64,000 nucleotides of DNA, from positions 2,336,001 through 2,400,000 of the forward strand of contig OY970340.1 in the NCBI GenBank assembly GCA_963717465.1, in the 5' to 3' direction. Shown piece after piece: positions 1 through 64,000 of this stretch; positions within the stretch are counted from its first letter, which is position 1, and every line of letters begins with the position of its first letter. The DNA is from Candidatus Bathyarchaeota archaeon. GTDB taxonomy: Archaea > Thermoproteota > Bathyarchaeia > Bathyarchaeales > Bathycorpusculaceae. The notes beneath the pieces were generated by a model that saw only the letters and a list, made by a program, of their open reading frames with translations, did no database searches and was not told where the DNA came from. A program made the translations under genes and the position numbers.

Positions 1-1
1 T

Positions 2-469
2 TATAACCATTTTACAGTTTCTGCATGGGTTAGGGCAGACGGTCCATCAGGTAAACCTTGGGATACTGCATACTTATATTCCTTTTATTATGTTCATGTC
101 TTTGTAATGCCGTTTCCGAGTTCTGAATGGGTCGTTGGCTGCTCTTATGCTTTAATACATACCGATGGTAATGTTGAGTTGACCGGCATTTATCAAGTTT
201 ATATTGACGGTTTTCCAGGAACACCAACTAAGGACATATATACTGTTTCAACATCGCTTCGTCCTACAGACTTTCATTATATGACAATAGTAGTAGGTGC
301 TAATGGAAATCGCAATGAGGCACAATTGTGGATTGACGGTGTTTTGTATATAGACAAAACGGATGGTATTTTATCTCCATTAGGCTATATGTACGAAATA
401 GGTATTTCCCGACAGCCCAATACGGCCGGAGCAGACTTTTCAAACATACTTTATGACGGTTATTCGTAA
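2..469 (+). CDS. C-terminal part of a LamG/concanavalin-A-like jelly-roll domain protein (starts before window)
   Basis: Frame is open from base 2 (YNHFTVSAWV...) through the 107..469 ORF. FTVSAWV, FHYMTIV and LWIDG match LamG-type motifs. Confidence 0.6.
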   Translation, partial: YNHFTVSAWVRADGPSGKPWDTAYLYSFYYVHVFVMPFPSSEWVVGCSYALIHTDGNVELTGIYQVYIDGFPGTPTKDIYTVSTSLRPTDFHYMTIVVGANGNRNEAQLWIDGVLYIDKTDGILSPLGYMYEIGISRQPNTAGADFSNILYDGYS

Positions 470-512
470 AGTCTCTCTTTTCTATCTTTTTTATCTTTTT
501 AATTGTAAACAT

Positions 513-898
513 TAGAGGTGTGCATAATTTTAAATCTAGTTAACACCTTCTTGACATTATGGAAGCCTGTGAACTCATCAGGCTTTTCATCAACAAAGCG
601 ATAGTTCCAGCCGAGCCAAAAAGACGAGGAAACCCTGGTTACGGACGGGTTAAAGCATTACGCATCCTAGTCTACTCCCGATTGAAGGGCTTAAACAATG
701 ACACACGACTGGTTCATCACTTAAACAAGCATCCTTATTAGCTAAAACTCTTGGATTTAACACTCTGCCTGACAGAACCACAATCGGAAGATTGTGGAGA
801 CACTACCTAAAACTTTTGCAAAACGTGTTCGTCAAGACAGCAGATATCCTTCAGCTCCTATTCCCACAACCATTGCAATCGTGGACTCAAAGCGTTAA
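513..898 (+). mobile_element. Truncated, frameshifted DDE transposase remnant (IS4/IS5-superfamily-like)
   Basis: ORF 559..741 (PKRRGNPGY...) continues in shifted frames as LAKTLGFNTLPDRTTIGR and TIAIVDS*. This gives the N-terminal PDxxT motif and the first catalytic Asp, then the sequence is lost. Confidence 0.7.
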
Positions 899-1015
899 AT
901 GCAGATATCCTTTGCTTTGAAGTTGATTTGCTACAAATTTTTCTTAAATAATGCTGCTAACCACAAATCTTATATTTGAATCTAACGCAAAAATAAAAAT
1001 CGGAAGGAATAAATT

Positions 1016-2230
1016 TTGGTTGAAAAACAACAAACAGTCGAAAAAACACCAAAAAAAAGGCTGAATCTTGTATTACTATGCATATCAGCATTCTTCTCTC
1101 AAGCAGCCGGATACATGGTATTCGCTTACTTAGGCCCTCAGGCACAAAACATATTCGGTGCTCCAACAGTTGTAGCTACACTGCTTCCCATGTCTTCTTC
1201 TATTGTAGGACTTATCGGATTAATCCCAGTTGGAATTTACGTTGATAGAAGTGGCAGAAGGAAAGAAGCGATTTTGCTTGGCTATGCTATTCTTACAGTA
1301 TTTAACATTCTGATGGCTCTCATGACTAATTGGCCAGAAATGCTAATCTTCCGAACTATCGGCGCAGGCGCACAAACACTCGTCATGTTCCTGTACACGA
1401 TACTTTTCATCTTCCAACTTCCGGAAAAAAGGGGAATGGCAATTGGATTGTACATGGGGTTATCTACCGTAGGCTCAACGATATTTATGATATTCTCCGG
1501 TGCTATCATACAATCTTACGGATATTATGTTATCACTGGATATCAAATGCTCTTTTGGGTTGCAGCTCTTCTCGGCTTGTTGTCAATTGTCTTTCTAGCT
1601 CCGGTAAGAATACCGGTCGTCAAAGCAAGCAACGTAACAACGAAAAGTTTTACATCAGCTATCGCTATACGAGGTGTATGGTATGCTGGGCTAGTGTGGC
1701 TTGTCAGCGGAATTGGATTTCTCGCATTTGAAACAGGAATCCCCATTATATTGCCAAAAGCTCCTTTTAACGCGAGCTCAATCTTCGTCGGCGTGGTATT
1801 TGCAATCGTCGGCTTAGTATCTATGATCGGAATGTTCATCGGAGGCGGATTGACAGACAAGGCAGGACCAAGAAGGATAATGGCAATATCTGGAATTATC
1901 GGCGCAGCAGTATCACTCCTATTTCTTTTTGCCTCGCCATCATACCTCTTGGTGGCCATAGTATTCTGGGTAGTAATATTTTTCATGGGCTTTGGATTTG
2001 CAGCACCAAATACTTCAGCTACAGCAAGTGTAGGACCTGAGCTAGCTGGAACGGCCGTCAACACTGAAACATTGTTTTTTAGCATAGCTGGAATAGTCGG
2101 TGGAATACTTTCGGGTGTATTGCTAGGGATTGGTTTTTCAACGCTAGCCATTGTAGCAGCAGTCGTCCTATTGGTGTCCGGTTTAATGGCCTTCGGAATA
2201 CCACAAATCAAAAAACAGGAAAAACATTGA
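1016..2230 (+). CDS. MFS transporter
   Basis: 404 aa, about 12 hydrophobic segments. Motif-A-like GIYVDRSGRRK and GGLTDKAGPRR. Confidence 0.9.
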   Translation: MVEKQQTVEKTPKKRLNLVLLCISAFFSQAAGYMVFAYLGPQAQNIFGAPTVVATLLPMSSSIVGLIGLIPVGIYVDRSGRRKEAILLGYAILTVFNILMALMTNWPEMLIFRTIGAGAQTLVMFLYTILFIFQLPEKRGMAIGLYMGLSTVGSTIFMIFSGAIIQSYGYYVITGYQMLFWVAALLGLLSIVFLAPVRIPVVKASNVTTKSFTSAIAIRGVWYAGLVWLVSGIGFLAFETGIPIILPKAPFNASSIFVGVVFAIVGLVSMIGMFIGGGLTDKAGPRRIMAISGIIGAAVSLLFLFASPSYLLVAIVFWVVIFFMGFGFAAPNTSATASVGPELAGTAVNTETLFFSIAGIVGGILSGVLLGIGFSTLAIVAAVVLLVSGLMAFGIPQIKKQEKH

Positions 2231-2431
2231 TAAAAATTGGAGAACATCTTTTCAAACTGATTTTCTCCTATCCACATTTTTTTTATCAAAATAAACCGTG
2301 ATTATTCTGAGCGTTCTGGTTCCTTTGATAAACCAAAACCAAAGAAATAAACTTACATTAACACTTCCGGCATATTTACGCTACTGAATTTTTTCTCGAA
2401 TCTGGAAACAAGTAGCGCGCTATTTAATGGT

Positions 2432-2767
2432 TTATTCTGTTGTTACAGAATATTTACAGCCTAACGGAGCGAGAACTTCATCTACCTCAGACAGGAGCTT
2501 CTCATATTCTTCTCGGGTTGGCTCTTTGAACCATTCAAAGAAAAAGTCGAATTTACCCAGCGTCCCTTTTTCTTTACTAATAAGGGTGCCACAGCGTTCC
2601 TTTGGCACATAGGGAAAATAAGCAATAGGATTCGAAGCGGTTACGAGAAATATGTCACTTATACAGACCTTAGGGTTATCAATAGCCGCTTCTTCCAATG
2701 CTTTAATTGCTTTAACCAGAGGTGGACCGTATATTTTGATGCAAGTTTTCAAAATCTTCACCAGCAA
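2432..2767 (-). CDS. Hypothetical protein
   Basis: 111-aa ORF filling an intergenic gap, protein-like composition. Confidence 0.65.
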   Translation of the reverse strand: MLVKILKTCIKIYGPPLVKAIKALEEAAIDNPKVCISDIFLVTASNPIAYFPYVPKERCGTLISKEKGTLGKFDFFFEWFKEPTREEYEKLLSEVDEVLAPLGCKYSVTTE

Positions 2768-2898
2768 AAGGTTAATTTAAAATAGCATTAAGAACATTTA
2801 AGCTTATGCTGTTGCATTAATACGCCCACAAAAGCATTTAAGTTTTAAAAAACAGCTTATTCTTGTTTAGGTAAGATAATCTGCCATCAGGTAATATG

Positions 2899-2960
2899 AT
2901 TGGCGTTGCAGCTCCAGATTTCGTGAAATTGGCGTTGCAGCTCCAGATTTCGTGAAATTG
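2899..2960. repeat. Perfect 29-bp tandem duplication
   Basis: ATTGGCGTTGCAGCTCCAGATTTCGTGAA x2, plus ATTG. Confidence 0.95.
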
Positions 2961-3113
2961 TTTAACCAAATTTCAATTACCGCGCTTCTTTTTTAAAATC
3001 AACTTTTTGCTTCTAGTGCGACAAAACACTTTAGAAAAAGTTGTCAAGTTAAGAGTGTAGTTGTCAGCTTACTATCACAAAGATTAATCTTGTAATTTTC
3101 ATAAATAACTTCG

Positions 3114-3437
3114 GTGAAAGATATGATTAGTGGTGCTCCTGCTGGAGGAGCAGTTGTTTGGAAACCGAATATTGTTGAATTGTCGGATGAAAATGTCGAG
3201 AAATTATGCAATGCGCTTACTCAAATGATTGTTGACGAAATCGACACAACGGAAACTTGGATGAGAATCCAAAAGAAGGTAACAGAGTTTCTAAGAGAAA
3301 ATTGCAACTGCGGTGGAATGCCAAAGACTTCAGTCAATTTAGAAGCAGCAAACATACTTAGAAATATGGAATGGTCCGTCAAAGTCAAAATGCAGAAAAA
3401 GGCCGGCGCCTGCGAATACACAGCTCCACACATGTAA
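3114..3437 (+). CDS. Hypothetical protein
   Basis: 107-aa ORF followed by T-rich terminator-like tracts. Confidence 0.65.
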   Translation: MKDMISGAPAGGAVVWKPNIVELSDENVEKLCNALTQMIVDEIDTTETWMRIQKKVTEFLRENCNCGGMPKTSVNLEAANILRNMEWSVKVKMQKKAGACEYTAPHM

Positions 3438-3751
3438 AACCATATTTTTTGAATCATTCTTCTTTTTTAAGAGAAATTTAAAAATTGCTTTCACTTCATA
3501 AAGGCCTTTTTTTCTTTTTTTATGCTTATACTTTTACGAATTTTTTGAACGAGAACAAAAGAGCTTGCAGGGTTTATTGGAACGCGTTTCCATAAAATTT
3601 GGGTTTGGGAAAACATATCGTAAAGAAAATGGCTTTAGAATTCATGAATTAGTCGTTAGTATTTAAAGTTCAGAAGATTTATTTTCTTTCAATCTATACT
3701 CCAACTCTAATTGTATGTTTCAAATTAAAGAAATGTCGCTGGCGAAGCAGG

Positions 3752-4162
3752 TTGAGCAAGAATCATCATGGAAGAACATTTAATGAAATTTTAGTTAATT
3801 CCATAGATGAATCTTTAACAGTTTTAGGAGAAAATGTGAAAACTTCAATATATATTAATTTAGAACAAGCGTTCAAGATCAGTAGACAAACCATCCCCAA
3901 TGATATCGATAGCTTCTTGAATGCACTTGAGCGAATCTTCGGTTCAGGTGCTAAACACCTTGAATTATTAATCATGGAGAATTTGCATGAGAAAATTAGC
4001 CATGAGCGCACAGATGAAGACCCAAAAGGGTTAACTCCAGACTTGACTTTTCGAAAATACGTAGAGTTGGCTAGGCTTTGCTATGAAGATGCGGAAAAGG
4101 GAAAGACAACAGAATTGGAAGTCACATTAAATGATGGACAAAAGAAATATTGCTGCGAATAA
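3752..4162 (+). CDS. DUF3227/NitrOD5-like small archaeal protein coupled to a sensor kinase
   Basis: IDESLTVLGE...F.NALERIFGSGAKHLE pattern; overlaps the start of the PAS kinase. Confidence 0.7.
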   Translation: MSKNHHGRTFNEILVNSIDESLTVLGENVKTSIYINLEQAFKISRQTIPNDIDSFLNALERIFGSGAKHLELLIMENLHEKISHERTDEDPKGLTPDLTFRKYVELARLCYEDAEKGKTTELEVTLNDGQKKYCCE

Positions 4163-5751
4163 CAAAAAAATCGAGAGGGAACTGAAAGAAGCAGGAGAAC
4201 TCTATCGTGCGTTGTTTCAAGAAGCGCCGTTAGGCGTCTTACTGGTTGATCCAGAAACAACGGCCATTGTTGAGTTCAATGATATAGCCCATAGCCAACT
4301 AGGCTATTCAAGAGAGGAGTTCTCAAAATTAACAATTTCACAGATAGAAGTAGAAGAAACTGGGGAGGAGAATAATTCACATTTTGGCAGAATAATGACG
4401 GATGGAATAGCTGAGTTTGAAACTAAGATGCGCACAAAAAACGGCGAAGTGAGAAATGTCTTAATAACGGTTAAAAAAATTGAATTGTTAGGAAGAGAAT
4501 TTGTACAATGCATAATTCACGACATACCTGAGATAAGGAAAATACAGGATGCACTATTGAAAAGCGAGATAAAACTAAGCCAATTAGTTGACCTTTCCCA
4601 AGAAGGCTTTTGGGTTCTAGATAAAGAGTATAACACGACTTTTGTTAATCCGAGGTTGGTTCAAATTTTTGGTTATTCAGAAAGCGAGATGATGGGGAAA
4701 AGCCTTTTTGAATTCTTAAAGCAGATACACATAGTCCGTGCAAAAGAATTTTCAACAGAAAACGCAAAGGGTATTAATGGTTATTTTGAATGTAAATTTT
4801 CGAGAAAAGATGGATCAATAATTTATACGATAATGACGCTATCTCAGATTAAAGATTCACGAGGACGATATTCAGGAACTCTTGCCTTAGTATCTGATAT
4901 AACAGACCGCAAACTCATGGAGGATCAGCTTGAGAAGTATTCTAAAGGTCTTGAAGACCTAGTGAAGCAAAGAACAACACAATTGGCAGAAACGCAAGCT
5001 CAACTTGTTAAATCTGAAAGACTTGCGGCAATTGGTGAACTAGGCAGGAATGATAGGCCATGATCTTCGCAACCCATTGACGGGAATCAAAGGTGCCATC
5101 TATTACTTAAGCAGAAACGGCGCCACAATACCGGGCAAAGAAAAGCAAGCTATAGAAATGTTTCAAACAATTGACAAATGCATTGGGCACTCCAATAAAA
5201 TCATTTCAGATCTGCTAGATTATTCCAGAGAGATACATTTAGATAGGCAAGAAAGATCACTTCGAAAAGTTTTCGATGAAAGCTTAGCTATGATAAATGT
5301 ACCAAAGAAAATAGAGATTCTAAATTATCTTCCAGAGGAACTCATTTTAAGCATAGATTGTGATAAAATTAAGAGAGTTTTTACGAATCTCATCAAAAAT
5401 GCTGTTGACGCCATGCCAAGTGGAGGCAAATTAACGGTTAGCAGCAAAGTTAACGCTGATAACGCGCAAGTTTCTTTTGCTGACACAGGCACAGGCATTC
5501 CAAAAGAAATACAGCCTAAGCTCTTCTTGCCGCTCTTTACGACTAAGGCTCAGGGCATGGGTTTCGGCTTGGCTTTGTGCAAACGACTTGTTGATGCGCA
5601 TGAGGGCAGAATTGATGTAGAGACTGCGGAAGGCAAAGGAACAACATTCATTATCACGTTACCTTTAAAGCCCAAAACTGAATCTGATGACAAAAATATT
5701 CAGGTAAATCTGCCAGACCCATTAATTTTAGAGTATAGCGGAAAAGGCTAA
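4131..5751 (+). pseudogene. PAS-PAS sensor histidine kinase split by a +1 frameshift (or sequencing error)
   Basis: Two PAS domains, then GAA CTA G GCA GGA ATG. Removing one G at 5043-5044 restores ERLAAIGELAGMIGHDLRNPL. N, G1, F and G2 boxes are intact in 5050..5751. Confidence 0.85.
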
Positions 5752-5878
5752 ATCAACTCATTCAAGTACAGCTGTTTGCAAAAAAGGAACATGCTTGTCT
5801 TAAATATAGCAAGTTGTAACTTGACAGATAGGGGAAGGATTGTTTTCGTTAACAATAATCAGAAAGAAATTTGCTTTT

Positions 5879-6097
5879 TCACGGCTCATAAATAATTAGC
5901 GAAGAATCTTCTTTCTGGGCAGCCAAAGCATTCTCTTTAACTATTTTTTCAATGCAAGAATAGATATTGCTATCATTATTAATTTTTATTTGCCAATCGT
6001 GTGGACGATTGCCTGCATTTGACAAGAGCGTAATAGATTTGCAATAACCTGCGTTCAAAATTTGGCGTATTACTTCTAAAGCTTGCTCTCTTCGCAT
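5879..6097 (-). CDS. Small protein, member 1 of a three-copy paralog family
   Basis: MRREQALEVIRQIL...WQIKI...IIYEP; similar to 26902..27210 and 35518..35757. Confidence 0.75.
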   Translation of the reverse strand: MRREQALEVIRQILNAGYCKSITLLSNAGNRPHDWQIKINNDSNIYSCIEKIVKENALAAQKEDSSLIIYEP

Positions 6098-6298
6098 GGT
6101 TTTTTACCTATTAACTTACTCATTTATCCTTAAGATCAAATATTACGGAAGTGCAAATGCGTCTGACTTACCAAGCGGTTAAGTTAACGGTTTAGCGATA
6201 GCAGGTGTTTCTTTATCGGTACCTGGTCACTACTTCATTAACACGAAAACGTTGCAGGGTTGTTCGTGCAGCATGTGAAACAAGAGATAATCAAATAA

Positions 6299-6469
6299 TC
6301 ATTCTGAACGTATCATAAACAAAGGTTCAGACGTTTGCTTCCTCATAATAGCCTTGACTTGTTCTCGATATACAGACATGCTTTTTTTGGATTTATCATC
6401 AGTTTCTAGAAGGACAAGATGCAACTCATTATACAATGAAAGAGCTTTTACTACCTCTATTTTACTCAC
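6299..6469 (-). CDS. Small hypothetical protein (56 aa)
   Basis: GTG start after purine-rich GGGAAGGA; MSKIEVVKALSLYNELHLVLLETDDK...; below the ORF-track cutoff. Confidence 0.4.
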   Translation of the reverse strand: MSKIEVVKALSLYNELHLVLLETDDKSKKSMSVYREQVKAIMRKQTSEPLFMIRSE

Positions 6470-6702
6470 TTTATATCCTTCCCCGATTGTTATAGACGCA
6501 CGCTTCTTCGATTAATAATTCGGAACACATGCGTTAAATTGAGTAAACAACTATGATAATATAAGCCTTCTTTTTTCCAGCACTTACACAGACCTTTAGC
6601 AAGAGAGAGGAGAACTAAAAAATCAATCAATCCAACCAAAATTTCAATTTAATTCTTGGATAAATCAAGGCTAAGTTTAACGTTATAATGGGGAACGCTG
6701 GC

Positions 6703-7848
6703 TTAAAAAATCTTATTTAACGAGGGTATTCTGCGGAAGACAAAATGCGCTGTTGCAAAGCACAGAGGAATGCAAATGACACAGAGCATTAACCATTGAA
6801 CAATTGGGTATAAAGCAAACGGGCTAAGCAGCATGGCGACTCCGACGATGATCAGTGTATGAGACATGTAAACGGCAAACGAGTTAGCAGAGAGCGTTTT
6901 AACTAATTTGTTTTGGCGGTTGAATTTCTCTCTGAAGACGCCGATCAGTCCAATGCTCATGGCAACTGCTATAAAGGATTCCCATACGGAATACGCGCCA
7001 CTCTGCCAGGTCAGCCCTCCGATAAGGGCAACTGTAGTTCCGTTTGCATTAGTTACACTTAACAGCAATAACCAAGTAAGGAAGCCCAAAGCTATGGCAC
7101 TGATAAGCCATCTTTTTCCTGTTTGATAGCTAATCTTTGCGAATAGGTTATTTCGGTAAGCCATTATGCCTATGATGAAAAGGACAATGTATGATGCAAA
7201 ATAGCAGAATTGAAAGTTAAGGATGCTCGTTCCAATCGGTTGCACAAGCCTGATTGAAAAAGCCAAGACGGCAATAATTAGGATAAGACTGATCAACTTA
7301 AGAGATGTTGGCTCGAACTTTATTTTGCGCGACGAAAGAGAAGCAACTATTGATTTAGGGATAATTAGACGCACTAACCCATAAATCGTGCAAAAGGCAA
7401 AAAGCGCTACTGCAAACCACATTTGTCCAGTGCTTGAAAGAAAGCTTATAACGCTAAAGCTAGTCCAGTTGTAGCCGAGCTCTACAAACTCAATAAGAGT
7501 CAACGCCACCATGAAGATCAGTGTTGGAATTATCAAGCGTTTGAATCTGTCCCCGATAAAATGAACAAAACCTTTTCGGTCATAGCTTGCTGCGACGAAA
7601 TAGCCGGATATCATGAACAATAATCCCATGAAGTATGCTTGCTGGAATGATAGGTATAATGGGAACCAAATGTTGGCTAACGCGCTGAAATTCACGCTTC
7701 CGATGAAGTATTGACTGCCGAAACCGCTGATAAGTGCTGCTAGATGATGCATGATAACAAATATAATTATTGTCAGTTTTAGATTATCAATGTAAAGTAG
7801 TCTTCCCTTTGTGTTCTGCACTTCATTATGGATTAAGGTCGATGCCAA
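6703..7848 (-). CDS. Acyltransferase 3 family (OpgC/MdoC-like) membrane protein
   Basis: RLLYIDNLK, FMGLLFMISGYF, DRFKRLIIP and S.NSFAVY motifs; multi-TM. Confidence 0.85.
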   Translation of the reverse strand: MASTLIHNEVQNTKGRLLYIDNLKLTIIIFVIMHHLAALISGFGSQYFIGSVNFSALANIWFPLYLSFQQAYFMGLLFMISGYFVAASYDRKGFVHFIGDRFKRLIIPTLIFMVALTLIEFVELGYNWTSFSVISFLSSTGQMWFAVALFAFCTIYGLVRLIIPKSIVASLSSRKIKFEPTSLKLISLILIIAVLAFSIRLVQPIGTSILNFQFCYFASYIVLFIIGIMAYRNNLFAKISYQTGKRWLISAIALGFLTWLLLLSVTNANGTTVALIGGLTWQSGAYSVWESFIAVAMSIGLIGVFREKFNRQNKLVKTLSANSFAVYMSHTLIIVGVAMLLSPFALYPIVQWLMLCVICIPLCFATAHFVFRRIPSLNKIF

Positions 7849-8086
7849 ATTGTGACCTTCTTCGTTCTTTGTGAATGTTGTCTCTTTCTCAAATCGCGCA
7901 TTTTTTTTGCAGTTATATCCTTTAAAAATTTGTATTTAATTCGTTTAATTACTATTTGTGCGTCATTGAATTTACAAAAACTAAAATAGTTATCGGCGTA
8001 TGATATTTGAATTCTTTGGGCATGTAGAAGTCTTCAGAAAATCTGAAGGCGAGTTGCAGCTAAAATTAACACACTATTTTAAAGTT

Positions 8087-8795
8087 TTAAAGTGCAGCAA
8101 TTAGGACAGCAAGTACGCCGCTTAGGAAAACGCCGTCAAAAGTGCCTGCTCCGCCTATACTTGCCATTGGTGCGCCAAGTTGAGAAATTCTGCCAAGGTT
8201 TAACAAGTCAGCACCAATCAGTGTTCCAAGAACCCCTGAAATGTATGCCACTGTTACGGGTGAACTTGGAGAGAGCAAAAAAGCCATGATGGCTGCGGCT
8301 ATTGGCGGGATGAATGCTGGCATAACTATGCCCACACCCTTTACAGGTCTGGCCAGCAGGCGACTTATTAATGCAACAATAAAGACGCCAATAAGACTGA
8401 AAAGTATTATCGGAATCGGAGATTTTAAAAGGAGATAAATTGATACGGCTACCGGTATTAAGGCGCCGCCAACATTTATTGCTATTACTGTTGATGGGCG
8501 ACTGTATTCGACACGAGGAATTCGATATGTTATGCCGAAGAAGGAAACAAATTCTTCTTTTACCATTGGCACATTTTGTTCTCATTTTAAACAATGGAAT
8601 GTTTATAAAGCTACCAAGCAAGGTGCCAACCAAGATTAAGGCGATCATTAACGGACTAAAGCCAACATCAGAAAATGCAAGGGATAAAACTCCAAAGAAA
8701 ATTAAGCCTATAACAGCAAGTAGAATAACAATTAAAACAGCGAAAAAGGCATAATTGTGCGGACAGTAAATTGGCTTAATATTTGAATCGCTCAT
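8087..8795 (-). pseudogene. DUF1614 membrane protein with a single frameshift (or sequencing error)
   Basis: LLGSFINIP, then IAINVGGALIP, GTLIGADLLNL and SIGGAGTFDGVF. Removing one A of the run at 8574-8577 joins the two frames. Confidence 0.85.
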
Positions 8796-8972
8796 ATCGG
8801 GTTCATTGACCGTCAATATTACACTAAACTTTATTTGCATTTCTTTTTAAAAAAACAATTTATGCAAATTCATTCAAGACTAATGAAAAAAATGGATTCA
8901 TGTGGCTGTATTTTCTTGGTTGGGAATGTCGTTCGCTTTTTTTGTTTAAGGAATCCATCATCCTATATCTGA

Positions 8973-9179
8973 TCAATTTAGGGCGGTTTTAAACGGAGAA
9001 TTGTCTGTTGTTTTTCCGCTGTTTCCTTTCTTGAATTCATTGTTTCTAGCGGCTAGGCTTAAAGCTATGCAAACATTTGATAACGCTATGCCGATGGCAA
9101 AGACAACGTTGAATGCGGTAGCGGAAGGGACTTCTGTGACAACAAAGGCTTTTCCATTTGCGTACTCTAAGGTCTGCAT
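8973..9179 (-). CDS. Small hypothetical protein with one hydrophobic segment
   Basis: ATG preceded by AGGTG; lies 12 nt downstream of the Zn-finger gene. Confidence 0.4.
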   Translation of the reverse strand: MQTLEYANGKAFVVTEVPSATAFNVVFAIGIALSNVCIALSLAARNNEFKKGNSGKTTDNSPFKTALN

Positions 9180-9191
9180 ACACCTGAAGAA

Positions 9192-9365
9192 TTAGCTGAA
9201 GGTTCTGCCACACATTGGGCATTCAGTAGGCAATTTATTTTGCATGCTCATCAGCCTTACGTGGCATAGAAAACAAAAGTAAATATTGCATTTAGGACAG
9301 CAGCTAAACCCTCCCCCGAGGGGTTTACCGCAAGCATCACAGGGACGAGCTAAAAGGTCAACCAT
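9192..9365 (-). CDS. 57-aa all-Cys RING-like zinc-finger protein
   Basis: MVDLLARPCDACGKPLGGGFSCCPKCNIYFCFLCHVRLMSMQNKLPTECPMCGRTFS has four CxxC pairs; missed by the ORF track. Confidence 0.85.
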   Translation of the reverse strand: MVDLLARPCDACGKPLGGGFSCCPKCNIYFCFLCHVRLMSMQNKLPTECPMCGRTFS

Positions 9366-9530
9366 AACCAAGAAAATCGCTGTGATAATTTAAGAAGAAT
9401 GAGCTGAAACTAATCTTGGAAGCCTTGGAGACTACTGTGAAAATGTTTGACTATGTTTTCGAAGCCAAATTTAGACACAGAGATGGCCAACTATGTCCCA
9501 AAAAAATAATTCTTTCTTGAAATGGCTTTT

Positions 9531-10877
9531 TTAATTCTCCGATATGGGAAGCAGTATTGTGAATTTGGTTCCTTTTCCAACTTCACTCTCGAAAGTAATA
9601 CTTCCATTTAACGATTCAACTAGGCGTTTTGCGACAGCTAACCCGAATCCGTGTCCCTTAGCTTTAGTTGTTTTTAATGGTTTGAAAATGTGTGGCTTAA
9701 TCTCCTCGGGAATTCCTTTACCGGTATCACTGACAAAAATTTGGATGGCTCTCTCTATTCTTGAACATGATAGCTCCAGTTTGCCGCCTTCAGGCATAGC
9801 CTGCACTGCATTATTGATTAAGTTAGTTAAGACTCGCCTGATAAAGGTGCTGTCAGTCCTGAATACAGCGTTTTCTTCGATGGATTTTGAAAGTTCAATG
9901 TTTTCGGGAATTGGAATAGTCAGGAGAATGTCTTTTATTAGTTCTGCTAATCGAACTTCGTTGTATTCAGGAGTTAAGGGTCTTGAATATTCCTGCATGT
10001 CGGATACTATTTTGCTTATATAATCGATTTGTTTTTGAACTGTATCTATCATTGTCATTGCTTCATTTTTTTCGTCGTTTGATAATAAGGCATCGTTAGC
10101 AAGTTCTTTAGCAATGAATAATTCATTAATAATGGCTTGCAAAGGATTTCGTATGTCATGTCCTATCATTCCAGCGGTTTCTCCGAGAGCAGCTAAACGT
10201 TCAGAGCTTTCTAATCGCTTAGCCTCATCTTTCAAAGCGCTCTCTAACTCAAAATTGACCTGTTGCAGATCTTTTCTGTGCTGCTGAAGAAGTGTAATAG
10301 ATTTCATTGTGTGACCATAAATTTGAGTGTAGACTATAACTACAAACGCTGCAAGTGCACTTATTAAAACCAAAATGTAAATGGTAAAAGCGTTGAGCAA
10401 TGCAGTAGATTCATTATTAATCATTAAAGACAAATTTGAAGAATCAGTTTCTATTTGCCGGATCTCTGGAGATATTTGGTTCCAAAAAATGTTAATCAAA
10501 GTCTGATTATCTGAATTTAATACCAAGTAACCTCGGGTAGTCATATTTTGTTTCAATTCAATCAAAGAGTTTAATGTTTGTCGAACAAGCAATCCTTCGG
10601 TTGAAGAGTAGATACTTATCAGGGACAAGTTACCGTATATTGCGTCATACGAAGAATTCCATTGTGAAATAGCACCAGTCTGTGAATCAATTAGAAAAAC
10701 GTCTGAATAATAATTTAAATCATCCATTCTCTTTGTTACATTATTCATTAATGTTCTCTGTGAGTCGAAATTATTGTACTCTTGCTCAGAAGAAATCGCT
10801 AAAATTGCGGTAGGAACTATGAGGAACAAGAAAGTGACTGCAATTATTAGAAACCGTTTCTTTGTTTCCAGAAGCAC
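9531..10877 (-). CDS. Membrane-bound sensor histidine kinase
   Basis: Two TM segments, H-box GHDIRNPL, N-box NLINNAVQAM, DTGKGI, GHGFGL. Confidence 0.92.
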   Translation of the reverse strand: MLLETKKRFLIIAVTFLFLIVPTAILAISSEQEYNNFDSQRTLMNNVTKRMDDLNYYSDVFLIDSQTGAISQWNSSYDAIYGNLSLISIYSSTEGLLVRQTLNSLIELKQNMTTRGYLVLNSDNQTLINIFWNQISPEIRQIETDSSNLSLMINNESTALLNAFTIYILVLISALAAFVVIVYTQIYGHTMKSITLLQQHRKDLQQVNFELESALKDEAKRLESSERLAALGETAGMIGHDIRNPLQAIINELFIAKELANDALLSNDEKNEAMTMIDTVQKQIDYISKIVSDMQEYSRPLTPEYNEVRLAELIKDILLTIPIPENIELSKSIEENAVFRTDSTFIRRVLTNLINNAVQAMPEGGKLELSCSRIERAIQIFVSDTGKGIPEEIKPHIFKPLKTTKAKGHGFGLAVAKRLVESLNGSITFESEVGKGTKFTILLPISEN

Positions 10878-11066
10878 GATCTCCCTTTAGTAAAAAATAT
10901 TGTTAATAATACGAGAAATTCTTCCAATTATTAATCAGTAAAATTAATTACTTAAACATAATGGATGACAAATGGTTCACAAATTGCATATGGCAACCGT
11001 GGGCTTTCTTTATTGAAAGTTTTTGAAAAAATGTAGATCCAAGAAGCACTTGGCTAATTTATAAGC

Positions 11067-11852
11067 TTAGACAAATCCTTCTTTCCAAAGACTGTTAAAG
11101 TAGAATTCACATAAATTTATAATGTTTTTGTTGGATGACCAAAATGCTGCTGAATCAAAATTTTCTGCTGGCGTAGTGTTAATTACAACTTCTTCGCTAT
11201 CAAATATTCCCATTGCAGTAATAGGAGTTTCTTTAACAAACCTTACCTGGTAATTCTCATAAGGACTTACATGTTTTCTGATTTCGTTTCTTAATTTTTC
11301 ATTAGAAGGATAACAAATTATAACCTTACAATCAACATTCCTTGATAATGCATCATTTAGAATTGCGTTATACTCGTCAGGTGGCAAAACCACCTTCTCG
11401 GTCGCAATAATGGAACGAATGGTTTTTTTGACATTCTTAAGAATCTTTTTGCTTCTAATGTAAAATGTTTCTTTAGGAATAATGCTGATTGTGAATTCGT
11501 CAGGGTCTTTCCTTTTTTCAGAGGCTCTTTCGCCTACTTGTTGAATAAGAAGTGGGATTCTTTTTTTGATTTCAGCGAGATCCTTCATTTTATTTTGCAT
11601 TAAAATCGATGTGGATGCCTCTAACGGGGTTGCTTGATATTTAGTTGGCTTGCCAATAATTCTCTCTACAAGTTGAAGCTCTTCAAGCTGCGCAATTATC
11701 CGATAAACGTCCGGTCTTGAGACCCTAGAAAGAGCTGAGATTGTTTTTGCCGTTACAAAATTTTGGGTTAAGAGTGCTAAGTATACTTTAGCTTGTAAAG
11801 CAGTTAAACCAAGATCTACCAATACAGATGAAGGCTCATAATCATTGACCAT
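11067..11852 (-). CDS. TrmB-family transcriptional regulator
   Basis: LGLTALQAKVYLALL...SRPDVYRII wHTH plus a C-terminal effector domain (IFDSEEV). Confidence 0.9.
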   Translation of the reverse strand: MVNDYEPSSVLVDLGLTALQAKVYLALLTQNFVTAKTISALSRVSRPDVYRIIAQLEELQLVERIIGKPTKYQATPLEASTSILMQNKMKDLAEIKKRIPLLIQQVGERASEKRKDPDEFTISIIPKETFYIRSKKILKNVKKTIRSIIATEKVVLPPDEYNAILNDALSRNVDCKVIICYPSNEKLRNEIRKHVSPYENYQVRFVKETPITAMGIFDSEEVVINTTPAENFDSAAFWSSNKNIINLCEFYFNSLWKEGFV

Positions 11853-12085
11853 AGCGCTTGCCTGCTACAAGCTGATGAACATTTGAGTGATTATAAATAT
11901 TTTTCCTAAAAATAAGGAATGCAAGAGCTTTTAATTAATGCAAAAATGATGCAAAATTCGTTTAGAATCATAACGTGCCATGTGTCATAATTAAGCCATA
12001 ATACTTGCAAAGAGAAATTGAAAACTGAAATAAATAAACTAATTAGCGTGACACACAGTAATAGCGTACTTTCACTTTTTTTGGG

Positions 12086-12188
12086 TTGGGGTTAAGGGGA
12101 CTATTATGGAAAGGGGACATGTTTTTCCATCAAATGTCAGTATTGTTCTATTCAAGACATAGAATGAAAATAGTCTTTCCCTCCCCAA
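12086..12188 (-). ncRNA. BHB-closed structured RNA cassette A (predicted 84-nt excised intron/circle)
   Basis: Minus strand UUGGGG-AGGG-AAA-GACUAUU ... AAUAGUC-CCCU-UAA-CCCCAA: 3-nt bulge, 4-bp helix, 3-nt bulge. Two internal hairpins. Confidence 0.65.
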
Positions 12189-12214
12189 TCTATGCAGGCT
12201 TAATTTTTTTCAGG

Positions 12215-12331
12215 TTGGGATTTAGGGAACTATTGCGGGTATGAACTTGAACCCGTCTCGAATACCCACAAGATTCGAGACTTAAAAGATGATAGTCTTT
12301 CTACGAAAGATGATAGTCTTTCCCTTCCCAA
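12215..12331 (-). ncRNA. BHB-closed structured RNA cassette B (predicted 98-nt excised intron/circle)
   Basis: Minus strand UUGGGA-AGGG-AAA-GACUAU ... AUAGUU-CCCU-AAA-UCCCAA. Compensatory G-C to A-U change versus cassette A; internal hairpins. Confidence 0.65.
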
Positions 12332-12348
12332 ACCGTTCAAACTTAGTC

Positions 12349-12364
12349 TACTCAATATTGAGTA
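12349..12364. promoter_or_regulatory. Perfect 16-bp palindrome TACTCAATATTGAGTA
   Basis: Seen directly, just 5' of cassette B on the minus strand. Operator or RNA hairpin. Confidence 0.45.
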
Positions 12365-12506
12365 ACTAATCAAGCCATCCTCCACTGTCCTCAGAAAATA
12401 AAGCAAGCAGTATTTTACTCCTTGTATGGGGAAGATACACTTACAACTCGCTCTAATTCATTCGAAGCACTTATAGCTGTGAGCTATATTTACCCCTTCT
12501 TTACGG

Positions 12507-13082
12507 TTAATTCTCGACGAAGTTCTGTAGATTCCTATTTAAATCTAAAGCTACTTCTTCGGTAGAGTTATTTGAGTTTATAATAATCCACTTGTCGTAG
12601 CGTGTTAGCGAAAGAGCTTTAGTCCTAACCTTTTTTAAGGATTCTAAACTCTCGAACATTTCAGTTTTTTCTCGGTTTTCATTTATACGAACTGCTGCTA
12701 TTTCAGGGTAAACATCCAAAAAGAACAGGTTTTTTGACTTTGGTACTAATGAAGAAAAGAAATTGTATGCAATTAAGTGCAACGGTGATGGTAAGTAAGC
12801 GGTTCCCATTAGGTATCTAACAAAGATTATGAAATCCAGTCGTCGCCACGAATAAAGAAGAATTGATCGTACCACATCTATCATGTAGAATAGAGCTGAA
12901 GCGAAATGAGCGCTTTTGCCTTGTGAGTACAAATAAAAGCGTGCTTTAATGCCAAACCAATTATCAGTTTCTGGATGAATACGTAAACAAGCTGTCTTAT
13001 TTTTTTCTTTTAACGATTTTAGCAAAAGCTGAGATTGCGTGCTTTTGCCTGACCCATCCAAGCCGTCAATAATTATTAACAC
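12507..13082 (-). CDS. tmk: Thymidylate kinase family protein
   Basis: IIIDGLDGSGKSTQ P-loop, FLDV.PE. VRY replaces the usual DRY motif. Confidence 0.75.
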   Translation of the reverse strand: MLIIIDGLDGSGKSTQSQLLLKSLKEKNKTACLRIHPETDNWFGIKARFYLYSQGKSAHFASALFYMIDVVRSILLYSWRRLDFIIFVRYLMGTAYLPSPLHLIAYNFFSSLVPKSKNLFFLDVYPEIAAVRINENREKTEMFESLESLKKVRTKALSLTRYDKWIIINSNNSTEEVALDLNRNLQNFVEN

Positions 13083-13085
13083 TGG

Positions 13086-13805
13086 CTAAAGTCCCCCTAA
13101 CACAAGCAGAAATACTACAACGCTGAAAAAGGGCACGGTTAAATTGTCAAGTCCACTAGGGCTTAGCGCTTCGCAAACTGTTGCTACTGCAGCCACTGCC
13201 AAAGAAGCAAGCACTAAGTTATGTATTGATGTTGGATAGAGATATGAGAAAAACAGTAAACTGGCAAGCAGAGCTAAAAAGCACATAGTAAACATTGCAA
13301 TTGACCCCTCAAGACTCTTTTTAGCGAAGATGCTGTATTGATGCCGCCCTATTTTTTGTCCAACTAAAGAAGCTGCAGCATCGCCGTAGGCCATTGGTAA
13401 AATACCAGCAGCGATTACATATGGTTGTGCTGAAAATAGCAAGGCTAACGCAGTATAAGAAATTGCGTATAGAACCAGCCCAAATTCATGCCCTTCACTT
13501 GTAACGTCAGTTAACCCAGGCATCTTTTTGCTCAGGCTCTTAATGGGGGATATTTTTGAGACCAAAAGGGTCAAAACTATAAATGGGGCAGCAACAAAAA
13601 AAGGAAAGTTAATTGGGAACACCTTGTACGAGAAGAATGGAATTATAAAGCATAAATTTCCTATCATTATGTGCAAAAACTTGCGGGAAAAACTCTTAGA
13701 TACATGGCTATTAATAATGCCAGTTAACGAGATTATGCCTATCACATAAAGATAACATGCAATGAGTAAGGCTAAATTAATTATTATTCCAGGAACGTCA
13801 GTCAT
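13086..13805 (-). CDS. Phytol/dolichol kinase-like (CTP-dependent) membrane protein
   Basis: SRKFLHI, GDAAASLVG, KSLEGS and DNLTVP motifs. Confidence 0.85.
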   Translation of the reverse strand: MTDVPGIIINLALLIACYLYVIGIISLTGIINSHVSKSFSRKFLHIMIGNLCFIIPFFSYKVFPINFPFFVAAPFIVLTLLVSKISPIKSLSKKMPGLTDVTSEGHEFGLVLYAISYTALALLFSAQPYVIAAGILPMAYGDAAASLVGQKIGRHQYSIFAKKSLEGSIAMFTMCFLALLASLLFFSYLYPTSIHNLVLASLAVAAVATVCEALSPSGLDNLTVPFFSVVVFLLVLGGL

Positions 13806-14375
13806 ATTAAGCCTCAACATTCCATGTATAAATAAAGCCAAACGAAAAATAGCCTCGAATAAAAGTTGACGCTTTGCTCCTGTTTACAAGAGTGTTTACT
13901 GATTCAACTAACAACTTGTCTCCCCCACCAATATCCCCACCAAAAATAATTGCATGACACAGTTTTATGTTTTTTGAATATACGGGTTTTCTAATTGTTT
14001 ATTATCCTCTGTCAAGCATCAATAGCAATGAAAAGAGTTGCCATAAAAGGTTGAACCTGGCAATTTATGGGGTTTAATATAACAATGACTGCTACCGATA
14101 GCACTATCAACATACAGTTTACTGCTTAGCTCTATCAACTCCGGAACCATTAACGGAGTTTCCGGGAACGTTTCCCAAAAAGTTCTACAGCACTCAACGT
14201 TCGTATTCTAAGCTTTAACTTAAGCGATGCTTTCAAAACTGCAACCATAATATTCGCCAAATTCTCTTCCCTCACGTCATAAATCCTATGGCATTGCGAT
14301 AAATTTTCAAGCATGGATGTTGATACTAAAGCACTCATACAACTTTTAATATTGTTTTAGAAAAGCAATAATTAA

Positions 14376-15128
14376 TCAATTCTTTTGTGTTTCTACAAAC
14401 TTGTAATCGATATTTTTTTCCCAAAATTTTTTGAAGGAAGCTCTATATTTGGGTAGTCTTGCTCTGCCTCGCCAGGTTGATTTATCAGCGAATCTTTTAA
14501 TTTCCTTCGAAGGCGTAAAGTATGCGATTGCATTATCGACGCTTAGTACAAATGGAGGATGCCCATAGTACATGCTGACCCAGTTAGAAATCAAGTTGCC
14601 TGTTCTGTGATTGCCCTCAATGAATAATTGGGGAAAACCAAGCACTGAAACATAAATTTCGGCAGCTACCCTTAAGGGATGCGGCTCGCCTTTCATGTGT
14701 CTTCGGTACCATTTTTCAATTGGAACTATACACTCGTTGAATTTTTCCGAATTAGCGACAATTGCCTTGTTGTATTCAAGTCTTAACGACAAATCTAACC
14801 CATAAAGCACAATGTTATTAAGTTCAAGAATTTCTGAAATGCCATCGGTTGAGAATGGTTCAATTTCATTCCTGAGGAGTTTATCGAGATACTTATAGGA
14901 ATCCATCATTCGACTTCTAATAACGGGGTCAAAAGTATCGCGTCTCCCAAGCTTTTTAAAGTCAAGCTCATTATCGACTTTTTTCCAATTCCTTTGTACT
15001 TCAAGAAGGGACAATTCTACATTTTTAAGGTTAAACTTGAGAATTTTCCCTTTATCCAATACTATTCCTTTGAAAACTACTTTTGCAGATACTTTCATAT
15101 TTAAGTGCTTAGTTAGCTCAATAATCAA
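14376..15128 (-). CDS. Fic/Doc-like domain protein with a non-canonical motif
   Basis: PQLFIEGNHRTG versus canonical HPFx(D/E)GNGR; start uncertain. Confidence 0.7.
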   Translation of the reverse strand: MIIELTKHLNMKVSAKVVFKGIVLDKGKILKFNLKNVELSLLEVQRNWKKVDNELDFKKLGRRDTFDPVIRSRMMDSYKYLDKLLRNEIEPFSTDGISEILELNNIVLYGLDLSLRLEYNKAIVANSEKFNECIVPIEKWYRRHMKGEPHPLRVAAEIYVSVLGFPQLFIEGNHRTGNLISNWVSMYYGHPPFVLSVDNAIAYFTPSKEIKRFADKSTWRGRARLPKYRASFKKFWEKNIDYKFVETQKN

Positions 15129-15192
15129 ACAAAGAAGTAAACACGTTGTTTAATAAATTGCAAGCAACCAGTTTATGGTCTGTTAACTCTAA

Positions 15193-15645
15193 TTATTCCT
15201 TAGAATTCTTACGCATTGAGCCAAAATACAAACCTATCAGACTTGAGACTAACATTATGGCAACAATTGCTGTTACACCAAATGCTGAGTAAGCCGCCCA
15301 ATCGTAATTTGTCCACCCATTTGCGTTGAATAAGCTATTTAGCGAGTCTTTGAACCAAGGGCTTTCGAACGGATTAGAAATCCAAATTGCAGTAAAAAAT
15401 AGCGATGCAACCATAGATAAAACAAGAATGCTACCAATAGCTTTACTTCTCGACTCTTCCTGAATTTTTAGAGCAAACACGTAACCAACAATCAATGATG
15501 CAATCAAGAATGCTGCAAAAGTGGAAAGCAAATCGCTTATCATGTTGGCATTCAATGGAATGAACGCGACTAACAATACACTGCGAAGCAGCAGACTAAT
15601 CAGAACTAAGGAAGCTGCTGCTATTATCACATCATTTAACTTCAA
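15193..15645 (-). CDS. Hypothetical membrane protein (4 TM)
   Basis: 150 aa, four hydrophobic helices. Confidence 0.75.
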   Translation of the reverse strand: MKLNDVIIAAASLVLISLLLRSVLLVAFIPLNANMISDLLSTFAAFLIASLIVGYVFALKIQEESRSKAIGSILVLSMVASLFFTAIWISNPFESPWFKDSLNSLFNANGWTNYDWAAYSAFGVTAIVAIMLVSSLIGLYFGSMRKNSKE

Positions 15646-16021
15646 TCAACATCTCATCCGTTAAATCTAAAGAGCAAAGTTTTTTCTGCTTTTTAACCTT
15701 AAATAACTTGTGCCCATATCTATTTCTAAGCTGAATGAAGTACATCAGCTATTGCTTATACACGGGATCAACAACATATGTACCAGGTCTCTTTGTTTCG
15801 CAGGCATAGACAGCATTGGCAACTCCCTGGTAAACTATATATTGCATCCATCGTCAGTGGTGTCTTTCTTCAAGATTGGTGAAACCATTTCTGGAAGTAC
15901 AGCAACTCTACGTATACTTTGCTTTATACTGAGCCATTCTCGAATGTCTTGCTTACAGAAGTTGGGATAGCAATAATTTATATTGCAGTTTTTTCGCTAA
16001 TCTCATGGCATTCTTTCAAAC

Positions 16022-16801
16022 GTGCGCAGGTGGCTGAGTAAGATGGTTGAACAAAAGACATTGAAAGGTGAAGTTATAAGTGAACAAAAAAACGGTTGCA
16101 TAGTGGTAAGTAATGTTTCAAGGAATTTTGGGCAAGTCATGGCTCTGAAAGGTCTTAGTTTTACGATACCATGGGGAGAAAAGTTTACGTTACTCGGCCC
16201 CAACGGAGCTGGTAAATCCACTACCTTAAAGCTTCTAGTCGGGCTTCTGAAACCTGATTCGGGTGAAATAAGAATAGGTGGAGCAGATCCAGGTAGCAAA
16301 GAAGCAAGGTCGATTGTTGGATACTTGCCAGAGGATGCGTCACCTTACCGTACGCTTTCGGTCCGAGAAAACCTCGAATACATCGGTGCCCTTAGAGAAG
16401 TCGGAAACGTAAGGGAGGCAACGGATGTTATGCTAGACCTTCTTGAACTACGGGAGTACGAGAAGGCGAAGGTTGGCAGGCTTTCAAGGGGCAACATGCA
16501 AAAGTTATCATTAGCATTGACTCTTATTCATAAGCCTAAAGTGCTTCTTCTCGATGAACCCTTGAACTATTTAGACATACCAACCCAGGAGAAGGTTATA
16601 GCTTTCCTCAATTCGTTGAATGCGACTCATTTGGTTTCAACTCACATAATGTCCATAGCAAGCAGGCTTACCAAGAACGTAATCATGCTCTCAAGGGGAG
16701 CTGTTCTCTGGGAGGGAAGCATAGATGCACTTAAAAAGTTAGGAAAAGAGGAGGAACCGATAGAAAGCGTGGTAGCGAGGATGATGATGGGTGCTCGGTA
16801 A
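16022..16801 (+). CDS. ABC transporter ATP-binding protein
   Basis: [12 protein letters not shown] signature, LLLDEP; the true start may be ATG 16043. Confidence 0.92.
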
Positions 16802-18200
16802 ACTCATCAAGTTCATTATTCTAACCAGGTTTTCTAAGCCGCTCCTTGTAGTGATGGCGTTCCTGCTGATTTATTATATATCGTTAGGTAGCTTTTCAGC
16901 GACAGGCATTTCCCCCGTAATTCAGTACATTGGAGCAGGCATCATAACGTTCATGCTTGTCCTTATGACCCTGGCCGGGGGAATGGTAGTCATGAAGTCC
17001 GATAGGGATTTTCTTTTCACTTTACCGCTGGACAAGAGAGAACTCGCTCTAAGCCTCTATATCGCGCAATTCGTAGCCTCAGGGATTATGATCTTTGTGG
17101 TTTTCGGATTCTTTATCTCAGCTATGGTGATAGGGAGCGGAGTTAGCTTTTTTCTGTTGCCCATTGACCTTATTGCATTCGCATTATCGGTAACATCGCT
17201 TAGTATAATCTCCAATGTCCTTGAGACAAAATTAAGAGTTCTGCTCGGAGTGCTTCTTGCTTTATGGGCGCTATCAGCATTATTGGGATTTCCTTTCTCA
17301 CCTGCCGCCATATTCGCGGGGAATGTTATCTACGGTTCGGCTGCAATGCTTGTTTTGACACTTTCAACTACGGTTATAGCGTTTAGAGAACTGGAGAATG
17401 TTGAGTTGGGAACGATGCGCAGCCTGATTAGGGCCACTTCTTCTGAAGTGAAGAAAAATAAGACCTTCGGTGGTATGAGCCCTATCAGGGCGATATTCTC
17501 CCTGAACTTCTATAATTTCGAGTTTTCAGGAAGGGTGGGTGGCGGCATGAGTGGAACCTCAAGATACCAAAGCGGCAGCGTAAAAATAAAGCTAATCCTG
17601 CCTGTTACATGTGCATTAGCAGCGGTTTACGGCTATCTTGCCCTTATATCATCTTCCACAGATAATTTTGGTATCACTTTCTTACTGCCTTTTTTCATAA
17701 CTTATTTTGCTTTCTTTGTCGCCCAGGGCGGAATGACGAATGAAAGAGCGTGGCTCGCTTTTACCTCCATGGAACCTTCAACATACTTTCGAAATGTTAC
17801 AACAGCTAAGGCTTTATCGTTTGCAGCAATAATTTCGCCTTTTGCGATTGCCAACATAATCCTTGCTTTTCTTGGAGCAGGAGGTGCCATCGCTCCAATT
17901 ATTCCACTTATTATCACTATACCCTGTTCTACGGTGATTCTTTTCTATTGGTCATCTAGAGTTTACCCTGTCCAAATTAAAGAGGAAGCGCCTATGATGC
18001 CCGCACAGTTCAATCTGAGACAAATGACCACTATCGTTCCAACCATAATTATCATGATTGCTGTCATAATATCAGCCCTATTCCTCCTTGCAGGAGCAAT
18101 AGTGGCTGCTGTTACAATGGGGTTGACGCTGTACCTCCTCTACAATCGCCATGCGTGGGACACATTAGTGGAGAAGCTCACCGAAAATGGATTCATCTAG
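16791..18200 (+). CDS. ABC exporter permease (multi-TM)
   Basis: Overlaps the ATPase stop; about 12 TM segments. Confidence 0.8.
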
Positions 18201-18473
18201 ATCTTTGCATTGGTTAGCATTTTTCTTTGTCTGAGTTCGTTGTTTGCATAGTCTTCAAATCTTGAGAAAACTTAGGAAGAAGGTATTATCATTTATGAAA
18301 GAAAATTATTGAGCCATAATCTCTTTTTTACATGAAAAGCCCGTTTAGATGCATTATTTGATTGAAAATGTTATTGCGATTTGGCAGGTGACAGGTTTCA
18401 TTAAGAGCCGGGCAGGCTTATGGAAAAGCAAGATTTTGATCTTTCAGAAACCTGAAAGATTTAATAAGTCAAA

Positions 18474-19286
18474 GTGCTGAGAAGAGTGAAAAATATGATA
18501 ATTGATTCGTTGCTACTTCATCTTGTTTTGGCGTTTCTTGTCGGAAGTATATGGGTTATTGCAATCACTATTATCGCTGAAAAGAAGGGAAGTTTGCTTG
18601 GTGGAATATTAGGCGGGCTTCCTTCAACGTCAGCTTTCTCTTTCTTGTTCATCGGGATTAACCAATCTTCAGCGGTCGCAGTTCAAGCAACAACTCTCTT
18701 TCCATTAGCTTTTAGCATAACAAGCGCATACCTGTTCTTCTACGCGTTTTTTGCCAAAAGAGAATTTGCTCTTGGAATTTCCATTTCTCTTTTCATATGG
18801 TTTGCAGCTTCAGCACTTGTGTTTGCATCTGGCCTCAACAGTTTTGCCCCATCTTTGGTCTTAGGAGTAGCCATATCCGTGGTTACATACTTTGCTTTCG
18901 CCCAAAAGCTGAAACTTAAAAATGAACAAGGAGAGGAACGGCTTTACAGATTTCACGAAGTTCTCATTCGAGGAATAGGAGCAGGGGCTTTAATCGTAAT
19001 TTCTGTCCTTTTAAGCCAATTTGCAGGCCCAGTGTTAGGAGGTATCGCGGCGGCATTTCCTGCTGTTTTTACCTCGACAATAGTCATATTAAACAATAGC
19101 AGAGGCACAGAATTTTCTCGCTCAATCACAAAGCCACTAGTAATTTCGGGCATTTTAACGATTATTCCATACTGCATATCAGTCAGATACTTATACCCAA
19201 TCTTAGGTATCTGGACAGGAACCTTAGCTTCCTATGCTCTTGTCACGCCACTAGCAACTCTATCTTATTATATTGCAAGAAAGTAA
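18474..19286 (+). CDS. DUF3147-like membrane protein
   Basis: Internal duplication GGILGGLPS / GGIAAAFPA; likely start ATG 18495. Confidence 0.7.
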   Translation: MLRRVKNMIIDSLLLHLVLAFLVGSIWVIAITIIAEKKGSLLGGILGGLPSTSAFSFLFIGINQSSAVAVQATTLFPLAFSITSAYLFFYAFFAKREFALGISISLFIWFAASALVFASGLNSFAPSLVLGVAISVVTYFAFAQKLKLKNEQGEERLYRFHEVLIRGIGAGALIVISVLLSQFAGPVLGGIAAAFPAVFTSTIVILNNSRGTEFSRSITKPLVISGILTIIPYCISVRYLYPILGIWTGTLASYALVTPLATLSYYIARK

Positions 19287-19483
19287 CAATCGATTATCTA
19301 ATTAAAAAGAACTGCGCGTTCATGTAAATTTAGATTTATATTGTGTGACAGAAAGTATCAATGCAAAAAAAATACTTAAATGAGCTAAATTAAATTTTTC
19401 TGAGTAAAATTAAATGATCGTAATTCAAGCATTAACTACCTGCTTGAAATGAAAGGAAGAGTTGAAATGGAAAATAGACTGAC

Positions 19484-19853
19484 TTGATAGAAGCTCAAGG
19501 AATTGAAAAAACCTATGCAGCGAAATCGGAATTATCAACGTTTGTTTTGGGCGGTATAGATTTAACGATAGAAAGGGGCTATCAGATTGCAATAACAGGC
19601 CCCAGTGGATCAGGCCGGTGCTCTAGCAATTTCTGCGCTTGGCGCTGTAATTGGAAGCGTAATAGGCTAGTTCACAGCCTTCTTATTGCAGAGAGTTGGT
19701 GGAGGATTCTTTGTATACGTTGATTTGTCTTCGTTTACTGTGTCAGCCGTTGAAACAAGCTTATTAGTGGTGGTTCTCGGGTTGCTTTTTGGGATATGTC
19801 CAGCTTATAGGGCTAGTAAACTTCAGCCAGTAGAAGCATTAAGGTATGAATAA
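19484..19853 (+). pseudogene. Collapsed LolD/MacB-type ABC operon: ATPase 5' end joined to permease 3' end
   Basis: MIEAQGIEKTY...AITGPSGSG stops mid Walker A. Another frame then reads ...GLLFGICPAYRASKLQPVEALRYE* with an internal TAG. Confidence 0.85.
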
Positions 19854-20219
19854 CCCGTGAAAATGCGTAGTTTGGTATTAGCTTGTAGGCTTTAACTGGT
19901 GCTGTTTTTGTAGACTTTGCAAATTTCTTCTGCTGTTTTTGGGGGGTAACCAGAATTTATTAGTAAACGTTTGAATGAACTGTCAGTCTTTTTCATCTAA
20001 TCAGCACCTTACATATATTCTGTATTAATATTTAATAAACTTTTATTCCGTTTTTCGATATATTTCTAACGGCGGAGTAATCATACATACCACTTGCGAG
20101 TCTTGCAGAGGTCTAAGAAATGAAGAATGATACATGCCCCCCACTTTATTCTCATTTTTAGGAAAATTATAATTTTATCATGATTAAAAGGTCAGGTAAA
20201 ATTTGAAGATAACCCGTGT

Positions 20220-20556
20220 TTAAAAAGTAATTGACCTAGTTGCATTGTAGTCTTTTTGAATGACTCCTTGTTCGTTTAGTCGATTCATCTGCCACGTTAA
20301 CCCTTGAGAGGTTATGGAAAGTTCAACAGCTAGTTTATTATGAGAAATAATCTTCTCGACGAACTAGTATCTTTAGAATTTCTCTCGTCGTCCCATGCCT
20401 CAGAAGCGAAATCAACTTCATTTCGTTTAGTGAAAATTTCTTGTTAGCAAAGAACCGCTTGTATTTACCATCACAAATAAAAGAGATTAAACCCGCTTTC
20501 TTAAGGACGCCTAAATGGAACTCTGCTGTTCCTATAGCGATGTCTAACCTTGCGCA
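20220..20556 (-). pseudogene. 5'-truncated, frameshifted double winged-HTH regulator (COG3398-like)
   Basis: CARLDIAIGTAEFHLGVLKKAGLIS...GKYKRFF...LLRHGTTREIL, then in a shifted frame ISHNKLAVELSITSQGLTWQMNRL. Confidence 0.75.
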
Positions 20557-20582
20557 TCAAAAGTGATAGTTTCGCAAGTTCG

Positions 20583-21176
20583 CTATTCGGATACTGGGGG
20601 AATATCGCTTTGCGCTTGTTTCTTGATTTCCCTAATTATGCTATCTATCTTTCTTAGTCGTTCCTGCATTCTTTTTACTGCTTTATAGGTGTGCTTTCGT
20701 TCATGCTCAAGATGCTTTAAATTTTTCTCACTTAGCGGGTCGTCTTCAAGGAAAGGCGAAAGGAAAGAAGGTATACATGGAATAGATTCATCTGTTGCAT
20801 CAATGTTGAAAACGTCACGAGCAAATTCTCTGAAACTGTTGCCGATATTTTTTGAAATTTCTGCCTGCTTTAAAATGGCTCGCCTAAGAATAGTCTCGCC
20901 TGACGCGGTAATTTTGTAAACTTTTAATCTGCGATTATTTTGTGTCTGCCATTGACCTTTAATGTAACCCGATTTCTCTAAATCTCTCAAAATAGGGTAA
21001 ACTCCACCGGGAGTAGGCTGCCAGAAACCCTTAGAACGGCTATTAATTTCCTTCATGATTTCGTAGCCGTGGGCTGGCTTCTTACTGAGAAAAATCAAAA
21101 CGCCGATTCGAATAAAGCCTTTTTGTAATTCTTTTAGCCAACTGGCTGTTGTTTTATCTTCAGATTCTTTGGCCAT
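20583..21176 (-). CDS. PadR-family transcriptional regulator
   Basis: HGYEIMKEI, GGVYPILRDLE, KVYKIT; divergent from the ABC operon. Confidence 0.92.
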   Translation of the reverse strand: MAKESEDKTTASWLKELQKGFIRIGVLIFLSKKPAHGYEIMKEINSRSKGFWQPTPGGVYPILRDLEKSGYIKGQWQTQNNRRLKVYKITASGETILRRAILKQAEISKNIGNSFREFARDVFNIDATDESIPCIPSFLSPFLEDDPLSEKNLKHLEHERKHTYKAVKRMQERLRKIDSIIREIKKQAQSDIPPVSE

Positions 21177-21278
21177 CTTCTTTCAAAGCAATACTATACT
21201 TGGGTAATACTTATATTTTACCGCAATATATTGTAGCGAAATATATTCCAATGAATAACATTTAGGGCGATACCTGAA

Positions 21279-22295
21279 ATGGATAATGAATCGATAATTG
21301 AAGTTAATAATCTTACGAAAAAGTTCAGCGATTTCGTAGCGGTTGACAACATCTCGTTCAAAGTCAAAAAGGGCGAGATCTTCGGCCTACTCGGCCCCAA
21401 CGGGGCTGGCAAGAGCACCACCCTGCGAGTGCTATCCACGTTGGCCAAACCGACAAAGGGAACTGCGACGATTGGCGGCTACGACATAGTGAAAAACGAT
21501 ACCGAAGTTAGAAAACTGATAGGCATAGTTTCCGAAAAAATGATTATGTACAACCGTTTGACGGCTAGGGAAAACCTTGTATTTTTCGGAAGTCTCTTCA
21601 ACCTTCCCAAAGACGTCTTAAACAAAAGAATAGACGAGTTGTTTGAGCTGGTTCAACTTACACAGTGGAAGAACAATCAAGTAGGCACATTTTCTACAGG
21701 AATGAGGCAGAGAATGAACGTTATAAGAGCGCTTTTGAACATGCCCAAAGTGCTCTTTCTCGATGAGCCGACTCTTGGTTTGGATCCTCAATCTTCCGTT
21801 GAGATTCGCGAATTCGTCAAAAAGCTCAACAGGGAAAACGGCACCACCATAATCGTAACGACCCATATGATGGTGGATGCAGATCTGCTATGCGATCGAA
21901 TCGGCATAATGGATCATGCCAAGATAGTAGCGCTAGACACTTCGGCGAACTTGAAAAAAATGATTTCAGGAGCGGATTCAACAATATTGAAACTAGAGAT
22001 TGGAAATCTAACACCCAAAATTATTGAGTCAATCCACGCTTGCAACTGCGTGGACTCGGTTACTCAAGAAGACTCGATACACTTAAGAATTATTAGTCAC
22101 GGCAAAGAAGCGTTCGACTCTGTAATCGACTCAGTGAGAGCTGAGGGGGGAAACATAAATTCAATGGAAAACCTGCAGCCCACACTTGAGGATGTATTCT
22201 TGCACATAACTGGTCACCAAGTAAGAGACAGCGCAGACAAGAAAATACCGATGGGGCGTAGACGCTTTGGGGCGCCTCAGCAAAGAGTAAGGTGA
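21279..22295 (+). CDS. DrrA-like ABC exporter ATPase
   Basis: [30 protein letters not shown]. Confidence 0.95.
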   Translation: MDNESIIEVNNLTKKFSDFVAVDNISFKVKKGEIFGLLGPNGAGKSTTLRVLSTLAKPTKGTATIGGYDIVKNDTEVRKLIGIVSEKMIMYNRLTARENLVFFGSLFNLPKDVLNKRIDELFELVQLTQWKNNQVGTFSTGMRQRMNVIRALLNMPKVLFLDEPTLGLDPQSSVEIREFVKKLNRENGTTIIVTTHMMVDADLLCDRIGIMDHAKIVALDTSANLKKMISGADSTILKLEIGNLTPKIIESIHACNCVDSVTQEDSIHLRIISHGKEAFDSVIDSVRAEGGNINSMENLQPTLEDVFLHITGHQVRDSADKKIPMGRRRFGAPQQRVR

Positions 22296-23500
22296 GAAAA
22301 ATGGGCACAAAGACTCTACTTTCGCATTCTGTGCGTATTGCTTGGAAAGATCTAACAGAGTTGTTCAGAAACCGTTTGGGTCTAGTCCTGCTTGTCCTTA
22401 TGCCGTTGTTCATGATGGTCATGGTTGGCTATATTTATCCATCCGGCAACACAACGATAAGCAACATGCCAGTCGCCTTGATAAATCAAGATTCAGGCTT
22501 TTACAATACGACAATTCCAAGCCAAGCCTTCATCACAGAATTAAAGGAGATCAACGCTCAAACAAAAATGCTGACGCTTTCCAACGTTTCAAGTGTGGCG
22601 GATATCAAAAGTGAGATTCAAAGCGGTGAGATAGACGGCGGCATAGTTATACCTAGCAATTTCTCTGCCTGCATCTTGAGTGGGCAACAGGGAACTCTGA
22701 TTATCATAACTGACCAGTCTAACCCAACAATAGCCGAAGAATTGCAAGCAGCTTTATCCGCGACATTTAGCCAGATGGGCACATTGCTTGCACAGGAGAA
22801 AGTTCTAAGTCTCAATTCATCAGTAACTGTGAATGATTCTCTCGCCATTGTTCAACCTTACGTTGTTCAGACGGAAGGCGTTGTCCCTGGAAACCCGAGT
22901 TACTTTAACTTCATTGCCCCTGGAATAATGATGATGACAGTTATGATGAGTGTTATGACTGGGCTTCCTGTAGCGATATCTCAGGAGAAGGAGGTCGGCA
23001 CTATGGACGGCATGATGGTCGCGCCAATCAACAGGTTATCCATCATCCTGGGAAAATCTTTAGGTCAGACCGCTCGTGGCTTACTTCAAGGCTTCATAAT
23101 AATGGCGTTAGCTATAGTGCTATTCGGCGTCTCAATCCAAGGAAACATTCTGCTCGTGGTCGGTTTGCTCCTGCTGGGCGTATTCTCATTCGTCGGTTTA
23201 GGCATAGTTTTGACGTCTTTAGCTAAGGATCAGGAGACGGCGCAGATGATGATGATGACGTTGATGTTTCCAATGATGTTCCTCAGCGGTGTGATGTTTC
23301 CGATACAGCAGATGCCCTGGTACATGCAAGATATAAGCAAATTCCTTCCGTTAACGTATGCTACTGATGCTATGCGAAAAGTCGTGGTGCTAGGTGCGGG
23401 AGCAGGCGACATTTCTAATGACCTGATAATCCTCATAGCCTTCGGTGTAATCATGATTGCAATTGCAGTACCATTGTTCAGAAGAATGATGACAAGGTAG
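22292..23500 (+). CDS. ABC-2 type permease
   Basis: EKEVGT, FLSGVMFP and LPLTYA motifs; GTGA overlap with the ATPase. Confidence 0.93.
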   Translation: MRKMGTKTLLSHSVRIAWKDLTELFRNRLGLVLLVLMPLFMMVMVGYIYPSGNTTISNMPVALINQDSGFYNTTIPSQAFITELKEINAQTKMLTLSNVSSVADIKSEIQSGEIDGGIVIPSNFSACILSGQQGTLIIITDQSNPTIAEELQAALSATFSQMGTLLAQEKVLSLNSSVTVNDSLAIVQPYVVQTEGVVPGNPSYFNFIAPGIMMMTVMMSVMTGLPVAISQEKEVGTMDGMMVAPINRLSIILGKSLGQTARGLLQGFIIMALAIVLFGVSIQGNILLVVGLLLLGVFSFVGLGIVLTSLAKDQETAQMMMMTLMFPMMFLSGVMFPIQQMPWYMQDISKFLPLTYATDAMRKVVVLGAGAGDISNDLIILIAFGVIMIAIAVPLFRRMMTR

Positions 23501-23744
23501 GCGAAGAAAAACGAGCACCCTCTGTTCCAAATGTCCTTTCTTTCAACTTGCCCCCCTAATAAAGCGTAAGAATGCACGCAAAAGATGCCGCATAGAACCT
23601 CAAAGGCAACTACGAATCTACAAATGCCACGACTTTCCAGAGAAACACGCATTCAACCTCCCAATGAATCAACAGAAAAAACAAACGTCTGCATAAAAAA
23701 ATTGGGCGTTGGCATCAACCCGTTGAGGGCTAGCACTTGCAAAC

Positions 23745-24143
23745 CTACTTTTTATTGTTAGATTTATCGTTACCTAATTTCTTTCTCAATATAACATAAA
23801 TTATTAAAATAATCACTACCCCAGCTACGATTGCCTCAATACCCATAATTGTTAAAGCAAGCCACATTGGCACAAACATGCTGTAGTAAAAGAAACCTCC
23901 AACCAGGAAAAAAAGGCTTGCAGAACCGAATAGCGAGGTCAAGATAGCTGCTAAGATACCAATCAGTATACCAAACGAGATACTGCGCTTTAGCTTCGTC
24001 TTGATTTTAGTTTCAGTCTCATCAAAATACTTTTCAATAAGACGTTTTATTTCTTCAAAAATTTCTTCCAAAGTAACCAATAAAATTACCTTTATTCGCC
24101 AAAAACTATTTAGAAAATTTACAAATTGAAAAACTAAAATCAA
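23745..24143 (-). CDS. Small 2-TM membrane protein (holin-X/DUF1469-like topology)
   Basis: Charged helix, then two TM segments and a basic tail; start probably near 24081. Confidence 0.6.
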   Translation of the reverse strand: MILVFQFVNFLNSFWRIKVILLVTLEEIFEEIKRLIEKYFDETETKIKTKLKRSISFGILIGILAAILTSLFGSASLFFLVGGFFYYSMFVPMWLALTIMGIEAIVAGVVIILIIYVILRKKLGNDKSNNKK

Positions 24144-24477
24144 TCTTGCTAAGTAAGTGCTTGTCTAAGATTATAATTAACAGTTTATTTATGGCTATGT
24201 GATTGAGCCTTGCCATCTACATTTTTGCTCAATTATTCTTTTCATCCATTATTCTTGTATCTTTAACAATAGTTTGTTTCATTTGCTCCTTGCAAAGTCT
24301 GGGTGTTCGACAACCATAGCACACTACATTTTAGGGAAAAAGCCTTGTTTAATTCACTTTTTGGATTTAAGGCTGCTAATTAAGGTAAGTTGCTGGACAC
24401 CACCAGTCACAGACGTTTATGAATTTGCATGTTGTTCTAAAAACTAATTGTTTATAATTGTTTATGGAGGTGAATGT

Positions 24478-24717
24478 TTGTCTAAAGAATCAACTCGCGG
24501 AGGAACAGACGAGGAACGCCGAGAACATGGAAAAATGAGTAGGGAAGAAGCAGGAAGAATGGGCGGTGAGAAAGTTGCTGAAGAAAGAGGCCCAGAATTT
24601 TACAGTCAAATTGGCAAAAAAGGCGGAGAGAAGGTATCCGAGGAAAGAGGGCCTGAATTTTATCGTGAAATTGGACGTAAAGGCGGAAGAGGTCGAAAAA
24701 GTAAATCTCAAGGTTAG
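24478..24717 (+). CDS. GsiB/Em-like KGG-repeat general stress protein
   Basis: MSREEAGRMGGE, GPEFYSQIGKKGG, GPEFYREIGRKGG; TTG start after GGAGGTGA. Confidence 0.92.
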   Translation: MSKESTRGGTDEERREHGKMSREEAGRMGGEKVAEERGPEFYSQIGKKGGEKVSEERGPEFYREIGRKGGRGRKSKSQG

Positions 24718-24791
24718 AAGTAGAGTTCGAAGTTAAGGAAGCTCCGGGGTGTCCTCCTCTTTTATTAAGTTAGTTAAATTAGAAGAAAGGT

Positions 24792-25232
24792 GTGATTCCT
24801 TCGTCTAAGAATATTTTTGAGAGAATTAAGGAAGAACATGAAGAATTCATTGATATGTTAGAAGAACTTACAACTGAAAAGCCCAACATAGACACTTTTG
24901 AGATATTTCAAGTGGAGTTAAAGGCTCACAACCAAGCAGAGGAGCAAACACTCTATGAGTCCTTAAAGCAGGATAAAACGAGTCGAGAAATGGCGCTTGT
25001 TGGAATCGAGGAGCACCAAATGGGAACAAGGATGCTAAATAAATTGGATAAATCAGAAAAACATGGAGAAAACTGGATAGTACAAGTAAGCTTACTAAGA
25101 CATCTATTAGAGAAACACATAGAAGTCGAAGAAGCCGAAGTTATACCGATGGCGGAAGGGATGTTAAGAAAAACTAAAGTTAACGATTTAAGCGATGAAT
25201 TCCTATCAATCGAAGAAAAACTAGAAGAATAA
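24792..25232 (+). CDS. Hemerythrin/HHE-domain protein
   Basis: EH...HNQAEE...EEH...HIEVEE pattern. Confidence 0.88.
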   Translation: MIPSSKNIFERIKEEHEEFIDMLEELTTEKPNIDTFEIFQVELKAHNQAEEQTLYESLKQDKTSREMALVGIEEHQMGTRMLNKLDKSEKHGENWIVQVSLLRHLLEKHIEVEEAEVIPMAEGMLRKTKVNDLSDEFLSIEEKLEE

Positions 25233-25272
25233 TTTTTTTTAATTACTTTTTTAGGCTTTTAAAGAATTTATG

Positions 25273-26817
25273 TTATAGAACAGATTTGATTATTTTTGGT
25301 TTTGCTGTGTAGTTTATTGTCAGCGTTTGGTTTGGTTCAAGATGTAAGGTACACGGTGAAGCGGTGAAAAGTTCTGTTGAGTCAATTGATACTCCTGAAA
25401 CAACTCCACCGTTTATGTAGATGTCTTCGGGCGAATTGCCCGCCGTGTATGTGAATGGAGATTTGTTGGGAATAATGCTTGATTGCCCGAGTGGATTGTG
25501 ACCTGTGTTACTTCTGATTATGACATTTTTTGATGACCCCTCAACTTGTATCTGTGGCTTAAGGTTGTTATCGCATAAGTTGCCATCTATGACGGCTACG
25601 CAGATGTTTCCTGAGTCAATTTGAGGTTTGCAGATGATTTTGATTGCTGCACCTTTGCAATCCTGTATCATGTTCGCTTTTACAAGTAAGCCTACAATAG
25701 CCTGATTTGTCGAGTCCACTTGAATACCTGTAGAGCCGCCGTTAATGATAACGTTGTTTGTAATCAAATACCCTTTTCCAATTGCTCCCACATCTGGCAC
25801 GCATAAGATCGTTGTTTCTTTACAGCCCTTGAAAGTATTATCGGAAAAGCTGCAGTAGCTGCCAACGTTTTTTATTCCTGATCCTTGGCAAGCATTGAAT
25901 AAGCAGTCTTTTACCTCCAAATGATTGTTAGCTGCTTGATCCGAGTAAACTCCATGACTAATTTGACCTACGAATTCACAACCAGAAACTATTGTTTGAT
26001 CCGAAGGTTGATTTGCGTTGGCGCTTACGTATACTCCATACACACTGCCATTGTCTGCACAACCGATTACGTCTACTCTTTGCGAACCTGAATTTGAATA
26101 GCCAGCATTCCCGCATTTCTCAGCGTAACAGTTGGTGACAGTTGCATAACCTACGCCCTGCGTTATTTGTGCTTCCAGTGTGAAACCATTATTAGCTACC
26201 TCGAGTGCCTGGCAATTATCAAACACAACTACTTCTGTTACATCGCTCACACCGATTCCAAATCCATTGCTTCCTATGCCATTGCCAACCTTTCCTTTTG
26301 TTCCGCAATTTTTCGCCAAACAATTTAGGAATGCCACATTTATCGTGAAATCAGTACCAAAGCCCGTCGCAGGAGTATCATGCACGTAGACGCCTTCAAA
26401 TCGGCAATTTCTCAGCCACTGATGACCTATCCCTTTTCGGTTGTAATGATATCCAGAACGGTTCATGTCCGAGCCGTCTAATTCTAAATCTTGCACGTTA
26501 AATTCTGATAGCGGTGATTTTTGGGTAAAATATCCCATACCGTCAATTATTGCATTGTTGCTTTTGTCATCGAATCCTTTTAGCACCGATGCTCCCCAGC
26601 CTAGCCCCTTTAATGTTACACCGCTTTTGGGGCGAATTGCCATGCACTTAAATTTGCCTTTTGGAAAATAAATTGTGCCGCCGCCAGCAGCCTGAGCAGT
26701 TGAGATTGCTTCAGTAATGGCTTTACTATCATCTTTTATGCCGTCGCCGACTGCACCAAAATCCGTTACATCAAGCCAAGATGAGAAAAAAGGCTCATGC
26801 TTCATACTACGGTTCAT
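25273..26817 (-). CDS. Right-handed parallel beta-helix protein (pectate lyase 3/tailspike-like)
   Basis: VTDFGAVGDGIKDDSKAI...GGGTIYFPKG, then Asn/Cys/Gly-rich beta-helix repeats. Confidence 0.85.
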   Translation of the reverse strand: MNRSMKHEPFFSSWLDVTDFGAVGDGIKDDSKAITEAISTAQAAGGGTIYFPKGKFKCMAIRPKSGVTLKGLGWGASVLKGFDDKSNNAIIDGMGYFTQKSPLSEFNVQDLELDGSDMNRSGYHYNRKGIGHQWLRNCRFEGVYVHDTPATGFGTDFTINVAFLNCLAKNCGTKGKVGNGIGSNGFGIGVSDVTEVVVFDNCQALEVANNGFTLEAQITQGVGYATVTNCYAEKCGNAGYSNSGSQRVDVIGCADNGSVYGVYVSANANQPSDQTIVSGCEFVGQISHGVYSDQAANNHLEVKDCLFNACQGSGIKNVGSYCSFSDNTFKGCKETTILCVPDVGAIGKGYLITNNVIINGGSTGIQVDSTNQAIVGLLVKANMIQDCKGAAIKIICKPQIDSGNICVAVIDGNLCDNNLKPQIQVEGSSKNVIIRSNTGHNPLGQSSIIPNKSPFTYTAGNSPEDIYINGGVVSGVSIDSTELFTASPCTLHLEPNQTLTINYTAKPKIIKSVL

Positions 26818-26901
26818 AATCTCTAATAGAATAATCTTGACTTGACTTAAATATCACAGCCTGCTAGCCTAACTAACGCTGAGCAATAAAAACAAGAAGG
26901 A

Positions 26902-27210
26902 TTATTGCTTGTTTTTCATGTTACTTTTGCCCAATAACGAGCTATTCTTATCGTTGCCAAGGGATGGTTTGTAGATAATTGCCGTATCACCTGTTGTATT
27001 CAGGGCTAAATTATGTTTATCCACCATTTCTTGAAGGCATACTTTATTTGAGCTATCCATGTTTGTTTTTATATGTACTTGGTAACCGTGAGATAATAAA
27101 TCAGCGGCGTTAGGCTTTATTAATGCAATGAATTGCCCATCTATTCCAGAACATTTATCAAAAATTTCCTTTAACAATTTGACTGCTTCTTGTCTCTTCA
27201 AAAAGCACAC
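26902..27210 (-). CDS. Small protein, member 2 of the paralog family
   Basis: LKRQEAVKLLKEIF...GYQVHIK...KHNLAL...IIYKP. Confidence 0.75.
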   Translation of the reverse strand: MCFLKRQEAVKLLKEIFDKCSGIDGQFIALIKPNAADLLSHGYQVHIKTNMDSSNKVCLQEMVDKHNLALNTTGDTAIIYKPSLGNDKNSSLLGKSNMKNKQ

Positions 27211-27290
27211 TTTCTTACAATAAAAGAATTAATAGAAAAGTAAAAAAGCATTACGATTAGCTTCAGCAGATAGTGTTTTCCGCAAGCTGT

Positions 27291-28820
27291 TTAGTTTTGG
27301 TTTAGAATTTCACGCGTGTCCTTGTTTATCGTTCTGTCTTTTTTGAGCATCGACCATACTTTCAAAGCGTTCCATGGAACTAGGAACGTTGCTTTTGTAT
27401 ATTTTGTGAGATTGGCAGAAACAAACTGCGTTATGGTTTTTACAAGGTTTGAGTAGTCATCGTAGCGAGGTCCTGTTTTTACAAAGAGGTCTGAGATCCA
27501 TTTCTTGATGTAGAATGCTGCTTCGCCCATGCCTGATTGAAAAATTAACCAAAATGGTCCAGTCTGCGTTTTTATAACAGGATGTAAACAGTCGTATAAT
27601 TCCCAATCAAGAGTTAGCAACTTGTTACTCTTCAGCGCCTTGTAAAAAGCGTTAGTTCCAGGAAGAGGCGTGTAAATAGAAAACTGGGCAGAATCAAGCC
27701 CTGCCATTCGAAGCTGATCAGCGTATACAAAAGTCTTGCCAAAGTCTTTTTTAGTTTCATAAGGCGCACCAACAACAAATCCTCCATGAGTGATTACGCC
27801 ATTTTTGTGAAGAACGTTTATGCCCTTCATTGCTGTTGTAGTAGTGCTTCCTTTACTCATTTTCTTCAGGACTTGGTCGCTTCCAGATTCCAAGCCTAAA
27901 AAAGCTATTCGCAAACCTGCATTTGCTGCAAGTTCAATTATTCCAGGGTTTCTTGCTGCTAAATCAGCTCTCATTTGCACGATGAAATTTAGAGAATTTA
28001 AGCCCTGATTTGCCATTTCATTAAATAGCCTTACTCTTTCTTTAGCTATAACGTCAACGATAAAGTTGTCATCGACGATGAACACCCAATTGTAACCAAG
28101 CGATTTGATTAAGTTTAGCTCTTTGAGCACCCTTTCGTTGCTTTTGAATCTCCAGCGATGTCCCCACATTGGAGAAACAGAACAGAATTCACATTTGTAA
28201 GGACAACCTCGACTAGTCTCCATAGTGATGAAATGGGAATTAGCGCCAAAAATATCCGCTTGACTAAGTTTTTTATCAAAAAGTTCGAAGGCTGGCATGG
28301 GCAGAGAATCCATAGATTGGATAAAAGGTCTGGGCGTAGTATTCACCGCTTTGCCGTTTACTTTAAAAGCTAAGCCTTTAACAGATGAAATGTCGCCTTC
28401 TTGTTCCAATGTGTTGACGAGTTCTGAAAATGTTTCTTCACCTTCACCCAAGACAACGTAGTCAAAACCGTTCTTTAAAACTTGAGAGAAAACAAAGGTT
28501 GCATGATGCCCTCCAGCTACAAGAGAGACAGCGTTGTCTTTGGTCTTAACCCTCATTGCGAGATTAGTGGCAAACCCGTAGTATGGCGAAGCACCGACTG
28601 TTACGGCAACTACTTGAGCATTCCAAGAACAGACCCTCTCAGCAATTTCCTCAATGCTTAAACCTTGAGCAAGTGAATCCACCAAGAGAACCTCATGACG
28701 ATCTCGCATTACAGCTCCAGCTAGACAAGCTAACCCTAGCGGCGGCATTGACACTCCGAATAAATCTTTGTAAGCACCCTTCCCACACGAAGAACCTCTA
28801 ACTAAAGCAACTCTCAACAA
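27291..28820 (-). CDS. B12-binding radical SAM protein
   Basis: PPLGLACLA, VAGGHHAT, GEGEET, SRGCPYKCEFC. Confidence 0.93.
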   Translation of the reverse strand: MLRVALVRGSSCGKGAYKDLFGVSMPPLGLACLAGAVMRDRHEVLLVDSLAQGLSIEEIAERVCSWNAQVVAVTVGASPYYGFATNLAMRVKTKDNAVSLVAGGHHATFVFSQVLKNGFDYVVLGEGEETFSELVNTLEQEGDISSVKGLAFKVNGKAVNTTPRPFIQSMDSLPMPAFELFDKKLSQADIFGANSHFITMETSRGCPYKCEFCSVSPMWGHRWRFKSNERVLKELNLIKSLGYNWVFIVDDNFIVDVIAKERVRLFNEMANQGLNSLNFIVQMRADLAARNPGIIELAANAGLRIAFLGLESGSDQVLKKMSKGSTTTTAMKGINVLHKNGVITHGGFVVGAPYETKKDFGKTFVYADQLRMAGLDSAQFSIYTPLPGTNAFYKALKSNKLLTLDWELYDCLHPVIKTQTGPFWLIFQSGMGEAAFYIKKWISDLFVKTGPRYDDYSNLVKTITQFVSANLTKYTKATFLVPWNALKVWSMLKKDRTINKDTREILNQN

Positions 28821-29207
28821 TCATTTCTCCATTCAACCAATTCAACCAATCTTTTGAAAACTTGGTTCAGAACCTTTCATTTTGAACCTTTCAACTTAGA
28901 TTTCTTAATAATTTCGGTCCAGATCGCTTTGTTATTTATGCAGCCCATGTCTGGCATTATCAGTTTAAGCAGAGGATTTGAAGTAGCAGAAAGTCTAAGG
29001 CTGTTTTAATCGATTAACCTCAAAAAACCCGAGGCTTTACACAAGTTTTTAAATCAAAAAATTATATGTACATTTGTGGTTACAATAAAGATGTAACAAG
29101 TCAGCGTTAAATCAAGAAATTACACGTAATTCTGTGGCCATTAGCGAATATAGAATAATATGAAATAGTTCGTATTGTTTCAAAATTGATGAAAAGAGTT
29201 GGGCTGT

Positions 29208-30863
29208 TTATGTTTGTTCTGTTTGTTCTTTGCTTTTGCCTTTGCCCATGACGAGTTTAGATATTAAGCGTATTGGTAAAGCTACTTTGAACTTGCCTTG
29301 TTCTGCATCCTTTATCATAGCTGGCAGGTTATAATCGTATTCGTTTATGCATGTTTTCATTAGACTTCGAGTTTGCTTGATAGCGTAGGAAAAGACTAAT
29401 TTGATTCCTAAGCCTTTGCCAAAGTTAACCTGAGTCACAAAGTATTCTTTTAGGAATGTCTCAGCCCAATCAACATTATGCTGCCAACAAGTCAGAAAAA
29501 GCTCCGACTGTTTGTGTGTAATGTTTTCAATTTTGAAGGATTGCGATTTGTCTTTTAATCCTCCTTCGCTAACCATGAAAAGCGGTACAATCAAACTTTT
29601 ATAATCATGCAGTTTCTCCACTAAATTGATCGTTAGCTGGGTATCTTCGTCTTTTTCTCCTGGAAGCCCAATAATCAGAGTGGCACAGGGAACCCAATAG
29701 TTATCGCTTAGAATTTGAAAAGCGTTTACTACCACGTCTGGCCATTGTTCAGGAGTGAACGGTTTAGCTTTACCAACCATCAGCTCTCTAATCAGGCGAG
29801 GGCTGCCTGTTTCAATGCCGCATTGCCCGCTTATCCACTCATCTGCCTTTTTCACTTCGAGTATGCTTGATAAGTCTTTTAGCAAGTCAGGTGCGCTTGC
29901 TACCGATGAAAGTGCAAAATGGCTTATGCCTACCGATTTGACACCGGGATAATGATAAACAGTGTCAAATAATTCTTTCACTGCAGGTTTGTTGATTTCG
30001 AATCCTTTAGCTTTATAACGCAAGACATCTTCAGCGTGCAGAAGCGGTCTTCTTCCAGCTTCTAAGTTTACTTTAACTTCTTTTAGTATGTGGTCAAGAG
30101 AAAGGCAGCGGTAACGTTGAAGTGTGGGCACGCAAAAAGCGCAGCCTCTTCCACAGCCGCGTGCAATTTCAATTATTCCATCGATAGTGGGTCCTTGAAT
30201 GATTGGGATTTCCTCTTCTTCAGCAACTGGAGGATGCACGACTTCGGGCAATTCCTCGCCTTTCACAGCCGCATTGAAAAGGGAGTTAACCACTTTTTCT
30301 CCTTCTCCAACAACAACGCAGTTGACGCCTCGTTCTCTTCGAGCTTTGTCATCTTCAAGTTGCCAAGCACCAGGTCCTCCAACAATAATTTTCGGCTTAT
30401 ACTTTTGAACAACCGGATCGTTCAGGATTTCTTTAAACTTCATGCTCATGTAAGAATCGCGGAGACTGAATATTTGTGTAAACGTGCTGGTTGCAGGCCC
30501 AATGCCTAAAGGATCAGTTTCGTTTATGCCCAAGACTTTAGTATTCGGCCCAACAACTTGTTCCAAGAAATCAGGATGCGCAACGATAACTTCATCTCTG
30601 CTAAAGCCATTGTTTAACAATTGTGCCTCAATTTTTCTTATTCCGCACGGTGCAAACTTAGATGAACCATCAAAGTTGACGGGTACAGAAGGACAAAACA
30701 ACGAAAAATAGAACTTGTCAGGTATAAGACCACTCGGGACACAGGCACTAAACCCTAGAAATATGCCTCCAGCATATTCACTCATCAATGTTCTATCGGC
30801 AGTCAAAACTATCTTATATCCTCCAACATTTTCCTTCTTCACTCTAATTTTCCTCCCAAGCAA
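29208..30863 (-). CDS. Radical SAM protein (archaeal, B12-binding-like N-terminus)
   Basis: IIVGGPGAWQ, GEGE, RGCGRGCAFC, GIETGS. Confidence 0.9.
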   Translation of the reverse strand: MLGRKIRVKKENVGGYKIVLTADRTLMSEYAGGIFLGFSACVPSGLIPDKFYFSLFCPSVPVNFDGSSKFAPCGIRKIEAQLLNNGFSRDEVIVAHPDFLEQVVGPNTKVLGINETDPLGIGPATSTFTQIFSLRDSYMSMKFKEILNDPVVQKYKPKIIVGGPGAWQLEDDKARRERGVNCVVVGEGEKVVNSLFNAAVKGEELPEVVHPPVAEEEEIPIIQGPTIDGIIEIARGCGRGCAFCVPTLQRYRCLSLDHILKEVKVNLEAGRRPLLHAEDVLRYKAKGFEINKPAVKELFDTVYHYPGVKSVGISHFALSSVASAPDLLKDLSSILEVKKADEWISGQCGIETGSPRLIRELMVGKAKPFTPEQWPDVVVNAFQILSDNYWVPCATLIIGLPGEKDEDTQLTINLVEKLHDYKSLIVPLFMVSEGGLKDKSQSFKIENITHKQSELFLTCWQHNVDWAETFLKEYFVTQVNFGKGLGIKLVFSYAIKQTRSLMKTCINEYDYNLPAMIKDAEQGKFKVALPIRLISKLVMGKGKSKEQTEQT

Positions 30864-31034
30864 GCTTCCAAATTCAAAGTTAGAGCTTCATTTATAATTC
30901 CCTTTAAAATGTTGCTGCTTAAAATTGTAAAATTCTTAAGATCAGAATAAAATTTTACCAGATTTTCTTTGTGCACAAATATAGCGCCGCGATTCATTCA
31001 TTTCCCTCATTTACCGTAAGAAACGCACATGAAA

Positions 31035-31610
31035 CTATCCTTGAGCTTTTTGCAACTTATTCGATTCTTTAAGAGCCACTTTTCTCTTAATTGCTCGCCT
31101 CATTTTTTGAAGCGTTTTTATCATTTGATTGATTTCTAAGTCTTTTTCTTTAAGAACTTCTATTGAATCTTCGGGCTTGCCAATTCTCGACTCAAGCAAC
31201 ATTGCGAAAAGTTTTGGCGTTCTCAGCGTTTCATTTGGCTGTATGCTTACGTTTAAGACACCAGTGAGGTATTCCTTGAACAAGTTATGCATACTACTAG
31301 CCAACTGGCTCTCCTTAGTTAAAGCCTTATCAAGAATAATTATGCCTGAAGTGGTTATTCTGTATATCTTTCGCTTTCTTCGCTTTTGAGTTTCCCATTC
31401 ACCATGAACATATTTCAAGTCTTCCAAGTCTTGAAGTATTCGGTATACGCCGCCGCTTGTGAATCTAAGTAAGCCCTTAGTTTTCTCTTTGACTTCTTTC
31501 ATTATTTCGTAGCCGTGGTAAGGTTTCTTGCTTAGCAAAGTAAGCACTATTAATCGTATGTATCCTTTCCGCATCTCTTTTAACCAGTTGAGAGTGGCGT
31601 CTTTTTCCAT
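31035..31610 (-). CDS. PadR-family transcriptional regulator (paralog of 20583..21176)
   Basis: WLKEMRKG, HGYEIMKEV, GGVYRIL. Confidence 0.92.
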   Translation of the reverse strand: MEKDATLNWLKEMRKGYIRLIVLTLLSKKPYHGYEIMKEVKEKTKGLLRFTSGGVYRILQDLEDLKYVHGEWETQKRRKRKIYRITTSGIIILDKALTKESQLASSMHNLFKEYLTGVLNVSIQPNETLRTPKLFAMLLESRIGKPEDSIEVLKEKDLEINQMIKTLQKMRRAIKRKVALKESNKLQKAQG

Positions 31611-31844
31611 ATGCGCTTCCTCGATTGCTTATCTCATTGGTTACAAAGTAATATTTATATTCTATTGAAACATATGCCAGTGAAACATATACAAATGCAT
31701 ATACAAATGCATGATAAAGTAAGAAAACTAAAAACAGCATGCAAAATGTTAATGGCAGGTTTTAGTCATGGTTCAGTATAAGTGGGTCGCACTTTCTGAC
31801 ACAACTCTTGGAACACTCATGGCTTCTATAACCATGACCACCGT

Positions 31845-32051
31845 ATGATTGCTATGCCAGCAATATTTAATGGAGGCGCCGCATCTGAAATGAGGGCAAC
31901 AATACAGAACTGCGGTACCTTAATCAGTCAGGCAATGCTCTTTGCGATAATAATAATCTCTTTGAATGCAACTTTACCTACAAGCACTCGCATCAGCCAT
32001 TACAAAGCCGGAATGCCCTCAGCAGGAGCTAAACTTAAATGTCGAATTTAA
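31845..32051 (+). pseudogene. Internal fragment of a DHA2-type MFS transporter
   Basis: GAASEMRATIQNCGTLISQAMLFAIIIISL resembles the late G.ASG...T.QN.G segment of drug:H+ antiporters. Confidence 0.55.
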
Positions 32052-32084
32052 TGAATTGTCGTTTAATTAATTAAAGAAGAGAGA

Positions 32085-32894
32085 TTGAACATGCCGATAG
32101 CTAAACTTGATGGTATTAACATTAATTATAGAGTGGATGGGCAAGGCGAGCCCTTGGTGATGATAATGGGGTTTGGCTCTTCAATGGGTGCGAGTATGAA
32201 TCAAGTATCTTTCTTCAAGAAGCATTATCGTATAATTACATTTGATAATCGGGGCGTTGGCAAGTCTGATAAGCCGCAGGGTCCCTATTCAATGAAAATG
32301 ATGAGTGAAGATACGGTTAAGCTGATGGATTATTTAGGGATTGAAAAAACTCATGTTTTAGGTGCCTCAATGGGTGGCATGATTGCTCAAGAATTGGCTA
32401 TAAACTACCCGCAAAGAATAAAGAAACTGGTGCTCGCGTGCACAAGCGCAAATCTGAAGGATAATGGAAAACCAGAGGAACTTAAAAAACACATGCAGGA
32501 AAATAACAATAGCCAAATGATAGATCCAACCATGATGATTGGTCTATCATTTAACAAGCCACTTTACAAGTATACCGCCCTCTTCTTTGGCAAGATTAGC
32601 ATGATGTTTTCAGGGTCTAAAAACGATGCAGGTTTTGCTGGACAAGGTGAAGCTTGCAGCAATCACAATACATTGGATAGGTTACAATTTATCACGGCTC
32701 CAACTCTTGTCATTGTGGGAACTAAAGATAGACTAATCCTGCCTGTTTCGTCCGAGGTAATAGCTTCTAAAATACCCAACGCTAAGCTAGTGAAAATTGA
32801 GGGCGGCTCTCACTGCTTCTTCATGGAGATGAAAAACAAGTTCAACAGTGAAGTCTTAAACTTTCTAAAAAATGACATGCCAAGCTCATTGTGA
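32085..32894 (+). CDS. Alpha/beta hydrolase
   Basis: FDNRGVGKS, GASMGG nucleophile elbow, GTKD, GGSH. Confidence 0.92.
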   Translation: MNMPIAKLDGININYRVDGQGEPLVMIMGFGSSMGASMNQVSFFKKHYRIITFDNRGVGKSDKPQGPYSMKMMSEDTVKLMDYLGIEKTHVLGASMGGMIAQELAINYPQRIKKLVLACTSANLKDNGKPEELKKHMQENNNSQMIDPTMMIGLSFNKPLYKYTALFFGKISMMFSGSKNDAGFAGQGEACSNHNTLDRLQFITAPTLVIVGTKDRLILPVSSEVIASKIPNAKLVKIEGGSHCFFMEMKNKFNSEVLNFLKNDMPSSL

Positions 32895-33072
32895 CACAGT
32901 GGCATCTGAAACGTAAGTTTTCTGTTTTAGCAAAATAGCGCATGTTTGAAATCAAATTAATGCGGCATTAACTGAGGACTACTTGAACCATATCTAAATG
33001 GCATTTTTTTATTTTCGTATGATAATCGCGGCACGCAAATTTTAAAACCATTCTGAAGATATCTTACCCCCT

Positions 33073-34176
33073 ATGTGCTGTGCAATTAAACGCAATGTCG
33101 CTTCGGATTCACTCTTAAGAAACAAGAAGATTTTTTGGATTTTAATAATTATCATTTCGATTATTTCTTTCAGCCTCAGATACGCCAACATTAATGCTCC
33201 TCAATATGTAGATGAAACTACATACATCATCCTAGCCCAATCTCTCTCCACAGGACACCTTGCCACTCAGTCCAGCTTTACGAATGTGTATAACTCTACA
33301 GGATTGGCAACAATTAGTTTGAATAACGGCCTCATAATCGTTGAGCCATGGTTTGATCATCCACCATTTTTCTCCATCTTAGATATTCCATTTCTAATTT
33401 TTGGCGCTCCAAGGCTTCTGCCAATTATCCTAGGCGCTTTGTCGACATTTTTAATAATGTACTTATTGAGAAATAACGCAGTTGAATCTATTTTAGCTGG
33501 TTTTATATTTGCAGTTTTTCCCTTTGCAATTCAACTTAATTCGATGATGTTTATCGACAACGGTTCAACATTTTTCTTTTTGCTAACTATCGCTTTAACA
33601 TCAATGTATGAAAAAAGGAAAATGGAAAGAATTCTTATTCTTGCAGGAATCTCTGCCGGTATCTCGTTCTTGAACAAAGAATTAGGCGTCTTCGCCATTC
33701 TGTACTTTCTATTTTACCTCATAGCTACGCGCAGTTTCAAGAAAAATTATAAATGGCTAATTCTAGCAATCGGAGTAGCATCCTCTTGGTTCATAATGGG
33801 GCTATCAATAAACAGCCAACTATTTTTAACAATCTTTACAACTCAATTTGGAAGAACCAGTTTGAGCTACAACCTTCAACACATATTCTACACAGCATTA
33901 AGCAACTTTAGTTACGATTACAATAATTTTTACATTGGCAGTACAAGCTTACTTCTCGTTCTATCATGGATTGCCGTTGTCGGTTTTGTCTTCATTAAAG
34001 GACATAAATTGATAAAAATTGGACTTTTAAGCTTCGTGATCACCATGGCAATTATAAGATATGCTTGGTTCTATACATGGATCGCAATGTACCCATTCTT
34101 CGCTATAGCAATTGCCTCTTGCATCTGCGAAATACTTAACTATACAAAACACGTTTGGCGACACTTTAACGAATAG
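33073..34176 (+). CDS. GT-C/PMT-like membrane glycosyltransferase
   Basis: YVDETTY, DHPP, multi-TM, FLNKE. Confidence 0.8.
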   Translation: MCCAIKRNVASDSLLRNKKIFWILIIIISIISFSLRYANINAPQYVDETTYIILAQSLSTGHLATQSSFTNVYNSTGLATISLNNGLIIVEPWFDHPPFFSILDIPFLIFGAPRLLPIILGALSTFLIMYLLRNNAVESILAGFIFAVFPFAIQLNSMMFIDNGSTFFFLLTIALTSMYEKRKMERILILAGISAGISFLNKELGVFAILYFLFYLIATRSFKKNYKWLILAIGVASSWFIMGLSINSQLFLTIFTTQFGRTSLSYNLQHIFYTALSNFSYDYNNFYIGSTSLLLVLSWIAVVGFVFIKGHKLIKIGLLSFVITMAIIRYAWFYTWIAMYPFFAIAIASCICEILNYTKHVWRHFNE

Positions 34177-34317
34177 TCTGATTAACCCACTATGCTAAGT
34201 CTAGCAAAAACACGTGATAATATTAACAAGCAATAAGATAATGGTTGGAAGATGACTTTTTCAAGTCACCCACAAAATATAATTTCTTAATGCTTCAAAA
34301 CGATTCCTGAAGCATTT

Positions 34318-34464
34318 TTATGTTTGACTTGCAGCTTTCTCCTTTTCGATTCTCTCTTTTTCGATTTTTTCGTAACAAGTTCCACATACAAAACGCTCGC
34401 GATTTTTAATTATAATACGTTGAAGCATAACATCTTCTGCTTTACATATTGGGCATCTCCCCAT
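34318..34464 (-). CDS. 48-aa zinc-ribbon microprotein
   Basis: MGRCPICKAEDV...FVCGTCYEKIEKE; ATG after AGGTGA. Confidence 0.75.
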   Translation of the reverse strand: MGRCPICKAEDVMLQRIIIKNRERFVCGTCYEKIEKERIEKEKAASQT

Positions 34465-34910
34465 ACCAAATCACCTACGAATATTTCCTTGCCTTTTGAT
34501 ATAAGACTTTTTGAATAAAAAATCATAATCTTCTTGGAAAAGTTGATATTAGGTAAACGCTACTTCAGCAAAAATATATTGAACTACAATCAAATAAAAC
34601 AGTGGGGAGAAGAAATGGTAAATCTATCGCTCACGAACAGATTACTGATGCCATAATGAATTATTTCTGGCAAATCGACATGAAGAATACCTATGGAATT
34701 TTGGCTTGTTTTTATAATGATTCTGCGCTTGATTTTCTTGATAATGCTGTTGAAGGATTGACTGCAATCAGAGAATTCTACAAAACTACTTGCTGCGACA
34801 TTGATGTGTACTAGAAGATGTTGATTTTGATACAGCCTTATAATAAAAAAAGGGTAAAAGAAATTAATTGTAGTTCAGCTACTTACCTGCTGCTTGTCGT
34901 TTGTTGTGTT

Positions 34911-35255
34911 TTAGAATTGCCACGAACTTGGGGCTTCAATGTTTAATTTATCGGTAACAAATTTTTTAGCGCCAGGAATGTGCAATTCTAAAGGTGCAGT
35001 AGTTGTTATTGTCGTCTCAGTAACGCCGTTGATTGTACGTATGTTTTCTTTAGTAAAACGAGTTGCCGCATCGTCGTCATCGGCTTCAAGCCATAGAGAG
35101 TAATTCCACGGTCCCCCAGTTTTGAATCCACATTTGATTTGAGCATCCTTAGCAACAGGCTTTTCAAAACACTTATTTAATGAGTTGCAGAACAAATCTG
35201 GTTTATCTTCGGACATTTTAACCATGACAATGTATAATTTCTTGGTTTTTTGCAT
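34911..35255 (-). CDS. Stand-alone Lrp/AsnC ligand-binding (RAM)-like domain protein
   Basis: TGGPWNYSLWLEA...IRTINGVTETT pattern; AGGTGA SD. Confidence 0.65.
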   Translation of the reverse strand: MQKTKKLYIVMVKMSEDKPDLFCNSLNKCFEKPVAKDAQIKCGFKTGGPWNYSLWLEADDDDAATRFTKENIRTINGVTETTITTTAPLELHIPGAKKFVTDKLNIEAPSSWQF

Positions 35256-35517
35256 TTTTTCTCACCTTTAAAATTAGCTTGTGGCAATACCACATAAACA
35301 TTTGTTGTTGTCATTATACAACAACAGAGGGCTAAATAGTAGAAGAACCTGGTTGGTGTATGTAATATTAAAAATTGTTGATCTTTCTTTGAACAGAGCG
35401 TGTTTCTATAAGATAAGACATGGTTTACTCTCGTTATTATTAATATAACCGGCAAAATTACCCATTGATCTAAAATCCACGCGTGCATTCAAGCAAGTAA
35501 TTCGGGAATTTCAACAA

Positions 35518-35757
35518 TTATGGTTTTGGGACATAAATGATAAATCCATTTTCTTCTTTTATGCTTAGATTATAAGCTTGCATAATTTGCTGCATTTTTT
35601 CCCAGGATAATTCATCAAACGTTCCCTTAATGCACAGTTTATACCCGATAGTTCTATCTCCATCAACCGACTTGCTTAATGCAAAAGAATCAATCCATTT
35701 TCCAGTAAAACTAGTCAAAATTTCTTGCATAACAATAACAGCTTCATTCCTCTCCAA
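35518..35757 (-). CDS. Small protein, member 3 of the paralog family
   Basis: MERNEAVIVMQEIL...GYKLCIK...YNLSI...IIYVP; GGAGGAG SD. Confidence 0.75.
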   Translation of the reverse strand: MERNEAVIVMQEILTSFTGKWIDSFALSKSVDGDRTIGYKLCIKGTFDELSWEKMQQIMQAYNLSIKEENGFIIYVPKP

Positions 35758-35878
35758 AAGAAAACTCCTCCAAGTTATCGGTCGCTTAATAAGTATAATA
35801 TAAGAATTTTATTCTTCATATATATACGATTTTGTGACTGTCTGATGACAACTACAGATTAAAAAAAAGAGCCCTGCT

Positions 35879-38398
35879 TTACGGCACAACTTTATGGCGG
35901 GGGATGTGGACGATGAATTTTGTGCCTTTGCCTGTTTCGCTTTCAAAAGACACTGTTCCGCCTAAGGCTTCAGTCATGCGTTTGACTACTGCTAAACCGA
36001 ACCCTTGACCTCTTGATTTAGTTGTAAACAGTGGAGTGAACAATTTGCTCTTTGCTTCTTCAGGAATTCCACTGCCAGAGTCAGTTACCGTAATTGCAAC
36101 GTTCTCTTTATCCATGCTAACGTTTATAGTGATTTTTCCACCGTTTGGCATGGCTTGAACCGAATTTGAAATCAAGTTGCTGATTATCCTTCTAAACAAA
36201 TCAGGATCTATCACAATCTTGCTTGCTTCTTTCTGAACTTTCGTTTCAACTTTAATCGTAGAAGGAAAATCATGCTTAGAAAGTATCAAATTAATTAGCT
36301 CTTCAATTTGAGTTTCTTTTAGGATAGGTCTGATAGGTTTCGCGTAATCTTGAAGGTCCTGCACAATTTTGTTAACGTAGTCAATGGAGTGCTCAATTGC
36401 TTTTACGCTTTCCAGTATGCTTTCTTTTTGTTTGCAATCTTGTAGATCAACTAGTTCTGTCTCCACCAAGTACAAGTCACCTATTATCGACTGCAGTGGA
36501 TTGCGAATGTCATGCCCAACCATACCTGCCGTGGCACCGATAGCCGCTAATCGTTCAGCGTCTTTAAGTTGTTCAAGTCTTTGCATCGCAAGAGACTCCA
36601 TCTGACTAGCGTACTCTTCAAGCTGCACTGCATTTTCTTCAAGCTTCTTCTGGGTTTCCTCTAACTGTGAGGTACGTTGTTTTAATGTCTCTTCAGCTTT
36701 CTTACGTTCAGTAATATCCATTGAGTAAATTCGAATACAGCGGCTATTAGGAACAAGGAAGAATTGCTGGCTATACCATTGGTTACCGATTTTAACTTCT
36801 CGGCTAAACGTACTTGATGCTTTGCTCTCAAAAGCTTTTACGACATCTTGCCAGTTAGACAAGAGAGGATGCGCTATGCCTAAGCTGCCAAAATTATCGA
36901 AGGTTTTAGCTGCCGGATTAGCATAGGTAATATTGCCCTCAAAGTCCATTTCAAAAATTGGATTAGGATTGAGCATTGGAAATGAAGCTAGTCTGGCAAT
37001 TTCATCTTCAGCTTTCTTGCGCTCTGTAATATCCGTAAGAATTGATAAAAAGTGTTCTTCTCCTTTGAAAGTAATTGTTACCGTTGAAATCAACAGACGC
37101 CTATATTCTTCTCCCCTAGTCTTGTACGTCCATTCATTGGTTGCGATTTTGTGTTGACTTGCCTTACCAATTATCTCCGCTCTGACTTTTGGGTCTGTCA
37201 CTATTCCCAGCTCAGCGGCCGTGTGCCCAATAATCTCATGTTTTTTGAACCCAAATAGTTGCAAGTAAGCTTCGTTTGCGTCCACAAATATAGTATCGTT
37301 AACTCTTTGGATTAGCATAGGATGAGGATTTGAGTTAAATGCCTTGGAAAAGCGTTCTTCACTCTCTTTAAGTTCTTCTTCAGCTTTCTTGCGGTTTGTG
37401 ATATCATTAACAACATAGCTGAATGTTGGGTTACCGTCCTTTTGAGTCCCCAGATAGGTGACTGTTGCTGAAAGCCAAGAATCTTTGCCGAGTTGGCTGT
37501 CAATGTACTCAAAAGTAACCGGTTCCCGGCTGTTTTGGCTTTCTTTGTAATGCTTGAGCCAAACTTTAACTCTTTCAAGGGGCTCTCCAAGTTCTGAACC
37601 TAGTTTATCTTTTAAGTCCTCAGGCTCTAAACCGATATAGCTAGCTGTAGCCTTGTTATCCTTTAGATGTCTAATATCTGCATCGTTGATAACTTCGACA
37701 ATGCCCTGCATAACTCCTTGACTGTCAAAAAAGCTGCTCAGCAAAGCTTCACTATGACTGAGGTTTTTTTCAACCTCTCTACGACGTACGATATCTTCCA
37801 TTAAAACCCATTTTTGACCCTGCTTAACTAGCGTTCCGGCATGATTGCGGATGACATCAATTACATCTGTGCCAGAGCAGTTAGGCAGATAATAGGTACA
37901 AAGAGCAAGCATCTTGTGCTTGCCAATAACCGTGTTTATAGCTTTTTCGTAATCAACAAAATTTTTCCAGAGATTGCGCTCTACCCAGAAAGTGTTACCG
38001 GTAAGCCGTAAACCTTCAAAACCAATTTTCAAAGCATTCTCCTCTTTCTTAACCCAACCATTTAGCACTCTGTCAGAGTCAAATTTTCCATCTTGCAAGT
38101 ACCAATTGTCATAGGAGATTACTTCGAACTGGTCTTTTTGCAAGTATACATCTAAATTCGGTATAGCTTTGGCAAGTGCTTGTTTGGCTTCTTCAACCTC
38201 AAAAGGTGGAGAAGTAACCCACATACAGAACTCATTGCTATGAAGGCCTTCCGAAAAGTAAGGAACCAAAATGTCGAGTAAGTCTTGTTTAGATTCGTAA
38301 AACTGACACAGGTGCGTTCCCCACGGTATATCTCCGACAAGATAATTACCAAATTTGCGAGGTTTATTAGTAGTATTTGATGATGACTTCTTTGGCAT
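35879..38398 (-). CDS. MEDS-PAS-PAS-PAS sensor histidine kinase
   Basis: WGTHLCQFY MEDS domain, repeated DITERK PAC ends, GHDIRNPL, HATPase boxes. Confidence 0.93.
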   Translation of the reverse strand: MPKKSSSNTTNKPRKFGNYLVGDIPWGTHLCQFYESKQDLLDILVPYFSEGLHSNEFCMWVTSPPFEVEEAKQALAKAIPNLDVYLQKDQFEVISYDNWYLQDGKFDSDRVLNGWVKKEENALKIGFEGLRLTGNTFWVERNLWKNFVDYEKAINTVIGKHKMLALCTYYLPNCSGTDVIDVIRNHAGTLVKQGQKWVLMEDIVRRREVEKNLSHSEALLSSFFDSQGVMQGIVEVINDADIRHLKDNKATASYIGLEPEDLKDKLGSELGEPLERVKVWLKHYKESQNSREPVTFEYIDSQLGKDSWLSATVTYLGTQKDGNPTFSYVVNDITNRKKAEEELKESEERFSKAFNSNPHPMLIQRVNDTIFVDANEAYLQLFGFKKHEIIGHTAAELGIVTDPKVRAEIIGKASQHKIATNEWTYKTRGEEYRRLLISTVTITFKGEEHFLSILTDITERKKAEDEIARLASFPMLNPNPIFEMDFEGNITYANPAAKTFDNFGSLGIAHPLLSNWQDVVKAFESKASSTFSREVKIGNQWYSQQFFLVPNSRCIRIYSMDITERKKAEETLKQRTSQLEETQKKLEENAVQLEEYASQMESLAMQRLEQLKDAERLAAIGATAGMVGHDIRNPLQSIIGDLYLVETELVDLQDCKQKESILESVKAIEHSIDYVNKIVQDLQDYAKPIRPILKETQIEELINLILSKHDFPSTIKVETKVQKEASKIVIDPDLFRRIISNLISNSVQAMPNGGKITINVSMDKENVAITVTDSGSGIPEEAKSKLFTPLFTTKSRGQGFGLAVVKRMTEALGGTVSFESETGKGTKFIVHIPRHKVVP

Positions 38399-38992
38399 GA
38401 CAAAAGAAAGTGCTCAATCCTGATAAAAACCTTACAGTTTTCAGACATTTTTCTATTTATGCAATAATTTCAGTTCGATGAGCCGCGAGAATTTCATTTT
38501 CAAATGACGTTTTCAAAACACCAAACAAAACAGACAGAAGACAAAGCAAGCACTGTCACAAAACTTATAATTTGAACACTATCTTAACGTTGCCATTAGA
38601 ACCTATTGACTGCTAATCTAGACAGCGTCACTGTGGACACAAACAATTAGAGTCAGTTACCCACGGCCGTTAAGTCTCTAAATTTCTTAGTAAGGCGCTC
38701 AGTTTCTATCAAAGCAATAACCTTGATGCCGCATCGATTAAATGTTTAGCTAATAGAAGCAAACTTTCATAAATAATGTTCTATTTCAACCGCTAACACG
38801 AAATTTGTAAAAGACTCACCCAGAACAAAAGGGTAGCGCTGTTATAAGCGCTGACTAACAAAAAGAGTGAAGGAGAGGTTTGGGTTTAAGATTAAATCTT
38901 TAATCCAGAAATTCCCGTCGCAAGATCAATTTTGGTTTGTTACGTAAAAACAATTAAATTTAGCACAATATAGTATTTACTAAGAAATTTCA

Positions 38993-39364
38993 CTGGGGAC
39001 GATAACTACGCCTGACTTAGGAGAAGCATTTAGTCTCGAAAAAAATGAATCAATCCAGTATACGATTGATGCCAGATTTGAACCGAAAAAGGACAACGAA
39101 GCAAAATCAGGCAACCTCATTTTGACAAGCCAAAATATCATATTCTTAGATAAGCAGAAAAACGTGTTATTTAGAGCCCCTCTGGAAAACATAGTTAAAA
39201 TTTCTAGAGGTCTAACGCATGATAAATCAATATCGATTTGGCTGAGAGATACTACCTAGCGTTCAATTTTTTCCGATTAATATTGATTTTGCATCTTTTA
39301 AAGAGTTATGTGCAATCTTTCCTAAGGTAATTTCAGCAAGAAAAAAGTGCGCTAATAATGGTTA
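38993..39364 (+). pseudogene. Possible PH/GRAM-like domain gene remnant
   Basis: Long open frame ...GNLILTSQNIIFLD...PLENIVKI with no canonical start; frameshift near 39258. Confidence 0.4.
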
Positions 39365-39580
39365 GCTCAAATTGAAGAGCGAAATTTTGCTTTAGAGTAT
39401 TTATATCAATCAACCTTCACTGGAACTAATTTAATATTCTTTTTAACTTTGTAAGACGCTTTTCTGCTTCTTTTCTTACAAAAGAAAAATTCTCCAAAGG
39501 CACTCTTGCATTCTTCTAGGCAATTAATTATAAATTCAATTGTTTGCTTTCTTGCTAATTCCTTCAGGAGAGATACCGCA

Positions 39581-40342
39581 ATGTCCAAAGGAAAATCAAT
39601 CAATGATAATGCAATTCCTATTGAGGCTCAGATTATGGTTAAGAATGCAATAGATTATGAAAAGGCGGGCAAATTTGAGAGCGCTTTGAGCGCACTGGAT
39701 GAGGCTGTTTTGATTCAACCAAACTTTGTTGATGCATGGCTAATGAAGGGCGTAACCTATGGCAAGTTAGGTCAATGCAATGAATCTATAAAATGCTATG
39801 ATAAAGTGATCGAATTAGACCCTGAACATTCAAATGCATTTAGACTTAAAGGGGCGATGTTAATGATGCAAAACTCGTTTGCAAAGGCAACTGATTGCTT
39901 CACAAAAGCCATCGAGTTAGAACCAAGCAACATGGAGCTTCGACATAGCCTGGCAACTTCTTTTCAAAAACAAAAAAAGTTTGAAGATGCATTCAAATGC
40001 TATCAGGACATACTAAAACATGAGCCTAAAAATCCTCAGATTCATTATTTAATCGGAATCACGCTGGGAAACATGGTTGACTATGAAAAAGCTCTCTCAT
40101 ATTTTGAAGAAGCACTTAAGCTAAAGCCTGATTATAACGATGCACACCTCGGCAAGGGGCTTATTTTGGCAAAACTCGGAAGAACTGAAGAAGCAAAACA
40201 ATGCGCTAATAAAGCATTGGGGATAAAAAAAGAATCGGGAAGTACTCATACCGATTCTATTCGTTCGCTAAATGATTCTTGCAGACTAGATTTTGAAGCA
40301 GCTCAAAAAAGATATAAACAAGCATTCTCTCCTCAGCATTAG
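39581..40342 (+). CDS. TPR repeat protein
   Basis: Repeated A..G...(Y/F)..A..L.P units. Confidence 0.9.
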   Translation: MSKGKSINDNAIPIEAQIMVKNAIDYEKAGKFESALSALDEAVLIQPNFVDAWLMKGVTYGKLGQCNESIKCYDKVIELDPEHSNAFRLKGAMLMMQNSFAKATDCFTKAIELEPSNMELRHSLATSFQKQKKFEDAFKCYQDILKHEPKNPQIHYLIGITLGNMVDYEKALSYFEEALKLKPDYNDAHLGKGLILAKLGRTEEAKQCANKALGIKKESGSTHTDSIRSLNDSCRLDFEAAQKRYKQAFSPQH

Positions 40343-40585
40343 GCAATTATGTCTCCCTCAAAACTAGTAAACTATTGAATTAAATTGAATTAAAATGACA
40401 ATTCATCAGTGGTTTAATTCTGTACAGTTTACAGTAAGCCATTAGTAAATTGGAATAATTCAAGACTAATGAATTAATAAAAATAGGACATATTTTTCTT
40501 TCTCGATCAGTTACTTATACCATTTGTTAAAAAATTCTCTAAAAAAACTTTAAAAAAATAAAAAAGGATGTTTGGATTATTCTTC

Positions 40586-42883
40586 TTATGGTCCGATCGG
40601 GCCGATGTTGGCTGAGTATACTTTTGCGAGTGCCGCTTTGAAACACCAAGCTCCAACTTCAGGGCTAAGCTGCTCCGCATCGTTCGGTATTGTAACGTCA
40701 ATGTTCCAGTCAGTCCATCCATGCAAGAATGGCTCCTCACCAGGCAACTCGGGACGCCACCAACCATGCTCAGGCGAAACAATCTTCGGATTAACGCCGA
40801 AATCGTACCGTACTTGTTGCATGCATCTTCCAACAGGAGTCTCAATGTAAACCCACTCGCCATCACCAATACCCATATTACGCGCCGTTAGTGGATGCAA
40901 CTTTACACGTGGAAAAGGCCGCAAATGACGCATCAAACTAATATGCCGCAATTCACCGTGATGAGCTTCCTGGAATCTTGCTCCACTGCACAAAATCAAC
41001 GGAAAGTCCTTAGCGATGTCAGGCGCACTGATCGGTGTCCAAGCACACTCCTGATAATACGGCAATGGATCATAATCGATCTGCTCCAGAATAGTTGAGT
41101 AGAAAGCAACTTTACCCTCAGGAGTACCAAAGCCTCTGACCTGTCCAGTCTCAGGATCAAGCTCCTCATACTTCTTGAACCTAGGTTCATACGGCGGAAC
41201 ACCCTTCCACTCCTCAATCACCTGTTTGCGCGTCCAACCAGCAGGCTCATAGAAAATGTCCTGAAACTCTTCTAGGGTTTTCCATCGCCAAACTTGATCA
41301 ATTTTTTCTTTGCCAAGCGTTCCAACTGCGAGGTCACGGTATATTAAGGCGTCATCTTTTAGATCCCACAAGCCAGGTATTTTCTCAGGCACTGCGCGAT
41401 CGCCAGCGATCTCAAACTCGATTTGACCTTGTCCTGAAACTGTCGCGTAGCCGGAATTTCTCTCAAATTGACTTGTTCCAGGTAATACGTAATCTGCGAT
41501 CATTGCTTCAGGCGTCATTTGAGCACATTCAATGTATACGAATAGTTCAAGCTTCTTCAAACCCTCATAAGCCTTCTTGATGTTTGGATAATTCCTCAAT
41601 GGACCGACTTCGCCAGAAATCATAGCTTTGATTGGATAGGGCTTCTCAGACACCATCGTGTCTATGAACGTTGGCCAGTTTGGACCTCTTGATCCAGAAG
41701 AGTGAGCACCACCCGTCCAGTATCCTTTAGAATCAGCTGCCTGATTAATCAACGGAGCAATCGTAAAGTTCAACGCTCTGTATTTATCGATTCCTACCTG
41801 CTTCATCATTTGTTCAACGTCAGCCTGTTGAACTATGTCATGGATTGCCATTGTTGCATTCATGAATTTCGGTTTTGCGTGTAGGTATTCGCCGCCTTCA
41901 ATATCGATGTTGCCGGTTAACGCGGGCATCATGTATTTTGCGCGAACGTTGCTTAAAGAGTTCCTGCCTGATGATTCAATCGCGTAGGCAAACGGGAAAG
42001 TGCATGGACTGTTCTTCGCTATGAACCTTGCTGCTTCCCTGATCTTCTCAGCTGGAATCCAAGTTATCTCTGCAGCCTTCTCAGGCGTATACTGCTTAGC
42101 CCGTTCCTTGAGCTTGTCAAATCCAAAAGTCCATTTCTCCACAAAATCATGATCATACAGGTCCTCTTCAATGAGCACGTTTATCATTGCCATAAACAAT
42201 GCAGCATCAGTCCCAGGTCTAATCGCCAACCATTTTTCAGAAAGCCTCGCAGTCTCGCTGAATCGCGGATCAATACAGAGCATTTTCGTGCCAGCCTCCA
42301 ATCCCGCAACGAAAGCAGGCCAAGAATAAGTCCAAGACTCACTCGGGTTCGTGCCTGCAACAAAGATACCTTTCGTCTTGCCAGGGATAATCATTGCATA
42401 CGTAATTCCCACGCCATAACCCAATCCTAGGGCTTGGTTCGTGGGTCCAGCTCATGTCTGAGCCGCAATCGAACCAAAATTCGGACTGCCAATCAAAACA
42501 AAATAACTAGCAAGCCCTAAACCTATGTTTGCGGCTCGACCTGTACCCCAGAAACCACAAGTAGTTTCAGCACCATACTTTGCAATGATTTCCTTCATCT
42601 TTTCGGATATTTCGCTTATTGCTTGTGCCCAGGATATTATTTGCCATTTGCCTTCGCCACGTTTGCCAATGCGCTTCATTGGGTACATTGGCCTGTCCTT
42701 GTGGTAAATGTATTCTAAGCTGTACTTCCACTTTTGACAGTACGGCCCGGGGTTAAACGGGCTTTCCCAGTCAGGCTCAACCTTAGTGATTTTTCCGTCT
42801 TCAACTGTCTCGAGCAATTGGCAGGATCCAGTACTGCAGAAACCGCATATGCATCTATGCATCTCTTTTTTAACTTCACTCAT
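40586..42883 (-). CDS. Molybdopterin (bis-MGD) oxidoreductase, acetylene-hydratase-like clade; predicted selenoprotein (Sec144, 765 aa)
   Basis: The two track ORFs are in the same frame, separated only by TGA 42452-42454. N-terminal CGFCSTGSC...C [4Fe-4S] motif, GSPNF...QT-U-AGP, IDPR, RPGTDAAL, C-terminal FPLIL...HPLTA...EHGWW. Confidence 0.85.
42408..42445 (-). promoter_or_regulatory. Candidate bacterial-type SECIS hairpin inside the CDS
   Basis: CCCACG-AA-CCA-AG-C-CCUA-GGAU-UGGG-UU-A-UGG-CGUGGG starts 7 nt after UGA; the apical loop begins GG at +25. Confidence 0.65.
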
Positions 42884-42978
42884 TATTTAATCTCCTAACT
42901 CATTTATCTCCTAATTCTTGTTTGCTTCTTCAGCACCGAATTGGATGTAACAGAAAATTAATAAAACTTGCGGTTTTA

Positions 42979-42997
42979 TTGTCGAAAATTTCAACAA
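42979..42997. promoter_or_regulatory. Imperfect palindrome upstream of the Mo-enzyme TATA box
   Basis: TTGTcGAAA-A-TTTCaACAA just upstream of minus-strand TTTATTAA (~42958-42965); adjacent Lrp gene. Confidence 0.4.
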
Positions 42998-43288
42998 TTT
43001 GTCATTGTGTATTATTTCTAACTTACATTTTGCAACATTGTTACAAATATTAGTAATTTTTTAAAACATATTCTCAAACAGTTCCGTCATAATTTTGCGA
43101 TAAAGTTCAGGGTTAATCAGTTATCTAAGTCTGTTAGTCCGAGAAATCCCATTTAACATTGGCTCAATTATAACCTTAAGCAAATCGACTTAACCAATAA
43201 GCGAATGCAGAAGTTCATATGGCTGAACTTAACAAGTTTTATTTTTATCATTTGTGTTACTCTAGTCCTTAATTATATGCAATAATTT

Positions 43289-43810
43289 TTAAGGTTGAAA
43301 AAGTGACTCCAAATTTCGCAGTGAAAAGGGTTTTGGAAACTTTTTGCCCGTGTAAAACATGAAGCTGTTTGTTTCAACATTTGGACGAAACATTGATTCT
43401 TTTTGCATTCTGTCAGATAGTTCTAGATAACTGTTGTATGTTTTGTGTGCTGATACGACTACCCAAGTGGTTCCTGCGAAACTTTGCTCCATAAACACGC
43501 ACAGTATTTCGGGCTGTTTTTGAATCAATTCTTGAGCTTCTTTAGCTTGTGCTGGTGTAATCACATCACTCGTTTTTGCGAATGAAAATACAATAAAGTC
43601 TAAGCCCATTTTGTGGAAGTCAGGTATTACAGTGTATTCTTTTATGTAGCCCTCTTGCTCTAACTTCTTTTTTCGTCTGGACAACGTTGCATTGCTTATT
43701 CCTAAGGTCTTGGCAACAGCTCTATCACTTTTGCCGCCAAGCGACATTAGAGCAAACAAAGCCTTCAGGTTTTCCTGTGCTTTCTTGTCCGACGTGTCTT
43801 GCTTGCTCAT
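43289..43810 (-). CDS. Lrp/AsnC-family transcriptional regulator
   Basis: SDRAVAKTLGISNATLSRRKKKLEQEGYIKEYTVIPD HTH. Confidence 0.9.
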   Translation of the reverse strand: MSKQDTSDKKAQENLKALFALMSLGGKSDRAVAKTLGISNATLSRRKKKLEQEGYIKEYTVIPDFHKMGLDFIVFSFAKTSDVITPAQAKEAQELIQKQPEILCVFMEQSFAGTTWVVVSAHKTYNSYLELSDRMQKESMFRPNVETNSFMFYTGKKFPKPFSLRNLESLFQP

Positions 43811-44023
43811 AATTAATTCTCAACTTCACATAGTATTCAGTATATTGTTTAAGTTTTTCGCGTTCATCGATAATTAAGAAAAAGGGCTTCTGTGACTTAA
43901 GTTAATATCAAGTGTTGTTTGTGTTACCGCTAGCTCGTCATATTTTGGCTATAGTTATCGCTTTTTCCTTATTTCCCAAAACTTTTTATAAAAGGTGTTC
44001 CTTAAAACGAAGCATTAAGGAGA

Positions 44024-46057
44024 TTGATAGAAGTGAGTGTAAAATTTAAATATCTTTTTTCTCCGTTGAAAATAGGGCCAGTGACAATTCCTAACAGAAT
44101 AATGTTGACTGGTCATAGTAATTTTCATGTAGATGAAACGGGAAACCCGACAGAATATTTGGCGTACTATCAGGCTGAAAGAGCAAAGGGCGGCTGTGGG
44201 CTAATATGCTATGGATTTATCTCAGTATATCCGAAGGAAATGGCGTGGGAGTATCCAAACTTCCGTTCTAGTTATACTACGCGTGCGCTTATACTTAATG
44301 CATATCCGCGTGGTCCTGACGAGGATTCTATTCCATCTCTGAAGAAAATTACTGATTTGTGTCACGATGCTGGCACTGGAACAAAGGTTTTTGCTCAGAT
44401 GGGTGCTAGTGGATGTTGGGAGGGTAGATGGGCTCCTTCCGAAACTGTAGACCCAGCAGATCCAAGAAAAACCAATATGGAAATGACTGAGGAGCAAATT
44501 GAAGCGGTGCTTGATGGTTTTGGAAAATCTGCCAAGAACATGTTAAAAGCAGGCTTTGATGGTATTGAAATTCATGATCATGGTGGCTTAGTACATCAGT
44601 TCATGTCTCCATTAACGAATAGGCGAAAAGACAAGTGGGGCGGAAGTTTAGATAATCGAATGAGATTCTTTTATGAAGCAATTAAAAGATGCAGAGAAAA
44701 CATGAGCAGTAATATGGCTTTGATTACTAGGCTTTGTGTTGATGAATTCGTTCCTAACGGAATAGGCGTGATGGATGGCGTGGAGATTGCAAAGCTACTG
44801 GAAGATAAGGTTGATGGTCTTGATATTGACATTGCAACTGAACCCGCATCCCTAAACGTTATAGTTGCTCCACTGTATATGGAGCCTGGCTACCAACTGT
44901 ATGGAGTTGAAGCGGTGAAAGAAGTCATAAAGAAGATACCTATAGGTTGTGTTGGTAGAATCAATGATGCAATGTTTGCTGAAAAAATCTTGGCTGAGGG
45001 CAAAGCTGACATTATAGGCATTTGCAGGGGACAGATTGCCGATCCTGAATTCTGTAACAAAGCTAAAGCAGGAAGACTAGACGATATAAGACCCTGCTTG
45101 TATGAGAATGAGGGTTGCATGAAAACAGGTTCTGTACAATGCACTGTAAACCCCACTAATGGATGCGAGAAGGCTTGGGGAATTGGAACAATTAAGTCTG
45201 CTGCAAAGAAAAAGAAGATTTTGGTTGCTGGTGCGGGTCCTGCAGGAATGGAATTTGCTAGAATTGCAGCTACCAGAGGGCACAATGTTACCATTTACGA
45301 AAAGTCAAATGATGTTGGAGGAGCCATTAATTTAGCTATGAAGTTGCCGGGAAGAATGGAATATGATGGTTTCAAGAGATGGCTAAAGATTCAGCTTGAC
45401 AAGTTGGGAGTTAAAATTGTCCTTAATAAGGAGGTTACGCCTGAACTTGTTAAGAGCGAAAATCCGGATGCTGTAGTAGTTGCTATTGGAGCAGACCCCA
45501 TGCGTGACGGCGACAACGCAGGCATGTATGCCGCAATTGATGGATGGAATCAGCCAAACGTTTGTGTAGGTGAAGACATACTTGAAGGCAAAGTTGACAT
45601 CAACAAACTTGGACCAAGAGTAATCATTTATGATCAAGTTGGCTATGATGAAGGCTTGGGAATTGCTGAAATGATTGCAGATGCTGGAAAACAAGTTGAT
45701 ATAAGGTCTGCAAGCTACTTTATCGGCGGTGCTGATATATTCCCGACTTTGCAGTTTGCACAATTGTTCCAGCGTCCAATGGAGAAAGGTGTGAAGCTTA
45801 GTCCAATGTCGTTGATGACTTACATTAGTGGGAACACAGTCGGGTTCATGAACAGTTTTACTCATGAAATGTACGAAGTCGAAGCTGACAATATTGTTCT
45901 CTGTGTAAGTAAAAAACCAAATTCTGAACTGTTCAAGAAGTTAATGGCGGCAGGATACAAACACAACGTAAACCTATACAAGATCGGCGATGCAAACGCT
46001 CCACACAATATCTGCGACGCCGTATACTACGGCCACGGCTTGGGAAGGGAAATCTAA
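44024..46057 (+). CDS. OYE-like NADH:flavin oxidoreductase with FAD domain (FadH/BaiCD/TMADH-like)
   Basis: LFSPLKIG..NRI, ERAKGG, AGFDGIEIH, NRRKDKWGGSLDNRMRF, GAGPAG, IGDA. Confidence 0.92.
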   Translation: MIEVSVKFKYLFSPLKIGPVTIPNRIMLTGHSNFHVDETGNPTEYLAYYQAERAKGGCGLICYGFISVYPKEMAWEYPNFRSSYTTRALILNAYPRGPDEDSIPSLKKITDLCHDAGTGTKVFAQMGASGCWEGRWAPSETVDPADPRKTNMEMTEEQIEAVLDGFGKSAKNMLKAGFDGIEIHDHGGLVHQFMSPLTNRRKDKWGGSLDNRMRFFYEAIKRCRENMSSNMALITRLCVDEFVPNGIGVMDGVEIAKLLEDKVDGLDIDIATEPASLNVIVAPLYMEPGYQLYGVEAVKEVIKKIPIGCVGRINDAMFAEKILAEGKADIIGICRGQIADPEFCNKAKAGRLDDIRPCLYENEGCMKTGSVQCTVNPTNGCEKAWGIGTIKSAAKKKKILVAGAGPAGMEFARIAATRGHNVTIYEKSNDVGGAINLAMKLPGRMEYDGFKRWLKIQLDKLGVKIVLNKEVTPELVKSENPDAVVVAIGADPMRDGDNAGMYAAIDGWNQPNVCVGEDILEGKVDINKLGPRVIIYDQVGYDEGLGIAEMIADAGKQVDIRSASYFIGGADIFPTLQFAQLFQRPMEKGVKLSPMSLMTYISGNTVGFMNSFTHEMYEVEADNIVLCVSKKPNSELFKKLMAAGYKHNVNLYKIGDANAPHNICDAVYYGHGLGREI

Positions 46058-46240
46058 AACCTTCTCCAAAATTTCTTTTTTCATAACTTGAATTTTTTTT
46101 GAAGCAAAATTGTTGCACTTTTAGTAGTTAATTCCAAGCGAATAAGAGATCTAAATGTCAAAAACCATAAAGGAAAAATTTCGAAAAATTTAATTCAATG
46201 AATTTTCAAAAAATTGAAAAGATTGAATTAATGCGTAGGA

Positions 46241-47746
46241 TTATTGTCCGTATTTTTTATTAAATTCGGCTAATGCTGCCTTACGTTGTTCGATAAACGT
46301 TTGAAGCTCTATTTTGGCCTTTTCTGTATTATCAACTATGTCATCAGCTTTAGTTTTAACAGCTAAATTAGAATCACCTGTTTTTTCAAGCGATCCTTTA
46401 ATTTCTTCAGCTTTCTTCTCAACCGCTGCTGCGGCATTACTCATATCACCCGATATCTTTGATGCTTCCTTAACATCGTTAACAACCGTTTCAGTCAAAT
46501 CTTCAACATTCTTTGCGATGACCGCCACATCTTTAGCGATTTTCTCCAGCTCCTGAGCAGCAGACGTTTGCTCCTCAACCGTAGCAGAAACCTCCTCAGA
46601 AGCAGAAGAACTCTCCTCAGCAATACTAGCAACCTCATTAATCGTCCTAACAACACTATTCAAAGCATTAAGACCACGATCAACACCCATCGTCAAGTGG
46701 CCTACTTTACTAGTCATCGTATCCATAATCTTAGCAATACCCTCAGCCTCCTTAATCGCATCCAAAACCACCTTCGTACCTTCAGCCGCATTAGTCTGAG
46801 ACTGAGTAGCAATAACATTAGTCTGCGTTCCTGCATCTTTAATTCCCTTCACAAGGCTGATGGCTGATCCTGCAGCTACTTTTGATTGACCCGCTAAACC
46901 TTTAACGGCATCAGCAACAACCGCAAAGCCTCTTCCAGCTTCTCCTGCTCTAGCCGCCTCAATCGCCGCGTTCAAAGCCAACATATTAGTCTGACCAGCA
47001 ATATCCGAGACGGAATTAGCCATCTGACCAACCTGCTCAACACTATTAACCATCGAAACCACCGCATCAGAAACCTTCGTTATATTAGTCTTAATATCCT
47101 CAATAGCATGCAAACCCTGCTGACCCTTCTCATTAGCATGCTTAGACTTCCTCAAAGCCTCATCAGTAACCAAAGAAGCCTCCTTAGCAATACCACCCGC
47201 CTCATCCATAACCCTCTTCAAAGCCTCAGTACTCTTAGCAGCCTCCTGAGAAAGCTCAGCCAACTTCTGTGCCCCAGTAGAAACCTGCTGCGATGCAGTG
47301 CTAACCTGCTGCATGCCTAAAGATATCAAATTAGACGTCTTCTCTACTTGTTTGCCCATATCCTCAACGCTAACACCAGCCTTGGCAACATCCTGTGCAC
47401 TTGTTAAAGCTTTTTGTGCATATTCACCAACTGTCTTTGCAGAATTTGCAAAATTAGAGACTAATGTTGAAGTTTCTATTGCAAGCTCCGCAGTGGCAAG
47501 AGTTGTTGAACCATGCTCCATTATATCTTCATCAATTCCCTTGGCAGAATTAATTGTATCTTCGCTATTTTTGATAATTTTTTCAATAACTTGAATTATC
47601 CCCTCAAACTCTTTCACATGATATTGTAAAATCTCTTCCTTCTCAGTTTGAAGCTTTTTGTTTTCTTGGACAAGCTGCTCTAACTGGCGTTCGAGCTCTG
47701 AAACTTTATTTTCCTGAGATTCAGCGGCCATTTTAATCAAATCCAA
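46241..47746 (-). CDS. Soluble methyl-accepting chemotaxis protein
   Basis: [30 protein letters not shown] signalling tip; no TM segment. Confidence 0.93.
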
Positions 47747-47940
47747 TTTGGCTAACTTTTATAACTAAATTTCGAATATGTAGCTTGCGGCTTAACGATA
47801 TGTACTGTAAATTAAGAATTTGATTCCATTTTTTGAAAAACCTGTCTCACAGCAATGGAGTAATACACATTTAAAAGTGCAAGAAGGTAAACCTGAAGCA
47901 TATCAGCGCTTTGAGGCCAAGTTTTTTATCGTTGTTATAA

Positions 47941-48354
47941 TTAAAGTGCGAATTGAACGAGATAATATTTCTTTGATTCAATCAAAAATGTGCAATCCTT
48001 GATCAAGAATAGGTGGCTAGTGCAATTGCAATCTGAACAGCCAAAATCTTTGACTTCTTCGCCTTTCTTGCTTAATTTTTTGGCAGTATTGCATTCTTCT
48101 TTTTTGCTTGCTTCCTGAAACAGAACTTTAATAATTTTGGTGTTTTCGTTTTGAAGTAGATAGTCAATATGCCAGAATAGATTTTTTTCTTTTCGCAAAT
48201 GCCGTTTTACGCGAGTTTCAAGATTGTTTTGTGCACTGCCGACGTAAGCGTACAATCCTTTTTTGAAAGCTAAATTTCCTAATGCCCCAACTGTTATGCT
48301 GAGGTCTCTTGTTACTTGAATTATTAGCACATAAACGCCCTTCAAAGCATTCAT
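47941..48354 (-). CDS. DUF123 / GIY-YIG family protein
   Basis: KGVYVL, YVGSA, WHIDYLL, FGCSDCNC.SHL. Confidence 0.9.
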   Translation of the reverse strand: MNALKGVYVLIIQVTRDLSITVGALGNLAFKKGLYAYVGSAQNNLETRVKRHLRKEKNLFWHIDYLLQNENTKIIKVLFQEASKKEECNTAKKLSKKGEEVKDFGCSDCNCTSHLFLIKDCTFLIESKKYYLVQFAL

Positions 48355-48569
48355 CCTTCGTTTAACTTGCAGTTCGTTTGCGGATTATATTCTGCTTTCA
48401 AGCAAGTAGTTTTTTAATGCATGCACGACTAACCATAAATGTATTAGACTATTTATTTGATATCAAAAAGACAATTCAAAACAATTATGGGCGGGAACAT
48501 TAAGCTAGTTTTATGTTGAAGTTTGCATAAAAATATGATATGGAGTTGGTTTAGTTTTCCAGAGAAAGC

Positions 48570-49475
48570 CTGATTCAAGCACACAACTTAACTAAGACGT
48601 TTGATGGGTTCACGGCAGTTGACCATGTGGATTTCCAAGTCTATAAGGGTGAATGCGTTGGTTTTCTTGGTCCAAATGGGGCTGGAAAAACTACCACTGT
48701 GCGAATGATTTACTGTTTCTCGCCCATAACAGAAGGTGAATTGACAATTGCAGGGTTTAATGTTACTAAGCAAGCAAAAGAGATAAAAGGGCTGGTTGGT
48801 GTTGCGCCTCAAGAAGACAATTTAGATCCAGATTTTACAGTTATAAAGAATTTGACTGTGTATGCACGCTACTTTGACATTCCAAAAGAAAAAGCAGAGA
48901 AACGGGCAAGACTGCAATTGAAGTTTTTTCAATTAGAAGGCAAAGAAAAAGCTGATGTCGCTGAACTTTCAACAGGTATGAAAAGGCGCTTGATTTTGGC
49001 TAGAGCATTAATTAATGAGCCGCAGGTTTTGCTTTTGGATGAGCCAACTACTGGTCTTGATCCTCAAGCTCGCCATTTGGTTTGGGATGAGGTGCGCAGT
49101 CTGCGTAAACAAGGCGTGACAATTATTATCACCACGCATTATATGGATGAAGCGGCTGCATTGTGCGATCGAATCTTAATAATGGACAACGGAAAAATTA
49201 TCGAAGAAGGAATACCTGCTGAATTGGTAAAGAAGCATATTGGCGAAGACGTTCTGGAAGCAGACAACGACCCGAAAATCGTGGATTTGCTTAAAGCAGA
49301 ATTTCCAGACGCCCGATTTGAAGTTTTCAGCGACCGAATTAACGTTTTCACAACACGAGGACACGGGGCATTTGAACGTTTCATCGAAAAACACCCGCTT
49401 AGAAATGTGCTTATACGAAATGCCAACTTGGAAGATGTCTTTCTCAAACTTACCGGCAGAGGACTTAAAGATTGA
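48570..49475 (+). CDS. NodI-like ABC exporter ATPase
   Basis: GPNGAGKT, LSTGMKRR, LLLDEPT. The conserved N-terminus LIQAHNLTKTF lies upstream of GTG 48627, so the start codon is uncertain (CTG 48570?). Confidence 0.9.
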   Translation: MIQAHNLTKTFDGFTAVDHVDFQVYKGECVGFLGPNGAGKTTTVRMIYCFSPITEGELTIAGFNVTKQAKEIKGLVGVAPQEDNLDPDFTVIKNLTVYARYFDIPKEKAEKRARLQLKFFQLEGKEKADVAELSTGMKRRLILARALINEPQVLLLDEPTTGLDPQARHLVWDEVRSLRKQGVTIIITTHYMDEAAALCDRILIMDNGKIIEEGIPAELVKKHIGEDVLEADNDPKIVDLLKAEFPDARFEVFSDRINVFTTRGHGAFERFIEKHPLRNVLIRNANLEDVFLKLTGRGLKD

Positions 49476-50311
49476 AAACAACCATTAAATCGTCATCAAA
49501 ATTCTCTATACCAAAATTAACTTACAAGGTTTGGCGTGTTTGGAGAAGAAACTTTGATGTTTTCTTGAAAACAGTGAAAGTTAATTTTTTCCCTTCCTTA
49601 TTTGAGCCTATCCTGTACATTTTTGCTTTTGGATTAGGCTTAGGTGGATTGATAAGCGGTGGCCAAGTTGCGCCAGGTGTCCCATACGTCAACTTTTTAG
49701 CGCCTGGTTTAGTTGCGATTTCTATAATGAACGGCGGTTTCTTTGAAAATACTTACGGATCTTTTGTTAGAATGTACTATCAAAAAACATTCGACGCAAT
49801 AATAGCAACGCCTGTTAGCGTTGATGAAGTCATCGCTGGCGAACTCGTTTGGGGTGCAACCCGATCAGCCATCAACTCCACTACAGTATTAGCGGTTATC
49901 GCTGTTCTTAGCATGTTTTTTCATCCGTCTCTAATTGAAAGCCCACTTGTCCTCTTAGTGCCCCTTCTATCTTTTCTGGGAGGATTAATGTTTGCTTCAA
50001 TCGCCATGTGCTTCACCGCCCTAGCCCCAAACATTGAATTCTTCAATTACCCAGCTTTTCTTTTCGTAACCCCAATGTTTCTTCTCAGCGGAACATTCTT
50101 CCCCATTATAGGAAACCCGCAGATCCCTTATGCGATTCAACTATTTGCACAAATTGCCCTGCCATTAACCCCTGTGGCTACAATAACAAGAGGCCTATTT
50201 TTTGGCAATTTGAGTTTTAATATGCTTTTGGGTTTAGCTTGGATTATAACGCTTACAATTGTTTTCTTTATTTTGAGTATAAACTTGATGAGGAAACGGT
50301 TAATAAAATGA
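49472..50311 (+). CDS. NodJ-like ABC-2 permease
   Basis: FLAPGL, QKTFDAIIATP, PMFLLSGTFFP. Confidence 0.92.
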   Translation: MKTTIKSSSKFSIPKLTYKVWRVWRRNFDVFLKTVKVNFFPSLFEPILYIFAFGLGLGGLISGGQVAPGVPYVNFLAPGLVAISIMNGGFFENTYGSFVRMYYQKTFDAIIATPVSVDEVIAGELVWGATRSAINSTTVLAVIAVLSMFFHPSLIESPLVLLVPLLSFLGGLMFASIAMCFTALAPNIEFFNYPAFLFVTPMFLLSGTFFPIIGNPQIPYAIQLFAQIALPLTPVATITRGLFFGNLSFNMLLGLAWIITLTIVFFILSINLMRKRLIK

Positions 50312-50312
50312 G

Positions 50313-51245
50313 CTAAAGCTTTAGCCCCATAATTTCAGCCACGATAAGATAGTAAGCGGCTAATCCTTTCCAAGAACCCCAACCTTGTGCAATTTTTCTC
50401 GCTTCAGCACTGGTAATAGCTTCGCCATTGCGGTAATAAGTTGAGATTACTCTACGAATTCCAAAATCATCAGCAGGAAAAGCATCAAACATTTTCATTC
50501 CCCTAAGCATCGTAAGTTCAGCAGTCCAAATTCCGATGCCCCTAATTTCGTCCAGCTCAGTTATGACTTGCTCTGAAGTTTTGCTCTTCAAGCCTTCCAA
50601 ATCCAAGCTTTTTTCAGATATTAACGTTGATGCACCCTTGATGTATTCCGCTTTTTTCTGACTTAACCCGCAACTGCGTATCTCTTCAACGCTTGCAGAA
50701 GCTAGGGTTTGCGGAACTGGATACGCATAGTAGACTTCACCAGCTAAGCTTAAGGCGTCGCCGAATTTCTTTGTCAATTTTGCTTCTATCAAATTGGCAA
50801 CTTTAATTGAAATCTGCTGCTCAACGATGGAATCGACAAAGGCTTCAAAAACCGTCTGTGTTGTAGGACTCTTCAGTCCTCTTAATAGCTGAGTTATTTT
50901 ATTCATCACCAGATCAGTTTTCACATCTTCATAAAAAGAAGACAAGTTAAGATCTAAATTGAAAATATAACGAATTGTCTCCTGAGCTTTACTTACATCC
51001 TTCGTTGAAAGTGCACCGTTAGATCTGAGTGTTACTTTTATTGTTGGTTCATTGATAGAACCTTCAGAAGTTAAGTTCACGAGAACCAGGTTATCGTAGA
51101 TCCGTAGAACTTGGTGAAATTGACCGTTGCCGTAAAAACGTATCTGTTTATCGCCATGCGCAAAGAGATTTAAAGTTAGTTCAGAATTGAACGGCGGAAT
51201 CGGATCAATTGTAATTTTCTTTGTAAAGATTTTATTCAACTCCAC
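50313..51245 (-). CDS. alkA: DNA-3-methyladenine glycosylase II (HhH-GPD)
   Basis: IVEQQIS, IRGIGIWTA, FPADD. Confidence 0.9.
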   Translation of the reverse strand: MELNKIFTKKITIDPIPPFNSELTLNLFAHGDKQIRFYGNGQFHQVLRIYDNLVLVNLTSEGSINEPTIKVTLRSNGALSTKDVSKAQETIRYIFNLDLNLSSFYEDVKTDLVMNKITQLLRGLKSPTTQTVFEAFVDSIVEQQISIKVANLIEAKLTKKFGDALSLAGEVYYAYPVPQTLASASVEEIRSCGLSQKKAEYIKGASTLISEKSLDLEGLKSKTSEQVITELDEIRGIGIWTAELTMLRGMKMFDAFPADDFGIRRVISTYYRNGEAITSAEARKIAQGWGSWKGLAAYYLIVAEIMGLKL

Positions 51246-51370
51246 ACCTTTTGCTTTCGCCTTGTTCTGGCTTAACCGTTTAGCTTTTTTAAAAATATTC
51301 CGCTTGATAAAAATTAAAGATTTTTAACTTCAATTCTGCTAATGTAAGCAGGTATAGGATTGATTTGATC

Positions 51371-52045
51371 ATGCGTATAGTTGTCCGTTTAGGCGGTTCC
51401 GTTGTAGCTTCACCTGTTAACACTGAGTTGTTGATTAAATACGCTGACTTGTTAACTTCTGTGAAAGCTCAAGGCCATGAGGTAGCAGTGGTTCTCGGTG
51501 GAGGAACACTAGCTAGAGAATTCATTGGAATCGCTAAAAGCTTGGGACTTGATATGCAAGCTCAAGATGAAATTGCAATTTCAGTTTCCCGCTTGTTTGC
51601 TCAACTCTTTCTCAAGAAAATCGGAGATGCCGGTTGTGGAAAGATTGCTATTACGCTCGACGACGCGGCAGAATGTTTAGGTGAAGGCAAGATGGTGGTG
51701 ATGGGCGGTTTAAAGCCTGGAATTACCACTGATGCGGTTGCCGCTTTAGTAGCTGAACGGGTGAAAGCGAATTTGCTCGTAAAAGGCACTGATCAAGATG
51801 GTGTTTACAATAAAGACCCGCGAAAGCATGCTGACGCAATCAAGTTGGATCAAGTCTCTTTTGATGATTTGCCCAAGATTTTTGAGGAGAATGTGCATAA
51901 GGCTGGAATGCATCAGATTATTGATCCTGAAGCTGTCAAGGTTTTGAAACGCAACCAGTTAAAGCTAATAGTTGTTAACGGGTTTGCGCCTGAAAACATT
52001 TTGTCTGCTATTGAAGGCAAAAATGTTGGGACTTTAATTAGTTAA
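51371..52045 (+). CDS. pyrH: UMP kinase (archaeal type)
   Basis: RLGGS, GGG..AR, PG.TTD, DGVY.KDP. Confidence 0.95.
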   Translation: MRIVVRLGGSVVASPVNTELLIKYADLLTSVKAQGHEVAVVLGGGTLAREFIGIAKSLGLDMQAQDEIAISVSRLFAQLFLKKIGDAGCGKIAITLDDAAECLGEGKMVVMGGLKPGITTDAVAALVAERVKANLLVKGTDQDGVYNKDPRKHADAIKLDQVSFDDLPKIFEENVHKAGMHQIIDPEAVKVLKRNQLKLIVVNGFAPENILSAIEGKNVGTLIS

Positions 52046-52267
52046 TTCTCCATTTTGCTTTATTACGATACAATTGGAATAGCACTATCCTGGCGGTACC
52101 TTAACAAATAAACGTAATCAAACACGATTACGTTCCCCACAATTTTTATTTAAAGCACGTTTTCTATAGCAGGCTCTTTCGCGAGAGAGATGAATTCAAC
52201 CAAACCAGCAGAGTGTTAATTGCTTAATTACAGAAGACGTTTTTAAAAGCCGGAAGATGGATGATTA

Positions 52268-53128
52268 TTAAACGCTAGTGAAGAAATCTCTGGCTTTTGC
52301 CTCTTCGAATTTTCTTGCAACCTCATCAATTTGTCGACCTAGAATTTTTGCATTAATACTGCCTAAGCCTTTCTCGTTGGCTTTGCGTATATGCTTAACA
52401 TTGTTTGGATCAATACCCATAACTCTGCACGCGGTAGCATCAGTTGCCACAATATCTTCGCCAGCAATAATCAAATCCATCTTAACGGGCTTACCGTTGC
52501 CGGGCCCTTTGCCTTCCATACCAACAAAACCATCGATGACTGTTAATTTAGCCTTAAGAACAGCATTAATATCAACTATGACACCGCTCATGCCTCTGTT
52601 ATGATATTTGAATTTGACCTTATCAGGCAGCAGCCCAAACATGTTCTTCATGCCTAAAGTAACCTTTGTTATCGTGCTAGTTTTTAGTTTGGCCGCGTTA
52701 ATTATCGCTGATTCAGTAACTAATCGTGAAACAGTTATGCTTTTCAGCGTTTCCCTATCGGGAATATTTAGTTTTACCCTGTCTTCAATATGACGCAAAT
52801 TAATACACTCTACGCCGTTGCGTGTGCACATTTCTTTCATTCCTGTTGCTTCAAAAGCTTTATCAGCGTCAGTCATCGAGGCATCGGATTCGACAACGTA
52901 AATCTGTTTAACAGGTATATCCTTCAACTTTAAGATGATTGCTTCAACAACAAGTGGATCAGTCGTCGCGCCAGTATCCCATGTTTTATTAACGATGAAA
53001 TTGACTTTAATTATCACTTTGTCAAAGCCAGTTAAAGCTTTCTTGTAATTGATTAAGTCAAGGGCTTCAAAAACTGGCTTGTGCCCTCGCTCACCTTTAA
53101 CAATAGCAACATCAGGCAAATCTTGCAT
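52268..53128 (-). CDS. DUF362 family protein
   Basis: IKVN, TTDP..VEA, TLGMKNMFG, IDG..GMEG.GP, D.VATD. Confidence 0.88.
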   Translation of the reverse strand: MQDLPDVAIVKGERGHKPVFEALDLINYKKALTGFDKVIIKVNFIVNKTWDTGATTDPLVVEAIILKLKDIPVKQIYVVESDASMTDADKAFEATGMKEMCTRNGVECINLRHIEDRVKLNIPDRETLKSITVSRLVTESAIINAAKLKTSTITKVTLGMKNMFGLLPDKVKFKYHNRGMSGVIVDINAVLKAKLTVIDGFVGMEGKGPGNGKPVKMDLIIAGEDIVATDATACRVMGIDPNNVKHIRKANEKGLGSINAKILGRQIDEVARKFEEAKARDFFTSV

Positions 53129-53322
53129 AGTGGTTGGTATACTGAGGTAACTTATAAAATATTTCCATTTAACTGTAAAGAGCATGATTTTAGGTAATAA
53201 AGAGAAACTGCTCGAAAATTTTTACAATAAGCATAAGCGTGTAATTGTCTAAGAATAAAGAGGTAAAAACTTTGTCCCTTTTGTGGGACGACCATGCTAT
53301 TGAATTAAACTTTTTCGTGTTG

Positions 53323-53733
53323 TTATATGTCTTTTAGTTCATCTATTCGTATTTCTTTGGGGTCTAAGGGTTTTGAAGGAATGCGGTATGGGCTTTGTTC
53401 AATTATTAAACTAACTTGTTCTAGGTCTTTGAAGCCTCGTGCAAGCAGTTCTTCAGTTGATGGAGGGTCAATGGTTAATTGGAATTTAGGCCTCTTTTCC
53501 ATTTGAATTGTGCATAGACTGGCGCGAACTTTCATTTCTGGAACCATTTGGGAGTATTCGTCGCCATACTTTGCTTTTTTGACGGTTAAGTGTACTTCTT
53601 CGTCTGTGAATCCTTGAGAGAGCAGTTGATCATAGTCCTCGAAGGTTAAACCTACAATGAACATTTTCCCTTTGATGACTGTGATTTCGAAAAGGGAACC
53701 TTTGGTTTCGTATTTTGCGCCACTTTGAGCCAA
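53323..53733 (-). CDS. Hypothetical protein with an internal duplication (tandem AbrB-like?)
   Basis: SLFEI...LLSQGFTDEEVHL versus SLCTI...LLARGFKDLEQVSL. Confidence 0.65.
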   Translation of the reverse strand: MAQSGAKYETKGSLFEITVIKGKMFIVGLTFEDYDQLLSQGFTDEEVHLTVKKAKYGDEYSQMVPEMKVRASLCTIQMEKRPKFQLTIDPPSTEELLARGFKDLEQVSLIIEQSPYRIPSKPLDPKEIRIDELKDI

Positions 53734-53753
53734 TTTAAACCCCGCGATTTTGA

Positions 53754-54899
53754 TTAGAAAAGTTTTCTAATCGAGTCCTCTGAATCAGTTATTTTTACTT
53801 CGCTTATTATCGATTCTCTTTCAGGTTTTTCGTAATGATAGATTTTAACGTCTTCAGGAGATAGCAGTTTCTCGTTAACCAATTTCTTAAGTGCCAAAAC
53901 AATGTGGTCAGAGTGGCATGTCATAAGTATTTGTTTGTCTTCGTTAGCTATTTCTGCAAGTATTCTAGTCATTTTCCTCTGCATCACGGGGTGTAAGTGA
54001 ATTTCTGGTTCTTCAATCATAATCATGGTTCCAGGAGGAGATAAGGTGCCCAAGACAACGGATGGAACAGACTGGTTTACTCCATAACCTGAATTGACCG
54101 CGCTAACCCACATGTCTTTCTCGACCAGGTCGATTACAACGCTTGGTCCACCTAAAACGTATGGACTAACATCTATACCTAAAAGTGCTAGCCTATCCGA
54201 CATTCTCTTCAGACCTTCTCTTTGAGCTGGATATCTTTTAGCTTCATTTATCTTGTAGAGTATTAGGTTTGACAACCATTCTTCAAGTAACGATAAGTCT
54301 CCTGCTCGCTTGGAAACCTCTTCAATCGATGGTGGCCCTGCGAGTAGAGGATAACTATACTTGGTAAAGCCTCTTACTACAGAGAGATAAAGTGCATTAT
54401 TGAACCACTCAATTACTTTGCTTTGAAGACCTATAACCCGCTTAAAGTACACTGCGTCTGTTGATTTGTATTGGCCACCGCCATATCCTGATCCTGCTTG
54501 AGACAAGAAAACTCTGTGATACGGTTCAACTGCTCCGGGTGCACCACTGTCCCAGAACCAAGCTTTTTCTTTCCCTACTAAAAAGTCTTCGATGATGCGT
54601 TTCTCCATCACTTTCACATCGTAGGTGACATCGTTTCCGTCAATCTTGAAGTTTAGACTGATCCGGATTGGTAGCCTGGTGTCATGGAGGTGAACCATTT
54701 CTCGATAATCGCCAAGCCTCAGCAGATAGTCATTATAGATTATTTCTCTTCGCAATATGCTCTGCTTCATTAAGACTAGAGCTTGAGAAACAGAGGTTTT
54801 TCCAGCAGAATTTAAACCCGTTATTATATTGAATTTTGACAATTTTAAAGTGGCATTTTTTAATGCTTTAAAGTTTTCAATATGTACTTCATCTAGCAA
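53754..54899 (-). CDS. AAA_21/AAA_15 ABC-class ATPase
   Basis: IENFKA, GLNSAGKT, SGYG.NQ, IEEPEIHLHP, TCHS; TTG start after AGGTG. Confidence 0.88.
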   Translation of the reverse strand: MLDEVHIENFKALKNATLKLSKFNIITGLNSAGKTSVSQALVLMKQSILRREIIYNDYLLRLGDYREMVHLHDTRLPIRISLNFKIDGNDVTYDVKVMEKRIIEDFLVGKEKAWFWDSGAPGAVEPYHRVFLSQAGSGYGGGQYKSTDAVYFKRVIGLQSKVIEWFNNALYLSVVRGFTKYSYPLLAGPPSIEEVSKRAGDLSLLEEWLSNLILYKINEAKRYPAQREGLKRMSDRLALLGIDVSPYVLGGPSVVIDLVEKDMWVSAVNSGYGVNQSVPSVVLGTLSPPGTMIMIEEPEIHLHPVMQRKMTRILAEIANEDKQILMTCHSDHIVLALKKLVNEKLLSPEDVKIYHYEKPERESIISEVKITDSEDSIRKLF

Positions 54900-55088
54900 G
54901 ATGCAACACCTGAGTGACCAAAAAATTAGTCTTGATGACTTAAAAGTGTTGCTATAATTAATAGAAATCTTTCTTGTTTGCATCATTCATAAAATTAAAT
55001 TAAAAAAATTAATAATCTAAATTAAAAATATTTATATGATTTGAAATTTTGGCTTTGAAAATTTGGCCTGAGAAATTAACTATTCAGT

Positions 55089-55880
55089 TCATTCTTGAAT
55101 TGAAGAAGCCATATTCTCGAAGAGTTTTTTCCATCCTGCAGACTTAACTGGTAAATGATTTAGGCGATCTATTCGAATTTTAATCGCATCTTTTTCTGGA
55201 CAATAATTAAGGCAAGCACCGCAGTATACGCACGTTTTTTTGTTAACGCTAACTTTTCCCTTCGTGTTAATGTATAAGGCTTCAACTGGGCAAGATTTTA
55301 AACATTTTTTGCAGCCCTTAGGGCATTTTTTAGAATCAAGGTTAATCGTGCCTTGAATAATTTTTTTTACCTTGATCACGCCGTTGCATAATTTGCAGCC
55401 TGGACAGCCTGTTTCGCATCTTGTGCAACAAGGGCAAAGCTCTGTTTGAATTATGGGGTAATACACATTTATTTCCAGAATTTTTAGTGGGCACCATTTG
55501 CCGTGTCGAGGACACACTGCTGCATTCTTAAGGTTAAGTTTAATGGATCGTGCAATTTGAGGAAAACTTCCAGTTTCAACAACTGGCACAACGTGTTTTT
55601 CATCTACGTAATGCTTTATCGCGTTAAATATGCATAAATTCTCGCACAATCCACAATAATTACATTTTTCCACGTCAATATCAATTACGTTTTCTTTGGA
55701 ATTTGTGCCATCTGGATCAATCTTGGGAAGTTTTATAGCATCTTTTGGACATACCCAATAGCAAAGGCGACAGTTTTTGCATAATTCTCTGTTTAAAACG
55801 AGCTTGTATTTTCTATTGTAGATTTTGCGTTCAATCGAGAGTTCTTTAGCTGAATTTTGTTTAGTTAGTTTAGATTGCAT
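55089..55880 (-). CDS. Polyferredoxin (FwdF-like)
   Basis: Multiple CxxCxxCxxxCP motifs. Confidence 0.88.
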   Translation of the reverse strand: MQSKLTKQNSAKELSIERKIYNRKYKLVLNRELCKNCRLCYWVCPKDAIKLPKIDPDGTNSKENVIDIDVEKCNYCGLCENLCIFNAIKHYVDEKHVVPVVETGSFPQIARSIKLNLKNAAVCPRHGKWCPLKILEINVYYPIIQTELCPCCTRCETGCPGCKLCNGVIKVKKIIQGTINLDSKKCPKGCKKCLKSCPVEALYINTKGKVSVNKKTCVYCGACLNYCPEKDAIKIRIDRLNHLPVKSAGWKKLFENMASSIQE

Positions 55881-56000
55881 TTCCCAGTATTCACTCGTAG
55901 CGCTATGAAGTATCGTTAATCACTTTTCATATCTCCCAATTAAAAGTTCGCTATAAAAATGAAAATATGTATGTTGAAATTAATGAGAAGAAGGGGGGTT

Positions 56001-56334
56001 TTATGCAGCTTTAGTATACTGAGTTACCGACGTATTTTCTTTTGTTTGGGCTTTAATGTAGTATGTTTTTCCACTCACCCACTCAAAAGTAATGATTCCC
56101 GTTGCTTTCTCATTCGGCGCAATAACTGCAGGACTCCACACTATGGGAATTTCACTATCGCTGAATTGACTTGATTCACGGAAAAGCGCCACAGGCAGCA
56201 AATTACCGGCTAACTTCTCCTGTATTCTTTACCTCTATCTTGAACTGCTTAGGTGAACCAGCAACAGCTTCCAATTTTTCAACCACAAGCGTGGGCTCAA
56301 TTTTTTTCACTGCTTTGACAGGCCTAAAACACAA
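56001..56334 (-). pseudogene. Small Ig-like beta-sandwich protein with one frameshift
   Basis: GGAGGTGA-TTG start, ...IEVKNTGEV, shift near 56210, then VIAPNEKATGIITFEWVSGKTYYIKAQT. Confidence 0.55.
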
Positions 56335-56641
56335 AACAGATCACCTCCAACTCCTCCTGAAACCTCCATGTTACCCATTACCCATACTAACTCTAAATAT
56401 TAATGTTACTCTCAAGCAGAAGATTTTGCATTTAAAACTTCCAAAATATTTAACCTGTGGAAAAGATAATAATAACTTGCCTAAATAAGATGATTAATAC
56501 ACAAATTGATAAACTTATTATTTTATCAAACCATCAAGTTAGGAATATCTGCAACTTTTCCAGTCTCAGTAAAGTTTATAGTAGTTTTTCTGCATATAAT
56601 TAGTGTTGTTTTTAAAATACAAATTCGGAGGTGATAATTTT

Positions 56642-57058
56642 TTGCCTGATGTTGTTGATACAGCCGTCTCAGTTGGTAATTTTAACACTCTTGTAACAGC
56701 AATAAAAACAGCTGGACTAGAAGAAACTCTAAAAAGCCCAGGACCATTCACCGTTTTTGCCCCGCTCGATGACGCATTCGCGAAATTGCCTAAAGGTGAA
56801 GTTGTTGAATTGCTCAAGGATAAGCCAAAATTAAAGTCAATTTTAACTTACCATGTGGTTCAAGGAAAATTTATGGCTGAAGACATGCCGAAAGTTAAGA
56901 AACTAAAGACAGTTCAGGGAGAAGATGTGAAAATTGACTCAGCAAAATGGCATGGACACAAAAACTTCAAGGTAAACGATGCAGATGTAATAAAAACCGA
57001 CATAATTGTTGACAACGGTGTATGCCACGCAATCAACAAAGTCCTTATGCCTAAATGA
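56642..57058 (+). CDS. Fasciclin (FAS1) domain protein
   Basis: [40 protein letters not shown]. Confidence 0.93.
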
Positions 57059-57092
57059 TTTAACTACGTTAGAAAAATCGTTTTAGCTTTCT

Positions 57093-57509
57093 TCAATAAT
57101 CTCCAATTTTATTTTTCAAACTTTCCAAATAGCCAGGCAGACTTTCTATACATTGTACATCCCTGCCAACCAAGAATGAAAGAGCATGCCAATACTCTAA
57201 ATTAGGTTTTATTTTCGTTCTTTCCAGACCTTGCCTTAGCTTCTCAGTTCCCTGAAAACCGCGGCGATCAAAATCCAACAAGAGAATGACTTCAGGAACT
57301 CCTGCTTTTTCAAGCATTAAAAGAACATCAGAAAAAGATTTACCGCCTGTTTTAATGGTGATAATTCTTCCTTCAATGCCTAAAACCCTTAGAGCATTTT
57401 CATCTTTCTTGCCTTCCACGAGTATAATCATGCTTTGCGAAGAATTAGCCCGTAAGGACTCGATTATTTGAAGGATTTTTTCTTGTTTTTCTTTGAGGCG
57501 GTTTAACAA
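57093..57509 (-). CDS. Small TOPRIM domain protein
   Basis: VEGKKD and LLDFDRRG motifs. Confidence 0.9.
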   Translation of the reverse strand: MLNRLKEKQEKILQIIESLRANSSQSMIILVEGKKDENALRVLGIEGRIITIKTGGKSFSDVLLMLEKAGVPEVILLLDFDRRGFQGTEKLRQGLERTKIKPNLEYWHALSFLVGRDVQCIESLPGYLESLKNKIGDY

Positions 57510-57514
57510 AGTTC

Positions 57515-58627
57515 TTACCTTGTAATCTTTGCTTTTCGCACTGCTTCTAAACAGTCTTTGGCTTCATTGTTTGTTTGGAAGTATCGTCTAACGGGCTCCA
57601 AGATTTCAGCAAGTTGAGTAGCAACACCATTCTTCAAGTCCATCGGATGCAGTTTACCATTCAAGTACGCAGATTCCAGATCTGTAAAACTTTCAAAATC
57701 TACGTTTCCTCCGAATTTAGATGGACGTTCGATGGTGAAAACTGATTTCTCCCTAAAGATGATGTGCTTACAAATGTCCATGATAGGATTGTACTCGACA
57801 GTTTTTTCTGGGCAGAAAGCTTTGGAGAGTTTTTGTTTAATTTCTTCTGGTGAATCGTAAATGAAGATGCATGATTCAGGTTTACTTTTGGACATTTTGG
57901 CTGATGCGATGACTTCTTTTTCTTGACCTTCAGGGATGGGCCAAACTTTAGGTTTTTCTAAACCTTGTAGAAGATGGTGATGAACGCAAACGGGCTTCCA
58001 GAAACCAATTTTTTCTCCGATTTCGCGGGCAACCATGTTTGCTTTTCGTTGATCTAACCCTAGCTGGCAGATTTTTACTTTCAAATGAAAAATGTCTGCA
58101 ACTTGCATGGGCGTGTATAAGTAATCTGAAACGTAATGAGCTTCGCCTTCTTTTCTTCCAGCGATTTCAAGTGTGCGTGTGGTTCGGGCTAAAGTTATGT
58201 TTTTCGCCACAGTAACGGTCTTAGCCCAATAAGCAATATCATCATAGAGCTCATCAGAATAAATGAACTCAACTTTATCAGCTGGAACGCCAAGAGCCAG
58301 CCATGAGTGCCTGAAAAGGTCAGCTGCCTTGCGAATAAGCGCCAAATCTCCGCCTAGCTTGTTGTTTAGCCATGCGTGCCAAGTGGCAAGGAAAGCTTTG
58401 AAGTGAACGCCTGCTTCTGCGAAGTCTTTCATTTTGTAAGCACAAATAACTCCCGTACCCAAATGTGCTAACCCAGAAGGTTCCCAACCGTTATAAGCAA
58501 CTGGGTGCTCCTCAGTTTCCAGAAGGGAACGTAAGTCTTCTGGCGTCACGACTTCGTCAGTTGGCGGTCTGCAAATGAGTTCAATTTTCTTGTCTAAATC
58601 CAACGTAAACTCAACTCTATTCTCCAT
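57515..58627 (-). CDS. tyrS: Tyrosine--tRNA ligase (archaeal)
   Basis: YNGWEPSG.AHLG, YTPMQVADI, GLDQRK, KMSKS, LHPMDLK. Confidence 0.96.
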   Translation of the reverse strand: MENRVEFTLDLDKKIELICRPPTDEVVTPEDLRSLLETEEHPVAYNGWEPSGLAHLGTGVICAYKMKDFAEAGVHFKAFLATWHAWLNNKLGGDLALIRKAADLFRHSWLALGVPADKVEFIYSDELYDDIAYWAKTVTVAKNITLARTTRTLEIAGRKEGEAHYVSDYLYTPMQVADIFHLKVKICQLGLDQRKANMVAREIGEKIGFWKPVCVHHHLLQGLEKPKVWPIPEGQEKEVIASAKMSKSKPESCIFIYDSPEEIKQKLSKAFCPEKTVEYNPIMDICKHIIFREKSVFTIERPSKFGGNVDFESFTDLESAYLNGKLHPMDLKNGVATQLAEILEPVRRYFQTNNEAKDCLEAVRKAKITR

Positions 58628-58655
58628 AGCTTATTATAATTATGAATTTAAGAAT

Positions 58656-59048
58656 TTACGTGGAATGGAGCCAAGTTGTTCTAATTTCTTGAATCTGGCT
58701 AAAATGTGGGTCATCTGAAATGCAAATTGCTCCCAGCATTAACGCTGTAGCAGCTATCATACTGTCACCCATTGAGAGATTGTACTTATGCCTTAATTCA
58801 GCAGAGATTTGGGCAACCTGTTCGTCTACTGATAATACATGGAAATCTTTCATGATTAATGCTACTCTAAGTTTAGCTGTTTCTTTTCCTTCTCGGGCAA
58901 GGCAAATTTGGAATAATTCGTGAATGGATATCGCTGAAATGTATTTTTCTCGGTATCTTTTTTCCTCTAATATTTTCGGATAAATTTTTTTATCTTTAGA
59001 ATAGAAAAGCTCGACAAAGAATCTGGTGTCGTATACCTTTCTATTCAT
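58656..59048 (-). CDS. vapC: VapC PIN-domain toxin
   Basis: YDT, SAISIHE, DSMIAATA, SDD.HF. Confidence 0.9.
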   Translation of the reverse strand: MNRKVYDTRFFVELFYSKDKKIYPKILEEKRYREKYISAISIHELFQICLAREGKETAKLRVALIMKDFHVLSVDEQVAQISAELRHKYNLSMGDSMIAATALMLGAICISDDPHFSQIQEIRTTWLHST

Positions 59049-59271
59049 CTTCTTCCCTTAGTTTATCAAGCAACTTCTTCATTTCTTCTGGAGTTGCGTA
59101 CTTTGAGCCTGAACCGATCATATCCCAAATTGACATTTTGGGCTTGAGCAATATGCCTTCATTTGTATCAATTACTTCAAGCCTTGTTCCTTCTTCAATT
59201 TTGTATTTTTTGCGAAGGTTTACAGGAATAGTTGTCTGACCCTTTCTTGTTACTACAACTTCATTTTCCAA
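59041..59271 (-). CDS. AbrB/MazE-family antitoxin
   Basis: VTRKGQTTIP..LRKKY.I.EG; overlaps vapC. Confidence 0.9.
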   Translation of the reverse strand: MENEVVVTRKGQTTIPVNLRKKYKIEEGTRLEVIDTNEGILLKPKMSIWDMIGSGSKYATPEEMKKLLDKLREEDE

Positions 59272-59346
59272 CTTTAATGCACTACTACTTTACAGTGTTC
59301 TTACATTTTTAAACATTATCAAAAAAGATTTCATGAATTGTTCATT

Positions 59347-59550
59347 CGCGGGCTGTTTGTCTCCCACGTAACCTAACACTTAACCGCATAGCTGAGCGTC
59401 GCTTTAAGCTTGGCTAAGCTCTCTCGGCGTGGGATTTTTGCCCGGTCCCATCTGTCCCATGTTTGGGTGAACTCGCCATCACCGCAACGCAAGTTTTGTA
59501 GGTCTTGCAGCTTCCGTTGAGTCCGTCGGCATGGATGTATTGATGGGATA
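59347..59550 (-). ncRNA. Structured double-hairpin ncRNA, H/ACA-guide-like
   Basis: GC-rich intergenic segment with nested stems containing G-U pairs on the minus strand, ACA just 3' of each lower stem, an upstream TATA-like CTTAAA and a downstream T6. Confidence 0.55.
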
Positions 59551-59612
59551 TGAGATTAGAAGAATTCTTGCAAGTTTAAGTATTGCTGTGTCTGTGTCTC
59601 AAGCAGACTGTG

Positions 59613-60611
59613 TTATTTGATTATATTTTTTGGTTTTCCTTGGATGAATGATTGAATGTTTTCGATGGTTGTGTTAACTAGTCGCTCCATTGATTCCTTG
59701 CTGTTGAATGCGCAATGCGGCGTGATGATGACGTTGTTTAGCCTTAGAAGTATGTGAGTTCTAAGCATGGTGGCTAAGCGTTCGCGTGGTACATTGTCTA
59801 GTAATAGTTGTGCTTCTTCGCGGATAAGTGATTCTTCTTCAAGAACATCTAAGCCGGCGCCAGCGATGTCGCCGTTTTTTAAGGCTTCTGTTAAGGCTTC
59901 GGTATCGATGAGCCCGCCGCGTGCAGTGTTTATTACTATTGCGGTTTTTTTCATGGTTCTAATGGTATTCTTATTGAGGAAATGGTAAGTTTCATCATTC
60001 AGAGGCAAGTGAAGCGTAACCACGTCGGAATTGCTCAGCAAATCTTTTGAATCAGTATATTTGAAGCCCAGTGAATCAGCAAGCTTAATGTTAGCATATT
60101 TATCGTAAGCTAAAACATTCATTTTGAAGCCTTTGGCAATTTCTATCACTTTTGTTCCAATCCTGCCTGTTCCAAGAACTCCTATGACTTTGCCGTTCAA
60201 ATCAAAGCCGTTTATGCCGCCGCAAGTGAAATTGCCAAGACGAGTTTGTTGATCAAAAGAGTGGATTCCGCGGGAAAGGGAAAGAATCAAAGCAAAAGTG
60301 TGCTCAGCGACCGTGTTTTCACCGTAAAGCGGGACATAACAAACTGTAATGCCCTTGTTTTTACATTCTTGGATGTCAATGTGGTCAAAACCTGTTGAGC
60401 GAGTTGCAATCAGCCTGGTCTTGGATAGTCTACTTATTAATTCCTTGTTTAAGTTTGAGTAAATGAATACTGAGATTATGCTGTAATCTGCTACTTGGTC
60501 GACATTTGCTTCATTTAAAGACTCCGTAAACAATCGAACTTGATGTCCTTCGAATGCAGACTTAAGGAAAGGCTCCTCCCAGTCTTGAACCTCAAAAAAA
60601 GCAATATTCAC
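59613..60611 (-). CDS. D-isomer-specific 2-hydroxyacid dehydrogenase (D-LDH-like)
   Basis: TRSTGFDHID, VAEH, GTGRIG, INTARG, LDV.E.E, TPH.AF. Confidence 0.93.
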   Translation of the reverse strand: MNIAFFEVQDWEEPFLKSAFEGHQVRLFTESLNEANVDQVADYSIISVFIYSNLNKELISRLSKTRLIATRSTGFDHIDIQECKNKGITVCYVPLYGENTVAEHTFALILSLSRGIHSFDQQTRLGNFTCGGINGFDLNGKVIGVLGTGRIGTKVIEIAKGFKMNVLAYDKYANIKLADSLGFKYTDSKDLLSNSDVVTLHLPLNDETYHFLNKNTIRTMKKTAIVINTARGGLIDTEALTEALKNGDIAGAGLDVLEEESLIREEAQLLLDNVPRERLATMLRTHILLRLNNVIITPHCAFNSKESMERLVNTTIENIQSFIQGKPKNIIK

Positions 60612-60747
60612 AAAAACCACTATAAAATAGATAGAATAAACAACACAATTAAAGGTTAGGTTAACCGCAAGCTGTTCAAAGCTGCCCATTAGTAAGCATA
60701 GCATGACTAGAGAAAAGAGGATTTAGAAACTGTTCAGGAACTAGAAG

Positions 60748-61106
60748 TTAGAAGTATCTGTTGACGTAGATGATTGATGTGAATCCGCATGTTGGGCAGT
60801 TGATTTTGAACTTGTTGTAGTCGTTTTTTATAAAGGCAGGGTATCCCTCGAGGTTTCTCACAGTTATAATGTAGTCTAGGTTGGGCTCGCTCGTTAGGCT
60901 TTGAATGTTTCTGAGGTTCTTAGTGAACTCGGCTTTGCATTGTGGACAATCTATTGTTACGGCGTCCCCGCAGAACGATTTAAGATAGTTTCCCTGAAAG
61001 GCGATTTTTGCCCCTGTGCAAGCTGAATTTTTTACAAGAAACTCCTGGCTTTGCCATGATTGCCACGACTGCCAGGGTTAAAAATGACTCCGTCGATTAC
61101 AAACAT
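60748..61106 (-). pseudogene. Zinc-ribbon protein (two CPxC) with a 1-nt deletion
   Basis: MFVIDGVIFN joins PWQSWQS...CPQC...CPTCGF* if one C is added at 61075-61077. Confidence 0.65.
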
Positions 61107-61194
61107 TTGATGTTTTAATAAAAAATCCGCTAAAACCCGCTGAAGAACCCCTTAGAAACTTCAAAAACTACAGTGTCGAATACCATTAGGCAAG

Positions 61195-61268
61195 GGCCGA
61201 GGCAGGGATTTGAACCCTGGCAAAAGGCTCCACAGGCCTCTAGGCTACCAAGCTACCTCACCTCGGCC
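61195..61268 (-). tRNA. tRNA-His(GUG) with genomically encoded G-1, no intron, CCA not encoded
   Basis: Acceptor GCCGAGG/CCUCGGC, discriminator C, anticodon loop CUGUGGA (61231-61233), T-loop UUCAAAU. Confidence 0.95.
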
Positions 61269-61347
61269 ACTTTTCCATGCCAAACAATGTCTTCGGCCGC
61301 TTTTCACTAACTTCAGCTTAAGCTTCTTAAGTTTCATAGCATCGCCT

Positions 61348-62667
61348 TTATTTTCTTTTACGGAAGATTTTTCCTCCATCATTGTACTCTCCTGTAATAT
61401 ATTCGAATCCTACCTCGATTAGTTTGCATGCGTCTTCAGCGGTAAATGCCAAGCGTGTTATGAATTGGTCATTCGGCAAGGTTTTAAAGAGGTTCTTTTC
61501 CAGTTGAACGTACAGCCTGGTGTTTTCTATGTTCTTATGGCCAAGGAATTCAGCAACAAGAAGGATATCCGGTGTGTAATGATAGAGCATTGTTCCTTTC
61601 CAATACCTAAAAGTATGCATGTGAATTTCTTTAAGGCGTGGATTCCCAAGTCTGAAAGCTAATTTATTTCTAGTCCTGCAGAGTTGATTCTTCAGCACAT
61701 TCAATGTCATTTTGCCAAATACTAGCTCACTATCTCGCGGCAAATTGCTAAGCATGTTAAGCAGTTTTCCGCTCAGATCGCTAAAGATTCTCGCGTTACT
61801 TCCTTTCTCGGGACAATTGCACATTATAACTCTTCTTTCTAAGTCGACGTCTTTCCAAGGAAGAGCAATAACTTCGCCTCTTCGCATTGCAGTTTCTTTA
61901 AGCAGTTGCAGGAAAGTGGCCAGTATATTCGGTGATCCAGCAATTAGATCGTCTATTTCTTGCTCGGTTGGAATAAATGGGTTTTTGCGGATAATCTCAT
62001 ATATCGGTGCGTCCCAAGATAGCCCAATGAACTTTAAGAAGTCAGTGTAAGCATTGATCACGTTTCTTTTTCGGCTGCCACTCCAAATTTTACCATTGAA
62101 AGCCGTTTCTATGTTGGACTGTTTTGCTATGACTTCTTTCACTGTTTCAGGATCTGCCAGGTTAGCGCCTCTAGAGATCAGCGTTCTTAAAACTGAGCTG
62201 CTTAAGCGTATGGTCGAGTCCTTGTAGCCTTGAAGCTTCATTTTAACTTCAAATTTTAATAGCATGCCTTTGACGTCTTTTTCATCACTCGCAACAGTCT
62301 TAAATTCTGCTGCGGTAGCCAAATTTTTCGTTGTCTCCTTTTTCTCCTCAACATCAACGCATATTTGGCGATTGCTTCTTTGCCCTGCAAACCTTAAATA
62401 ATTTTCCGAGAACCTACGCCCGCAATCAGTACATTTTAGAATACTTGTTTGTTTACCATCACCAAGCTTTCTTGAGCCATTATGCACTGTTCTGATACTG
62501 CCACATTCAGGACACTTTAAATCGGCTGTAACCTGAAGGTTTCGGGTAGGCTGAAGTTCATTTGGGAGCGCCTTAGCGTCGACTTGGAGGCGGCCAGAAT
62601 CAACGCTACTGCCAGAGCCTAAGAAGTGGTTAGCAAGCGCTTTTCCCTGAGCTTCAACCTCAACCAA
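61348..62667 (-). CDS. Tyrosine recombinase/integrase with an N-terminal Zn ribbon
   Basis: CPECGS...CTDCGRRF; catalytic R (AMRRGE), K (EKG), HTFR, LGH, Y (TRLY). Confidence 0.93.
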   Translation of the reverse strand: MVEVEAQGKALANHFLGSGSSVDSGRLQVDAKALPNELQPTRNLQVTADLKCPECGSIRTVHNGSRKLGDGKQTSILKCTDCGRRFSENYLRFAGQRSNRQICVDVEEKKETTKNLATAAEFKTVASDEKDVKGMLLKFEVKMKLQGYKDSTIRLSSSVLRTLISRGANLADPETVKEVIAKQSNIETAFNGKIWSGSRKRNVINAYTDFLKFIGLSWDAPIYEIIRKNPFIPTEQEIDDLIAGSPNILATFLQLLKETAMRRGEVIALPWKDVDLERRVIMCNCPEKGSNARIFSDLSGKLLNMLSNLPRDSELVFGKMTLNVLKNQLCRTRNKLAFRLGNPRLKEIHMHTFRYWKGTMLYHYTPDILLVAEFLGHKNIENTRLYVQLEKNLFKTLPNDQFITRLAFTAEDACKLIEVGFEYITGEYNDGGKIFRKRK

Positions 62668-62668
62668 A

Positions 62669-62875
62669 CTAACAAGAGCCTCCAGTACTGCTTAATGAAA
62701 AATCCTGTAACGCAACACTAAAATCAGGTATAGAATTTGCGACATTTTGCGGCAAATAAGGATTCTCAACAACCGCTGGAACTTGTAACGCAAACCTTAA
62801 TTCGTTAAGAAATTTTGCACTTTTTTGCACCAAAAGGGGCATTCTGCAAATTAGGTTATCGTTACAGTTCTGCAT
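62669..62875 (-). CDS. Element hypothetical protein
   Basis: Overlaps the upstream ORF and abuts the integrase start. Confidence 0.45.
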   Translation of the reverse strand: MQNCNDNLICRMPLLVQKSAKFLNELRFALQVPAVVENPYLPQNVANSIPDFSVALQDFSLSSTGGSC

Positions 62876-63113
62876 TCAGCCCCAGCTCCTTAAATTCTGC
62901 TGCCTTTTCAGCCCATTCTAGCCATTTTTTTGTTTTTCCTTTTCCGTTACAAATTCTTTCAGTGGCAAGGTGGTCTTTTCTGGACAAAACTGGACAAAAT
63001 CCGACAAAATCCAACACTGTTATTGCGTTACATGCAAAATTTGCTAATCTCGCATACCCCCGTTTTCCCTCAAAATACCACAAATTCTTAGGCTTACCGT
63101 TACAGCATTGCAT
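62862..63113 (-). CDS. Element hypothetical protein
   Basis: Coupled overlapping ORF with a GAGGA SD. Confidence 0.55.
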   Translation of the reverse strand: MQCCNGKPKNLWYFEGKRGYARLANFACNAITVLDFVGFCPVLSRKDHLATERICNGKGKTKKWLEWAEKAAEFKELGLNAEL

Positions 63114-63513
63114 CGCGGCTTTCCTCCTCTGTGATGTTATGTGAGGTTTCCTGTTTCTCCTCTAATTCACTGTTTGATAGGTCAGGTAATGCAATTGGAA
63201 TCTGGTCCTCTAATGGCTCTGCTACTGGTTGCAGTTGGCGCCACATAGCATTTTCAACCGAGCCTATAGGCGGCCTTACAGTTTGGCGAGCTCGGAAGAA
63301 ATAAACCCGGTGTTTCGAAGAGCAGAATTTAGCGCGGCGAGTACGAGCTGGAAAATTAGTATGACAGAAAAGGCATGTTGCCATTAACGCATCCTTGTGT
63401 TTTGTGACGTTTTGTAACAATTCAGTCTGCAGAATCTCTTTTTGCGTTACATCGCTTGTCGAGGTTAGTTCATTTGAACTTACCCTTCCAGTTGAGACGC
63501 TGGGTGTAGTCAT
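63100..63513 (-). CDS. Element Zn-finger DNA-binding-like protein
   Basis: CLFC..F.....AKFCS..HR....R motif typical of mobile-element proteins. Confidence 0.65.
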   Translation of the reverse strand: MTTPSVSTGRVSSNELTSTSDVTQKEILQTELLQNVTKHKDALMATCLFCHTNFPARTRRAKFCSSKHRVYFFRARQTVRPPIGSVENAMWRQLQPVAEPLEDQIPIALPDLSNSELEEKQETSHNITEEESRDAML

Positions 63514-63514
63514 T

Positions 63515-64000
63515 TCAAGCGGCCTCTTCTATTGGATCTTTATCTTCAAAACTTACACCTTCAGGATAAGCAGCCTTCCAAACTGCATTGTTGAATTTCT
63601 TTTTCAAATCATTAAAGCATGCGTCACATCGTCTAAGAGTATCCTTTTCTGGGGTTACTATTTCCTTAGTAATTGCAAGTTGACTGCAGGCTTCACATTT
63701 TTCCCCGTCCTTAATTTCCTTAACCCAAAAAGTCGGCTTTGTAGCGAGTGTATCGAGTGTATCAGGTGGGTATATACTCTTATTTTTAGATTCTTCACTA
63801 CTCTCTATTTTAGAGAGAGTAATAGGAGTCGCTACAGTCGCTACAGTCGCTACAGTCGCTACAGTCGCTACATCTAAGCTTTTCTGAGATGCCTCGCTTT
63901 TTTTAGCATAAGTAACATTCATGTAAACATGAATTCCTGCTTTTCCGTCGATTCTTTGTGTGGTTTGGATGACTTGAGGAATTTGCTTTGTTAATTCTTG
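63515..64000 (-). CDS. C-terminus of a larger protein, possibly a primase/helicase replication protein
   Basis: The frame is open from 64000 (QELTKQIP...RIDGKAGIHVY) through ATG 63922; (VAT)5 repeat and two C-terminal CxxC pairs. Confidence 0.6.
   Translation of the reverse strand, partial: QELTKQIPQVIQTTQRIDGKAGIHVYMNVTYAKKSEASQKSLDVATVATVATVATVATPITLSKIESSEESKNKSIYPPDTLDTLATKPTFWVKEIKDGEKCEACSQLAITKEIVTPEKDTLRRCDACFNDLKKKFNNAVWKAAYPEGVSFEDKDPIEEAA
63740..63872. repeat. Opposed 9-bp repeat arrays (iteron-like)
   Basis: GTCGCTACA x5 at 63828-63872; inverted degenerate copies TGTAGCGAG, TGTATCGAG, TGTATCAGG at 63740-63766. Confidence 0.85.

Follow-up and report, generated by a model that had tools for sequence, protein, structure and literature searches.

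We studied two bulge-helix-bulge (BHB) units, A and B, which lie in tandem, in minus-strand orientation, in the gap separating a thymidylate kinase gene (tmk) from a TrmB-family regulator gene in a 64,000-nucleotide stretch of a Candidatus Bathyarchaeota genome (the window; positions without a prefix refer to it). The tandem feature at 12086-12331 is real and has the canonical 3-4-3 geometry, i.e., a 4-bp helix with two 3-nt bulges. Judging from their arms, A and B appear to be members of a family of cassettes usually found at the translation start of mobile-element genes. In our preferred reading, to which, taken with the full mechanism at the locus, we assign a probability of about one half, they would be free-standing, non-coding BHB cassettes of this lineage-specific family, working as RNA through the splicing endonuclease EndA. 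What would be new is EndA-type BHB processing in the form of a portable cassette on mobile-element gene starts, with a predicted silencing logic and with free-standing copies.

Units A and B and their surroundings

The genome of the window (G000, 3.05 Mb, Bathyarchaeia) was compared with 119 other genomes of the genus. The features of the locus were the following:

12507-13082, minus strand: thymidylate kinase gene, upstream of the units (Pfam PF02223)
12349-12364, strandless: perfect 16-bp palindrome directly upstream of B (from sequence)
12215-12331, minus strand: unit B, free-standing BHB cassette; outer stem of 6 bp with A-U replacing G-C, helix AGGG/CCCU
12325-12322 with 12227-12224, minus strand: helix of B; inner stem of 6 bp including one G-U pair (12318-12228)
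12222-12319, minus strand: predicted excised insert of B, 98 nt (from sequence)
12322-12306 and 12301-12285, minus strand: 17-nt direct repeat at 21-nt spacing, duplicating the 5' splice region of B
12204-12210, minus strand: A7 tract after B (from sequence)
12086-12188, minus strand: unit A, free-standing BHB cassette; outer stem of 6 bp, helix AGGG/CCCU, 3-nt bulges, inner stem of 7 bp
12188-12183 with 12091-12086, minus strand: outer stem of A; helix AGGG at 12182-12179 with CCCU at 12098-12095
12178-12176 and 12094-12092, minus strand: bulges of A
12093-12176, minus strand: predicted excised insert of A, 84 nt, with 2 stop codons in the family's frame
12076-12082, minus strand: A7 tract after A (from sequence)
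11067-11852, minus strand: TrmB-family regulator gene, downstream of the units (Pfam PF01978)

A first-pass annotation had given coordinates, stems, 4-bp helix and 3-nt bulges for both units, and all of these were recovered by sequence inspection and folding, as were the outer-stem exchange of G-C for A-U, both A7 tracts and the G-U pair of unit B. The canonical BHB cut falls after the second bulge nucleotide, and the insert sizes of 84 and 98 nt were reproduced at the positions listed. The units had also been placed outside tRNA and rRNA, in agreement with ARAGORN and Rfam, which reported only tRNA-His within the window; by the same two programs, the flanks of A and B form neither a tRNA nor an rRNA that an intron could interrupt. 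The direct repeat in B had been overlooked. The arms of A and B were identical at 18 of 19 and 16 of 19 positions (34/38 in all) and the interiors at 34 of 65 aligned positions, the level of shuffled sequences (p 0.33, or 0.056 without the direct repeat), a difference with a Fisher p of about 1e-4; the earlier description of conserved arms around free interiors thus stands. The family's frame in A and B has stops and lacks a start, with no gene after either unit.

No run of five or more T was found on the minus strand between the tmk stop and the units, and therefore read-through from tmk could transcribe them. The TrmB-family gene has its own TATA-like box near 11897. The palindrome upstream of B, one of 61 perfect 16-bp palindromes in the genome, is a possible operator. 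The tmk gene was found in 22 relatives; in all 15 of these whose downstream DNA was inspected, the neighbouring genes differed from those of the window and no BHB unit was seen downstream of tmk.

A loosely defined BHB is by itself no better than chance, since a genome-wide search gave 130 canonical matches and 140 with mirror geometry. When 734 intergenic matches were ranked by motif energy, A was fourth and B seventh. At -14 kcal/mol or below there were 13 canonical and 12 mirror matches, the latter being in part canonical elements read from the opposite strand, and three other geometries gave 3, 0 and 6. The same scan recovered, as positive controls, the BHB in cbf5 and that of a tRNA-Met intron, and it yielded three more cassettes, named C, D and E, of which C follows cdvC and E precedes tuf. 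The top of the energy list was held by a long, strong intergenic inverted repeat (G000:C1:3043925-3044091, plus strand) with predicted offsets of 2 nt rather than 3 nt. The short intron in cbf5 lies at G000:C1:771076-771113 (minus strand), and a tRNA-Met-like gene with a BHB intron and more insertions, absent from the ARAGORN list, at G000:C1:2524944-2524987 (minus strand) and onward; ARAGORN also reported two tRNA-SeC genes in this genome. The helices of these introns are CUCU/AGAG in cbf5 and CUCA/UGAG in tRNA-Met, and thus the G-rich arm of A and B is not simply an EndA requirement. G000 encodes two EndA-family genes (PF01974) and an RtcB (PF01139).

Energy alone did not fix the strand, because the plus strand folds more stably (-35.8 kcal/mol for A and -42.6 for B) than the minus strand (-26.8 and -40.0, respectively). 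The choice of the minus strand as sense, made in the first-pass annotation, is now backed by relatives, in which the motif runs in the same sense as the genes that bear it. Folding of each unit alone gave BHB probabilities of 0.26 for A and 0.06 for B, and in a 340-nt transcript the pair probability of the central helix was 0.11 for A and 0.99 for B; in these models the BHB is not always the dominant fold.

Searches for direct copies found the A/B pair in none of the 119 other genus genomes, by pattern, DNA or covariance search. Exact A/B termini had no match in viral contigs and none in genome contigs (exact matching with a single gap of 55-85 nt); two exact-terminus matches in metagenomes, inside a bacterial gene and without the outer stem, were rejected, as were nine viral matches to a looser pattern, also without the outer stem. 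Over the 119 genomes, the 5'-arm pattern gave five other matches, none folding as a cassette; BLAST-type searches, short matches only; a covariance model from A and B (R3), five weak matches, none with a BHB; and the two-arm pattern, three other matches, two due to chance and one real, in an integrase gene of the relative G078 (see below). The copy count suggested earlier as a check thus ended at two in the genome itself and no pair in 119 relatives. As the pair was not found in those genomes and no BHB unit was seen downstream of tmk in the 15 relatives inspected, there is no orthologous covariation at the A/B locus. None of the five elements A to E, and none of six leader loci, matched an Rfam family. 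Fourteen nucleotides of the 5' arm of A are identical to the integrase leader L265 of genome G013. An intergenic hairpin in another genome (L042, G114:C4, near 712860-712935) has the 3' end of A and a C/U-rich loop like that of element C, in a fold other than the canonical BHB geometry.

A cassette family in integrase leaders and its probable free-standing members

The real two-arm match in G078 has altered inner and outer stems that nevertheless pair, and it falls within the opening codons of a gene for a Zn-ribbon tyrosine integrase, part of an element at tRNA-His. The window holds a homologue of this integrase (47.6% identity), about 50 kb from A and B, and a canonical BHB occupies the first codons of both genes; their N-termini have little in common beyond the residues encoded by the BHB arms. 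The window's own element comprises:

62558-62650, minus strand: family member in its usual setting, BHB in the first integrase codons; helix GGGA/UCCC, outer stem of 3 bp followed by a mismatch
62562-62641, minus strand: predicted insert of the integrase leader, 80 nt
61348-62667, minus strand: Zn-ribbon and tyrosine integrase (PF00589, phrog_1)
61194-61267, minus strand: tRNA-His, the integration site (ARAGORN, Rfam)

This element of about 17 kb sits at the 5' end of tRNA-His (61194-64000 in the window, continuing to genome position 2413974). Besides the integrase it contains a large gene upstream; its far end is marked by a repeat, about 30 nt long, of the tRNA-His 5' end at genome positions 2413948-2413974. 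Its BHB is weaker than the strong ones of the family and was outside the top 12 of the arm profile (see below); in silico, splicing would leave a 9-codon peptide.

The nearest integrases carry the names Bathyarchaeota and Ca. Bathycorpusculum, and homologues were found in 58 of the 120 genus genomes. A set of 85 tyrosine integrases from elements integrated at tRNA genes was assembled from 30 loci, 60 proteins whose match started within about the first 50 residues and 2 extra ones, leaving out 2 duplicates and 5 without a detectable Zn ribbon. A BHB of -15 kcal/mol or stronger was present at the 5' end in 21 of the 85, against one in the mirror control, one antisense and none inside the gene; seven other combinations of helix and bulge sizes gave 0-4 of 85 on the same windows. 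About three quarters of the integrases examined are therefore without a strong BHB, and on a quick tree of 82 proteins the cassette was scattered, with at least 13 changes. The elements that bear it sit at tRNA-His, Leu, Cys, Pro and Ala.

An alignment of 16 cassettes showed pairing in 96.4% of its cells and changes to both partners in 7 of 14 pairs; none of 500 shuffles reached these values, and sliding the partners lowered pairing to 44-59%. These covariation counts overstate the number of independent events, as the BHB scan itself had selected the cassettes and many of them are related. Among 47 distinct arm pairs the central helix was AGGG/CCCU in 20, GGGA/UCCC in 16, GGGG/CCCC in 3 and GCGA/UCGC in 2, with six single forms; in the GGGA form the register is shifted by one base and the 3-4-3 geometry is retained. 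A family model, R2, had about 180 matches in all, spread over 75 of the 120 genus genomes, and in a class-wide sample searched with strict filters it matched 8 of the 15 genomes belonging to the same family and none of the remaining 135. Sixty of its lower-scoring matches were inspected: 38 precede an integrase, 16 a small protein recognized by motif (and two more by eye), 3 other proteins, and 1 has no open frame. A coding sequence thus lies downstream in 59 of the 60 sampled cassettes, and no long arrays were seen. At least 16 of the 60 cases have the small protein, some 150 residues long, behind the same leader (L310, L322, L339, L362 and others); it has no confident Pfam and no PHROG match, and the nearest Atlas clusters are mostly viral hypothetical proteins.

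The link of A and B to this family, overlooked in the first-pass annotation, comes from two models made from other genomes. R2, built without any G000 sequence and run unfiltered on the window, placed A and B at exactly the coordinates annotated before, with 26.4 bits (E 1.9e-5) and 21.8 bits (E 3.7e-4), followed by the integrase leader in third place (13.7 bits, E 0.064); scaled roughly to the genome, these E-values become about 0.001, 0.02 and 3. Run over G000, an arm profile made from 47 cassettes that all came from outside this genome ranked A first (36.4 bits), B second (24.2), C third (22.0) and E fourth (20.2), with a fifth match at 19.5 on the antisense strand inside a gene; the control maximum was 13.0 bits in the reversed genome, the 'reversed' and 'complement' controls being one and the same. 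R2 matched A and B through their arms only and left the interiors unaligned, and the two units fit the family by arm consensus and by an insert length of about 75-125 nt. Filtered R2 searches of the genome missed A and B, and sequence-only profiles found neither these nor the held-out leader of the window's own integrase.

The three other cassettes from the intergenic scan of the genome are these:

G000:C1:1636775-1636858, plus strand: element C, 3' of cdvC (L066); BHB-like, predicted 69-nt circle, U-tract, C/U-rich single-stranded loop
G000:C1:1960594-1960685, minus strand: element E, upstream of tuf (L067); free-standing cassette
G000:C1:768779-768893, plus strand: element D, intergenic (L068); BHB probability 0.70, internal UUCG hairpin, weak R2 match

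Element C follows cdvC in 30 of 30 genus loci, with the single-stranded loop conserved in all 30, showing that non-coding cassettes can be kept. Its helix is invariant, hence there is little covariation, and the outer stem is often open; Rfam had no match for it and no antisense target was found. A model of element C, R1, matched 15 of 15 family genomes, with weak matches in 5 of 135 others, and had no match to A or B in their own genome at E 10. Element E was present at tuf in 1 of 30 loci, not at this position in 29 relatives, and was thus discarded as a conserved RNA; its 5' arm resembles leader L321 of G056, and it may be a decayed leader. As R2 matches C and E, the arm signature is common to element leaders and host cassettes, and common descent of the two groups seems likely. 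The fit of the arm consensus to the conserved host element behind cdvC speaks, however, against taking a descent of A and B from element leaders in particular as settled.

Predicted outcome of splicing and rival readings

In all 23 integrase cases the unspliced frame ran through the insert without a stop. Among 36 further BHB-positive matches, 12 had an ATG at the 5' splice site and 16 a start upstream (15 of them with a frameshifting insert); in the others no start was found (2), a stop lay in the insert (2) or the downstream frame was short (4). After in-silico splicing, an upstream in-frame ATG was kept in 6 of 55 cases, the median open run being 7 codons; productive splicing into upstream frames was rejected on this count. 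The length of the insert modulo 3 comes largely with the open frame by inheritance and was not counted as separate support. Because insert frames are open and few in-frame ATGs remain after splicing, the unspliced mRNA would be the coding form and splicing non-productive, so that splicing would probably switch the mobile-element genes off.

In the mechanism that we propose, the 5' end of a mobile-element gene, in most cases an integrase gene, would be folded by the cassette into an EndA substrate that takes in the ribosome-binding site, the start codon and the first 25-40 codons. The unspliced mRNA would yield protein. Should EndA cut both bulges and RtcB ligate the ends, the start codon would be lost or the frame shifted, and a circle of about 75-125 nt would be set free; the host splicing machinery would thus act as an off-switch. 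At the A/B locus, EndA would make four cuts in a minus-strand transcript, arising by read-through from tmk or from a local promoter; two circles, of 84 and 98 nt, would result, and the transcript would be interrupted ahead of trmB. Since the reading frame is lost but the arms are kept, A and B most likely function as RNA. That the arms are intact while the frames are dead and the interiors no longer recognisable speaks for selection acting on the RNA. The geometry, the similarity of the arms, the covariation in relatives, the open unspliced and non-productive spliced frames and the presence of EndA and RtcB were observed, whereas we infer transcription, cleavage, circularisation, the off-switch role, the origin from leaders and selection at the A/B locus.

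If A and B were neutral relics, i.e., tandem 5' ends of mobile-element genes whose arms were inherited and are no longer selected, one would understand why the pair occurs in one genome only; tandem leaders with differing interiors do exist in elements (L151, and two adjacent R2 matches in G132:C279), and the cassette upstream of tuf, likewise confined to a single genome, resembles a decayed leader. The family frame after A, moreover, reads V-x-V-R-Y, like the start of the small protein that follows 16 of 60 cassettes, in a test chosen after the match had been seen and with a background of 123 in 83,562 windows. We nevertheless consider this explanation rather unlikely, as the arms are intact, show a compensatory change and give the top scores of the genome despite stops and interiors without detectable similarity, and a protein profile gave no remnant of the small gene at A/B. 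The array proposed in the first-pass annotation, where circles are the product and a scaffold carries variable guide or antisense cargo, agrees with conserved arms around free interiors, with the conserved single-stranded loop of the host cassette behind cdvC (30 of 30 loci) and with an exact 23-nt match, in the same sense, between the interior of A (12143-12165) and the coding sequence of a Dam-like DNA methyltransferase (L002, G013:C43:14573-14595; E 8.7e-5 per genome, about 0.01 over 120 genomes). A homologue of that methyltransferase is, however, absent from G000, where no antisense or sense target and no guide match rose above background; there are two units only, with no effector gene nearby, and the inserts of integrase cassettes matched their own tRNA/att regions no better than background (longest match 7.56 versus 7.59 nt, 18 loci), so that guide pairing with att sites and antisense targeting in G000 were both dropped. 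The variable cargo is accordingly improbable. As for guide RNAs of the C/D or H/ACA type, Rfam gave no match, and by eye A shows one CUGA and a weak C'-like box only.

A hairpin for translational control or a protein-binding site, BHB-shaped and uncut in vivo, could hide the ribosome-binding site: the 5' arm is itself Shine-Dalgarno-like, an ATG lies in the bulge in many cases, and cutting would destroy the mRNA. Blocking, on the other hand, needs no two 3-nt bulges around exactly 4 bp, and yet other geometries are rare on the 85 windows and the register slide preserves 3-4-3; we judge such a hairpin very unlikely. Folded single-stranded DNA recombination sites (attC-like) or MITE ends, with an integrase swapping gene starts, would account for one leader being fused to integrases, to the small virus-like protein and to winged-helix-like proteins, but they are scarcely credible given a geometry that is exactly that of EndA, a coding sequence downstream of nearly every sampled cassette and the want of long arrays. 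The MITE alternative, which the first-pass annotation had itself named, meets two copies only and no visible target-site duplication. The attC comparison was dropped because the GTT box, judged by eye, is oriented the wrong way, and replication-origin boxes and a G-quadruplex, which A and B resembled by eye only, were also set aside.

Beyond the preferred reading of A and B as RNA cassettes, a wider scenario may be drawn, held tentatively and with the odds somewhat against it: elements of the Bathycorpusculaceae would tie integrase and other genes to EndA through a portable 'poison' BHB intron, EndA would set latency and a drop in EndA would induce the element, and the host would have domesticated the cassette as circular RNAs (A, B and the cdvC element). 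If true, archaeal genes would be regulated by splicing that is non-productive, EndA would have a regulatory role beyond the maturation of tRNA and rRNA, and the latency of elements might have its switch; one genus holds about 180 predicted mRNA substrates on mobile-element genes, with an inverted logic in which splicing would silence. Each cassette predicts exact junctions and a short in vitro substrate, and is thus directly testable. The importance of units A and B themselves is lower until expression is shown.

Comparison with known splicing-endonuclease substrates

A search of the main texts of openly available papers found no report of BHB motifs in integrase leaders or of units A and B. 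The permuted SRP RNA of Thermoproteus is reportedly a stand-alone RNA made circular by BHB processing; unlike it, A and B have no Rfam match and no conserved interior. Archaeal tRNA introns and the processing stems of 16S and 23S rRNA are described as giving excised pieces that are circularised (PMC12558985). A and B share the 3-4-3 BHB with them, but no tRNA or rRNA surrounds the units and their helix differs from that of the G000 tRNA-Met intron. The same source describes the omega-RNAs of IS200/IS605 elements in archaea, which are circular, linked to mobile elements, devoid of a BHB and accompany TnpB (PMC12558985); the cassettes, in contrast, have a BHB, accompany tyrosine integrases and show no detectable guide.

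Closer to the leaders are introns in mRNA. In cbf5, splicing is needed to restore the reading frame. The intron of the cbf5 pre-mRNA is described from Crenarchaeota (PMC2738675), and the cbf5 gene of G000 carries a BHB at the matching place. The cassettes differ in that the unspliced mRNA codes and splicing would destroy the start or the frame; their inserts are longer and their hosts are mobile elements, and A and B, unlike cbf5, are non-coding. A 2020 study names only cbf5 and the HVO_1309 leader as known archaeal mRNA substrates of the splicing endonuclease (PMC7714728). The latter, an intron in the 5' UTR of HVO_1309 in Haloferax volcanii, is a BHB intron in an mRNA leader; it has been detected in circular form, and EndA cleaves it in vitro. 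This intron is 46 nt long, wholly untranslated and confined to one gene, whose expression seems to benefit when the intron is removed (PMC7714728). The cassettes described here form instead a multi-copy family lying over the start codon, with the opposite predicted effect.

Follow-up and report, generated by a model that had tools for sequence, protein, structure and literature searches.

A predicted selenocysteine-liganded molybdenum/tungsten enzyme family in a bathyarchaeial genome, with a candidate insertion hairpin inside the gene

Introduction

Within the MopB superfamily, the available text of one survey gives selenocysteine (Sec) use for FwdB, FdhG and the cytoplasmic formate dehydrogenases only (PMC10100899). 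The catechol dehydroxylases Dadh, Hcdh and Dodh have been placed beside acetylene hydratase in the same superfamily; in the parts of that study available, they are described as many substrate-specific paralogues per genome, with a soluble, Tat-less Gordonibacter type and with homologues 'even in Archaea' (eLife 2020, PMC7028382).

Sec-encoding Bathyarchaeota and their PSTK-aSelB fusion are already published (Mukai et al., Front Genet 2022, PMC8762117; review PMC9499178). The main text of the former, as available, uses the word 'SECIS' 0 times and 'selenoprotein' once, in its reference list. Archaeal SECIS elements are located in UTRs according to the accessible text of three articles (PMC9499178, PMC11227280, PMC13188914), one of which quotes a range of 70–1500 nt (PMC9499178). 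The bacterial consensus (bSECIS) of Zhang and Gladyshev, as relayed in the available portion of PMC13188914, has a loop of 3–9 nt with a G in its first two positions, an upper stem of 4–16 bp, a spacing of 16–37 nt and a minimum free energy (MFE) of −7.5 kcal/mol or lower.

Results

We analysed a window of 64,000 nt from a closed archaeal genome, a single contig of 3,053,889 bp. Two open reading frames on its minus strand, 42452..42883 and 40586..42424, share a common frame and read, within 40400..43100, GSPNFGSIAAQT-TGA-AGPTNQALGLGYG. Translated with TGA as U, they form one frame of 765 codons and a terminal TAA (40586..42883, minus strand) with a single internal TGA at codon 144 (42452..42454). 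This codon is the sole departure from table 11 across the interval, in agreement with a sequence-only reading that had proposed a 765-aa read-through protein with no other lesion. That reading had also taken UGA to be normally a stop in this DNA, which the genome bears out: TGA terminates 10 of 35 stop-to-stop frames in the window (at least 200 codons long) and, genome-wide, 350 of 1381 frames (at least 250 codons long). It is otherwise an ordinary stop, and a genome-wide reassignment of UGA is ruled out. A Shine-Dalgarno-like box, TAGGAGAT, lies 7–14 nt 5′ of the ATG (42890..42897, minus strand) and is the sole conserved element 5′ of the paralogues described below (upstream alignment of eight copies). 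Downstream, a T-rich tract, TTTTTTATTTTTTT, likely a transcription terminator, begins 21 nt past the stop codon (40552..40565, minus strand), leaving no space for a SECIS in the 3′ UTR.

On the combined evidence of frame, Pfam, solved relatives and an AF2 model, the locus appears to be a complete selenoprotein gene of the MopB/DMSO-reductase superfamily, acetylene-hydratase clade. Pfam places Molybdop_Fe4S4 at residues 11–61, Molybdopterin at 67–519 and Molydop_binding at 630–710. The N-terminal [4Fe-4S] cluster domain (PF04879; 42701..42853, minus strand) carries Cys 11, 13, 16, 21 and 49, supported by alignment to acetylene hydratase (2e7z), and no RR motif or Tat signal is visible at the N-terminus, MSEVKKEMHR.... 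The best solved relative by sequence is 2e7z (E = 3.9e-108, residues 11–756), which is also the best structural match of the AF2 model (pLDDT 88.7; TM 0.88/0.93, rmsd 2.6 Å, 32% identity). The loop around codon 144 had been proposed to carry the metal ligand, with Cys or Sec expected opposite that codon in homologues. In the alignment the U144 column does fall opposite the ligand Cys of 2e7z, the Cys after GSPNW, and Cys stands in this column in 106 of 110 full-length homologues, the other four having Asp.

The genome holds 11 gene copies with TGA at the ligand site. Eight are otherwise intact frames of 44–94% identity, each with exactly one TGA, in the identical column; three damaged copies likewise carry it. 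With 11 paralogues in one genome sharing the codon at a single alignment column, its presence is not chance, and given 11 concordant copies in a closed genome a sequencing error is implausible. In a 74-row FastTree, which left out acetylene hydratase and the characterised Dadh, Hcdh and Dodh enzymes, the eight intact Sec copies group together with support 98, and the Cys forms P0012/P0013 are their sister. The Sec group is situated outside the Eggerthellaceae clade, in a distinct uncharacterised environmental clade. Named relatives at 30–34% identity are mostly from Eggerthellaceae (Gordonibacter, Ellagibacter, Adlercreutzia, Raoultibacter). The closest database proteins, P0003, P0005–P0007 and P0010, are truncated protein entries without DNA. 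None of 162 mapped relatives in the genome and metagenome contigs searched, all at or below 41% identity, has TGA at the ligand site. At E ≤ 1e-100, relatives were found in 0 of 119 same-genus genomes and in 9 of 331 same-family genomes, all at or below 41% identity, and the five ligand codons that could be mapped in the latter are all Cys. Three other SepSecS-bearing genomes of the genus had no match to the enzyme at E ≤ 1e-30.

A search of the genome for Sec machinery found every component sought. There are two tRNA-Sec(UCA) genes (aragorn; Rfam 71.8 and 61.8 bits, cut-off 47), SelD (240 bits, itself containing an in-frame TGA), SepSecS (489 bits) and two PSTK-aSelB fusions of 732 and 730 aa (KTI12/PSTK, GTP_EFTU and aSelB_III). 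Named relatives of the fusions at 69–70% identity carry the label Candidatus Bathyarchaeota or Bathyarchaeia. The genome therefore has a complete archaeal-type Sec pathway: tRNA-Sec, SelD, PSTK, SepSecS and aSelB. Neither fusion contains a bacterial SelB winged-helix domain (Pfam, E ≤ 0.1). Methanococcales, Methanopyrus and Asgard lineages had been named as the established archaeal Sec users; that list is incomplete, in that Sec-encoding Bathyarchaeota are described in the available text of PMC8762117 and PMC9499178. Other UGA/Cys pairs, for which a scan had been proposed, occur in HdrA, MvhD and SelD.

The Sec reading of UGA144, at which the sequence-only reading had arrived, is well supported by comparative evidence: the homologue Cys column, the 2e7z ligand Cys, TGA in 11 paralogous copies and the Sec machinery. 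We put at about 85% the probability that the two frames make up a single gene, whose product would be a Mo/W bis-pyranopterin enzyme, cytoplasmic and of monomer type, with a [4Fe-4S] cluster at its N-terminus and Sec144 in the position occupied by the metal-ligating Cys of acetylene hydratase. Were TGA144 instead a true stop, the locus would be either a dead gene or a split one, encoding a 143-aa Fe-S protein and a 612-aa catalytic protein starting from the TTG at 42424. Gene callers' treatment of the locus agrees with such a split, and the database relatives P0002–P0010, of 560–607 aa, start at query residues 158–201. However, the metal ligand would then lie in neither piece, the break would fall exactly at the ligand codon in all 11 copies, eight of them free of other lesions, and Sec machinery would still be present in the genome; truly decayed copies look different, showing TAG/TAA stops and frame breaks. 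We regard a true stop as extremely improbable. Read-through without selenium, giving an ordinary Cys-ligand enzyme by insertion of Cys (from mis-converted Sep-tRNA-Sec) or of Trp, is very unlikely too. The ancestral residue at the site is Cys, and cross-talk between Sec and Cys is discussed for such archaea in the available text of PMC8762117, but the full pathway including SelD and SepSecS has been maintained, and TGA has been kept in 11 copies with TGC and TGT one mutation away, which suggests that Sec itself is selected.

Immediately upstream of the gene lies a winged-helix (HTH_24/MarR-like) regulator (43289..43810, minus strand; Pfam), and divergent from the regulator is an Old-yellow-enzyme-like flavoprotein (Oxidored_FMN and Pyr_redox_2; 44024..46057, plus strand; Pfam). 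Similar regulators adjoin five of nine paralogues and similar flavoproteins three of nine. Neither a small 4Fe-4S protein nor an MFS transporter was found within 1.5 kb. By analogy with the related catechol dehydroxylases, the substrates might be aromatic or phenolic, each copy being controlled by a winged-helix regulator of its own and several perhaps working alongside ene-reductase-like flavoproteins; this is a tentative guess from neighbours and distant relatives only.

A 38-nt stem-loop beginning 6 nt past the UGA (42408..42445, minus strand) is a candidate in-gene Sec insertion signal, on the basis of MFE, shuffles, covariation and synonymous conservation. It comprises a 6-bp lower stem, a 2-nt internal loop, an 8-bp upper stem interrupted by a single bulged A, and a 7-nt loop, UAGGAUU. 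Its MFE of −19.9 kcal/mol gives a moderate single-sequence z-score (−2.41; 4 of 200 shuffles equal or better), and equal folding at the same offset follows 8 of 20000 random genomic TGAs. The hairpin is found in 11 of 11 copies, at −15.4 to −21.8 kcal/mol (the hairpin scans give unconstrained MFEs for the 48 nt from +6). Across these copies 89% of cells are paired, against 23–47% in slid controls and with none of 500 shuffles matching. Compensatory changes occur in 5 of the 14 pairs, this covariation being drawn wholly from paralogues of one genome and so from related sequences; the copy at 44% identity has a lower stem CCAACG/CGUUGG with a 1-nt shift. The fraction of identical codons is 0.737 over the 15 codons after U, compared with 0.527 gene-wide, and synonymous conservation is strongest at the hairpin zone (the 8 best of 741 windows are all around the UGA). 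Against a signal role, the lower stem overlaps the conserved residues G-P-T and G-V-G. The five Cys relatives mapped within this archaeal family fold at −5.4 to −10.0 kcal/mol only. Among bacterial Cys homologues, 12 of 140 fold at or below −17.7 kcal/mol, overlapping the Sec range, a raw-energy comparison confounded by their mean GC of 63%.

Hairpins are also seen elsewhere in the genome. In an HdrA-MvhD fusion, both UGAs have a hairpin at +6 nt, folding at −26.0 and −22.0 kcal/mol, and the stems are invariant in the hdrA/mvhD orthologues from three Sec-using relatives. In three unrelated gene families the hairpin is thus placed at +6 nt, with its loop 19–23 nt from the UGA. The UGA of SelD has no comparable hairpin (−6.6 kcal/mol, equalled by 40% of random TGAs), so that the hairpin is not universal in this genome. 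A genome-wide scan for hairpins after in-frame TGAs gave a mean of −8.38 kcal/mol versus −8.49 in controls, no difference, and strong matches such as the PurP tandem, QueT and eight more were rejected as ordinary stops followed by hairpins; the scan alone is without power to discover selenoproteins.

We think it probable that recoding is local and directed by the 38-nt hairpin, in contrast to methanogens and Asgard archaea, which use a UTR element. The apical loop, some 22 nt downstream of the UGA, would then reproduce bacterial SECIS geometry, and the hairpin would be read by either of the PSTK-aSelB fusions or by some other adaptor. Alternatively, Sec could be inserted at UGA144 through a distal or trans-acting SECIS read by the archaeal machinery, with the hairpin serving in pausing, mRNA stability or release-factor protection. 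Such an arrangement would suit an aSelB of archaeal type that lacks the bacterial RNA-binding wings, the bare UGA of SelD, and the UTR location of SECIS in the archaeal literature as far as its available text goes (PMC9499178, PMC11227280, PMC13188914). It is harder to reconcile with the shared placement of the hairpin in three unrelated families, and with the UTRs themselves. No conserved 3′-UTR structure was found among the eight or nine paralogues examined, whose UTRs are AT-rich and not conserved, nor any conserved 5′-UTR structure in the upstream alignment of eight; a T run (at least 5) starts 6–31 nt past the stop in eight of nine paralogues. UGA144 is moreover 1863 nt from the stop, outside the 70–1500 nt quoted in the accessible text of PMC9499178. 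We consider a distal signal rather unlikely.

Discussion

Neither the selenoprotein family described here nor a Sec signal inside an archaeal gene was found in the published literature. If our reading is correct, the window enzyme would be the first in the acetylene-hydratase/catechol-dehydroxylase branch to have a Sec ligand, and its family the largest paralogous selenoprotein family reported for an archaeon. Use of Sec as a Mo/W ligand would thereby extend to a clade of non-redox type with differing chemistry (hydration, dehydroxylation), the survey in PMC10100899 having, in its available text, formate and formylmethanofuran dehydrogenases only. The Sec and Cys forms would offer a natural pair for probing the role of selenium at a tungsten or molybdenum centre. 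There is also a systematic annotation error to consider, in that these genes are entered as truncated proteins of 600 aa, and a multi-copy enzyme family would consequently be missed by metabolic reconstructions of Bathyarchaeia.

Should the hairpin be the insertion signal, the textbook distinction between ways of marking a Sec codon would fail, and the evolution of SECIS recognition would become testable with a small defined RNA and two PSTK-aSelB proteins. We lean, if only slightly, towards a broader proposal, that this lineage of Bathyarchaeia has a third Sec arrangement, in which synthesis of the archaeal/eukaryotic type (PSTK, SepSecS and an aSelB fused to PSTK) is combined with UGA-proximal hairpins inside the ORF, read without bacterial SelB wings. 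A signal that travels with its codon would have made possible a switch from Cys to Sec in a new Mo/W clade and its spread to 11 copies.

Acetylene hydratase of Pelobacter (Syntrophotalea) acetylenicus resembles the window enzyme in its N-terminal [4Fe-4S] cluster, absence of a Tat signal, single-subunit type and ligand residue in the loop after GSPN. It differs in having Cys as that ligand where we predict Sec, in its cluster motif (C-x2-C-x3-C, against C-x2-C-x4-C here), and in the Asp that follows its second cluster Cys, the catalytic Asp13, where the window protein has Ser17 and the other Sec copies Ser or Gly. With the catalytic Asp replaced by Ser, the window enzyme is, to judge from the alignment, not acetylene hydratase proper; the earlier description 'acetylene-hydratase-like' holds for fold and clade, but not for this residue. 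A Cys paralogue of the same genome (C1:1817831-1820047) has C-x2-C-D and appears to be a better candidate for acetylene hydratase than the Sec copies. The Mo catechol dehydroxylases of gut Actinobacteria are likewise multi-copy with local regulators, but the predicted ligand here is Sec, no small 4Fe-4S protein or MFS transporter adjoins the copies within 1.5 kb, and in the 74-row tree, built without the characterised enzymes, the Sec clade lies outside the Eggerthellaceae clade. Thiosulfate/polysulfide reductase (PhsA/PsrA) was rejected as an identity (NF012032 253.6 bits against a cut-off of 694; no RR motif; 2vpw TM 0.76, against 0.88 for 2e7z).

Sec formate dehydrogenases and formylmethanofuran dehydrogenase B belong to the same superfamily as the window protein and likewise have Sec in the corresponding ligand loop. 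In formate dehydrogenases a His follows the Sec or Cys as a Sec/Cys-His pair; in the window protein an Ala follows U144. Its scores are also far below both family cut-offs (TIGR01591, 233 bits against 666; TIGR03129, 23.9 against 327.8), and formate dehydrogenase structures reach a TM of only about 0.70 to the model, against 0.88 for 2e7z. Formate dehydrogenase was rejected on these grounds, and the earlier assignment to a Mo/W enzyme of another kind was upheld.

As for the Sec system, the fused PSTK-aSelB ORF described for Bathyarchaeota in PMC8762117 is present here, twice; the main texts of PMC8762117 and PMC9499178, so far as available, cover machinery, with no selenoproteome, Mo/W enzyme or in-gene signal. 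The candidate hairpin differs from the UTR SECIS of euryarchaea and Asgard archaea, given the absence of a conserved UTR stem-loop among the paralogues examined and the T-tract close past the stop. It resembles a bSECIS in several features, by the portion of the consensus available in PMC13188914: a single hairpin in coding sequence directly past the UGA, with a 7-nt loop, an 8-bp upper stem, a UGA-to-loop spacing of 22 nt, −19.9 kcal/mol and GG in the loop. Unlike in the consensus, these G's stand at loop positions 3–4 rather than 1–2. No match to Rfam SECIS was found at E ≤ 10 (39000..44000 of the window gave three chance-level matches only), and the host is an archaeon with PSTK and SepSecS whose aSelB has no SelB winged-helix domains, which leaves it without the means by which bacteria read such hairpins.

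A UGA codon at the predicted metal-ligand position

The sequence-only reading held that the ORFs 42452..42883 and 40586..42424 share one frame, that read-through gives a 765-residue protein with a single lesion at codon 144, and that UGA is normally a stop in this organism. All of this is borne out by a frame check, by translation with TGA read as U and by a count of stop codons. Positions 40400..43100 of the window read GSPNFGSIAAQT-TGA-AGPTNQALGLGYG on the minus strand, and 40586..42883 (−) yields 765 residues ending in TAA, with U144 (42452..42454) the sole difference from translation table 11. Among long frames, TGA terminates 10 of 35 within the window and 350 of 1381 across the genome, a single contig (C1) of 3,053,889 bp with a GC content of 40%.

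Of 110 full-length homologues from the database (P0012-P0121), 106 have Cys in the column of codon 144, as had been expected opposite a Sec codon; the other four have Asp. The genome contains eight otherwise intact paralogues (44–94% identity) with one TGA each, at this same column, and TGA-bearing copies total 11 (eight intact, one whose N-terminus is interrupted, and two that are decayed). The TGA stays constant while its neighbours vary (T, H, F, Q or I before U; A, D, F or Y after), whereas really decayed pieces of the enzyme show TAG or TAA stops and frame breaks.

The anticipated Sec machinery and further selenoproteins were also found in the genome. There are two tRNA-Sec(UCA) genes (C1:845695-845779 and c2829638-2829723; aragorn, with 71.8 and 61.8 bits for Rfam RF01852 against a cut-off of 47), one of them adjoined by SepSecS (489 bits). 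SelD scores above its cut-off and carries its own in-frame TGA (C1:951702, motif HGUSCK). Two PSTK-aSelB fusions (C1:952742-954940 and c2827363-2829555; 732 and 730 aa) combine a KTI12/PSTK kinase with an EF-Tu-type GTPase carrying aSelB_III. The two fusions share only 54% identity, and one adjoins the second tRNA-Sec; it is possible that the genome has a pair of Sec-decoding sets, which perhaps use different RNA signals. An 854-aa HdrA-MvhD fusion, a classical archaeal selenoprotein, has two UGAs, both kept in orthologues from three related genomes. Aragorn also reported a 98-nt 'tRNA-???' with the four-base anticodon ccgg at c[904785,904882], which could be a tRNA with an intron or else an artefact. 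The host had been called a probable Bathyarchaeon. For its SSU rRNA the archaeal model scores top of the clan (1474.8 bits), and the named PSTK-aSelB relatives at 69–70% identity are labelled Candidatus Bathyarchaeota or Bathyarchaeia, apart from one Nanoarchaeia and one Nitrososphaerota.

We therefore read UGA144 as selenocysteine, with a probability of about 0.9 or higher. That the TGA is a nonsense mutation, that it divides a split gene, or that UGA is reassigned in the genetic code of this host are all very unlikely, because the homologues, the paralogues, the Sec machinery and the other selenoproteins together speak against each of them.

Identity and possible function of the enzyme

Pfam assigns Molybdop_Fe4S4 (residues 11-61), Molybdopterin (67-519) and Molydop_binding (630-710) to the protein. 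No NCBIfam equivalog was reached; PhsA (253.6 bits, cut-off 694) and Fdh-alpha (233 bits, cut-off 666) were rejected as identities. No twin-arginine motif occurs in the N-terminus, MSEVKKEMHRCICGFC. Pelobacter acetylene hydratase (2e7z) is the top solved relative by sequence (E 3.9e-108, residues 11-756 on 4-725) and also the top structural match (TM 0.88/0.93, rmsd 2.6 Å) to an AlphaFold2 model built from a 50-row alignment (pLDDT 88.7, pTM 0.92), followed by polysulfide reductase (TM 0.76), with formate dehydrogenases reaching about 0.70. U144 aligns on the Cys after GSPNW in 2e7z, chain residue 138, presumably the tungsten ligand Cys141. The label "acetylene-hydratase-like" thus stands as a statement of best match in sequence and structure, but strict identity does not: 2e7z has Asp after the second cluster Cys where the window protein has Ser17, so the enzyme is better described as a relative within the clade. 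The acetylene-hydratase ligand is listed as Cys in PMC10100899.

A winged-helix regulator adjoins five of nine enzyme copies, an old-yellow-enzyme-like flavoprotein three and an MttB-superfamily methyltransferase two. Named bacterial relatives at 30–34% identity are mostly Eggerthellaceae, whose Mo-dependent catechol dehydroxylases are described in PMC7028382 as nearest to acetylene hydratase, multi-copy and substrate-specific. In a FastTree phylogeny the Sec clade falls outside the Eggerthellaceae clade. An aromatic or phenolic substrate for the Sec enzymes is a tentative and rather doubtful suggestion. Within the window, 2 kb downstream from the gene for the enzyme, a sensor histidine kinase is encoded (35879-38398, −) that has a MEDS domain at its N-terminus, followed in the list by PAS, HisKA and HATPase domains, and is possibly linked to substrate sensing.

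A conserved hairpin after UGA144

In every enzyme copy a hairpin starts exactly 6 nt downstream of the TGA. In the window gene (42408..42445, −) it has a lower stem of 6 bp (CCCACG/CGUGGG), two unpaired bases, an upper stem of 8 bp with one bulged A, and the loop UAGGAUU. Its minimum free energy of −19.9 kcal/mol (z −2.41) was equalled by 4 of 200 dinucleotide shuffles, and a fold as stable, over 48 nt from +6, follows 8 of 20000 random genomic TGAs. Over all 11 copies the energies range from −15.4 to −21.8 kcal/mol, whereas the five Cys-form relatives with a mappable site, all of the same archaeal family and used as a negative control, reach only −5.4 to −10.0. With the structure specified by us on an alignment of the 11 copies, 89% of cells pair, against 22.7–47.4% when the 3' partners are slid; both sides have changed in 5 of 14 pairs, and 0 of 500 column shuffles matched the observed pairing or covariation score. 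The 44%-identity copy has its lower stem remade as CCAACG/CGUUGG, one base farther from the UGA. Among seven copies (p2, a near-duplicate of paralogue p1, was dropped, and p8 and fragments were left out), the fraction of identical codons at identical residues is 0.737 over the 15 codons that follow U and 0.527 gene-wide, and the top 8 of 741 windows for synonymous conservation all lie around the UGA.

Similar structures occur elsewhere in the genome. At +6 nt from each UGA of hdrA-mvhD there is a hairpin, with energies of −26.0 and −22.0 kcal/mol that are equalled by about 1 control in 10000. Comparison with three other species shows no change in the stems, but variation in loop and flanks. 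Hairpins also follow both internal UGAs (codons 207 and 267) of a 416-codon ORF that matches no Pfam family (C1:2822987-2824237, −).

A recoding element might instead lie in the untranslated regions. An Rfam scan found no SECIS. The 3'UTRs of nine copies (20–40% GC) are unrelated in sequence, a run of at least five T starts 6–31 nt past the stop in eight of nine, and a TAGGAGAT box is the sole element common to the 5' regions of eight copies; these UTRs offer no alternative. The stop lies 1863 nt from UGA144, exceeding the 70–1500 nt quoted for archaeal SECIS in PMC9499178. Against the hairpin, its lower stem overlaps conserved residues and the covariation is drawn from paralogues of one genome. 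No comparable hairpin follows the SelD UGA (−6.6 kcal/mol, equalled by 40% of controls), and no winged-helix domain of the bacterial type was found in the fused aSelB proteins at E≤0.1. It is the evidence for and against that makes the hairpin a probable Sec insertion signal, as it makes Sec the firmly favoured reading of UGA144.

Distribution and origin

Of 61 genomes sampled from the genus, 4 contain SepSecS. The enzyme family was found at E≤1e-100 in none of a further 119 genomes of the genus and in 9 of 331 other genomes of the archaeal family (relatives at ≤41% identity). In seven of these nine genomes a match is free of internal stops; the ligand codon could be mapped in five matches and is Cys in each. 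At E≤1e-30 the enzyme is missing from the remaining three Sec users in the genus. Among 162 mapped distant relatives, the site is Cys in 140 and TGA in none. One 41%-identity relative from another genus of the family (G296:C1:227370-229511) has the ligand Cys and one in-frame TGA elsewhere, which may be either a lesion or another Sec site.

In the FastTree phylogeny (74 rows, leaving out p8, fragments, loci with a longest frame ≤600 aa and proteins ≤650 aa) the eight intact Sec copies group in one clade (support 98), whose sisters are the two metagenomic Cys forms P0012 and P0013 (support 100). This fits a single change from Cys to Sec with later duplication. The database proteins on other NCBI contigs that cluster at ≥90% with the paralogues are all 560–607 aa long and start at query residues 158–201, which suggests sister assemblies with the same interruption. 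Decayed or interrupted copies (frame breaks, TAG/TAA stops, fragments) lie at C1:130832-133103, 616127-618946, 2797283-2799542 and 1076144-1076551; the TGA and hairpin are still present in three of these loci, and the decayed copies point to continuing birth and death in the family.

Comparison with known systems

Bathyarchaeota encoding Sec and the PSTK-aSelB fusion are already published (PMC8762117 and PMC9499178), and the crenarchaeal group 'AK8/W8A-19' has been reported as Sec-using (PMC5424206). The available portions of a 2026 review of prokaryotic selenoproteomes (PMC13188914) and of the Asgard selenoproteome (PMC11227280) mention neither Bathyarchaeia, nor an acetylene-hydratase-like selenoprotein, nor an in-gene archaeal SECIS, and no report of the latter two was found in the main text of the open-access literature.

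A Cys-form paralogue outside the window (C1:1817831-1820047, +; 770 aa, 34% identity), 2 kb upstream of the Sec copy p9, shares C-x2-C-D and GSPNW..SMCMGNT with 2e7z, and judged by these motifs is a stronger candidate than the Sec family for being a true acetylene hydratase. In bacterial SECIS elements the loop G's stand at positions 1-2, whereas the window hairpin has them at 3-4, a further point against its reading as the signal. The apical loops of the enzyme, hdrA-mvhD and 416-codon ORF hairpins start 19–23 nt past the UGA, and this spacing fits the window of 16–37 nt between UGA and loop given for the bacterial SECIS model in PMC13188914.

Follow-up and report, generated by a model that had tools for sequence, protein, structure and literature searches.

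A stem-loop lies directly downstream of an in-frame UGA codon in an archaeal gene for a molybdopterin oxidoreductase. It occurs with the UGA and not with the Cys codons of homologous genes, and selection acts on it at the level of the RNA. With a probability of about 0.7, we consider this hairpin to be a local, in-gene signal for selenocysteine (Sec) recoding which is used by Sec machinery of the archaeal type. The role of the hairpin in Sec insertion is what we infer from these patterns, and this archaeon may read UGA in a way so far undescribed for archaea. Local hairpins at Sec UGAs, with neither a UTR element nor a bacterial SelB, would break the UTR-only rule for Archaea. The stem-loop had been noted in an original prediction made from the DNA letters; the observation is confirmed, while its interpretation is partly supported.

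The gene, its in-frame UGA and the hairpin

The gene is located on the minus strand of the window (the whole stretch of 64,000 nucleotides that was analysed) and reads from an ATG at 42883-42881 to a TAA at 40588-40586 with a single in-frame TGA (Table 1). Its product matches PF04879, PF00384 and PF01568 above the Pfam cut-offs and carries the Fe4S4, molybdopterin and MGD-binding domains of the MopB superfamily. The closest NCBIfam models both score below their cut-offs (PhsA with 253.6 bits against 694, Fdh-alpha with 233.1 against 666). The column of codon 144 holds Cys throughout the other aligned homologs (157/157), and from general knowledge of the family we take this Cys to be the Mo ligand. 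Eleven paralogs in the genome carry TGA in this column (11/11); eight are intact, each with exactly one TGA, always in the Cys column. The protein collection annotates all 11 copies as split ORFs of ~600 aa. The Shine-Dalgarno-like motif is common to most paralogs as AUAGGAGAUA. The host had been taken for an archaeon, and the archaeal UMP kinase and TyrRS models indeed score above their cut-offs. TGA is a normal stop elsewhere in this archaeon, terminating 253 of 1032 long ORFs, and therefore a recoding signal is needed at a Sec UGA.

Table 1. Positions of the features in the window
Feature	Position	Strand	Remark
Selenoprotein gene, MopB/DMSO-reductase superfamily molybdopterin oxidoreductase	40586..42883	-	765 codons
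UGA codon 144, read as selenocysteine	42452..42454	-	Cys column of homologs
Spacer GCUGGA (6 nt) from UGA to hairpin base	42446..42451	-	stem begins at 7th base
Hairpin, candidate in-gene Sec recoding element	42408..42445	-	two helices
Shine-Dalgarno-like AGGAGA	42891..42896	-	7 nt upstream of ATG
Three T runs (6, 7, 7 T), likely archaeal oligo-T terminator (putative function)	40541..40565	-	21 nt past stop

RNAfold confirms the described hairpin directly after the UGA in the in-frame ORF. In the lower helix, CCCACG (42445-42440) pairs with CGUGGG (42413-42408) and an AA internal loop lies above it, while the upper helix is found within 42437-42430 and 42422-42414 and is closed by an apical loop at 42429-42423. 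A segment of 66 nt folds with -21.8 kcal/mol (z -2.36), and 3 of 200 dinucleotide shuffles are equally stable. The original prediction had drawn the upper helix with a bulged C and a GGAU loop; the helix itself exists, but in the register common to the MFE structure and RNAalifold, columns 30-34 pair with columns 42-46 around a 7-nt loop, UAGGAUU. Both registers fit the changes seen among the paralogs. Paralog p1822k folds in the originally drawn register with a GGGA tetraloop, and the loop of paralog p2799k is GGAGUUA; GG is present in or beside the apical loop in 10 of the 11 paralogs, despite peptide differences. The distance from the UGA to the loop is 22 nt in the MFE register or 24 nt in the other one. 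The spacer is 6 nt long in 10/11 paralogs, the stem of p1822k being displaced by one base.

Stability was compared with a synonymous-codon control, in which the peptide was kept fixed and the codons were redrawn from genome usage in 1000 variants. The native 54 nt after the UGA fold with -19.9 kcal/mol, a value equalled by 23/1000 variants (z -2.2). This control, suggested with the original prediction, gave a more stable native hairpin in every one of the 11 UGA paralogs (z -1.5 to -3.8; between 0 and 77 of 1000 variants as stable).

Pairing is kept in 89% of the cells across the 11 paralogs, as compared to 83.8% in shuffles (0/500 reach 89%) and 23-47% with a slid partner, and both sides are changed at 5 of 14 pairs, although these pairing statistics overstate independence because the paralogs are kin. 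RNAalifold independently recovers the same two helices, with 4 of 11 pairs compensatory. Examples are CUA..UUG changed to UUA..UUA, which is synonymous on both sides, and GGGGUU/AACUUC in p2799k, where the peptide differs. In p1822k the pairing is kept at 44% protein identity. Synonymous sites are saturated between most paralogs (pS 0.63-0.79), and the synonymous codon identity of seven paralogs is maximal at codons 146-160, the top window of the gene (0.774, the whole gene averaging 0.567 with sd 0.078). The comparison of UGA- with Cys-bearing homologs, also proposed beforehand, points the same way: the hairpin is kept with covariation in the UGA paralogs, and 120 Cys-coding homologs have no excess of stability (mean z -0.17, sd 0.93), z -1.5 being reached by 7 of them.

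An unrelated gene follows this pattern and speaks for a local signal as well. In the archaeal hdrA-mvhD genes of five congeners, 10/10 UGAs are followed by a hairpin at 6 nt (-22.8 to -27.4), the spacer being 6 nt at both UGAs of the gene, and the two gene families agree in geometry (6-nt spacer, 5' arm of 16 nt, loop starting at base 23). At the first hdrA site the 29 nearest Cys orthologs fold with -4.6 to -15.2, and the adjoining Cys paralog in genome G436 has -5.1. Weaker points are that one Cys ortholog reaches -19.3 at the first site, that 4 of 29 fold at or below -18.8 from the same start at the second site, and that the hdrA hairpins of the five genomes do not covary because their stems are identical.

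Comparison with known selenocysteine systems

Reviews published between 2022 and 2026 (PMC13188914, PMC11227280, PMC9499178, PMC9622424), in their accessible parts, place archaeal and eukaryotic SECIS elements in UTRs and bacterial ones alone inside the gene, and, for Archaea, describe the factor connecting the SECIS to the ribosome as unknown. The bacterial model of Zhang and Gladyshev, as given in PMC13188914, has an apical loop of 3-9 nt, an upper stem of 4-16 bp, a G in at least one of the first two loop positions, a distance from UGA to loop of 16-37 nt and an MFE of at most -7.5 kcal/mol. The hairpin described here had been likened to this bacterial type, and it agrees with the model in where it lies, in the size of its loop, in spacing and in energy: its loop has 7 nt (4 in the other register), its upper helix 5 bp (RNAalifold) to 8 bp (MFE), the distance is 22-24 nt and the MFE is far under the limit. 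It shares with the E. coli fdhF prototype a place within the ORF of a formate-dehydrogenase-like Mo enzyme, immediately 3' of the Sec UGA, and the presence of G residues in the loop. Unlike in the bacterial model, these are at loop positions 3-4 instead of 1-2 in the MFE register, whereas the alternative register gives GGAU.

A further difference from the bacterial system is that neither SelA (20.5 bits for the best match, the cut-off being 267.9) nor any match to the SelB winged-helix domain SelB-wing_3 (PF09107) was found in the genome, a single contig which is 88% complete by marker count, and that Sec is made by way of PSTK and SepSecS with an archaeal-type SelB. SepSecS is present with 488.9 bits and adjoins the first of two tRNA-Sec genes; both of these have a 4-bp T stem and, as read from the sequence, a 9-bp acceptor stem, and no tRNA-Sec of the bacterial 8/5 type was found in the genome. 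Two PSTK-aSelB fusions, ORFs of ~740 aa each, contain the Pfam domains KTI12/PSTK, GTP_EFTU, D2 and aSelB_III, and each copy has a tRNA-Sec or Sec genes in its vicinity. The matches of the two SelB homologs to the bacterial selB model are confined to positions 2-338 of 581, and an RNA-binding domain able to read the hairpin was not seen. A horizontally acquired bacterial SelA/SelB/tRNA-Sec system, the first of the two options originally proposed, is thus not supported.

Mukai et al. (2022, PMC8762117) described a Sec system with PSTK-aSelB fusions from Bathyarchaeota and one Archaeoglobus. The present genome agrees with it in the fusion, here in two copies, and in having SepSecS and tRNA-Sec. 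In the accessible text of PMC8762117 the words "SECIS" and "hairpin" have 0 occurrences, and this text is silent on how the UGA is marked.

Euryarchaeal SECIS elements (eaSECIS) of Methanococcus and Methanopyrus lie in the 3' UTR, with M. jannaschii fdhA, where the element is in the 5' UTR, as the exception (PMC9499178, PMC9622424). No binding of SECIS RNA is known for archaeal SelB, and PMC9622424, as far as its text is accessible, calls the archaeal mechanism 'still unknown'. The PSTK, SepSecS and aSelB machinery is shared with these systems and the enzyme class is that of the fdhA exception. In contrast to them, the hairpin is placed in the gene at 6 nt from the UGA instead of 70-1500 nt away in a UTR, it is devoid of the GAA_A internal loop that eaSECIS carry below three S-S pairs, and the UTRs of this gene are so short and so rich in A+T that such an element would find no place in them.

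The lack of a UTR SECIS and an immediate poly-U tract had both been read from the sequence beforehand, and both hold. The T runs begin close to the stop (Table 1), leaving no room for a 3'-UTR SECIS, and an oligo-T tract is found within ~35 nt of the stop in 8/8 intact paralogs. The best 50-nt folds of the 3' flanks range from -4.8 to -12. A kink-turn element of the eukaryotic or Asgard eSECIS-like kind was likewise not found: Rfam SECIS families have 0 matches at E<=10 in the eight paralog loci with their 1.5-kb flanks and none in the window at gathering scores. The eight 5' flanks (28-34% GC) carry just an RBS and a TATA-like box and have no shared hairpin. In a crude motif scan that is not equivalent to a covariance model, GAA+SSS was seen at unrelated positions in 3 of 8 flanks, and a complete core in none of the eight 5' flanks. 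The original prediction had named a genome with only archaeal SelB and SepSecS plus a UTR SECIS as evidence against itself; the first half describes this genome, and the accompanying UTR SECIS was not found.

Readings of the hairpin

If the hairpin is the local recoding signal, it would mark UGA-144 as Sec instead of stop. With the UGA in the A site, the 6-nt spacer would set the hairpin base at the mRNA entrance and the loop ~22-25 nt downstream. The hairpin might then recruit the Sec-tRNA delivery factor, the putative reader being the PSTK-aSelB fusion or its partner; alternatively or additionally, it might delay the release factor until the delivery factor wins. A broader proposal, to which we give an even chance, is that Bathyarchaeia with PSTK-aSelB have a third mode of Sec decoding, in which synthesis and delivery of the archaeal/eukaryotic type are combined with a bacterial-style hairpin at +6 and no UTR SECIS, the hairpin being read at the ribosome entrance by the fused factor or, in the present genome, by its GTPase-degenerate second copy as an adaptor. 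If this were true, the place of the SECIS (gene or UTR) would be independent of the domain of life and of the choice between SelA and PSTK/SepSecS, and the local signal could be the older state. As a short, defined RNA, the hairpin could also be used to fish for the missing archaeal factor. Selenoprotein finders based on UTR SECIS elements will miss these archaeal genes, and Sec use in Bathyarchaeia would be underestimated in this way.

A hairpin at this place could also be a helper, slowing termination or stimulating read-through without specifying Sec, with the true SECIS elsewhere on the transcript or in trans. The eukaryotic Sec redefinition element (SRE) of SEPN1 begins 6 nt past the UGA. 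It is a stem-loop located downstream of the Sec UGA and promotes read-through at UGA as well as at UAG (PMC2248747), and it resembles the present case in its place just past a Sec UGA in coding sequence and in the PSTK/SepSecS-type synthesis of the host. The hairpins of the present family and of hdrA-mvhD have their geometry in common but not their sequence, and recognition of a specific sequence would account for this less well than a steric effect at the ribosome entrance. The SRE, however, assists an SBP2-bound SECIS in the 3' UTR, whereas no distal SECIS was found in the flanks scanned here, either in the oligo-T 3' flanks or upstream, which would leave the hairpin as the main signal. The GG kept despite peptide change likewise hints at something beyond a steric block. 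We consider a helper role improbable.

The enzyme family may alternatively be of bacterial selenoprotein origin, the hairpin being a disused bacterial SECIS. The fit to the bacterial model would agree with such a relic, many homologs at 30-35% identity are bacterial, and none of 64 congeners searched, four other Sec users included, yielded the family, so that an old transfer into the lineage is possible. A recent import of the gene, which the original prediction had offered as its second option, is not supported, in view of the saturated paralogs, the position of the Sec clade among Cys neighbours and the homologs outside: among 129 distant homologs mapped, 120 have Cys codons and none has TGA. 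In a FastTree phylogeny of 165 sequences of at least 650 aa (midpoint root; ORFs below this length stand outside it, as do P0060-P0121 and the three broken paralogs), the eight intact Sec paralogs form one clade with a support of 0.98 and all neighbours carry Cys. The MAG labels of these neighbours are partly archaeal and partly bacterial, and therefore do not point to a donor. A Sec-type ortholog was found neither in 30 relatives nor in 400 genomes of the class nor in the four Sec-using congeners, and no Sec-type bacterial homolog was found. Scans of genome and metagenome contigs returned homologs of 27-41% identity only; those mapped carry Cys without exception and served as controls. In a search of 5.8 billion proteins, no truncated Sec-type homolog was found outside the lineage, and protein matches at 63-79% identity belong to this genome or one very near. 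Eleven Sec copies in one genome, of a family that a search of 64 congeners did not find, are an unusual selenium investment.

The relic reading is very unlikely. The pairing has persisted through saturating synonymous divergence, down to the 44% identity of p1822k. Without a working signal the product would end at codon 144, yet the 621 codons downstream are under purifying selection. The hairpin of the archaeal hdrA also argues against a relic, being missing from its Cys orthologs, which were compared at 61-76% identity.

It is most unlikely that the RNA plays no role and that the fold just follows from the GP..GVG peptide, which is conserved, and from codons rich in G+C. CCC and GGG codons for Pro and Gly make up the lower helix, and the average of the synonymous variants is ~-13 kcal/mol; the peptide thus supplies part of the stem by itself, which is a point against the local-signal reading as well, and in two paralogs 7-8% of the variants match the native stability. 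Against such a by-product, the deviation has the same sign in all 11 paralogs, pairs are compensated by synonymous changes, the peak of synonymous conservation falls exactly on the hairpin and the Cys homologs show no excess; in p2799k, moreover, the peptide differs and the structure is retained (z -3.8, 0/1000 variants as stable). It is hardly credible that the UGA is a true stop in two-ORF or decaying genes: three of the 11 copies (p133k, p616k and p2799k) are broken elsewhere by frameshifts or stops, but the eight intact ones keep their one TGA at the catalytic Cys column, dN/dS against paralog p2054k is ~0.15 upstream and ~0.09 downstream of the UGA, and the PF00384 match (residues 67-519) runs across it.

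Genome-wide background and other read-through candidates

Hairpins of comparable geometry follow 51 of 11831 open-frame TGC, TGT and TGG codons (0.43%) and 28 of 4464 open-frame TGAs; the excess at TGA is small, and these counts give a rough background rate only, the geometry descriptor being leaky in that its forced closing pair did not hold. The MFE distributions of the 4464 open-frame TGAs and of other codons overlap, and hence the MFE alone cannot find the signal. A genome-wide list of selenoproteins from codon-usage scores was discarded as too noisy, even hdrA being dropped by it. Twenty read-through candidates were compared with Pfam, and domains spanning the TGAs were found in hdrA-mvhD only. 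Ten of the 20 are neighbouring genes in the same frame, the remaining ones have no or partial Pfam matches, and one is an IS240 transposase with its TGA within the DDE domain.

Hairpin downstream of the in-frame UGA

The molybdopterin oxidoreductase gene of the window contains three domains of this enzyme family, each over the Pfam cut-off, and its TGA (codon 144) lies inside the span of PF00384. Its nearest NCBIfam models, those for the thiosulfate reductase PhsA and for formate dehydrogenase alpha, both remain far under cut-off. A twin-arginine leader is lacking in this copy, and so is an adjoining gene for a partner subunit. After a 6-nt gap the UGA is followed by a lower helix, an internal loop, an upper helix and a 7-nt loop, with a minimum free energy (MFE) of -21.8 kcal/mol (z -2.36; 3 of 200 dinucleotide shuffles were equally good). 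The fold is found where the original prediction had drawn it, and drawing and MFE structure differ solely in how the upper helix is registered.

Features of the molybdopterin oxidoreductase locus (window positions)
Feature	Position	Strand	Basis or remark
Lrp-family regulator gene	43289-43810	minus	immediately upstream, same strand
A+T-rich 400-nt gap	42884-43288		5' of the gene
Molybdopterin oxidoreductase gene, 765 codons	42883-40586	minus	single frame, broken by TGA alone
In-frame TGA	42454-42452	minus	sole interruption of the 765-codon frame
Lower helix, CCCACG with CGUGGG	42445-42440 with 42413-42408	minus	RNA folding
Oligo-T downstream of the stop	40565-40541	minus	sequence

The hairpin as a by-product of the encoded peptide was considered by keeping the peptide fixed and redrawing synonymous codons from genome usage over the 54 nt after the UGA (1000 variants). 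The native sequence beat the synonymous variants in all 11 gene copies of the source genome (z -1.5 to -3.8); variants folding as well as the native sequence numbered 0 to 77 of 1000 across copies and 23 of 1000 for the window copy. Even so, the variants reach a mean of about -13 kcal/mol, so part of the stem comes free from the proline and glycine codons. The Cys control consisted of distant homologs drawn from three sources, and codon 144 could be mapped in 129 of 175 loci: it is TGC or TGT in 120, TGA in none and another codon in nine, which are probably misaligned. In contrast to the UGA-bearing copies, the 120 Cys genes show no excess stability (mean z -0.17, sd 0.93), and z -1.5 is reached in 7 of them.

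The 11 copies share 44-94% protein identity (tblastn) and are located at 122.8, 130.8, 478.7, 616.7, 1132.9, 1211.2, 1822.1, 2054.8, 2376.6 (window), 2494.1 and 2797.3 kb. Three of them are broken at other places in the gene, the other eight being intact. One Cys-type relative and one C-terminal fragment are also present in the genome. All 11 share the position of the TGA, and the fold recurs after it in each of them. In a 78-column alignment of these copies, whose kinship makes pairing statistics overstate their independence, 89% of cells pair as compared to 83.8% in shuffles (observed value reached by 0 of 500), only 23-47% pair when the 3' partner is slid along, and both-sided changes occur in 5 of 14 pairs. 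RNAalifold, run without an input structure, returned the lower helix (columns 19-24 with 51-56) and the upper helix (30-34 with 42-46), with 4 of 11 pairs compensatory. In some pairs both partners changed without altering the amino acid (Leu CUA and Leu UUG to UUA and UUA). One paralog (p2799k) keeps the fold with a different peptide, and in another (p1822k) the lower helix is displaced by one base and compensated by a synonymous Val change. Among seven paralogs, identical codons at identical residues are most frequent at codons 146-160 (0.774; mean over the gene 0.567, sd 0.078), and codon identity is near its peak around codons 243-246 and 372-373 too. Synonymous sites are near saturation between most paralogs (pS 0.63-0.79) and dN/dS is about 0.1 both before and after the UGA, which argues, at the level of sequence, that the gene is read through and that the hairpin has been preserved over a long time.

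Selenocysteine machinery and a second gene

The source genome (3.05 Mb, one contig, 40% G+C) contains two tRNA-Sec genes, both with a 4-bp T stem. SepSecS (488.9 bits) adjoins the first of them. Two ORFs of about 740 aa each encode a PSTK-type kinase fused to an EF-Tu-like GTPase with archaeal SelB domain III (PSTK-aSelB), a fusion already published (Mukai et al. 2022, PMC8762117); the available text of that paper nowhere mentions SECIS elements or hairpins. The second fusion copy (G000:C1:2827363-2829725; L009/L278; outside the window) shares 54% identity with the first, shows changes in its G1, G3 and G4 GTPase motifs and directly adjoins the second tRNA-Sec. SelA was not found in the genome (best match 20.5 bits, cut-off 267.9), nor was the bacterial SelB winged-helix family PF09107. 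This refutes the explanation in the original prediction by acquisition of a bacterial SelA/SelB system; the observation itself is confirmed. Models for archaeal UMP kinase and archaeal-type TyrRS also score over cut-off within the window.

The same arrangement is present in an hdrA-mvhD fusion gene (L210), whose two TGAs lie within Pfam domains, with a hairpin 6 nt downstream of each (-25.8 and -22.8 kcal/mol). A homolog exists in 161 of 200 other genomes of the class, and Cys codons occupy both sites in all of the best 29 loci. The fold of these Cys orthologs at the first site is just -4.6 to -15.2 despite a nearly identical peptide; the contrast is weaker at the second site, where 4 of 29 folds with this start come to -18.8 or lower. 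Among 14 further loci with reported stops, 13 have no TGA at either site, one of these folding to -19.3 at the first site, and the remaining one, in the congener G209, has TGA and hairpin at both. PSTK-aSelB occurs, as one copy each, in three of 60 other congeners drawn, so that Sec use is patchy within the genus. The two-TGA hdrA-mvhD gene is present in these three, in G209 and in the source genome, with a hairpin at 6 nt after 10 of 10 UGAs; the stems are identical across the five genomes and hence do not covary. A Cys paralog adjoining the Sec-type gene in the congener G436 has no hairpin (-5.1). Hairpins of the two gene families have a common geometry (6-nt spacer, 16-nt 5' arm, loop from base 23) and do not share sequence. 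The PSTK-aSelB gene and the Sec-type hdrA-mvhD are no more than about 10 kb apart in two congeners (G424 and G432).

Search for other signals and comparison with known elements

TGA terminates 253 of 1032 long ORFs in the genome, and Sec UGAs must therefore be marked. The Rfam scan of the window returned nothing except tRNA-His, and no Rfam SECIS family matched at E<=10 in eight paralog loci and their flanks. In all eight intact copies oligo-T is no farther than about 35 nt from the stop, and the best 50-nt folds in the 200-nt 3' flanks reach -4.8 to -12 kcal/mol. The 5' flanks were checked because the gene resembles M. jannaschii fdhA, for which the available text of PMC9499178 gives a SECIS in the 5' UTR. 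The 300 nt before each start are 28-34% G+C with an RBS and a TATA-like box in common; neither a common hairpin nor a GAA+SSS core was found in them. Several paralogs have in common, in their 5' flanks, the RBS AUAGGAGAUA and, about 60 nt upstream of the ATG, a TTAAATAT box.

The bacterial SECIS model, as far as the available text of PMC13188914 gives it, has a loop of 3-9 nt, an upper stem of 4-16 bp, a G at loop position 1 or 2, a distance of 16-37 nt from the UGA and an MFE <= -7.5; the window hairpin agrees with it in all points except the loop G, which depends on register. However, the SelB winged-helix reader, the defining mechanistic feature of the bacterial system, is missing here. A euryarchaeal or eukaryote-like SECIS identity was rejected. 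The eukaryotic Sec redefinition element (SRE) starts 6 nt after the UGA and is alike in place, but no distal SECIS was found for the window hairpin to assist. The likeliest reading (probability roughly 0.7) is a local hairpin for Sec recoding that serves an archaeal-type system; how it would be read, and by which factor, is inferred. No in-gene SECIS in an archaeon is described in the available text of the literature on archaeal and Bathyarchaeal SECIS, selenoproteins and SRE (PMC8762117, PMC13188914, PMC11227280, PMC9499178, PMC9723677, PMC9622424, PMC5424206, PMC4989117).

Origin of the family and other TGA-bearing ORFs

In 30 relatives the search yielded no homolog at E<=1e-50, 400 genomes of the class gave Cys forms alone (34-42% identity), and the four other Sec users have no homolog of the family. 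Matches at 63-79% in the protein collection belong to the source genome or a near-identical one, and the Sec family, with its expansion to 11 copies (8 intact), is found in these alone. The intact Sec copies group as a single clade (support 0.98; FastTree, 165 sequences) whose sister is two metagenome Cys proteins, and this topology argues for a single origin of UGA and hairpin. No Sec-type bacterial source is in sight among the homologs found. Most bacterial homologs (30-35% identity) come from Eggerthellaceae and Coriobacteriia, and all the bacterial homologs are Cys forms. An old transfer of the family into the lineage is possible.

In-frame TGAs also occur in other ORFs of the genome. An MttB-family ORF (L215; G000:C1:1121390-1122979, +) continues past a TGA at codon 340, with PF06253 limited to residues 22-281 (Pfam) and a weak fold after the TGA (-10.9); this may be a broken gene, or else a selenoprotein that lacks the hairpin. 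An IS240-type transposase (L225; G000:C1:2012790-2013935, -) has its TGA within the DDE domain and no hairpin after it, and is probably a broken copy. A further ORF (L211; G000:C1:2822990-2824228, -) has no Pfam match at E<=0.001 and carries two TGAs at a distance of 60 codons, the second being followed by a hairpin-like fold of -17.6 to -19.6.
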